A stretch of DNA of 40,526 nt from Circinaria calcarea (taxonomy: Eukaryota). The translations under genes and the position numbers were made by a program. This document shows positions 1 to 40,526 of this stretch, in pieces (within the stretch, counting starts at the first letter, position 1; each line of letters starts with the position of its first letter). The notes below the pieces were generated by a model. The model did no database searches, was not told the DNA's origin, and saw only the letters and a program-made list of their open reading frames with translations. The DNA lies in the NCBI GenBank assembly GCA_051942165.1, contig JAVECS010000022.1, positions 1-40,526 of the forward strand. Direction: 5' to 3'.

Positions 1-286
1 ACCTCATTCCCATTCAGCATCACGGATGCACCGATGTACTACGGGTCGACGCTATCCTTCCTAGGCACGGCCATCCTATATGGAAAGCCGGCGGGGATAC
101 TGTTGACGGCCGAGGTCCTGGTCGTTTACTTGGTCGCGTTAAGTTATGAAGAGTAAGTATTCGGAAATCCCAACGGGGGGGAGATGGTTGCCGTTTTCGG
201 GCTGACTGGACGCTAGTCCGTTCACATTGGAGATATACGCTAAGCGGGAGAGGGAGATAAAAGCTGATGGAAAAAAAGTGTTATAG
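1..286 (+). CDS. OPI3: Phospholipid (phosphatidyl-N-methylethanolamine) methyltransferase, 3' part; intron 153-216
   Basis: Frame 1 reads TSFPFSITDAPMYYGSTLSFLGTAILYGKPAGILLTAEVLVVYLVALSYE, then intron GTAAGT..GCTGAC..TAG, then DPFTLEIYAKRERE..KKVL*. This is a PEMT-family C-terminus with a KKxx ER-retrieval signal. Confidence 0.9.
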
Positions 287-567
287 AGTCGTCACTGGTC
301 AAGATCCTAAACTTCCCGGGGAACCTCTGCTATTGAGATCACTCCGAAAACCACTCCTAGCTACATCTAGTTAATTTTGCGCACTAAAGCAGCATCAATG
401 TATCTAGATAGTCATTTGCCAACAAATAGACAGTCACAAGAGGCATATTGCCAGGACTAGGGCCGAGACCCGTATTAAGCACTCATTGCCGCCGTCATCT
501 GGTTGGTTGCCGGCCACGCCATGTAGGTATCCTTTCATGTCAGCTCCATCGCTCAATGAATCAATTT

Positions 568-2340
568 TCACTGCGCTCTTCTACCACGTGTTTTCTTTCC
601 TTGATTGCCATTGTTATCTTCCTCCTCCACCTGGCCTTTCTTCAGATCTTCCTCTAGACCCCACTCTTCTCTATCATACCAGTCCTCCCCATCGCTCATC
701 GCACCAATATGCCCTTCCGCCTTGCACCACCTCAGGACCGTCTTCCGCATGCGGTCCGCTTTCAGAAGACCCTCGTACAGTTGCTCCACGCCACGACATA
801 CTTCTTCTTGTTTCTGAACCCAAAGCATTAAGATACATCGAGTCTCCTCTGCCTCGTCAGGTGGCAAGCCGAAATCCCGATCTGGTAGGGCTGACGGCGG
901 AATCAAGTACAAAGGGTGTACATAGGGCGGCGATTTAGAGTCGGGAGACTGAGAACGCGAGTGCGTCGACGTAGTCTTATCGGATACCGCTTGGGCTTGA
1001 GCTCTGGTCGTCATGCGATGAATTGGAGCAGGTATTTCTTCGGCCGGGACCCCTTCGTTCGCTGACTTCTTTGGGTCTATGGTTGCTAGAACCTTATCTT
1101 GTAGAGGCGGCTTTTCAAAATTAGGCCCGCCAAGCGCATCGGAGTGTTGAGAGGAGTTCTGGTTGTTATTATGGTTCTCCTGTTCCACCGCAGCCAATGG
1201 TGAAAGAGGTGAATTTGCGTCCTCGGGGGATATGTCCTCAGGTTCTGATCTGCGTTTTACGGGCTGGTCGATAACAACTTCCAGTTGACCAGACAAGGAT
1301 ACTCGAGGATTGCTATTCTGCTCCAGTGAGACTGTGTCACGTGCAACGGCCGTATCGTCAGAAGTACTTGCATTAGGAAGCTCAAGCCCATCCAATGCCT
1401 CCTCATTAGTTTCCGTACCAGCGTGTTGAGCGAACAGAGTTTGCGGCGAAATCCCGGGAAGATTTTGGAAAGTGTGATCATGGGCTATTCGCCCCTCCAT
1501 AATTGTGTTTTGGGTCTTCAACATCACAGCATTCCCATTTGCCAGATTTGGTTCATGCAGCTGTGGTGCCCCTGGAGTTACAGCATCGGTAGGAATTCGC
1601 TGGCTAGCAAACAAGGCGGCGTCGTTATCGGAGCAGAAGGCTTCGCACGGGATCCAGCTTGGATCGCCTCGGAATTTCATTGCAAGATGCTTAACAAGCC
1701 AGAGAGTCTTTTTCTCCTTGTGTACCATCTCACACGCTCGCTGTACCAAAGCGCCGAGAATGTCGGACTTGTAGGGAGTGGCCATGGAAGGATGGTTGGC
1801 GAGCTCTGCAGCAGAGGTCAAGGGTGCCAAGAGGTCTAGAATGTACTTCATCAGCCGTAGGTCTAACCCGGGAGCATGTCATGTGGTACATTCGAGCTTG
1901 ATGTCGCCATAAGAATTGCTCTCCGCCGCAGCAGCATCTGCTTGCTCATCTTCCTCGTCGTCTTCCAGCTCATCACCGTATTCGTCATAGCGCTTTGGAT
2001 TGCGTCTCACTATATATCGATGGTGCCCTGCATGCACAATCCTCTGACAAGGTCAATGGTGTCAGGGTAGGTAACTCGGTAAAAGCACTCTAGACAGACC
2101 TAACCTTTTTTTTGGCCGTGTGCCCGCCCAATTGGCCCTCGTGTATATACTGTGCCTTTCTCTTCAGCTTGTTGCCCCGATTAGTGGGTTTCTGAACAGA
2201 GTTGTCCGAGTCAGACGCTACAAGATATCAGTCGTGATGATCGTCCCGTATATGGCGACAAGCTACCCACAGTATGCCCCGGAGATGGCCCTCTTCATGC
2301 CCGCTATGGTTTCCGCAATCAGCGCAGCTTGAGCTGCCAT
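568..2340 (-). CDS. RXT2: RXT2-like subunit of the Rpd3L histone deacetylase complex (3 introns)
   Basis: Starts MAAQAALIAETIAGMKRAI. Spliced exons give SDSDNSVQKPTNRGNKLKRKAQY.. and LLAPLTSAAELANHPS. C-terminus has RDFGLPPDEAEETR..KAEGHIGAMSDGEDWYDREEWGL. GT-AG introns with branch sites are visible. Confidence 0.8.
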
Positions 2341-2869
2341 GATGAAAAGGTCTTGATAGGCGATGTTGGTCCACCAAGGGCAGCGGTGTGTCGTGTATGA
2401 GGGCGATAGGGTCCAGGCATGGATGATGCTGGCAGCGACGATTGCGGCTGCTTTGTGCTTTTTGGCAGCCCTCGATGAAAGTCTGGGGGTTGGGAAAGAT
2501 GGCAAAGGGTTCGTTATCAGGTGGAGCAGTACGACGTATCTTATCTTAGGCAGCCAAAGTGAAAGTCTGCAATTGTAAGATCTCAGATGAAAAGGATCCG
2601 CATCAAGCCTTGACCTTGTGGCGTCATCGTCATTTGGGTTTCTGGCTCTGCGCTAAAGACTACCGCACACTTCTGGTGTGTGGCAGATCTACCATCCACC
2701 GTTCGTCTGAGCATGGATGAGAAGGTGAGAACCCGCAAGATCATTACTCTACACCAGAGGCACCAAGGTCATGTTGACGGAGGGGCTTCTAGCATTTTTG
2801 CCTTGCCCACATTCTACATGTTGTTACCGGCGTCAGGATGTTTGGATCCCGCTTTATCAGTCGCTTTGG

Positions 2870-3730
2870 CGGAACGAACCGTGTACGCTACACTAGTAGG
2901 GGGTTTCCAGGGGTTAGTGTATATACCACGGCAAATGTATGCTACCTTTACCTAATGATTAAAGCTATTCATATTTTTGCTTTCGTGCTGCATACTTGCC
3001 TCAGTGCCACCTCCGCAAAGCTCCGGAGGCAAAAAGGGGTACATTACAGGGAGGGCGCTACGCCTTCAATAGTCTGCACGTTATCACTGGAACATATGTA
3101 TGAATAAGTGCGACTGGAATACCATGAAATACTATACGTAAAAGGCCGTCAAAAAGTACGTGTAGTCCGTATGCAATATGATTATGAAAGTACTCGGGGG
3201 ATCGCTGAAATATAAAGCGAAAAGTGCGCCCAATTAGCATTCTTTCCCCGCTACCTTCTTCAGCCGTAAGAATCGCTTCTTTTCGACTGTTTCGGCAAAG
3301 CCGGTTTTCAGCGAACGCGCAAAGCCCTAAAACGAATTATATTTAGCTATAAGCGTGTTTGGAGCTGCTATAGCATAAAGCTGCAGAATAACTATTAGGG
3401 TTAAAAGGCCCGGGATTAGTCGGGCCCGGCCTATGGTATGTACTGCGGGCCTAAAATAGATATAGGGTATAGGGCAATGGCATAGCATGGAACAGAGTAT
3501 AACGCATAATATAGAACGGAGCATAAAGCATGGCGTAAGGTATAGCATGGAGAAAGCACGCAGCATAGCATTGGAAAGAGCACCCACTCGGTCCTCGCAG
3601 GTACGAGGATTTTACGACCTTCTGAGAAAGGGGGCCGCTAAGGTCCGAAGAGGTAAGAAACTAAGCCCTTTACGGCGATTTAATTAGGCCAGGTAACGTA
3701 AAAAAATTTAAACCCTTTATGGCCACTGTT
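2870..3730. pseudogene. TpA-rich, RIP-like degraded repeat or ORF remnant of unknown family; boundaries approximate
   Basis: TA-rich composition. The + frame starting at 3061 is interrupted only by TAA/TAG stops and has a degenerate 12-bp (4-codon) periodicity at about 3481-3552. Confidence 0.4.
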
Positions 3731-5804
3731 TTACTACAACTCCAGCAGAAGTTTGCTCGGATCGGGTCGTGCCCAGATTTAAACCAACGCCCAAACCTGA
3801 AATCTTGAAATATACCTACAAATGTCACACTTTCTTAATGATTTACTATGTAATGAAGACAGTGCAAGATGTGCATTAAGTCTAGAGTTCTACATCACTG
3901 TAAACACGTAGCTTATGGTGTTTTATCGTGTAGACGCCATGCGCAATGAGCTCCTCTTAAATAATTGCGTATTTCGCTGCGCTGTGAATTCATTGATTTT
4001 TGCAGCTTTATGCCAGCCTTCGTTACTTCCTTTCCAACTGCTTTCAATGCATTTAGGTATCTTTTAGCCTGAAATTCTGCTGACCGCTGTGTTTTATTTA
4101 ATTCAATAAGCCTCCGCCTGTTGCAGCTGATTTTAGATTTGGGCACGTGCCTTCGCCAGCTGAATTGATCGCATGTTTGATTCTATCCTTTATGGGTCAA
4201 GTATCTGCTTCGTTTTGTGCCATGATTTAATTAGGTGTGTATGAAAGAATTAGCTGGAGTTTCGGAAAGATTTTAGGTTTTCGAGTTGCGAATCGCTAGT
4301 GAATGTCTTGTAACCATAGAAATGCATAATTTATGGAGATATAATATGAACCCTACTCAAATTACTATGTAACAAGTCTTTCTTCCCTACTGACGGGCCG
4401 GAATTAAATTTTTATTAGTGCCGGCAAGACCGTGTGGCTTGCACGGTTCGTTCCGCCAGAGAGACAGCTTAAGGGATAGGCTTTTCACCAAGGTGGTACA
4501 TTGGGGTTGTTGAGGCTTCTGTAAAGTGTATCATCCACCGGCAGGCTAAAAGCGATCCGAGCCATCAGATCATTGAGTGTCGTATAGGATAGGTTCTGTA
4601 GCGGAATGGATTGGTGAAGGCTATTGGCGAACTGGCCCTTTAGCTCACATAGAGCAGTACCTCCCCACCGGTCCAACCTGTACGGGCAATGCAGCGGTGA
4701 GAGGATCAAGCAAACAGGCTTCACCCCAGTGAGATAGCTTGGGATTTAGAATAGGGGACGCCAAAAGGCCGCAAACGTCCACCGTCCGGATGGTTACACA
4801 AACCAGGCCAACCCGGTGAGGCTCGAGCGTATCTACGCTGCTCTGTTACTACATCTGAGTATCATGCCTTTGCAGATGCAGCAGCCTCACATAACCCGAC
4901 TAGTTCGGCCTGCCGGCGGCGCCATCAGAGTTCCACGATTGTTGAACAAGGCGGATGGCCATAGTATGTCGACCTTTCCGAAACCCGACACTCCACACAG
5001 GACGACACCGAGTGATTATGCTCCGAGGACATGGTTCCCCATTCTAATGCCTTGATTAAGTCGGATACTGTATAAAGTTCCTCTCATATATGTGGGGATT
5101 ATCTTTTGAGGTAGTCCAGCGCCCATCTACCAGATCGGCCTGACGCAAGTTCCCGCTGCCTCCCAATTGCACCGTACCGGATGCGCCAAACCTACGGATT
5201 CTATCCACTCATCTCCGGTCCCGGTAGCTTCAACAAGATTGCAAACGAATCGTTCCGCTTCCTACTACACGTCTGCAACTGCATTCTTTCCTAGAAACGT
5301 GGCTGCGGGTGGAGAAGCGAGAAGTGTATCAGCCCCAACCGCGCCCGAACTATTATTGCCTGACTTCTGATGCAAAATGACTTTGATCGTACAGTGAGGT
5401 GTGACACATAATATACTCTGGGAGCTCGAAAAGACCCAGCAAGGATTGAGCGTACATTTAGAGTAATCAACGTGTGAGTGAATTGTATTATGGTAACACA
5501 GGCCCGTTGCCAAAGGACTTATCCCTGGGCCACTTCAGGGCGGACTACGTCAAAGCCCCATCTCTAGCAGACTCGTACGAAGGCCCGTAGGCTCCTCGTA
5601 AGATAGCAGTAAAGCAATCCCCATCTCGCAGGACAGCTGGCTACGAGTGCCTAGGTTGAATCTGTAATGCAAAGACCTCGCTGTGTGCCGGATCCGGCGC
5701 AAAGCATTGACATTCGGAAGCGGACTTCCTACCAGGCGTAAGTGTACACACCTAGTGAGCAAAGGTACATAACCAGTTATATCCAGCTCCTTCCCTATAT
5801 GGAT

Positions 5805-5894
5805 GACAAAGAAAGCATCGTATATAGCTCATCATTCGGAGTTCCTCGCCAATCGTGTCGGTCGAGACCCTATGTGAAGCAGATAACAAAGAAA
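5805..5894. promoter_or_regulatory. Two TR-box-like HMG-box binding sites
   Basis: GACAAAGAAA at 5805-5814 and AACAAAGAAA at 5885-5894. The second is the reverse complement of TTTCTTTGTT, the S. pombe Ste11 TR-box. Both lie upstream of an HMG-box gene. Confidence 0.4.
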
Positions 5895-6642
5895 ACGGTG
5901 AGACAGCAGTCCCGCTTTGGGAGTGCCGCAAGTACACCCAATACCGGTCACGGGTGCTGCTTGGATGTCTTGGGCTGCCTGCTCTTTTCTGGAGGCCCGG
6001 AAACCGCTAAGAACGAGCCAAGTGCGGTCTGTAGTGCACCTTTCCGTCAGAGGTTCGTCTCATTCCCTCCCGTTTAATATGCACAACAGAACCACAGAAG
6101 AGGCAAATCAATCCTTGTCAGCCAAGATCTGACACATGATTTCAGATGAACGACAGAAGATGTAATAATCTGTGTCCCTGTTAGCATAGAATCATTCCAG
6201 AATACTTTTGATCGCGGTTGGCTTGACGCAGACTTGAGCCCATGCAGATCTTGCTTGCCAATCGAATCGTCGTATATCTGGCAGGACGGTTTGTTGCTTA
6301 GGCTTCGCTCCTGGAGACGCATGCTGACACAGGATAGCCTGACAAGAACTGCTAGCAATTTGAGAGTAGAGCAGTGTACCTAGCAAAAACCACCAATTTC
6401 CTGATCGTCTCAAACTCCACCGAGAGGCCGTCTTTCTACTGTTGTGCGAAACATTCGCTTTCAACAGGAACGTTATTCGCTTGCATCTAGGAGCTCTAAA
6501 AGAAAAGCAGAACCCTCCCAAAAGATTAGTATAGGCCTAAGATCCGTAACCGCCAAAGCGTCGGTTAACTTATCGAAAATACAGCAGAGCCAGGATAGCA
6601 CTTGCTACAGATATCAGTAGCTCAGCAGCAGTTGAGTATTCA

Positions 6643-8392
6643 ATGTCGGCCGCAGATTTGGCGAAGCAACGTCTTCCGTCCCCTCCGTCTTCGTTGAACG
6701 GGGATTATCAGTTCGGTCTCAATCATATTGCACAGCATAACGCCACTGTCCCACACAGGCCGGAGCCATTTGCTTACAACGAAGGTAGCTACGGCCAATC
6801 GGGTCAGACCACATCTTATGGCTCTCCTGCCTCAAATCACTGGCTTGTTGACGAGTATGGAAGGGAGCCGTACCAGAGTTCCTATGGCGACCCGGAGCAT
6901 GTTGGGCTTGGAATCAATTATGTTGGTGCCTCAGAGTTGGAATTTTGCTGGATCAGTCGAGCTGACACTTGGTTAAGGGCTGGTATGAAGGCGCACAGCA
7001 GCACCAGAATCAGGCCATTAGGTACCATACGATGCTACCGGAAGACCCTATGGTAAGTACCTTATCTGAGGGTAAAGTTAAGATCAAGACTAATCCACGA
7101 AGTAGTATGCCGATCAAAGGTTTTCTGCTGGCTCGCCTCCAACCCCAGCGGCTTCTGATCTCAGTAGCGGAGAGCAGCGAATAATGAGAAGCGGCCGTGC
7201 ACTAGGAGTAAGTGGATTATCACGAAGCCAGAAGATATCCGCAACAGACCGGGCTGCTCATTTACCCAGAAATAAGAAGGCCTCGAAACAAAGTAAAGCC
7301 GACAAGCCAAAAATACCAAAAATCGATGCTCCCTTGAGTGAACTTACCAAATCGTATGAACACATTCCACTAAGGAACATGGAAGAGTGGGTAAATAGGC
7401 CAGCTGATGTACGAAGGAAGGAGGTTGAGAAACGTAATGGATATGTGACCCGACCAATGAACTCTTTCATGCTGTATCGTTCTGCATTTGCAGAGAGAAC
7501 GAAGCTATGGTGCCTTCAGAATAATCACCAGGTTGTCTCGTCGATTTCGGGTGAGAGCTGGCCTATGGAACCACCCGCGATTCGAGAACAGTACAACGAA
7601 TACGCACGCATTGAACGTGACAATCACCAAAAGGCACACCCGGGTTATAAGTTCTCTCCAAGCAAAGCTCAAAACTCGGCACGCAAGCGAAAGGGGATGT
7701 CTGAAGAAATCGAAGAAGAACTGAGTGATCGTGAGCCTGACTTTGACTGGCGACCATCATCAGACCGAAGACCGAAGAACAGGGCGGGTAGAAGGCAAGG
7801 CCGAGAAGCTGGATACCCTGTGAATAGTACATTACGTGGCAACGCTGTTTTCGATCCACTTTATGTCGACTCCGGAATCAATAGATCCTCTTATCAGGCC
7901 ACCAATCCTGGAAAGCCTTTACCAGTAGCCATGAGCGAGCAGGACCTGTATGGTCACTACTATCAGACAACGGTCCACCCCAGCCTAAACGGACCGAACA
8001 TGGAAGACGTGCGGATAAGGAAGACAGCGACACCTGGGATGCAATCCGGGAACGCGCCACCGCTCATCGGTCTTCCTGGAGCTCATCATTACGAGCTCCT
8101 CGAGCATGAGCCTTTTGACAGCAGCCCAGTACCACTGAGTGAGGCTCAGGTGGATCCTACTTTACTAGCCTATGACAGTAATTTCGTCGACCAGGCCAAT
8201 GGCTTCCTTACGGAACAGCAGTTCAGAGAATACAACGACGATATCCTCTTCGGCGCCGATACGCAATCGTACGGACGACCAGACGGCGCGGCATTCCCTC
8301 CGGGACCCAATACTTGGCCGTTTGGAGAAATCGGTGCCACTGACGCTGATGAAGAATTTGCTCGGTGGATGACCGAGAACAATGACAGGTAA
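6643..8392 (+). CDS. MATA_HMG/Sox-type HMG-box transcription factor (not the mating-type gene); exons 6643-6921, 6978-7052, 7106-8392
   Basis: HMG box NGYVTRPMNSFMLYRSAFAERTK..HQVVSSISGESWPMEPPAIREQYNEYARIERDNHQKAHPGYKFSP followed by a basic tail (ARKRK). Two GT-AG introns join the three ORFs in frame. Confidence 0.9.
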
Positions 8393-9079
8393 ACGTGTAC
8401 AGAGGACCGATCTGTATTCCATCTCTGTGCCGCTTGCAAGAGTACAGTAAGGCTGCAGGCAAGTTTACATATTTGGCGGAATATAACGGATCGAATCATT
8501 TCTGGCCCTTGCATGTTTTCTTCTATTATGGGCGTGGCGTGACGTTTAGTATTGGGTTGGAGCATCGGCGTTCCTGATTTTCATAGTGAATCCACAAAGC
8601 TCAGTATCTTATTCGATGCTGTCGAAGTTGACCGCCCTTGCGATGCCGTCTATCCGAAATGCAGGTGCTTGCAATCGGTGAGCAGGTCTGGAAGAGAGTG
8701 GAGGAGAATGTATTCTATCAAACGTTTCCGAGTTGTTAGGAGACGACCCGATATACAATGGATAACAGTAGAATCGCAATCAGAGCCATCTGATGTTCGT
8801 GTATGAACTCTTTTGTGTATGTGAATTAACAATCAGCGATAGTCCTTGAGATTTGAGTATATCTCGGGAAAAGTAGGTGGTATCGATGATAATGAGATAG
8901 AAAGTTCTTTGCATCTTATCTACAAGGCTCCGTATGGTAAGATTTCCCTCGTCGCTACGCAGTAGTGCGGTATTTTATTGGATCGACATTTGAACTTCTG
9001 CGTGCACCGCATAATAAACCTGGATTCGTAGGGTAGGCAGTCTCAAACGACATACTCCACAGTGCACCTTTTTACACGA

Positions 9080-9847
9080 ATGTATGGAGATGTAGGCCTG
9101 AAGCTGGTGTGCTTTCCGATCTTTATCATAGTTTGAGAGTTTGCTAATATCTCGGTCGCATCAGGTCCAACACGCCAAACGAACACAAGCTCTGAACCAT
9201 CTGCCACCGTACCAACCAGAGTTGGTTCGTGCAGTGGCGCGTGAGTTACGAGAGCTGGACAGAGATGTTGCGAACATCTTAGCTCCCTTTGGAGGGTCTT
9301 TTAATCCATCTGCCAGTCCAGCAACAGCCTGCTCGTTGTTGGTGGACCATCTGTGCATGCGGCGTAACAAGCGTTGCTTACTCGCTTATCACCGAGTTCG
9401 TGTGGACAAGCTGGAAGAGATGTGCTGGGAGGGTCAAGACGTGATCGATTCTCAACCGCAAACTCAATCCGAGGCTCGTGACGGTCATGCGGTTGGAGGA
9501 CGATTGGGCTCGGAGTCGGGTGCGTCTAATTCACTGAGCCCAGAAGAGGAGGAGTATGCGCGTCAGTACAGCGATATACTTGCTGCCTACAAAGGCCAAT
9601 GGACAGACATCGACCTCACCGGAAGCTTAGAGCCTCCCAAAGATCTGTTCATAGATGTTCGTGTTCTCAAAAATGCTGGGGACATCCAGACAGAATATGG
9701 GTTCATCTGCCCAACAGCTCCACCATCCAGCTTACATGCTAATTACTCTGTAGTGCAATCACCTTGACTAAGAACAGCCAATTTTATGTTAGACAAGGCG
9801 ACGTCGGGCGACTGATAGCACAAGGTTACCTGCAAAAACTTAGTTGA
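9080..9847 (+). CDS. PSF1: GINS complex subunit Psf1 (2 introns)
   Basis: MYGDVGLKL/VQHAKR..HLCMRRNKRCLLAYHRVR..DIDLTGSLEPPKDLFIDVRVLKNAGDIQTEYG/AITLTKNSQFYVRQGDVGRLIAQGYLQKLS*. Confidence 0.95.
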
Positions 9848-10917
9848 GCTTCGCAGACCCGATCAATGTGGAGATGTGGAACATGATGGTCTGAAACTAA
9901 CATTTCAGGGTAATAAGCCACACACTTAAACCGTCTAGATGGTGCACCTCCGCTTCGATACGCTTGGTTTTGGCGAGAAAATGAGCACACACTCGTTGAA
10001 TAGGCGGTCGGGGACCCGTCGAATGGATAGGCGTTTCCATTTGCCTACCGTCTTCTCCTCGAGACTGGCAGCCAAGTTGCGGGTTGTGATGATAAAGCTG
10101 CCTACCGACATCTTCCAATCAATGGCAAGGATGACTCTCGAAAGCCCGATACTTCACTTTCCTGCCAGACTTCGATTCTGACATAATAAGTACGCACAGC
10201 TCTATTTGGGGCGTACATTGCTGGTTGGCCAACCTCGACTACCTGAAAGCGGACCTTGGGAGAGAAGCCGAACCAATTGGAAGGAATGGCATGAGTGAGC
10301 GGGGGCGGGTGGCAAGCAATCGTCGATAACCTGCAGTGGATATGTGTTCGCATTCATATTGCTCATTGACCGTCGATCTACATCATTGTACGGAGTATAC
10401 GGAGTATAGCTTTCACTGACTTTTGTGCTGAAAGCATGTTGGCTTAATGTTTCCTTGTGGCGTGATATTCACTTTTGTGCACTTGGTGCGAATCACGAGC
10501 ACATGTTTCCTGTACCCCACACGCACGTTCCTATGCCGGTATCGGGACGCCGGCCCGTTGGACTTTTGCCGACATCAACTGCAGTCGTAATGCATGTCGT
10601 GCAGTAGTTTGGTCGTATGTTACACGTACTGTACTGCTGTCCTAAAGGGCCTGCAATGGAGAAGAGCACCCCTTGGCCCAGCAGAGTGCGTAGGTGGTCG
10701 TTCATGGGGACATCAACAACTGCCCCTCTCTTGTAGTCTGTAACTCTCTGTGACACGCCCATGGTAGCTCCTTGCCCCGAAACCACCCAAGACATGCGCC
10801 TTACCCGGTCCTTGGCCTTTTGTTTACCTCCGCCTTTGAGCCCTTGGCGCTCTGATCGCCGGCTAGCCCCTTGAAATTTTGCTAGCCTCGCAAGCATGGA
10901 AATACTCGTCTGCAGGG

Positions 10918-11087
10918 GTAATTATTGCTAGAACGGCGCTAAACCCCCTGCTGAATTTTTTGTCATAATACTAAGATTTAATTTGCTTAGCCAATAGCAT
11001 GCATACAACATTATGAATATTATACACACTATGGAAACTTAGCTGTATAAAGTAATGATTTACTAGTGCGCTTCTAGCAATAATTAC
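10918..11087. mobile_element. MITE-like AT-rich element with terminal inverted repeats
   Basis: GTAATTATTGCTAGAA (10918-10933) is the exact reverse complement of TTCTAGCAATAATTAC (11072-11087), extending imperfectly to about 24 bp. The interior is AT-rich and non-coding. Possible TA target duplication at 10919-10920 and 11085-11086. Confidence 0.5.
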
Positions 11088-11392
11088 AAGTAGGCGAATG
11101 ATGAAACCCCGCCAGGTGAAAGAAAAGCTTCAACAGCAACTCTGTCGTGGTTGGCAGTCTCCGAGGGTGTCATGGTTATCGGCTCGTTTCTGCCCTTCTT
11201 TCTCCTTCTCCTCCTCTTTCCTTCTTCCTCCGTACATAAGCCCCTGATTCGAGTACATCAATTCCTATGCTTTGCTGAAATCCTCCCCCTCTTCTGCTCA
11301 GCGGTCCACACCAGAGCATGTTGAGTGAAGGCCCAACTGGAGGCTTCGAAGCATCCGGTCGTTCTGCCAATATCTTATGTAAATAGACTTTC

Positions 11393-14300
11393 ATGTCGCT
11401 CCCCCGGCCGGATAGGCATAGGAGCGCCTCTCGCCTTTCAAGGTTCCTCCATCAATCGCAGTCGCCTACTCTGGACGATTCTGGCGACCATGGCGAGCTT
11501 TCTGGGACACCTTCGACCCAGGTGGAGATCCGCTCATATGCGGGTCTCCGGCCTCGTGCTGAGTCTTCCCACCTGGCCGGCTCCTTTTCTTCCTCGTCCA
11601 ATCAGAAAACCCCCGCCAGGTCTTACTTTCAGCGTCCCTTCCTGCCGTCGCCTGGTAGGCACCGTCCTTGCTTAAATCGCAGCAGTTGGCTAACCCATGC
11701 CCAGGCCCAGCGGATACTTCACAGCATGCCTCCCAAACCATTCGTGAGGACACTGCCGAGCTAGCCTCATGGGCATTGTCAGATGCCGCCTCAGTCCGCA
11801 GTGGGACCCCTCCGCGTTGCTACAATACCTCTGCGTTGAACAATACCCTAAATAACCGGGACACGGACTTGGACATCCCGTCGGACCAGGATCTTCCTAC
11901 CATCGACACCGTCAGCCTAGATCGCCCTGATGTTATACAGGAGGTTTCGGAGCCGGTATCGCCAGAAAGCAAACCTTCATCGCGCAAATCGCCAAGCACA
12001 TCCATCCTTACTGAGCTATTCAGGAATGCAACCCCAGCAGAAGAAGAAATTACTGATGAAGAGGATCTTCATAGTACACCGGACGACGCGGATGTTCAAA
12101 CCGTGACTGTGCGGAATGGAATCCTTTCTCAACCGCATGAAAGGACGTCTCTGCTTAATGGCAAGACGTGCTTGGACTCAAGTGATTTGAGCCCGTATAG
12201 ACTGCATCGTGACATCGAAAGTTTAGAGGGTATTCGTCCGGGATTGATGACTACATTTCGTTATTCAATCTCCCGACCCAATGAATATGCGGTGACCCTT
12301 GGGCGAAGGGTCATGAGTCCGAAAACATGGGGCTTGAAGGCAGTGTGGAGGATGGGAATAATCAAGCCTGCTGGTTATATCCCTGCTGTGATACTGGGTT
12401 TGCTTTTGAACATTCTCGATGCACTCTCGTATGGTAAAGCGGCCGACTCCAAAGGTGACTGATGCTTGCTTACTGTTCAACGAAACAGGTATGATTCTAT
12501 TTCCTCTCGGTCAGCCAATATTTGCCAGCCTCGGCCCTGACGGTATCTCAATGTTCTATGTAAGCTGTATAGTGTCGCAGCTCACCTATTCCCTCGGGGG
12601 GAGTATTTTCAAGGGGGGCGTTGGCTCCGAGATGGTATGTAATCTACAAGAGTGCTAATCTACTTGGTACCTAACCATTCCAGATCGAGGTTGTTCCCTT
12701 CTTTCACAAAATGGCTTTCACTATTCTCGCACGAGTCGGGGAGGACAAGCCAGACTCTGTCCGTGCGACAACGATATTAGCATACTCCGCTAGCTCCGTA
12801 CTTACTGGAGCTGTCTTTTATCTGATGGGTAGATGTAGGTTGGGCTCACTCATCGGGTTTTTTCCCCGTCACATATTAATTGGCTGTATCGGAGGTGTTG
12901 GGTGGTTCCTCTTTGCGACAGGAGTGGAGGTCTCGGCACGTCTCGAGGGTAACCTGGAGTACAGCCTAACGACCATGCAAAAGCTCATTCGACATGACAC
13001 AGTTTTCCTGTGGACGGTACCTCTGGTACTAGCTATCATGCTGGTCACTCTAAAGCACTGGGTAAAGCATCCATTAACTGATGCCGGATATTTTATCTCG
13101 ATTATTGTACTCTTCTACTTCTTTGTCGCCGCATTACCGAACCTATCATTTGATACTCTACGAGCTCAAGGCTGGGTTTTTGATGCTCCTGAATCTGGAG
13201 TACCGTTCTATCATTTCTATACCTTATATGGCAAGTTCTATAGCAGAGCACTTTGGGGACATATCCTTACTAACCTATTCTAGACTTTGGCGATGTGGAT
13301 TGGGGGGCTCTTGGGACTACAATTCCTGCTATGCTGGCGTTGACCTTTTTTGGAATTTTACATGTTCCAATAAACATCCCAGCTTTAGGCTTAAGTACAG
13401 GGGAGGATAATGTCGACGTAGATCGAGAGCTTAGGGGTCATGGATTGTCGAACGCTTTATCTGGGCTGTGTGGGAGCATTCAGGTATGTTAAGAGGATGG
13501 CAAGCTTGTCTAGGATGCATGCTGATCGTGACAGAATTATCTTGTATATACTAATACTGTCCTATTCATTCGCAGTGGGGGCGACAGTAGGGTAGCGGGT
13601 TGCCTTCTGGCACTTGGTACTTTTGGTATTCTCGTTGTCGGGGCACGGATTATTGGATTCATTCCGATTACGGTCGTAGCCACCCTCATCTACTTCCTTG
13701 CCATTGATCTCTTGACCGAAGCGCTTGTACATACCTGGGGTCGACTTCATCGACTGGAGTACCTGACTGTACGTTGAAATCTGTATCGTTGGACCATCCG
13801 TGTTCTTGTCTAACGAGCCGCAGATTGTAATAATCGTCGTCACCATGGGCGCGTGGGACTTTGTGATCGGCATATTCGTCGGTATTGTACTCGCCTGCGT
13901 TAACCTCGTCCTCCAGACATCTCGGATATCGGCCATTAGAGGGACTTTGCCTGGCGGCATTGCGAGCTCCACAGTTCGAAGGCATCCTGTCCAGCACCGT
14001 TTCCTTCAAGAGGTGGGGCGACAGATACACGTTATGAAACTTGCGGGATACTTGTTCTTTGGTACTATTGTCGGTGTCGAAAGCCGTGTTCGGACCCTGT
14101 TGCTGAATGAAGCTTTTGAACCAGAGCCATTCCAATTCCTTGTTTTGGATTTATCAAAGGTTGATGGTGTTGACTTCTCGGCAGCAGAAGCCTTTGCCCG
14201 TATTAATAGGATCTTGTCTAAAAGGAACGTTATAATGATCATGTGTGGCATCACTCCTGGAAGTGAGGTGGGCAGGAGCCTTGACAATGTGGGACTTTCG

Positions 14301-15136
14301 AATAAGGAAAACGGTATAGAGTTCTTCGAAGATCTTAACTCAGCCCTCGAGTATTGTGAAAATGAACTCCTCAAGGCTTTCTACCGGAGTAGAGATGCGT
14401 TGACAGAAGGAACACTTTCCAAATATCTAGGTATGCAATACAGGCACCAGTTCAGAAACACCAGCCGCAACCAAGACTGATGTTTTATTAGCCGTTCCTG
14501 AAAGGAACACGTCGCTATTCTCCAGCGAGACTATGTTTAGCTCCCCACGCCGGAATCAGTTGGAAGCGGTCGCCGCAGTCGCTTTGAAGGAGCATCATGA
14601 CTCCGTGCCCCACACTAAGTGGCAGGAGTACTCACAGCCTTTACAACTGGTTTTACAGACATTTTCCAACGTTTCTGATAAAAACGAGGAGTTCTGGTCC
14701 CGTGCGGCTTCTTTTTTTGAGCGCAAATACTTTGCTACCGGGACTGTCCTGTACAGCCGTGGAGAACGACCGGACGGCTTCTATCTACTTGAGTCTGGAA
14801 TCCTAAAGGCAGAATACGCATTGCCTCAGGGGAAATTTTCCGAGCTCATTCTGGCCGGTACTACCTGCGGCGAGTTACCGTTCTTTTCAGGTACATGCCG
14901 GACGTCCACCACGTCTGCCGAGAGAGAGTGCACCACGTGGATGCTGAACGAGGAGAGGTGGGAAACTCTGCAGCGAACTCAACCCGACATCGCTCAGGAA
15001 CTTCTCAAAATCGGGCTCAAGCTCACAACAGAACGCATGGATGCCATAACCAAGTGAGTGCCTCCTCTGTGGACAAGACATCCCATTGACGCGTTGCTGA
15101 TTCGGCTGTAGATACATGTTGCTTACAAGCGGTTAA
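11393..15136 (+). CDS. SulP/SLC26-family transporter with STAS and cyclic-nucleotide-binding domains (Vsb1/Ygr125w-like), multi-exon
   Basis: [56 protein letters not shown] and [10 protein letters not shown] transmembrane motifs; STAS region [27 protein letters not shown]; cNMP domain [19 protein letters not shown]; last exon KYMLLTSG*. Confidence 0.9.
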
Positions 15137-16665
15137 GCTGGACGCTTCGGACATGCCCAGGGTCGGGGAGGCGGCAAACAGTATAGCGCGGGCGTTTGGA
15201 GGTTGGAAAGGGCAGGGAACACGTTGAATGTCAGCTGACTCCTTGGGCAATGCGACGGATACCCCGGAGCTAATGGGCCTTTTGGCCAGCATGTGATGGG
15301 ATGCGAAGCACGTAAAGTGTTTAGGAAACGGATGATGGTAGCGAAGGTGCGTGGGAAAAGGAAGGAGCGGTATTGCCTCCAAGTAACATACTGCGAGTTT
15401 TTACACCGTAGAAGCCAATCTCGAAAATGGACCTACCCTTTTATAGTTGTCGATGGCCTCTTTGCGTCGCACGACGGCTCACTTCTGTACTAAACAATAC
15501 TGTCATGCTTGTCTCGTATCTGGGGCCTCCGTTGCTACTGTCATCTTTCGTTGTCTGCGGCCAGTGGCAGGGGGGGGGGGAGAGGATGGTGCTCGATTGC
15601 AGCTGACCTGTCGGCAATTGTAACGGCGCGATCCCACTCCGTATTTTACCCACTTCCTGATGTGTTCGCGAGGCCCAACGACTGTAGGGTATCAAGCGCA
15701 AAGGTGGCAGTCATATAGCCGGAAACCTGACGGATATCGCAGGTCCCTACCTGTGCTGCTGCCACCGAGGATGAGTCCGTGGACGGAGGCAGATCGGTAG
15801 TCTCGGTCGTTGCAAGAAATTCTGCCAGTGGCATGTCTGCCCCACCGTTGCCTTGCCACCGACATTTGACGGTAATTAATTGCCGAGGGGTCGACCAGGT
15901 ATCTTCCTGGAGATTCTCGTGATCTGTGGGAGCGGAGATGGGGGGTGGGTTCATTCTTTGACAGTCTTGTGACCGCTACTGCACGCTATCATCCGAGCTG
16001 TAACTGCTCGATTATTGGAAGACATTCGGGACGATAGCACCCATGGCCTCAGATCTTAAGTAGACTAATCTCCCTGTGTTTTGTCACTCCATACTGGGGA
16101 CTTTGCGCTGCGACCGTGTCACCTCTCTCCCGCTGCATATCCACAACGTTCTCAATTTCCCCCCCCCCCAGCGACTTCTCGGATTCCAATTGACCATTCT
16201 GCATCTGATTGCTGCTACGGAGCGGACGAGGAAAGACCTCCAGTCAGGCAAGGTAGTTGGTAGTTGGTAATTGGTAATTTGCAAATGGACTCCACTCCAC
16301 TCTCTCTCTCCTACAGAGTAGCTGCAGTAGTAATCAGTAATCCCCTGCCCTCGGCCTTTCCGAAATTAACCGTCAATTTTAAGTCAAATAAGGTAACCGC
16401 CTGCCAAATAACCCCTGCCCCTGTTCGCTTGGCGCCCTTCCTGCTACCGACTTTACCTTAGCTATTTCCTCGTCCTGCACACTCGACCATCCTCCAACAT
16501 TTCCTCTGAACCATCGTCTGGATTTTCACCTCTTCTACAAAGTCTGCCTTTATCGCTATCGTCTCACGGCATCTCTGACCCTGCAACGTCAGAGGTGGTT
16601 TCTTTGACAAGGAAGCTTTGACGCGTAGCCCGCCTTTGTTGAACAAGACTGAACTGATTGTCGAA

Positions 16666-19013
16666 ATGTCAGAAGCTCACCAACCGATAACCATGGCGAC
16701 TCATACGCCCGATCCTGCAGCCATACTACCCACGACGACCGCTCCTGAAGCATCTACGGACCCCATCAGACCTACCGGAACCGATGCACTGATGGCAGAC
16801 AGTCGTCCGGAGGTTGCAGCGGCGACTGAAAACACCGAAATCACCCCGGGTGCAGGGCTAGGAGATGTTGCGGCCAAGGACGAAGACGGCGCTGTCTTGG
16901 GCTACAAGGCCCCGGGCCTAGTGAAGTAAGCAGTGCCGACCTTCGAGGCCATGTGCGTCTTTGAGTACATGATTTGACAGTTGTTTTCAGGAGTCTCCGT
17001 TTTGCCAAAAAGTTCTTCTGGTTTAGCGATGAGGCTGTTGAACCGCACATGCTGTCTGACTACCTCAAGAGTGAAAAACCGGAGGTGGGGAAACACAACG
17101 TCGCTCATGCAGGTCAAACTGGCAAGGGGCTTTTGTTCTTCGCCAAGCGCATCGAAGACAAGTCTCATCCTGCTGGTATCTTGAATCTGGTAAGTTTGAT
17201 GTTCATCAGAAGGAGAGCTAGAACTCTGGGGCTTTTCTAACGAGACATCCACCTGGCAGGGCGACGCATCCGATTTCGGCAAGGATCCGGGTAGTAATGA
17301 ATTCTACTTCAAGCTTCATGGCCAGAAACATACCTTCCAAGCTGCAACTTTGACCCAGCGTGATAGTTGGTTAGTAGTGGTAGAATCTAAGGCCGCTGAA
17401 GCCAAGTCTAGCCGCGACGGAATTATAGGAAGTGAGGGTTACAAGAAACACATGACTTCATTAGGTAAGCTACAATTTCTTAATGCGCGACTATGGGCAA
17501 TGAATCGAGGCTTATTCGGGCTGTAGGAGTTCCAGCTGTCATAGCGTCTAATGCTCCTATTGCCGCCAAATCAGCCGCGACGCCGAAAAAAAGCACCGAG
17601 GACAAGCTCCATGACAACCCTGGAGAGAGTGATGCCCTTGCCACCGGTTCCTTGCCTGACCCCGCTATCAACAAGCACATCGAGAAGAGTCGATCGCAAT
17701 CTCGCAAACGTCAAAGCATTTTTGGAAAAGTGCTAGGAAAAAAGGAAGAGCACGACGAAAAGAAGGAAGTCAAGAAGGAAGAAAAGGCGGAGCAAAAGGA
17801 AATGAAGAAAGAAGAAAAGGTAGGAGAGGGAGAGGAGAAAGCCGAACTCAATGAAGAAAAGAAAGAAGCTAAGCATGGCCATCATGCTGGCATTGTTGAG
17901 CCTGCATCTTTCGATGCTGCTGCCGTCGGTTAGTGATCATCCTCAAACCAAGAGACGCGGATTGCTCATTTCGTATCATATAGCTGCTCGAGTCATTAGC
18001 GAACCTGTCGTTCCCAACGAAGAAGCCAAGGATTCTAGCACGAGTAACGCAGTTCAACCAGTTATTCCAGCAGAACCGGCTGCAATGGACACGAGTGTAG
18101 GACAGCCAAGCACTATGCGTGAAACAGCACCTAGGCCAGCTAAGCGTAGCTCTATGTTCGGAAGCTTCTTCAACAAGAGGGATAATGCAAGTCCGACACG
18201 GGAGCGGAAAGAGAAGGATATCGCACCAGCTGTTCCGAGCAAAGACGTTGAGCCTACACCTGTATCGGCCACTGCACCTCAACTGGAAGATCCCACGAGT
18301 ACTTCATTATCCCAACCAGCGGAACCTGCCGCTCCAGCTTCGACCACGATTCCCAGTGTGACCACTCCATCCTCCGAGTCCAAGGGCGGAATCTTTGGAT
18401 TCATGAGGCAGAAGGAGGCCCAACATCAAGTCAGTAACCCACCTATGTCTTGTTTGTATGGAAATGGCTAATCAAAGTCTAGGATAAGAAGGAAATCAAA
18501 GCCGAAGAGAGAGGCGAAGAAAAGGTGGAAAAGAACGGGGAGGTTCCCGCAATGGCTATAGGTACTCCAGGCATTCCTGGAAGTGAAGCGCCAGTTCCTT
18601 CAACCACAACTGACGTTACTGCTACACCAACCCCTGAAGCTACGAAGGAGAAGCGCCGCCAGTCATTCTTTAATACCATATCAGGGAAGAAAGAGCGAAG
18701 GACAGATGCCACCTCCGACGCTGAAGGAACCGACGGTGAAGGCAGAAAGACTTCAGGAAATAAGCTGGGAGGTCTATTCCGTAAAGCCAGCCGATCTACC
18801 AAAGGACCGTCTGCTCCGATGACCGAATCATCCCCGCTGTCAGGACCAATCAGCGAGGATACCGCGGCCACTATGGAGGCGCGGCCAACAACCAAGGCCA
18901 CTGCTGAGCCCTCGAGCGAGGGAATCGTGCCAACATCGATGAACGGGAAAGCGAGCGAGCCGGGTATGTCTGAGGGCATTCCACAGCAAACACCTGTCCC
19001 CACTTCCGCTTAA
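16666..19013 (+). CDS. PH-domain protein (Meu6-like PH_6 family) with long low-complexity, charged tail; about 5 introns
   Basis: GAVLGYKAPGLVK/SLRFAKKFFWFSDEAVE..NVAHAGQTGKGLLFFAKR..PAGILNL/..EFYFKLHGQKHTFQAATLTQRDSW, plus repeated KRxSxF motifs (RKRQSIFG, KRSSMFG, KRRQSFF). Confidence 0.8.
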
Positions 19014-19507
19014 GAGCCGATAGACCGGCGAGCTCGGTTCAGCTTACTGGCCGTATCCACATACTGGCGTTCGATGCACGAGAAGACAAAGGAGAGCGTT
19101 GTTGGTGAGCTGTTGAGACTATGGACGCTTATTAGACTGATTGATACCGCCGTCTTTCCTTCGTCTTGCGCAATACCCCTCTTACTAGGATATGTCCTGT
19201 TTACTGCCTATTCTGTTCTGCTGTCAACCGATACCCCGATACCCTGTGCTTCTTCTCTTATCGGAGAGAGGCACCCGGCCACTAGGGCACACACCCAATG
19301 CAATAATAACTAATAGAAGTCTGTTACGGTTGTCAAATTTTCTGGCTGCCGTTCGTTGACCACGTGCGTCATCGCTGATGTTTTTATTATGCATTATTCT
19401 TAGATGGTGATGCAACGTTGGCCTGCACAGACAAGGCAGAACAGCGTGACCCCAGGGACCTTTGGTTAGGTAATAATCACGTTCCGCCCGTGCCGAAAAC
19501 GCCCGTG

Positions 19508-19514
19508 TGACTCA
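19508..19514 (+). promoter_or_regulatory. Gcn4/CpcA recognition element (TGACTCA)
   Basis: Perfect TGACTCA in the intergenic region upstream of cpcA. Confidence 0.55.
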
Positions 19515-20094
19515 CCGAAATCCCTAATCGTCAGCCAACCGCTTTCCTCAGCCGATACGACAGACTCGGGGCTTTGCCATTCGTCATACCCGGATGGGGG
19601 CTGCGTCGCTTTCTCTCCAATCCGCCAGGCGTGTTGGACTCCCCGCCATTGAAGCGGCTGCTTAGGGAAGATTTCACTTTGCAACTGTCCATTACATTAC
19701 CTTTTGAGGACGACAAGATGCAGCGCAAAAGGCGGTCAACCGGATCATTCGCGCCTAATTTCCCCGGCTGAACTGCTCGAAGATTTAGTGGGGGGGGTTT
19801 TTCTCGGTTAAGCCGACCGGTACGACGACCCTCCCAGAACTGGGCCCCTCTTCACTCACTTCACCTGTGCTACCGACCGTAAACTTTCCAACAGACGTAG
19901 GCCACCTTCCCCAAAGAGCCCAAACCAACCCGATGATTAATAATGCGCTGGAACATGACAGGGGCTTCGTGGCCTGATTCGTCGGCCTCGTTTTCAGGCA
20001 AAGCCCCTCTTGGATCCTTCGCGGGGCATCCTCCCTCCTCTGTACTGTGCCGCCCTAAAAGAGTGGAGCCCCCAAGCACTAATTCTTACAGGAA

Positions 20095-20101
20095 TGAGTC
20101 A
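20095..20101 (+). promoter_or_regulatory. Gcn4/CpcA recognition element (ATGAGTCA)
   Basis: Perfect TGAGTCA preceded by A, about 360 bp upstream of uORF1. Confidence 0.65.
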
Positions 20102-20459
20102 ACGCTTGCCACGTCGGGCATGATGCATACGCGGTATGAAATCGGTACTGAGCTCTAGCGTGGGAAGGCATATCCGTCACAAACGTCTTGTCTCACGATT
20201 GGTCTCCTACCTTGCGCGGGTGTAGACAGCAACGTATACTACCTCTGCTGACGCTTGGCAAGCACAAGGGCTTGCTTACGTACAAGTAATGTTACCGCCG
20301 AAATGCGGCGCTAACGGTAAGGAAATCAGTTCCGGCAGGCGCGCCCTTCCCCCCCAAGAACTTAAGCTTCCTTTCTGCCTGATTGTCTTCCTCTCTCCTT
20401 CACCTCACCAATTCATCGCACACAACCAAACAAGTATCATAGAAGTCATCCATCGAAAA

Positions 20460-20474
20460 ATGGATGCCTTCTAG
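20460..20474 (+). promoter_or_regulatory. cpcA uORF1 (MDAF*)
   Basis: AAAAATGG strong initiation context, 4 codons then TAG; first AUG of the presumed leader. Confidence 0.85.
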
Positions 20475-20697
20475 ATCGTCCTTATTCCACAGCGCAAGCA
20501 TCTCGTCCAGCAGACAAAATAGATACCCACTTCACACTCACCAACTTCACTCCGTCACCACCTCGTCGACTGTCAGAGATTCCCCACGGACCCCTGAATC
20601 ACAGCTCCGCTTCACGCAGCCACAGCTCCGGTTCTAACTTCACAGCAACCATTTCACCACACAACTACCCGTCCTTCATCACGGATAATCAGCAGAT

Positions 20698-20862
20698 ATG
20701 GCTTACCCAACCCCCGTCTCCCCGTCCTACGACGCAGCACACATCACAGAATTTCAGTCAAACCCCGCACGCGGACTTTGTACTCTTCCCATCGGCTTCT
20801 CCCGCCCGACCGACTCGACAACCGACCGAGCTTGTGCGGGCGACGTTGTGTACGACCCCTAG
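20698..20862 (+). promoter_or_regulatory. cpcA uORF2 (54 aa, MAYPTPVSPSYDAAHITEFQSNPARGLCTLPIGFSRPTDSTTDRACAGDVVYDP*)
   Basis: GATATGG context, out of frame with the main ORF. No further AUG occurs between it and the main AUG at 21206. Confidence 0.85.
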
Positions 20863-21205
20863 TGACTTCCCTACGTCGGCCCCACAAGGTCAACTGCCTC
20901 AACAGCAGCAACAGCAACATCGACGTAACACTGCTCAACAATACCATCATTCTGTGTCTCCCTTTCAGAATCCTCGAGTAAGGAACAGCATTCAGGGGCC
21001 TGCGCCCAACGTATCACCTAGCACGTCTTCTCAGCGGTTTAATTCTTCCGGTCAACTCAAGCACAGCACACTTTACGCATCCTCGGCTCCTTCATCCACC
21101 TTTGCCCTTTCCAGTCCACGATCGTCGTATACCCGTCCTCCAGTCCCACTCTTTTCACATAATAGTACCGGGAACGTACGTCAGGCTTCGCACAACGTGT
21201 CTACA

Positions 21206-21979
21206 ATGGATTCCCCACGTGGTAATTCCCTGTCACCCATATCATGCACGTTGTGCTGTGAGCTGATGCGTGAACCAATAGACGTGACCCATGACGCCTT
21301 CGACTTCGATTCACACGATTGTTTCCCAGCGGATGACTCTTCTCCTGATTATCCTCTGTTTGACACCCATGAATCCGGACTCGTTTATGGGTCATCAATG
21401 TTCGAGACTGTCAATGCGTCTGCGCCAGTGCCGGCATCCATTAATCCTCAGACAGTGTCTCCAAATGATATCTTCATGGATCCCCCGTCTACAGCCACTA
21501 CATATCTCTCAACACCGGGAACTTTTTCAATAGAGTCACCTTTTGTCGCCTGCAGCTCGGACACTTCTCCGATGTTCGCGGATGATCTCCTCGACGAGGG
21601 TGCCGACACATGGGGCCCACTTTTCCCTACAGAGAGCACCGTGCACCAGAGCGTGGAAGCTGTCGCGCCCTCGATGTCTCGCAATCATTCCTCGCCCGGA
21701 CAAACATCTTCGAGGGGCTCACACCAAGGTCGCTACTCTTCCATCTCAGGCGTTAACGCGAAGAAGAGGGATAAGCCATTGCCGCCGATTACAATCGAGG
21801 ATCCATCAGACGTCGTCGCTGTAAAACGTGCTCGGAATACCGCAGCAGCTCGTAAATCCCGACAGAAAAAAATGGAGAGAGTCGAAGAACTGGAGGCCAG
21901 AATCCTGCAACTAGAGATGGAACGTGACCACTGGAAAGACATGTTCCTCCGGGGATCCAACGGTCAAATCAAAGCATAA
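21206..21979 (+). CDS. cpcA: Cross-pathway control bZIP transcription factor (Gcn4/Cpc-1/CpcA), about 237 aa; intron 21222-21281
   Basis: TVSPNDIFMD..PPSTATTYLSTP, SPMF, WGPLFP, KPLPPITIEDPSDVVAVKRARNTAAARKSRQKK..LEMERDHWK; uORF-bearing leader. Confidence 0.95.
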   Translation: MDSPRGNSLSPISCTLCCELMREPIDVTHDAFDFDSHDCFPADDSSPDYPLFDTHESGLVYGSSMFETVNASAPVPASINPQTVSPNDIFMDPPSTATTYLSTPGTFSIESPFVACSSDTSPMFADDLLDEGADTWGPLFPTESTVHQSVEAVAPSMSRNHSSPGQTSSRGSHQGRYSSISGVNAKKRDKPLPPITIEDPSDVVAVKRARNTAAARKSRQKKMERVEELEARILQLEMERDHWKDMFLRGSNGQIKA

Positions 21980-22919
21980 GTGGAAGGGGTCTGAAGCGTG
22001 CTTGCGAATCTGTGTACCAATCATGTGCGTTCTATGGGGGTTGGGTCTTACACCGTCTGGACTTAGATTCGAGTCTACTTCGATACTCTTGTATTGTTTC
22101 CGACCGATGGCAGGTTTACAAAAGTATTTTATGTGTTATTTCCTTATTTCCTTATATCTTTCTGTACCTGCGAGCGTTGTTTTATCCTGCGTGCGGGACG
22201 CGAAACTCAGTGAGTTGGACGTTTGCCAGATGCGCATGTTATGATAATGAGCGATGGATTTCTCAAGATGGCCGGTTCTGACGTCTCCCCAGCTATAGGG
22301 ATCGACTCGTGGCTTTTGGTATTCTAGTTAGTGTGCTTGCTTGCGTTCGCGGTTCTGTCGTATATCTTCAAGGTCTTATTGAATAAAAAGTGTTTTGATA
22401 AAGGCACTGAAGATTAGGTGACAAATGACGCGCATGACTTGATGTGTCGGCCACTCACCCTCACTAACCGTAGGCGGGACACGTCTGCAATACGCTCAAG
22501 GTTCCGATCCTTGATTGCTGCCTGATCATCCTGCTTTTCCGCGACTTCCCGGAGACACTCATGAGTTGGTCTGCGTCGTCATTGCCGCCGCTTTCCTGTG
22601 TTGTTGCTAGTGCGGTATCGATGCGCTTCTTTGGGACTTCGCGCTTGATTTCGCCTTTACCTCGCTGTTCCTCAACATGACCCTAACTTGAGATGGCGGT
22701 GCCGATAATATATGGTGTCTAGGATCAGGGGGGGAACAATAGGAGTAATTTGAAACTATGCTTTCTCCATCGTGTAATGACGCCCTTGCATGCAGGACAA
22801 GACACACCATGCTGCGCCAGCGTTCTACAACGAGTACACATCGTCCCAACGATGCACGTGAAACCTGCCTTCCATACATTTATGATACAGAGCTGATACC
22901 AGCTGCTCATCTCACCCGC

Positions 22920-25900
22920 TCATCTCACCCTTCCAAGTCCGCCGGGGAAAAGCACAGCAATAGCCTCATCCAACAGCGTAAACGCTAGATGCGTATTCAG
23001 CCTCGTGTTGTTCACCGTCGCAAAGACCCTCCGACTGGCCGCTTGTGCATTCGCCCGACCGACCACGTTGCCAGCCAGATCCGGAATCAACGTCGCCAAC
23101 ATGACACTCGCTTCTCCCCGGCTGCGTACCCTCTCTGCTTCGGTTCGCGGCTTGGCGTCTCGGCGGAGCTGGCCGTTTGGCCACATGGTATCTTTGATCA
23201 GATTGATGTACCGAAGCACAGATTCTTCTCGCACCAGCGACTTGGCCGTCTCCCGGATCTTGCGCTCCACCGTACCACCGAGGAGCTGGTGCAAGACGAC
23301 GACTACGGCTCGACCGCGGAGCCAGTTCTGACTGCGGTTGAGTTCAAAGATCTCGAGGAAGATGTCACAGATAGGCTTTACGAAAGGCTCCATTTCGCGG
23401 TTCTCAAAGGCTTCGAGTTCGGCTTGGGCTTCGGCTGTAGACACGCTCACATCTTGGTTATCGCTCGGAGCGATGGGAAGAGTACTATACTGACTGGTCG
23501 CGGCAGAGATTAGGTTTTGGCCCGCGATGGAGAGCTGATCAAGCACAGGTAGATTGCCGAGGAATTCGTCCATACCGTCAGTGACGGAGTTGTAGATTCG
23601 TGATACGATATCGCGCCTTTCACCGTCGCCGTCGCGGCTAATGTCGGTAGAGATGATGGCCTGCTGGGAGAGGAATGCCCTTAGGTCTCGGCTTCGGCAG
23701 ACATCTGGTAACTGAAGAAGCTCGCGCAGATATCGTTCTAATGAGGTGCGCCGTCTGTGGAGGAATTCTCTTTGTAATTTCATGACCAGTCTTCTTCGAG
23801 GAAAGTTGAGGTGACGAACGGCTGGGTACATGGTGCGCAGGCGTTGGTGGAGGTCATGGAACTCGCTGTATCTCCGTGCTACAGCCCAGGAAGCCGCTGA
23901 CATTTGCTCTCCAGCTTTACGGTGTACTTCGATTACATACAGAGCAAACTCTTGACCGTCCTCTTCTTTACCAACCATTATCGATTTAATTTCGACATTT
24001 GCTCGTCCGGAAAGGCTATTATCGCTCTCTTGCACAATGTACTGCTGCCTCTGAAGTTCTTTCTGCCTTATCTCACGTTGTAGGCTCGACTTGGATTTGC
24101 CAAGAATACGAAGTTCAGCAACGTTGTTGGTGAGCTCAGCTTTTCGGGTCAACGTATCGACAACGGACTCCTGCGCTACCAGTTTCTCTATATCGACAGT
24201 TAATGCAGTAATAGCTTCCGCCAATCCAAGATCCCCAGGAGCAGCTTCATGTATCTCATCTTCCGGTCCTTTTTCGTCACTAAATTCCTCAGGATCGGCG
24301 TGTTCATCTTCGATGAATTTCTCTTCGTCCCCAAACAGATCATCATCCGTAAAAACACCAATACGCGATGAAGTATTGACCAACCCTAGGGAGGCTAAAT
24401 TGGGTTTTGACCGTTCCTTCTCGGCATAGGTGCTATCATGTCTTTTGAAATCCGTACAATTTTGATGGAATTCAGATTCCTTCGGGAACATTGGCTCCGT
24501 GTATAGAGACTCTATAGGAGAATCCTTCGAGTCCTCCTCGTGCGGAGAGTGGGTCATGATATCGTTCAAAGCTGCCTCCATAGCTTCAACCACTTTTTTG
24601 TGGTCTGCATTAGATTGTTGTTCACCAAACGAAGAATCGTCATCTAAACTCTGTGTAGAATGCGCAAGTCCCTCGGGTTCCACTTCGTCTCTGAATAATG
24701 GCGCAGCCGGATCGATGTCGAAAGACCGTCTCGGATGGTGTGGGGTAGCATCGTCGAGCGCCTTATATGATGACTTCAAGTCAACCGATGATGTTGCGTC
24801 TCTCCGAAGTTCACTTGGGCTTCTTCCCAGAGTTGAAGCGGATCGTGGAGGTGGAGGTAGAGATGGCTTTGTAGTAGCTTCGGATATTGAAGGTACAGAG
24901 GGAAGCTTTAGCGCTCGTGGTGCGTGTCTTCCCGCCATCTTAGAGGAGGCATCATCCGAAGTAAGATACTTGTAGAAGAGGTCGGATGTCTTGAAATTTG
25001 GAAAGTGTTTCTCCCGTAGTTCTTCCAATGCTGCCGATTGAGCGCGGAGTACAATGCTTCGAGCCTTCGCATACTGCACCGGCGTTGCCCCTCGGCCCGC
25101 TTTCAAGAACTGGCGGACAGCCTCGCGAGACTGTTCAGGTACTTTGAGTTCTGGCTTGGAAAGGTATGCTTCCGCGATTTGTGCCAGGTCTGCTCGATCT
25201 GATTCTGTCCACTGACGAGGCACTTCGGAGGGGCTCTTATCTTCGGTTATGTCTTCTTCCAAGGGGTTCCGAATCCCATCAACAACCACCCAGAACTGAA
25301 CAAGGCTCATGAGTCGCTGGCGATCCATGTACTCCATGAAATAGGAGAGTCCCGATGCGTCATGCAAGACATCTCTGATAGAAGCATTCGCCATTCTCGA
25401 CGTAGCTTGTCCATTGCCAAAATCGGGTTGGGGTATCTGCGATCTGGGTGTACTTCCAACGGCGCTAAGTCTGCCGACTCGCTCATCCAGAATTCGCTTC
25501 CCAGTCTCGAGCCTTCGGAGATAAATATGGTCCTGGCCCTCTAACATAGATTCTCGTTTTAGCTGGCTTGCAACTTCACTCCGGAACCTTCGTGCGTCAG
25601 AAAGGTTTTGACATTGACGAATAGCACGGATGAACCGTTCAAACTTGCGCTCGTCGTCATGAGGTACCAGCATGGGGAATTGGTGCGTCTTCGAAGCCTT
25701 TGGTGCAGGTGAAGCGTGCTGATCCAATGCAGCCCGTAATTTACGTACGGTCTTACGGTCTTGTAGCATTGTGCGGCCCTACCTATTATTAGCTAGAATA
25801 TCAAGTAGAACATGCCGAGATCAATTTTACATATGCTTCCATGAGCTGGTTCCATGTGTCAGGATGTGATAGTAGTTGCATCACAGGCGCAAAGACCGCA

Positions 25901-26688
25901 CAGGATGCAAGCTCCCTAATCATAACCGACACTGCTCTACTGCTTATCATGCCTTCCGGCAAAACTTCAGGCATGAGTCTGACCATCAACTTGCGTAGGT
26001 AGTCTTGCTGAACCAGCTTTGTGTCGGAAAAAGCCAGGGAGGCAGCTTGGTGCAGTTTGCCATCTCTATATTTCGCCGCGATGGCAAGGTCCAACTCCTC
26101 GGACTCAGTGACATTGCGGTTGAGCTTCTTGCCCCTAACAGCATGCTCGGCCTCGTAGAACTCCTTTAAATGGCCAGTAATGATGGGAACAAAGCGCGAG
26201 ACGGCTACCTCGACAACGTCTATCCTCTGAATCCGCTCGTTGATATTCGCTAACGCTGCTCGAATAGCCTGGTCTATTCCGTTGCCAAAAGTTGGGCGAT
26301 GGGTGATGTTGCGGTACCATGATGCAACGAAATCCCGGAGAACCAGTTCAAGTAAGCTATCAATGTTTTCCGAAATGACCAAAGAATCGGGATAGAGCGG
26401 TCTGCGCTCATAAGCTGTGCTGGTGGAGAGCCACGCCTTCTCGGCCGCCCATGCCTGGGGAGCAATGAATGAAGCTGTTTGCGGTTTTTGGACCGCTCCG
26501 CTACGAGCGTCAGTGGTATTCCTCGAGCTCAAAAGCACAACTGCTATAACCGCAACGATTCCCAGTAAAGCTCCTGTCAAGAACGCGTATCCAAGGTAGC
26601 GGACGACGGGTGCCCAATGTGTCAGGAAACCCCATGCAATAAAGACAGCAATTCCTGCTATGGCTACGTTGCGACTGTTCAGGGCCAT
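22920..26688 (-). CDS. MDM1: PXA-RGS-PX-PXC sorting nexin (Mdm1/SNX13-14-25 family); one intron near 25785-25830
   Basis: Two N-terminal TM segments; PXA (LVLRDFVASWYRNIT); RGS (SGLSYFMEYMDRQ..QFW); PX (WAVARRYSEFHDLHQRL..FPRRR); Nexin_C (FVKPICDIFLEIFEL..NWLRGRAVVVVL). Confidence 0.9.
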
Positions 26689-26937
26689 GCTCCTGGAAGT
26701 CTGTTAGGTGCCGTCGCCGCATGTTTCTTGGTAGCTTATGTATGGCTGGCTGAAGTGACAGATAGAACGTCTTGTTTAAAATCCAGTGGAGCCTTCGCGT
26801 ATTCACTGATCGTCATGAGTGACCTAGAACTATCTACTAGCATCATAATTTCAACGCCGTGACTATTTCATGCCAACTATACTCCATCTACTTTGATGCG
26901 CACAATTCCCAATGACACTCATCAGTCATAGTGTTTT

Positions 26938-27911
<974 letters not shown>

Positions 27912-28218
27912 ACTTGACAACAATGGTAACGCATTCATTCGCATAGCAGAAGGGCACCGATGGAGAAACCCAAGCAGTCTTGGAAAGGAATCCAATGTAA
28001 GGAAGGGTGTAATGAGATCTCTGAGCACCTTGGTGCGAAGTACATGTACAAAGAAAGGTACAATGCCATTTAACGGTTTCCAGATAAAGTAAGGAGTTAA
28101 GGTATGTAGCTTATCGATTGCGTAAGGCTGCGCGATTCACGGTGGTAAGCTGCGGGGGATGCTATTTTCGCCATGTAATCTTACCTTCGAAGCTCTTCAA
28201 CATAATCATGTATCAGTC

Positions 28219-28921
28219 ATGCTGCCTCCTACGACAAATCCTGGATCCTCGGACTTCTTTACTTCCCTGAGTCGCTATAGGTATCCACCTTTCTGGACCC
28301 TCCAGCCTACTATCGCAACCCGGAAAGAACAGCTCAATAAATGGTCTTCACTGATCCTCTCCTACTGCCGTCAGAATTGCATCTGGCGTTTGACTCTCGT
28401 AGACGCTCTGAACACCCCCTTGTTCCACAATGCCCAACTTCGAAAACGATTGACTCTATTAGAGGCTCGGGATATAGTGGATTGGATGACGAAGGAAGAC
28501 GGAGCACGGAGAGCGGAGTGGATCAGTAAAGAGGACGAGAAAAGCAGTGCGTGGATATATTGGAGAAGACCAGAGGAGTGGGCTGATGTCCTGAGTACCT
28601 GGGTCCGTGATCTGAGTTTACTGCAGTTACGGCAGACCGTCAAGAATGGGGAGCTGATGTGTCCTGATAGATCGAAGAGACGGGGCAGAAGAACACCGTG
28701 CTTACTCTCTATGAACTTACCGAAGGTGAGACTACTGTATCGCAAGGTATTTAGTTCAAGAATCTTTCGTTGAAATTATCACAACACAAGTTGCTCATCA
28801 GTCTGCAGATTTCCATGGAATGGATCTAGATATTCTGCAAAAATCACTGATTGTGTTGGTCAGGCGTGGAAAAGCACAGGTTTTTGGAAGCGAAGATCAA
28901 CAAGGTGTGAAGTTCTTCTGA
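28219..28921 (+). CDS. VPS25: ESCRT-II subunit Vps25 (2 introns)
   Basis: YPPFWTLQP..QLNKWSSLILSYCR..IYWRRPEEWA../IEETGQKNTVLTLYEL../FHGMD..GKAQVFGSEDQQGVKFF*. Confidence 0.95.
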
Positions 28922-29142
28922 AGTCTCCCTTAAAACGGCTCAGCAAAGAAGCAAGAAGCTTGCAAGAGCCACAAGCAGCAAAGCTGCTTCCATTGGGCCC
29001 GAGTCCTCTTCGAAAACATATGCCATATCCTAGCAAATACGCCACGCTTCCAGAAACTTGCCAATTCCTCTCGCGTCCAACAAAAGACTCGTCTCCATGA
29101 TGGTCATAATGTTCACGCTACCACCGTTATGCATCAAATAAA

Positions 29143-31908
29143 TCACCCATCAGCCTTCACATCAGCATCCGTAACTTCGTAATCATCCTTCCAGCGCAAC
29201 TCCTGAGTTAATGCCACATCAAGAATCCAATCGTTTTTGACTATCCGCGGGGTTCTGCCAATGGCTTGGACCTGTTCACGGAACTTGGACCATAGTCTGG
29301 CGTCCTTGGGAGTCGTTCCACTAATAAGATACACATAGTCTAACTCGTGAGGTTCTGACTCCTCCACCCCGGCATTAACTTCTCCTATTCTTGACGAAGC
29401 CAACGAGCCGGCCCGAGCTCGGTACAGTAAGCAGCTGCCTCCATTAACCTCGACAATGGACTTGTACGCATCAAATCCTCCATGAACGTGCTCGGTACAG
29501 TATAAGGAATATTGACGAAGTAAGCGCCCTTTGTTGGCTTTTGCTCTTACCACGGTCTCCGTGAGGCTCATTTCGTGACGCTTTTCACCATCAGGGTCCT
29601 CCAATCTGTAATGTTCCGTGGGAAGGAGCGCATTTTGTGCAAGACAGTCATCAACAAAAGCGGTAGAGAGGAGAGTTGGAGCGTGTGCTATCGCGCACAA
29701 GAACTTTGGAGTACGAAGAATGCGGGGAGCGGCCAGATGCGTGCATTTAGTTGGCTCTTGAGTTACAAGGATGCCTAAGTCTCGTAACCGTCCCTAAAGC
29801 CAGTAAGCAATCGCAAATAAGACATTACAGCAAATATTTACTCTTGCTTCGTTTTCCCGTCTAATATTGCCAACCCAATCGTTATAACCGGAAAGTAATA
29901 AACGCATAGTGGGCGGATCCCTTCCGTTCTTGGCTCGTTTCGTATCTCTTGTGCTCTCGAATTCTTCCGTATTGCTATCCGCATCTCTCGACACAGGCCG
30001 TTTTTTGTTTGAGTCGGCGTCCATCTCTTCACTAGCTTTCCTACCACCGAAGACAACCCCACCCACTCTCTTCTTCTCCTTCTCGTACAAAGCAATATCC
30101 GGGACGAGATCATGGAGTTTAGCCACAGCACGATCTTTTGCCCCTCGGCTATTCGAAGTTGAGGGGGTCTCATTCTCCTTCCCTTCGGCTTGAAATCGAG
30201 AAGACGCTGGTGTTTTCAGTGCTACTCCCTCTGTTCGACGATGATCTTGCTTCGAGATTTTGGGCGTAGACCCGTCAGAGATACGGGGTTTGTCAATTGA
30301 GGAGTTCGGTGCCGGTATAGAACTGCTGTTATCGATTTTGGGTGCGGTTACGCTCTTCCCTCTTCCCTCGATGGGCCGTGGTGGCTGGATATTGACCACA
30401 TCCGCATCAATTGGAGCGTCCGAGTTCTCGGGAAAGAAGTGGCGCGCAACAGCCTTTTTGTCGATTTCAGTTTGCCCTACAACCTCACTTAAATTAGTTC
30501 TTGGGGGGAAAGTTGTATATCTGGTGTGGGTCAGGCTCTGGATTTCCCATTTGGCGTAGCTCTCCTCTAGCCAGAGGTGGTTTATCATGTTAACGTTCCA
30601 TTCCCTAGCAGCTTCGCATTTTTCACTAAAGGTATGTGCTGTAATAAGATGCGTGTTATCCATCTTCATTGTTTTGGTGAATTCACAACCTGCGGCCTTT
30701 GCAAGGTTCTCGAGGTAGACTCGGGCCTCGCCGTTGTAATTAGATAAGCTGATTCGATACTTCTTGAAGCCTGGTAACCCTCTACGAGCAATGGGATAGT
30801 GCAACAGTCTTTTCAACGGCGAGGTCCACGTATTGTTTGTAATTAGATGATATAGCCATGGCAAATTTCCAACATCCTTTCCGGCTCTTGATGCTAGCTT
30901 ATATTCGTCTCCTTCGCGGTAATGACAGACAAAAATATCTGCTTCGCCCACGGTCACGGTCATTTCACCTCCGCCAGATCGAATTAGCTCTTCGATGGTT
31001 CCGCGAAGATGACTTGCTATTTCTAGATCCCCCGAAAGCATCACCTTTTTATGTTGGAAGACGCTCAGATCGCGTCGACCAGGACTCGGAGAACCGGCGG
31101 GAGTGGGAAGACGACCCGCATGGGGAGAAACGGCACCTTGTAGATCTGGCCTGGATGCATCGGGAATCCGCTCTCCTAGTCTTAGTCGATGGATCTCAGG
31201 GTTTGGGAGTAGGTAGGGTCCTTCGTCAATCCGCTTTCCTAGCCTCAAGCAATCATCGAACCTTGCCCAGGTTAGTTTCAGGAAGACAGCAAAGGGCTTT
31301 TTTCATACCAATGTGGTAGGACCAATTTGCAACTTAGGTTCTTGGCCACTGCAGTTCGACATTTATCTGAATCCATATTGAGTGCGACTACGTGGGTCAC
31401 AAGCTTTGTGATCGGAGGGGAGTAGAGACCGCCCATGGCGAGCACACCGCCAACAATCGCATCTTTGTCACCGTCCGGTAGGTCTGCACAGCTGACGATT
31501 AATCCGGAGAATATCAGACGTGGATCCGGGCTGTGCGATCGAGGGTTCGCGAGCTTCTTCTTCGCGACGGAAGAGGTTATCCACTCGGGCTTGACGACAG
31601 GAATTAGCGCGTTTGAAATCGCTTCATATGCTTCAAAGTCGATTGTTGTCGAAATGATGTGGGTAAGGCCTGCCAAAGGAATTCTACCATGAATCGAGGG
31701 TGGTGAATGTTGCACAGCTCCATTTTCATCGAGGATCTGGGCAAGCTATACGGGTCAGGAGCCTGCTTAGATGACCCGAAGAACACACCTTTTCAGCGAA
31801 CTTCGGAGAAAGTCCCTGGCTCTGAATAATATGATAGTGAATTTGGGCAAACAGTGCTGCACCGCCAGCTGGCTGCGGAGCGCTACCAGCGGGTATGACA
31901 TCTACCAT
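29143..31908 (-). CDS. Multi-BRCT DNA-damage scaffold (Rtt107/Brc1-like), 3 introns
   Basis: Several BRCT repeats: THIISTTIDF..VVKPEWI; GGVLAMGG..THVVAL..VLPHWFDDC; ISLSNYNGEARVYLENL..THLITA..NHLWLEESY; plus a C-terminal pair. Confidence 0.9.
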
Positions 31909-32365
31909 TTTCAAACAACTTGTGATACCATAATAAATGCGGAGTATAAGTTGGAAGACTTCTAGCAACCCATTGGTGTATTGTTTGAAGTCGCTTCAGA
32001 ATTGCAAATCGCCTGGTTGAAGGCAGTATATAAGTTGTGGTGCAACACGCGCCTTGGGACGTGTTTTCGGAATAACATTTATCCCTCAACGGGGTTTATT
32101 AGCCCGCGGCCCGCGGCCATATTTACTACGCATATGACAGGCTCCTTCACGCCTTTTCCTATTATCTCAATATTTCTGATAACCCTCTTTTGGAAACAGC
32201 GTATATTCGATCAGTACCTCGTATTATCTATTCTCCAAGACTTCTGTGTTAGGCCCTTGACGATTAGAAGCTGATTAACGACGACTGTTTCGATGCTATA
32301 TGATATGACCCGGAGATCCCGCAGCTTTTATTAAATCTTAGTCTCGCTGTTCTTCTTTACTCAAT

Positions 32366-33817
32366 ATGTCACAAGAATATTTCGTTGTGCGAGAGCATTG
32401 TATCCCCTGCCAGCATATTCGTGAATACCCCGGCGCTTTGGCAGGAGATCAGGAGGATATTCTGCAGTTATGCGTGAAGCAGTACATCCCGATCGATCAC
32501 GCCGAAAGTCCTCCTCCTGATGCTATCACAATCATTGGGGCTCATGCAAATGGCTTTCCAAAGGTACTCCACCTGTATCATCACATGAAGATTAGTAATC
32601 TGACCTGACCAAGGAGTTATACGAGCCTTTGTGGGACGAGGTGTATCTGAGATCCAGAACGCTTGGCTTCTCTGTGAGAGGTATCTGGATTGCCGACGTG
32701 GCGCATCAAGGAATGAGCTTTGTGCTGAACGAGAACAAACTGAGTAATGATCGTAAGAATTCAAAGGTTAGCGGAACGGCCGACTGTACTCACAGTCTTG
32801 TATAGCTTCTTGGAACGATCATAGTAGAGATCTCCTCCATATGATCAACCACTTTCGTGATCAAATGCCTCGACCACTTGTCGGCATTGGCCACAGTATG
32901 GGAGGCACTCAGCTGTTGGTTAACTTTATGCCATCATCGAAACAATCTAATCCTACCCTAGGGTCAACTTATCTATCATGCATCCTCGTCTACTGACTAC
33001 TTTGATTCTGATCGAACCAGTTATTCACACGGACTCTGCAGTGGGACCACCCGAGTACCCAAGCAATATTGCTCAGGCGTCTACTTTCCGTCGGGATCTT
33101 TGGCCTTCACGACAAGCGGCAGAAGCCTCGTTTAGGAGAAGTCCATTCTACCAGACATGGGATCCCAGAGTGCTTGATCGTTGGATCAAGTACGGCATCC
33201 GAGAGCTACCAACGAGAATATATCCCGATTCGTCCAAAGAGGGTACCGCCGAGAACCTAGTGACCCTTACTACCACTAAGCATCAAGAAGTGTGGACTTT
33301 TTTGCGGCCAAATTTCGCTGAGATGCACTTAGAAAGGAAACCTGTTTATGATCGCTCGTCTCATCCTGATCTAGATCAGGCCGACCCCACGACATATCCA
33401 TTTTACCGTCCAGAGCTTGCAGTCGCCTTTCGTAACCTGCCTTTTCTAAGGCCATCTGTTTTATATATTTTTGGTGGAAAGTCTAACATGGCCAACCCAG
33501 AATGGCGAAAGAAAAAATTGGACATTACCGGGATAGGCACTGGGGGTAGCGGTGGCGCTAAAGAAGGGCGCGTTAAAGAAGTTTTATTTGAAGAGGTTGG
33601 GCACTTAGTGGCCATGGAAGCTGTTACGGATACCGCCGAGGCTACAGCACAATGGCTTGATCAAGAGTCGCGGCGATGGTGTCAAGCCGAACGTAGTTAC
33701 AAAGAGCTGCGGAGTAAGAGAAGTGCAACGGACAATATAATGGTCAGTGATGAATGGATTGAAAAGATTGGTGGCAGGCCTCCCACACAAAAGTTAATTT
33801 CACCAGCGAAGCTGTGA
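32366..33817 (+). CDS. Alpha/beta hydrolase (Lpx1-like / 'toxin biosynthesis protein' family) with PTS1; 3 introns
   Basis: IIGAHANGFPKELYEPLWD, IWIADVAHQG, nucleophile elbow GIGHSMGG, GHLVAME, C-terminal AKL*. Confidence 0.88.
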
Positions 33818-34130
33818 TTCAGCTGTGTTGTATCACATAATGTCCCAGTATCCTGTATCTGTAAAACTCCCTTTGTTCATGAATGACCCCTTGAGTTCTT
33901 TGACTACCTTGTGACAATGACATTATCGGGTCTTTGAAGACGATTTAGAGAACAAAAAGAGTCATTCGACATGGGCGAAACATATATATACCTCTCCGTC
34001 CTTCTCAGTAGATGCATTGTTTTCTATATTTCCAGTGTTTATTTTCCAAGGCTCAAACCCCCCTGGATCATTTCGTACCTTTGCAAGCACCCGAATTTCT
34101 ATTCAGAAGCGGTGACTCGCAAGCAGCAAC

Positions 34131-34550
34131 ATGTGCTACGTTACACTCAGACACCACGTCGCATGCCAGCACGCTTCAGTGTCTTCACTGCTCAGCCATT
34201 GTAGCGCAGGGTGGGATCCAGAACTGCGCAGATGCAGAGCGAAGCGTGAGTATCTTACAGCAACCATAGAAGTCGATCAGAAACTCGGACTGTGCCACCA
34301 TTGCATTGGCGTTTATACCGCAAATATCAACGAAATGTACAATCAACAAATCAAAAATACCGAATTCTTCAAGACTCGCCACCAGGAAGCTTGCGACAGG
34401 CATTGGTGGCCCGCTAAAATGCAGGAATGGGTGGATGGTTTGCAGCGCGAGATTGATGAACTAAATCTGAAGAGAGATAGGCATATCGAAGAATTCACAA
34501 GAGCTTTCAAGCTAAAAGACGACACCCCGACAATGGAGGCCAAAACGTAA
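34131..34550 (+). CDS. Small Cys/His-rich hypothetical protein (139 aa) with C-terminal coiled coil
   Basis: Intact ATG ORF in good context (CAACATG), TATATATA about 140 bp upstream; MC..CQH..HC..C..LCHHC pattern. Confidence 0.55.
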   Translation: MCYVTLRHHVACQHASVSSLLSHCSAGWDPELRRCRAKREYLTATIEVDQKLGLCHHCIGVYTANINEMYNQQIKNTEFFKTRHQEACDRHWWPAKMQEWVDGLQREIDELNLKRDRHIEEFTRAFKLKDDTPTMEAKT

Positions 34551-35455
34551 GATTGGGAGGAAGCAAGGAGTTTGGCGGTCCAAACCCGCAGGCAGGCCTG
34601 TAAGTAGGTACTTTGTTGGTTTATGTGATTATATTTGTCTGAATCATAGTGCAGGTGCCTGGTAACTGAAACCTTGTGGTGTGTCCTGTAGATTCCGTTT
34701 CCCCTTTCTCAGGTATAGAGTGAATTACCTTTGTTATGTATTCATTTCCTAATCACACCGAGGCGTTTCGTTTTCTGTCCCAAGAATAGAAACTGCAACA
34801 ACATGATACACACCAGACGTAGCCGGAACTGCCGATTCAGGTAATGTCACCTTATAGAAGGCAACACATAGCTAAGAGATCATGCCGTCTTTGAAGGCCA
34901 GCACTTATTTCGGTGAGCATCCTTGGTTATAGAAAATCTCGAACTCCTTGGACTGGCTTTTAGGACGCACCCCTCCGAGGTTGCTGGCACAGTTTCTGAA
35001 ATTTGATGGCCGGTACAGTCGAGGAGCGGATTGATCTTCCCAAGAGGTAAATAGGAGTGGGTTAGGATAATAGCGTTGGGTGACGAGCAAACACAGCACT
35101 GAACAATAATGTCCGCAAGTTCAATCATAGACGCAGTACTGAGAATGAATACGAGGTGGCCTACAGTACATCCATTGAAGTGTTGATATTAAGGAGGCCC
35201 ACAGGGAGTCCCATTTAAATATGCCATCCACAAAGCTCTATCCACTCAGCTTAGGTCTGTCGCTTAATTTGTGTCTGGGAGCCGAGTAGTATTTCTTCCA
35301 AATGAGAGCCAAACTAGGAAAGCCGAGATCTTGGTTATATAGCTATGCTCTTTCTGCTACAGGTAATCCTGTTAAGCCGTGGCTAGGCTGTCAATAACGA
35401 AATCGTGCCGCCATCTTTACCTTATCTTAACTCTTTATCTAAATTGTATTAGGTC

Positions 35456-36194
35456 TTACCTTCTACTGTACCACTTCTTATTTAAGATTTGGAGCCCGTT
35501 GCTGACACTGAGAGTGTCCCATTTCCAGGGCTCAAGGTCTTTCGGATCTGCGCCAACGTAGATTGTCTTATACCATTCCCTCCTGCTGTCCGGATTCTTG
35601 TTCCGTGGGTTCTTGAATACCGCCTTCAGGTCCTTCCATCCCAGTGTACTTCCGCAGTATTCTGCACACGCAGGTTCCTGTCCACCAAGACACACCAGCT
35701 TCATTTCCCCTGGAATGCCCGTCTCCCCAGGGATACCCGGGACGGGCGCGTCCTAATAGAATAAATTGGTGGTTCCAGCTATCTCCGTGGTCATATTCAT
35801 ACGAGACGCCCGCTTTGTCCTTTTACTCCTCCCGGTCCAAGACTTGCGCAAGCGTAAAATCCGAGCTTCTCTTGACCTTCTCGGGACCAGGATAAATGTC
35901 GGCCATCGAGGTGTCGTTGAGTGAAGACAGCAGTTGACGGTCTCGATACATCGGGCCTTCCGTTGATGTGACATTGAAGGAGTAGCTGTGGCAGTTCTCC
36001 CAGCCGAGTGAAATCTGCAGGGCCGAGTGGAGTTTGTAAAAAGTAATCCGGTGGAACCGGAGAGTAGACAATTAATCTGGGGATCGTCGCTATTGGCCAG
36101 GTGGACATAGAGCAAGTAGTTGGGTTCGTCGGTGGGTATTAGTGACACCGACGTGTGCAGACGCAACGTTCGAGTTCTCCGGTTGAACTGGCTT
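35456..36194 (-). pseudogene. pRiA4b ORF3-like (MM3350-like) pseudogene
   Basis: Family motifs are split across frames: NYLLYVHL..INCLLS / VPP / ITFYKLHSALQISLGWENCHSYSF / in-frame TAA (35823-35825) / YEYDHGDSWNHQFILLGR / VCLGGQEPACAEYCG..GWKDLK. Confidence 0.75.
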
Positions 36195-36881
36195 TCCCCT
36201 ACCGCTTTGACGTATTTGAGCTTTTCTCTGACAATCGGGCCACTGCGATTTCTACAGAGTCCACCCACACTTGCTTATTATTTATATAAAACGATACAAA
36301 TGCGATTCCGTCGAACGGTAGAGGTTCAGTGAAGCAGTGCATGCTCTTTGGACGCGCTCTCGACCGACGTAAGAAAGACGAAAACACATGATGGCGGTTG
36401 GGCAAATTACATCGTAGACTCGGCCATACGCACCGCACGGTATCCTATCTACTTAGATGGGCCTTGTCAACTGCAGTCAGCACGTGGGCTACCCCCTAGA
36501 CTTTATCGACTCGCATTGATAGCCAACCTGGATTCTCTGGAAATTACAAGTATATACCTGTACTGCGATCAACTTTATAGGCCGCTCAGCCAATTACATG
36601 CCATCCTCCCAGCACGAGCTCTGCAGGATCCCAGTTCGAGGCTAAATGATGTGGGAACGTTCCCTTGGCTTGGACACGGAGATCTTGTCCTGGAGGAGGA
36701 GGAGGAGCAAACCCCAAGTTATGCAGCAAAAGGCCTGAGACAGATCACATTCATCAAAGCCATCGAGGGCGAGACCGAGGGGCTTCGGGGTACAAATCAA
36801 CATGGCGCCCTTGGAGTTCACGTCTGGATCTCCTGTTCTTCCCAAGTCTTCTCCCCAACCAGTCTCTACTCTCAAGATACC

Positions 36882-37914
36882 ATGGTCTTCCTCGTTTCCC
36901 TGACGGCCGCTTGTTTGGCAATCCTCGTCCCCACCACTGCCCTCGATGTGTCCTCCACTCTCCAGAATGTTCTGTCAAACCCAAACCACAGCCTCCTCTA
37001 TACCTACCCCACAGACCTGACCCGTGGAATCATTCCGGTAAGTTTCTTCTCCGCAGGTTCTTAGAAAGCGTACGTTGACTCCGATGGCTAAAGTCTTCGA
37101 TCCTTAGAAAGGAATTCATTCCCACAACGACTACTGGCGTGACCTCCCCTTCTACACTGCCCTCTCAGTTGGCTGTGTCAGCATTGAAGCCGACGTCTGG
37201 CTTTATAATGCAACCCTATACGTCGGCCATGAAAGATCCGCCTTGACACCTTCCCGCACCTTTGCCTCCCTCTACATTGACCCCATCCTCGATGTTCTCC
37301 GGCGGCAGAACCCCATCTCTCCGTTCGTCACCACCAAAACCACCAACGGCGTTTTTGATGGCTACAGCAGCCAAACTCTCTACCTCTTCGTCGACGTGAA
37401 AACGTCGGGAAAAGACACGTGGCCGTATGTCGTCGCGGCGCTGGAACCTCTCCGGAGCGCCGGGTACCTTTCGCGTGTGGAGAATGCCAGCAGTAAATCG
37501 ATCCTCTACCGGCCTGTTACCGTGATTGGCACCGGCAACACCCCCCTCGATCAAGTACAGCCTCTGGCATCGCGAGATTACTTTTATGATGCTCCGATCC
37601 CAACGCTGAACAGCACGTTCAGCAACATCACCTCGCTTGTTTCACCTATCGCGTCGACAAGCTTTGCTGCTTCGTTTGGTACGGTCCGAAACACGAGTGG
37701 CACCCTTAACGAGACCCAATTGACACTGCTGAGGGCGCAGGTAGCGGGAGCGCACTCCAAAGGAATCAAAGTCCGGTATTGGGCGCAGCCTGCATGGCCG
37801 ATTAGCCTCCGCAATGGGGTGTGGAAGCAGCTGTGGGAGGAGGGGGCTGATTTGATCAACGCGGATGATTTGGCGGCCGCAGCGGGATTCAGTGACGTGT
37901 CAAATTATTGGTGA
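36882..37914 (+). CDS. AIM6-like PLC-like phosphodiesterase-fold protein, secreted-type; one intron at about 37038-37107
   Basis: Signal peptide MVFLVSLTAACLAILVPTTA; YPTDLTRGIIP/KGIHSHNDYWRDLP..GCVSIEADVWL..LYVGH; KVRYW; ADLINADDL; several N-x-S/T sites. Confidence 0.85.
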
Positions 37915-38581
37915 ATACGAGTCACGGTAGTGATTCCCCAGTTTCTACCAACCCCTTATAGATGCTCTAGATCTTAGAATCCATGCCTTGACATTCCTAC
38001 CCGAAAAATCTACAGCACTTCTGAGTAAGCAACGCCCGTTGAAACATAAAGAGATATTCTTTGTCTTTTAATCCCATTGCTTTTCGAAACCTCTGGCTCG
38101 ACTCAAGTCACTACCGGATTCTCTTGGTATAGACGACTCTACAAGCCTCAGAGACACTCCCTGGATTCGTATCCAGATTCCATACTGGATAAGCATAGAT
38201 AGACACCTTCCAAGTTCCCTTGTCTCGATTGCAGCATGGAAGAGAGGCAGCCACCCTGTTCGCACCCATCCCGTCCCATTCCCTTTGTCCCGCTCCCAAA
38301 CGCCCCTCGAAACCACCATTGTGTTGAAGGCGACAACTCCTTTATTCCAGCCCTTGTCCATACCACAATGTCCTTGTCCGACCTCTACAAAGGGTCCGTC
38401 TTTCTCAGCTATAATACCCTTTGGCGGCCGAATTTCCATGATTATGGTCAATTTTTTTCCAAACAATGTCCAGTGCACCTCGTCTGGTTTTCCCCTCCTC
38501 GTTTTCAAACTTATACATATTGTACACTATTCCCTCGTTGCTAGATTTGCTTAGTTTGCTTCCGACCGACAAGACCACAAG

Positions 38582-38908
38582 ATGGGACGTTATAATAAGA
38601 GGAAAGGGGGGAGAAATAAAAAGGGCCCTTATCCCAATCCAAACCCCATCAGCACCCCGCCCACCAACCATCACGCAGACGGCGACGACGACGAAATGGA
38701 CTGGGAGCCCAACTCGCCGCTAAACTGGCGCGCTACGGTCGACCAGGACATGGAGATGCTCGACGCCCCCGACCCCCTCGACTACGCACTCGCGCAGCTA
38801 TTGGGCATAACCATCGAACCCAAGGACCCGAAGAAGGTATCCGGAGCGGCCTGGGATTACGCGCTGGATCAGCTGCTAGGGCCTTATTGGTTACCCGAAG
38901 AATGGTAG
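38582..38908 (+). CDS. Orphan hypothetical protein (108 aa)
   Basis: ACAAGATGG start, C/G-ending codons, basic N-terminus, acidic middle, internal DYALxQLLG repeat. Confidence 0.5.
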   Translation: MGRYNKRKGGRNKKGPYPNPNPISTPPTNHHADGDDDEMDWEPNSPLNWRATVDQDMEMLDAPDPLDYALAQLLGITIEPKDPKKVSGAAWDYALDQLLGPYWLPEEW

Positions 38909-39855
38909 TTCGTTGACCTTTGTATACGCACTTACTCGTAGGCTAAGTGTCTTGCCAGTTCGCGATCCATTTTCCCCGCAGGAAAAGGTGGCGAGAGGGG
39001 TCAAGGGCCCCCCGGATGAGAGATAGGGTTCAGGTTAATCGGCATCCTCGCGCTCGACTTTCCGATGGGATTTCTTTAATCAAAGAGCGCAGGCGCTTGA
39101 AGTCAGCGGAGTCCAGCTCGGGCGGAATGGGGCGGATGGGGTTCGAGGTACGTCTTTCCTTCCGGGGTGTAGTTGAACGCTTCGTATCCGGGCCTGTGTG
39201 GTTTAACAACCTTTGATGGCCCATCAAGGTCGCAAATTTCCCCCGGTACGTACACTTGATGTTTCAAAGTCGACTCTGCAATGCTGTATGCGAAGCTGAC
39301 ACGCATCTCTGTCTTCACGTCCAACGAACCTAGCGATCCTGCCTCTGGAAATCTTCCATTACCTTGGCGTTGGAAGTTGACATTTTCAGCGCCGTTCCTC
39401 TTTTTCCAAGCTTCACACCTTCCAATCCGTCACTCTGCCATCGAAATTCCCCATACATCTACTTCGCATAAACGATATTCCCATGTGATGATTCACAGCG
39501 AGCAGTAGGAGCATTAGAGAGCTCCATCAAAGCTCAGAATAGTATTGTCTTATCATTAGACATCAACACTGCAAGAGCCCAAAGAGTTTGTAACGCTGAA
39601 TTCAATGGATCAGTTGACTGCTGTAGGACTGCTTTTCATCGTTGGAATTCGGAACTGCGGCAGTGAGTCTCGTGGTCAGGGCGTGAAGGAAATATTACTG
39701 CAGGGCTCACCCAGCTATAAGCATTTAGTCCAATTTTCAGTAGTGCCACTGCATTGGTGTCAGTACCAGAGAGTGGTTGGCTTAATGAGAAACTGATTAC
39801 TCAGTCCGATTCAGTTTATAAGGAGTGCGTGATCCATTCTCGATCAACAGATTTG

Positions 39856-40526
39856 TTATTCCTCTTTATGGAAAGTGGGTTTCTTTATAACCCCGTTCAC
39901 GCTGTTAGCCCTGACGATCTCTGGGAGAGAGAAAATCCGAGGCCACACCAACGTATACTCCTCCTGGCGTCCATTTAGGCAATGCCTGAGCCATATGCCC
40001 CAGGTAATGTAAAAATAAGCACCTATGCCGGTCATAATATGCCTAAAGTTGCCGACTTAGTAGACTCAGGAGTGGACCAGCTAAAGAGCGGCAGCCCTTA
40101 CCACCATCCATGTCCTTCAAGTAGGATACCCCAAGGTAGGCCTATCTCCCTCCTCCATCTTCGCAGAGTTAAGCAATACTCGTTATCTAAATGCCAGATT
40201 GCGAATCCACCTAGGAAAATTGAAAGTCCATTGGCAATCATCAACCACATTGTGCCCAGGATCTCCTGATCCCGACGTCCTTCCCGCCGTGAAACCTTCT
40301 TCTCATCTGCAGTCATTGAGCGTTTCCGCCGTAGCTTATAGTCCTCCTCTTTTCGGGTTAGAGACGGCCGGAGGCCGAACTCCATCACATACATGCTGCG
40401 AAAAAGAACCACCGCAGTGAGAATGGCATAAGCATTCTGGTGAAAGGCGGGGTCCTGCAAGTAATGATAGTACAGGGTGATGAAGGTTGCTAGTGATACT
40501 AGGCTGAGAGCGAGAATAAGAGCGAA
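39856..40526 (-). CDS. Alkaline (phyto)ceramidase, Ypc1/Ydc1 family, 3' part; intron inside the WW/H motif
   Basis: YYHYLQDPAFHQNAYA..GFAIWHLDNEYC..GLPWGILLEGHGWW/HIMTGIGAY..WGIWLRHCL (CREST-family His motif). Confidence 0.92.

Follow-up and report, generated by a model that had tools for sequence, protein, structure and literature searches.

The leader of a bZIP gene in a 40,526-nucleotide stretch of DNA (the window, to which all positions refer) raises the question of whether the sequence in front of the main AUG is also translated in the frame of the main ORF, and from which codon. Positions 20366-21205 (+) contain 280 codons without a stop or an ATG and share their frame with the main-ORF ATG (21206). 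The initial annotation had taken all of this frame as a hidden, non-AUG-started extension of CpcA. Its coordinates for the upstream TAA (20363-20365), the 840-nt open frame, the near-cognate codons, the ACG context, DFVLFP and RPPVPLF were all confirmed in the sequence. The precedent that it named, cpc-1 of Neurospora crassa and its homologues in the Pezizomycotina, is real and matches the locus point by point: a near-cognate-initiated extension of CPC1 was reported in Neurospora and some 100 related fungi (Ivanov et al. 2017, mBio; PMC5487733, to which statements below refer in the sections cited). The features of the locus are as follows.

19508..19514, + strand: GCRE-type site TGACTCA, intergenic, 5' of the probable cpc-1/cpcA gene
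20095..20101, + strand: GCRE-type site TGAGTCA, 359 nt 5' of the uORF1 ATG
20363..20365, + strand: TAA, first in-frame stop 5' of the main ORF (from the sequence)
20460..20474, + strand: uORF1, ATG GAT GCC TTC TAG, 4 codons and a stop, context cgaaaaATGg
20464..20637, + strand: third upstream ATG, overlapping uORF1 and opening a 57-codon ORF in the +2 frame
20594..20596, + strand: CTG, counterpart of NCC6 by alignment (Leu in ..GPLNHS..), poor context ggacccCTGa
20651..20653, + strand: ATT, counterpart of NCC7 by alignment (Ile in TATISPH)
20681..20683, + strand: ACG, counterpart of NCC8 by alignment (Thr in SFITD), context ttcatcACGg
20681..21205, + strand: candidate N-terminal extension of 175 codons starting at the ACG; disorder predicted, short motifs invariant
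20698..20862, + strand: uORF2, 55 codons including the stop, ATG context gatATGg
20774..20791, + strand: DFVLFP motif, within the uORF2 overlap; D, F, V and L invariant in 28/28 aligned extensions
21074..21097, + strand: YASSAPSS motif; Y, A, S, A, P and S invariant in 28/28
21134..21154, + strand: RPPVPLF motif, beginning 24 codons before the main AUG; invariant in 28/28
21206..21221, + strand: main AUG (context tctacaATGg) and exon 1; the Met aligns in homologues
21222..21281, + strand: intron of 60 nt, GTAATT...CTGAT...CAATAG, in frame and stop-free (from a relative's RNA contig)
21282..21979, + strand: exon 2, including the bZIP region (about 21821-21922, Pfam); stop codon TAA, 21977-21979

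The other two + frames of 20366-21205 contain 4 and 11 stops, and the three - frames contain 10, 18 and 17. After dinucleotide-preserving shuffling, 9 of 5000 sequences were stop-free in the main-ORF frame and 37 of 5000 in any of the three + frames. The shuffled sequences had a mean of 5.6 stops per 280 codons; stops are rarer than usual in this leader because the region is G-poor. No other stop-to-stop frame on the window's + strand is as long as 20366-21976, which has 537 codons.

The Pfam search of the 537-residue frame returned a bZIP_2 match above the cut-off (E 1.4e-5, residues 486-519) and nothing besides this domain. With the 280-residue translation alone as the query, 28 of 931 candidate proteins matched at E<=1e-3. 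The best matches were 460-490-residue bZIP proteins of lichen fungi, with 46-52% identity over 70-83% of the query. Over its full length, the window protein can be aligned with lichen-fungal bZIP proteins, one of them named 'General control protein' by its source. The best named matches of the neighbouring gene were from Xylographa (75%), Lasallia and Lambiella, all Lecanoromycetes. By these sequence matches, the window is that of a Lecanoromycetes-like, lichen-type ascomycete.

The main ORF has 257 codons when read through and 237 once the 60-nt intron is removed, in agreement with the length of about 237 residues given in the initial annotation for the AUG-started product. The RNA came from one sequencing run of biocrust metatranscriptome contigs (0.05 share of words) and represents a relative, not the same organism. 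The contigs of this relative (about 90-95% identity) cover 20605-20684, with no cover 5' of 20605, a gap that carries no information on where the transcript starts. One RNA record is unbroken across 20655-21217 with a net change of +3 nt, as known from its alignment coordinates at about 90-95% identity. The same record then passes from 21217 to 21287 through 9 other letters, a net loss of 60 nt; the contig is RNA-derived, since the 60-nt intron has been removed in it. The deposited Letharia columbiana model also lacks the segment aligned to this intron.

Related leaders were collected from metagenomes. A total of 80 loci were retrieved, and the 17 without an exact RPPVPLF-type motif were dropped before all counts; the motif was preceded by 105-303 stop-free codons in 63 of the 80. 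The motif-bearing loci and the window together gave 50 distinct extension sequences. In the window, the in-frame near-cognates are CTG 20570, ATT 20579, CTG 20594, ATT 20651 and ACG 20681, and also ATC 20678 and ATA 20696. The column of CTG 20594 has CTG in 47 of the 50 sequences and TTG in 1, and is absent in 2. At ATT 20651 the column reads ATT (38), ATC (2), CTC (7) or TCC (2), and is absent in 1. The ACG is found in 49/50, the exception (L024) being a truncated contig. In all 49 it is followed by G at +4, and the -3 position is A in 43 and G in 6. The equivalence of these codons with NCC6, NCC7 and NCC8 of N. crassa was established by alignment through environmental and Coniochaeta sequences. 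ACG 20681 itself has A at -3 and G at +4, and lies 17 nt before the uORF2 ATG (20698) and 175 codons before the main AUG. Judged from the sequence, it is most likely the start of the long isoform. In the published set, 98 of 100 species keep the ACG, with -3 being A and +4 being G (PMC5487733).

The same leader carries the uORFs expected of a reinitiation system of the cpc-1 type. With 5 codons including the stop, uORF1 falls within the published range of 3-6; the range for uORF2 is 35-70 codons including the stop, and both uORF AUGs are in good context (PMC5487733). The relatives have a uORF of 2-4 codons located 165-231 nt 5' of the ACG. The window uORF2 is in the -1 frame when compared with the main ORF, as (20698-20366) mod 3 = 2, and the same frame was found in 49/49 sequences, where its counterparts have 36-58 codons. 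The first ATG after the ACG occurs at 14, 17 or 20 nt. In 49/49 sequences, the interval from the ACG to the main AUG contains exactly one ATG; between uAUG2 and the main AUG there were 0 ATGs observed vs 80.6 expected in these 49 sequences. The 14/17/20-nt spacing is explained by the conserved T-D-x-x-Q-x-W codons, in which TGG provides the TG of uAUG2 and its +4 G. A ribosome queue behind uAUG2 was also considered as the cause of the spacing, and was rejected by reasoning only, the spacing being smaller than a 40S footprint. The uORF2 peptide had no Pfam match, and in the relatives its frame showed pN/pS >1, with no sign of peptide constraint.

The third upstream ATG (20464) lies 4 nt 3' of the uORF1 ATG, out of frame with it; its context is weak, with T at -3 and C at +4. 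Its 57-codon ORF spans the CTG and stops 14 nt before ATT 20651. No counterpart was found at the equivalent position in any of the 48 related sequences (0/48); another extra ATG, 5 nt 5' of uAUG1, is present in L008, L011, L012, L013 and L015. Further upstream, TGASTCA has 2 matches in the whole 40.5-kb window (6.65 expected by chance), both 5' of the bZIP gene. In view of what is stated on cpc-1/cpcA in PMC5487733, these GCRE-type sites may have a putative autoregulatory role.

Selection on the extension was analysed in 17 non-overlapping sequence pairs among the metagenome relatives, with the window in none of the pairs. In the main-ORF frame, the stretch between the uORF2 stop and the main AUG had a pN/pS of 0.30, and that between the ACG and the uORF2 stop one of 0.44; in the two remaining frames, the values over these stretches were 1.29-2.00. 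Differences at the three codon positions numbered 128/89/291 and 77/74/160 in the two stretches, respectively. The values describe the family rather than the window, because the nearest DNA relative of the window is only 45% identical (protein), and the codon alignment was built from main-ORF-frame translations, which favours that frame somewhat. A codon alignment of the leaders had been named in the initial annotation as a check, and its outcome agrees with a coding role of this frame: the stop-free frame is kept, and low pN/pS (0.30-0.44) is seen in the main-ORF frame only.

The length of 280 codons did not stand in the same way. The open frame is as described, but 5' of CTG 20594 the pN/pS is 0.78 without a third-position bias, and identity to the homologues is 24%. 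The stretch from the CTG to the ACG is the best-conserved part (57% protein identity), and its pN/pS is lowest in the frame of the main ORF, a weak signal at 0.52. The figure of 280 codons is too high for the coding part because the coding signature starts only at about CTG 20594 or ACG 20681; the coding part is likely to be about 175-204 codons. From the ACG, the mean identity of the extension to the homologues is 47.5%, vs 42% for the AUG-initiated part outside the bZIP region.

The motifs proposed in the initial annotation fared differently. D, F, V and L of DFVLFP and the whole of RPPVPLF are conserved in 28/28 aligned extensions, with RPPVPLF also having served as a criterion for picking loci, but the conservation of QQIWL is not independent evidence for a protein because it overlaps the uORF2 start (ATA-TGG). 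The AlphaFold2 model of the extension (28-row alignment) has a mean pLDDT of 50.7, a pTM of 0.15 and no secondary structure. In this model, a block pLDDT near 68 is reached by RPPVPLF only.

It is highly likely that the locus is a cpc-1/cpcA (GCN4-type) gene, whose leader doubles as a reinitiation leader and as a near-cognate-started extension. The leader, of at least 750 nt, would do two jobs at once. One would be GCN4-style reinitiation, in which uORF1 is short and permissive and uORF2 long and inhibitory, with an ATG-free stretch from uAUG2 to the main AUG. For the other, the main-ORF frame from about ACG 20681 would encode a disordered extension of 175 residues; a start at ATT 20651 or CTG 20594 would add a few codons more. 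A minority of scanning ribosomes may initiate at the ACG, in its optimal context 17 nt before uAUG2, and would then read across the uORF2 region in another frame and on into the main ORF. Initiation at the near-cognate ACG would escape the inhibition by uORF2. After removal of the 60-nt intron, the predicted products are a long isoform of about 412 residues and the 237-residue AUG isoform. Homology to N. crassa suggests that initiation takes place at near-cognate codons and that the long form is a minor product. It may be very rare, because the non-AUG product was <1% of the AUG product in N. crassa reporters in vivo (PMC5487733).

It is doubtful that the extension is more than a leaky by-product, with motifs that bind a conserved partner and with ATG 20464 as an extra gate. 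If so, the partner of DFVL, YAxSAPxS and RPPVPLF could be, for example, a kinase, a co-activator or the machinery of degradation. The long isoform would then have a distinct activity or stability and be used when uORF2 blocks the AUG form. ATG 20464 may likewise catch ribosomes leaking past uAUG1, so that the near-cognate starts would be reached only after uORF1 reinitiation.

The long product might instead arise by frameshifting, in which ribosomes start at the uORF2 AUG and then shift by +1 (or -2), giving a fusion of the uORF2 head, the extension and CPC1. The 2017 authors also raised this alternative (PMC5487733), but it is very unlikely here. Frameshifting would need neither the ACG 14-20 nt 5' of uAUG2 nor its +4 G and purine at -3, yet these are kept in 49/49 sequences. 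Moreover, the best-conserved stretch (CTG to ACG; 57% identity, with the weak signal of 0.52) is 5' of uAUG2, the uORF2 frame is without peptide constraint, and four NCCs initiate in vitro in N. crassa (PMC5487733). Still less likely is an ordinary AUG start, with an upstream ATG-bearing exon spliced onto the open frame. It would fit the deposited models of Letharia columbiana, Candelina mexicana and Coniochaeta ligniaria, which start with M and include the extension, and the in-frame ATG found 390-402 nt 5' of the ACG in L053, L076, L077, L078 and L079 (of which L077, L078 and L079 are identical in sequence). The window, however, has no in-frame ATG in the 280 codons following the TAA at 20363, and the conserved uORF1/uORF2 pair and the absence of other ATGs mark a scanned leader. 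The relative's RNA contig is also unspliced across 20655-21217, and there is no coding signature 5' of the CTG.

The least probable reading is that the leader is untranslated in the main-ORF frame, its openness and motifs reflecting RNA-level or uORF2-related constraints. A G-poor region does have fewer stops, as the shuffles indicate (mean 5.6 per 280 codons). The uAUG2 and ACG signals fall on the W of QQIWL and the T of FITD, and the extension is modelled as disordered (pLDDT 50.7). These points are outweighed by the third-position excess and the pN/pS of 0.30-0.44, both confined to the main-ORF frame in the 17 pairs, and by the invariant DFVL, YAxSAPxS and RPPVPLF, which are far from any start signal. 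The stop-free frame is retained in every locus examined, and N. crassa has ribosome footprints between uORF2 and the main ORF in the CPC1 frame (PMC5487733). Near-cognate initiation of an extended CPC1 is the most probable reading of the locus.

The mechanism, its conservation across the Pezizomycotina, the three near-cognate codons and the purifying selection were already published in 2017 (PMC5487733). The window and the environmental sequences provide an independent replication of the published architecture on metagenome-derived sequences. To our knowledge, no Lecanoromycetes are recognised among the species names of Fig. S1 of the 2017 study; the present set includes this class. In the literature searched, no later functional study of the long isoform or of the invariant motifs was found. 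The expectation in the initial annotation that standard annotation would miss the extension is partly true, but several deposited models of relatives include it (with an initial M in Letharia columbiana, Candelina mexicana and Coniochaeta ligniaria), as do some deposited gene models according to PMC5487733. For lichen fungi, the cpc-1 models either drop the extension or use a Met that is absent in frame from the genomic leaders examined.

Comparison with known systems places the locus among the Pezizomycotina. The Basidiomycota cpc-1 genes also have an in-frame stop-free leader with near-cognates 5' of the inhibitory uORF; however, their extension is shorter (about 120 residues). They have a conserved near-cognate 5' of uORF1 whose identity varies, and homology with the Pezizomycotina extension is left undecided in that paper (PMC5487733). 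Saccharomyces cerevisiae GCN4 is likewise a bZIP activator of amino-acid biosynthesis under uORF-mediated reinitiation, and cpc-1 uORF1 and uORF2 behave like GCN4 uORF1 and uORF4. Unlike the window, GCN4 and the other Saccharomycotina and Taphrinomycotina homologues are without an in-frame extension, according to the cited sections (PMC5487733). The Aspergillus nidulans and A. fumigatus cpcA genes share with the window an orthologous bZIP regulator, a two-uORF leader and upstream GCRE sites. Such sites upstream of Aspergillus cpcA have been tied to autoregulation, and Aspergillus species are among the 2017 set carrying the extension (PMC5487733). The name CpcA points to Aspergillus, whereas the matches of the neighbouring gene in the window are to Lecanoromycetes.

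The closest likeness is with N. crassa cpc-1 and its Pezizomycotina homologues. As in these, the window has a short uORF1 and a long -1-frame uORF2, a stretch between uORF2 and the main AUG that is free of in-frame stops and AUGs, and a CTG/ATT/ACG trio 5' of uAUG2 with the ACG in optimal context (PMC5487733). In such leaders an open frame of 160 codons or more is expected, and the window has 280. The window differs in its third upstream ATG (20464), vs two AUG uORFs in all published homologues as described in the cited sections (PMC5487733). The published genes also have a conserved patch inside the uORF2 overlap and a 7-codon patch shortly before the main AUG, as does the window (PMC5487733); DFVLF and RPPVPLF probably correspond to these patches, judged from position only. 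Finally, the extension has about 175-180 residues in both, and purifying selection in the main-ORF frame is seen in both sets, with pN/pS of 0.30-0.44 in the present relatives vs the published dN/dS of 0.285-0.348 (PMC5487733).

The reading frame of the main ORF of the cpc-1/cpcA (GCN4-type) bZIP regulator remains open far upstream of its AUG at 21206, as the initial annotation had claimed in proposing a hidden non-AUG N-terminal extension. The main features are:

20363-20365, + strand: in-frame stop TAA upstream of the extension (sequence)
20366-21205, + strand: open frame of 280 codons with no stop and no ATG, in frame with ATG 21206
21222-21281, + strand: intron of 60 nt (GTAATT...CTGAT...CAATAG), in frame and stop-free (sequence; RNA contig of a relative)
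21977-21979, + strand: main-ORF stop TAA (sequence)

These coordinates of the open frame were confirmed in the sequence, every in-frame near-cognate codon listed earlier is present, and the motifs DFVLFP (20774-20791) and RPPVPLF (from 21134) were correctly placed. A bZIP domain was found at the C-terminus of the main ORF (Pfam bZIP_2, E 1.4e-5). The codon ACG 20681 lies in the context ttcatcACGg, 17 nt ahead of the uORF2 ATG at 20698. Of 5000 dinucleotide-preserving shuffles, only 9 lacked a stop in the extension frame, and the remaining five frames of the stretch contain 4 to 18 stops; the stretch is G-poor, and therefore has fewer stops than usual.

Selection was analyzed with 17 non-overlapping pairs of 76-97% nucleotide identity, none including the window. 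The pairs were picked greedily and are not strictly independent phylogenetically; the codon alignment was built from main-ORF-frame translations.

Selection along the leader: pN/pS in the main-ORF frame; in the other two frames; number of differences at codon positions 1/2/3
uORF2 stop to main AUG: 0.30; 1.30-2.00; 128/89/291
ACG to uORF2 stop: 0.44; 1.29-1.43; 77/74/160
CTG to ACG: 0.52; 0.75-0.88; 54/46/65
Upstream of CTG: 0.78; 0.78-1.22; 141/103/140

The codon alignment of leaders, suggested earlier as a check, thus revealed frame-specific purifying selection, and DFVL and RPPVPLF were invariant in 28 aligned extensions. The signal is weak in the CTG-ACG interval, and no codon-position bias was found upstream of the CTG in the 17 pairs, which suggests that the coding signature begins at about the CTG-ACG interval. 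The open frame is real over 280 codons; its first 76 codons look like a non-coding leader, judging from pN/pS and codon positions.

Homologous proteins align through the extension. In an alignment of 12 sequences, the stretch between the ACG and the main AUG averaged 47.5% identity to the window, compared with 42% for the AUG-initiated protein less its bZIP region, 55% for the bZIP region itself and 57% for the CTG-ACG interval; upstream of the CTG the mean was only 24%. Among 80 related metagenome loci, 63 carry an RPPVPLF-type motif after a stop-free run of 105-303 codons; all later counts leave out the remaining 17. Together with the window, the 63 loci gave 50 distinct extension sequences. 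The column of 20681 is ACG in 49 of the 50 (the remaining contig is truncated), that of 20594 reads CTG in 47 sequences and TTG in 1, and that of 20651 is ATT in 38, ATC in 2, CTC in 7 and TCC in 2. The ACG is followed by G at +4 in 49/49, with A (43) or G (6) at -3. The first ATG past it is in the -1 frame in all 49 sequences, 14, 17 or 20 nt downstream, and begins a 36-58-codon uORF. It is also the single ATG between the ACG and the main AUG; no ATG occurs between uAUG2 and the main AUG in the 49 sequences, versus 80.6 expected from shuffles.

The invariant columns of a 28-sequence extension alignment are T1 (the ACG), W7, D-F-V-L, Y-A-x-S-A-P-x-S and R-P-P-V-P-L-F. The TGG codon of W7 (within 20696-20701, + strand) shares its first two bases with the TG of uAUG2, and its last G is the +4 base. 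This double use fixes the ACG-uAUG2 spacing at its three values; it also means that QQIWL, regarded by the initial annotation as an extension motif, has an invariant tryptophan but is confounded with the uORF2 start signal. The AlphaFold2 model from the same alignment shows a disordered chain that lacks secondary structure (mean pLDDT 50.7, pTM 0.15), and its pLDDT rises to about 68 only in the RPPVPLF block. In this model the extension looks like a disordered arm carrying three short linear motifs, whose role might, as a guess, be activation-domain contact or stability.

RNA contigs from one public biocrust metatranscriptome run, matched at 85% likeness or more, belong to a related organism and are mostly 90-95% alike to the window. 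Two 80-nt records span 20605-20684. A 742-nt record is continuous over 20655-21217 (566 letters against 563 in the window, consistent with a single 3-letter insertion), and resumes at 21287 after 9 other letters. The net loss is exactly 60 nt, the length of the predicted intron, and the record is therefore RNA-derived. In the relative, the ATT, the ACG and uORF2 are transcribed, with no splice from there to the main AUG. A further record from 21539 to 22290 points to a 3' UTR some 300 nt long. After removal of the intron, the AUG product has 237 residues and the predicted ACG-initiated product 412. Both in the window and among the candidate introns of several relatives (57 nt in loci L002, L004 and L007; 60 nt in L008 and L011), the intron is a multiple of three in length and lacks in-frame stops, so that retention would add about 20 residues rather than truncate the protein. 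Gene models reading through it show an apparent 'EGT...ELT' conservation, which matches the 5' splice site (G/GT) and the branch site (CTRAC), not a protein constraint.

Very probably, this is a GCN4-type reinitiation leader with minority non-AUG starts. The leader would act as a reinitiation switch for the AUG isoform, while a few ribosomes would initiate at ACG 20681, perhaps also at ATT 20651 or CTG 20594, and bypass uORF2 to yield a longer isoform with about 412 residues. A +1 frameshift out of uORF2 is permitted by the frame relation between uORF2 and the main ORF; however, the ACG context is invariant and the stretch 5' of uAUG2 is conserved, which speaks against such a shift, and we consider it quite unlikely. 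An upstream exon that is spliced to the extension and supplies an ATG, as implied by some gene models, is given slightly less credence. That the extension frame is untranslated altogether is the least credible reading, as it is contradicted by the frame-specific selection.

In loci L053, L076 and L077 (L078 and L079 are identical), the extension frame contains an ATG 5' of uORF1, 390-402 nt before the ACG, giving an AUG-started frame of 496-500 codons. If this ATG sits within the mRNA, that lineage could start the long isoform from an AUG; no such case is reported in the available text of Ivanov et al. 2017 (PMC5487733).

Further elements lie upstream:

19508-19514 and 20095-20101, + strand: GCRE-type TGASTCA sites, intergenic, upstream of the bZIP gene
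20464-20637, + strand: ORF of 57 codons from ATG 20464, in the uORF2 frame (sequence)

The two TGASTCA (GCN4/CPC1 response element) sites are the only matches in the 40.5-kb window, versus 6.65 expected by chance, and would fit transcriptional autoregulation, as for cpc-1 and cpcA. ATG 20464, on which the initial annotation was silent, has a weak context and lies 4 nt after the uORF1 ATG (ATGGATG). Its ORF spans CTG 20594 and ends 14 nt before ATT 20651. No equivalent ATG occurs at this position in 48 related sequences; five relatives (L008, L011, L012, L013 and L015) carry an additional ATG elsewhere, 5 nt ahead of uAUG1. ATG 20289 reads into uORF1 in the same frame, forming a 61-codon uORF (20289-20474, + strand), and ATG 20303 opens a 3-codon ORF. 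Assuming a short permissive uORF1, these would place the mRNA 5' end at about 20304 to 20459, and TAA 20363 would then be near or ahead of the transcript start. A C/T-rich tract (about 20340-20410) is close to this interval, as is the TAA. The upstream neighbour (17484-19013, + strand) has long open frames for a Lys/Glu/Ser/Pro-rich low-complexity protein and ends near 19013.

Searched by itself, the extension translation matched 28 of 931 candidate proteins at E<=1e-3; the named matches come from Brigantiaea, Letharia, Candelina, Cornicularia, Lecanora and Coniochaeta. The downstream neighbour is:

22923-25778 and 25801-26703, - strand: convergent PXA-RGS-PX sorting-nexin gene (homologues)

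It is labelled 'Intermediate filament protein' or 'sorting nexin-25' in source records. Its best named match is Xylographa (75%), then Lasallia, Lambiella and Agyrium; other proteins are more similar (95% and 87%). Both Xylographa and Letharia belong to the Lecanoromycetes, and the matches of both genes indicate the locus of a lichen-type Lecanoromycetes fungus, not Aspergillus. We recognised no member of this class among the Fig. S1 names of the published cpc-1 comparison. Literature searches yielded the 2017 paper and a commentary on it, along with reviews and unrelated studies; no subsequent work on the function of the long isoform and nothing about lichen fungi was found.

According to the available text of Ivanov et al. 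2017 (PMC5487733), 100 Pezizomycotina cpc-1 homologues have two AUG uORFs of 3-6 and 35-70 codons, with uORF2 in the -1 frame throughout, no in-frame stop from uAUG2 to the main AUG, and extensions with 160 or more open codons. NCC8 (ACG, flanked by A at -3 and G at +4) was conserved in 98 of the 100 species, NCC7 (AUU) in 74 and NCC6 (CUG) in 77; their counterparts here are 20681, 20651 and 20594. The published extension dN/dS was 0.285-0.348, and conserved patches were described within the uORF2 overlap and, over 7 codons, shortly before the main AUG. In N. crassa, four near-cognate codons initiate in vitro and in-frame footprints occur between uORF2 and the main ORF, whereas the in vivo reporter activity of these codons was <1% of that of AUG (PMC5487733). 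The precedent named in the initial annotation is apt: the window shares all sequence-level features described for the Pezizomycotina leader, with two small departures, the host class and the extra ATG 20464. The earlier reading was sound, and the window is a real further example of this published subphylum-wide feature.
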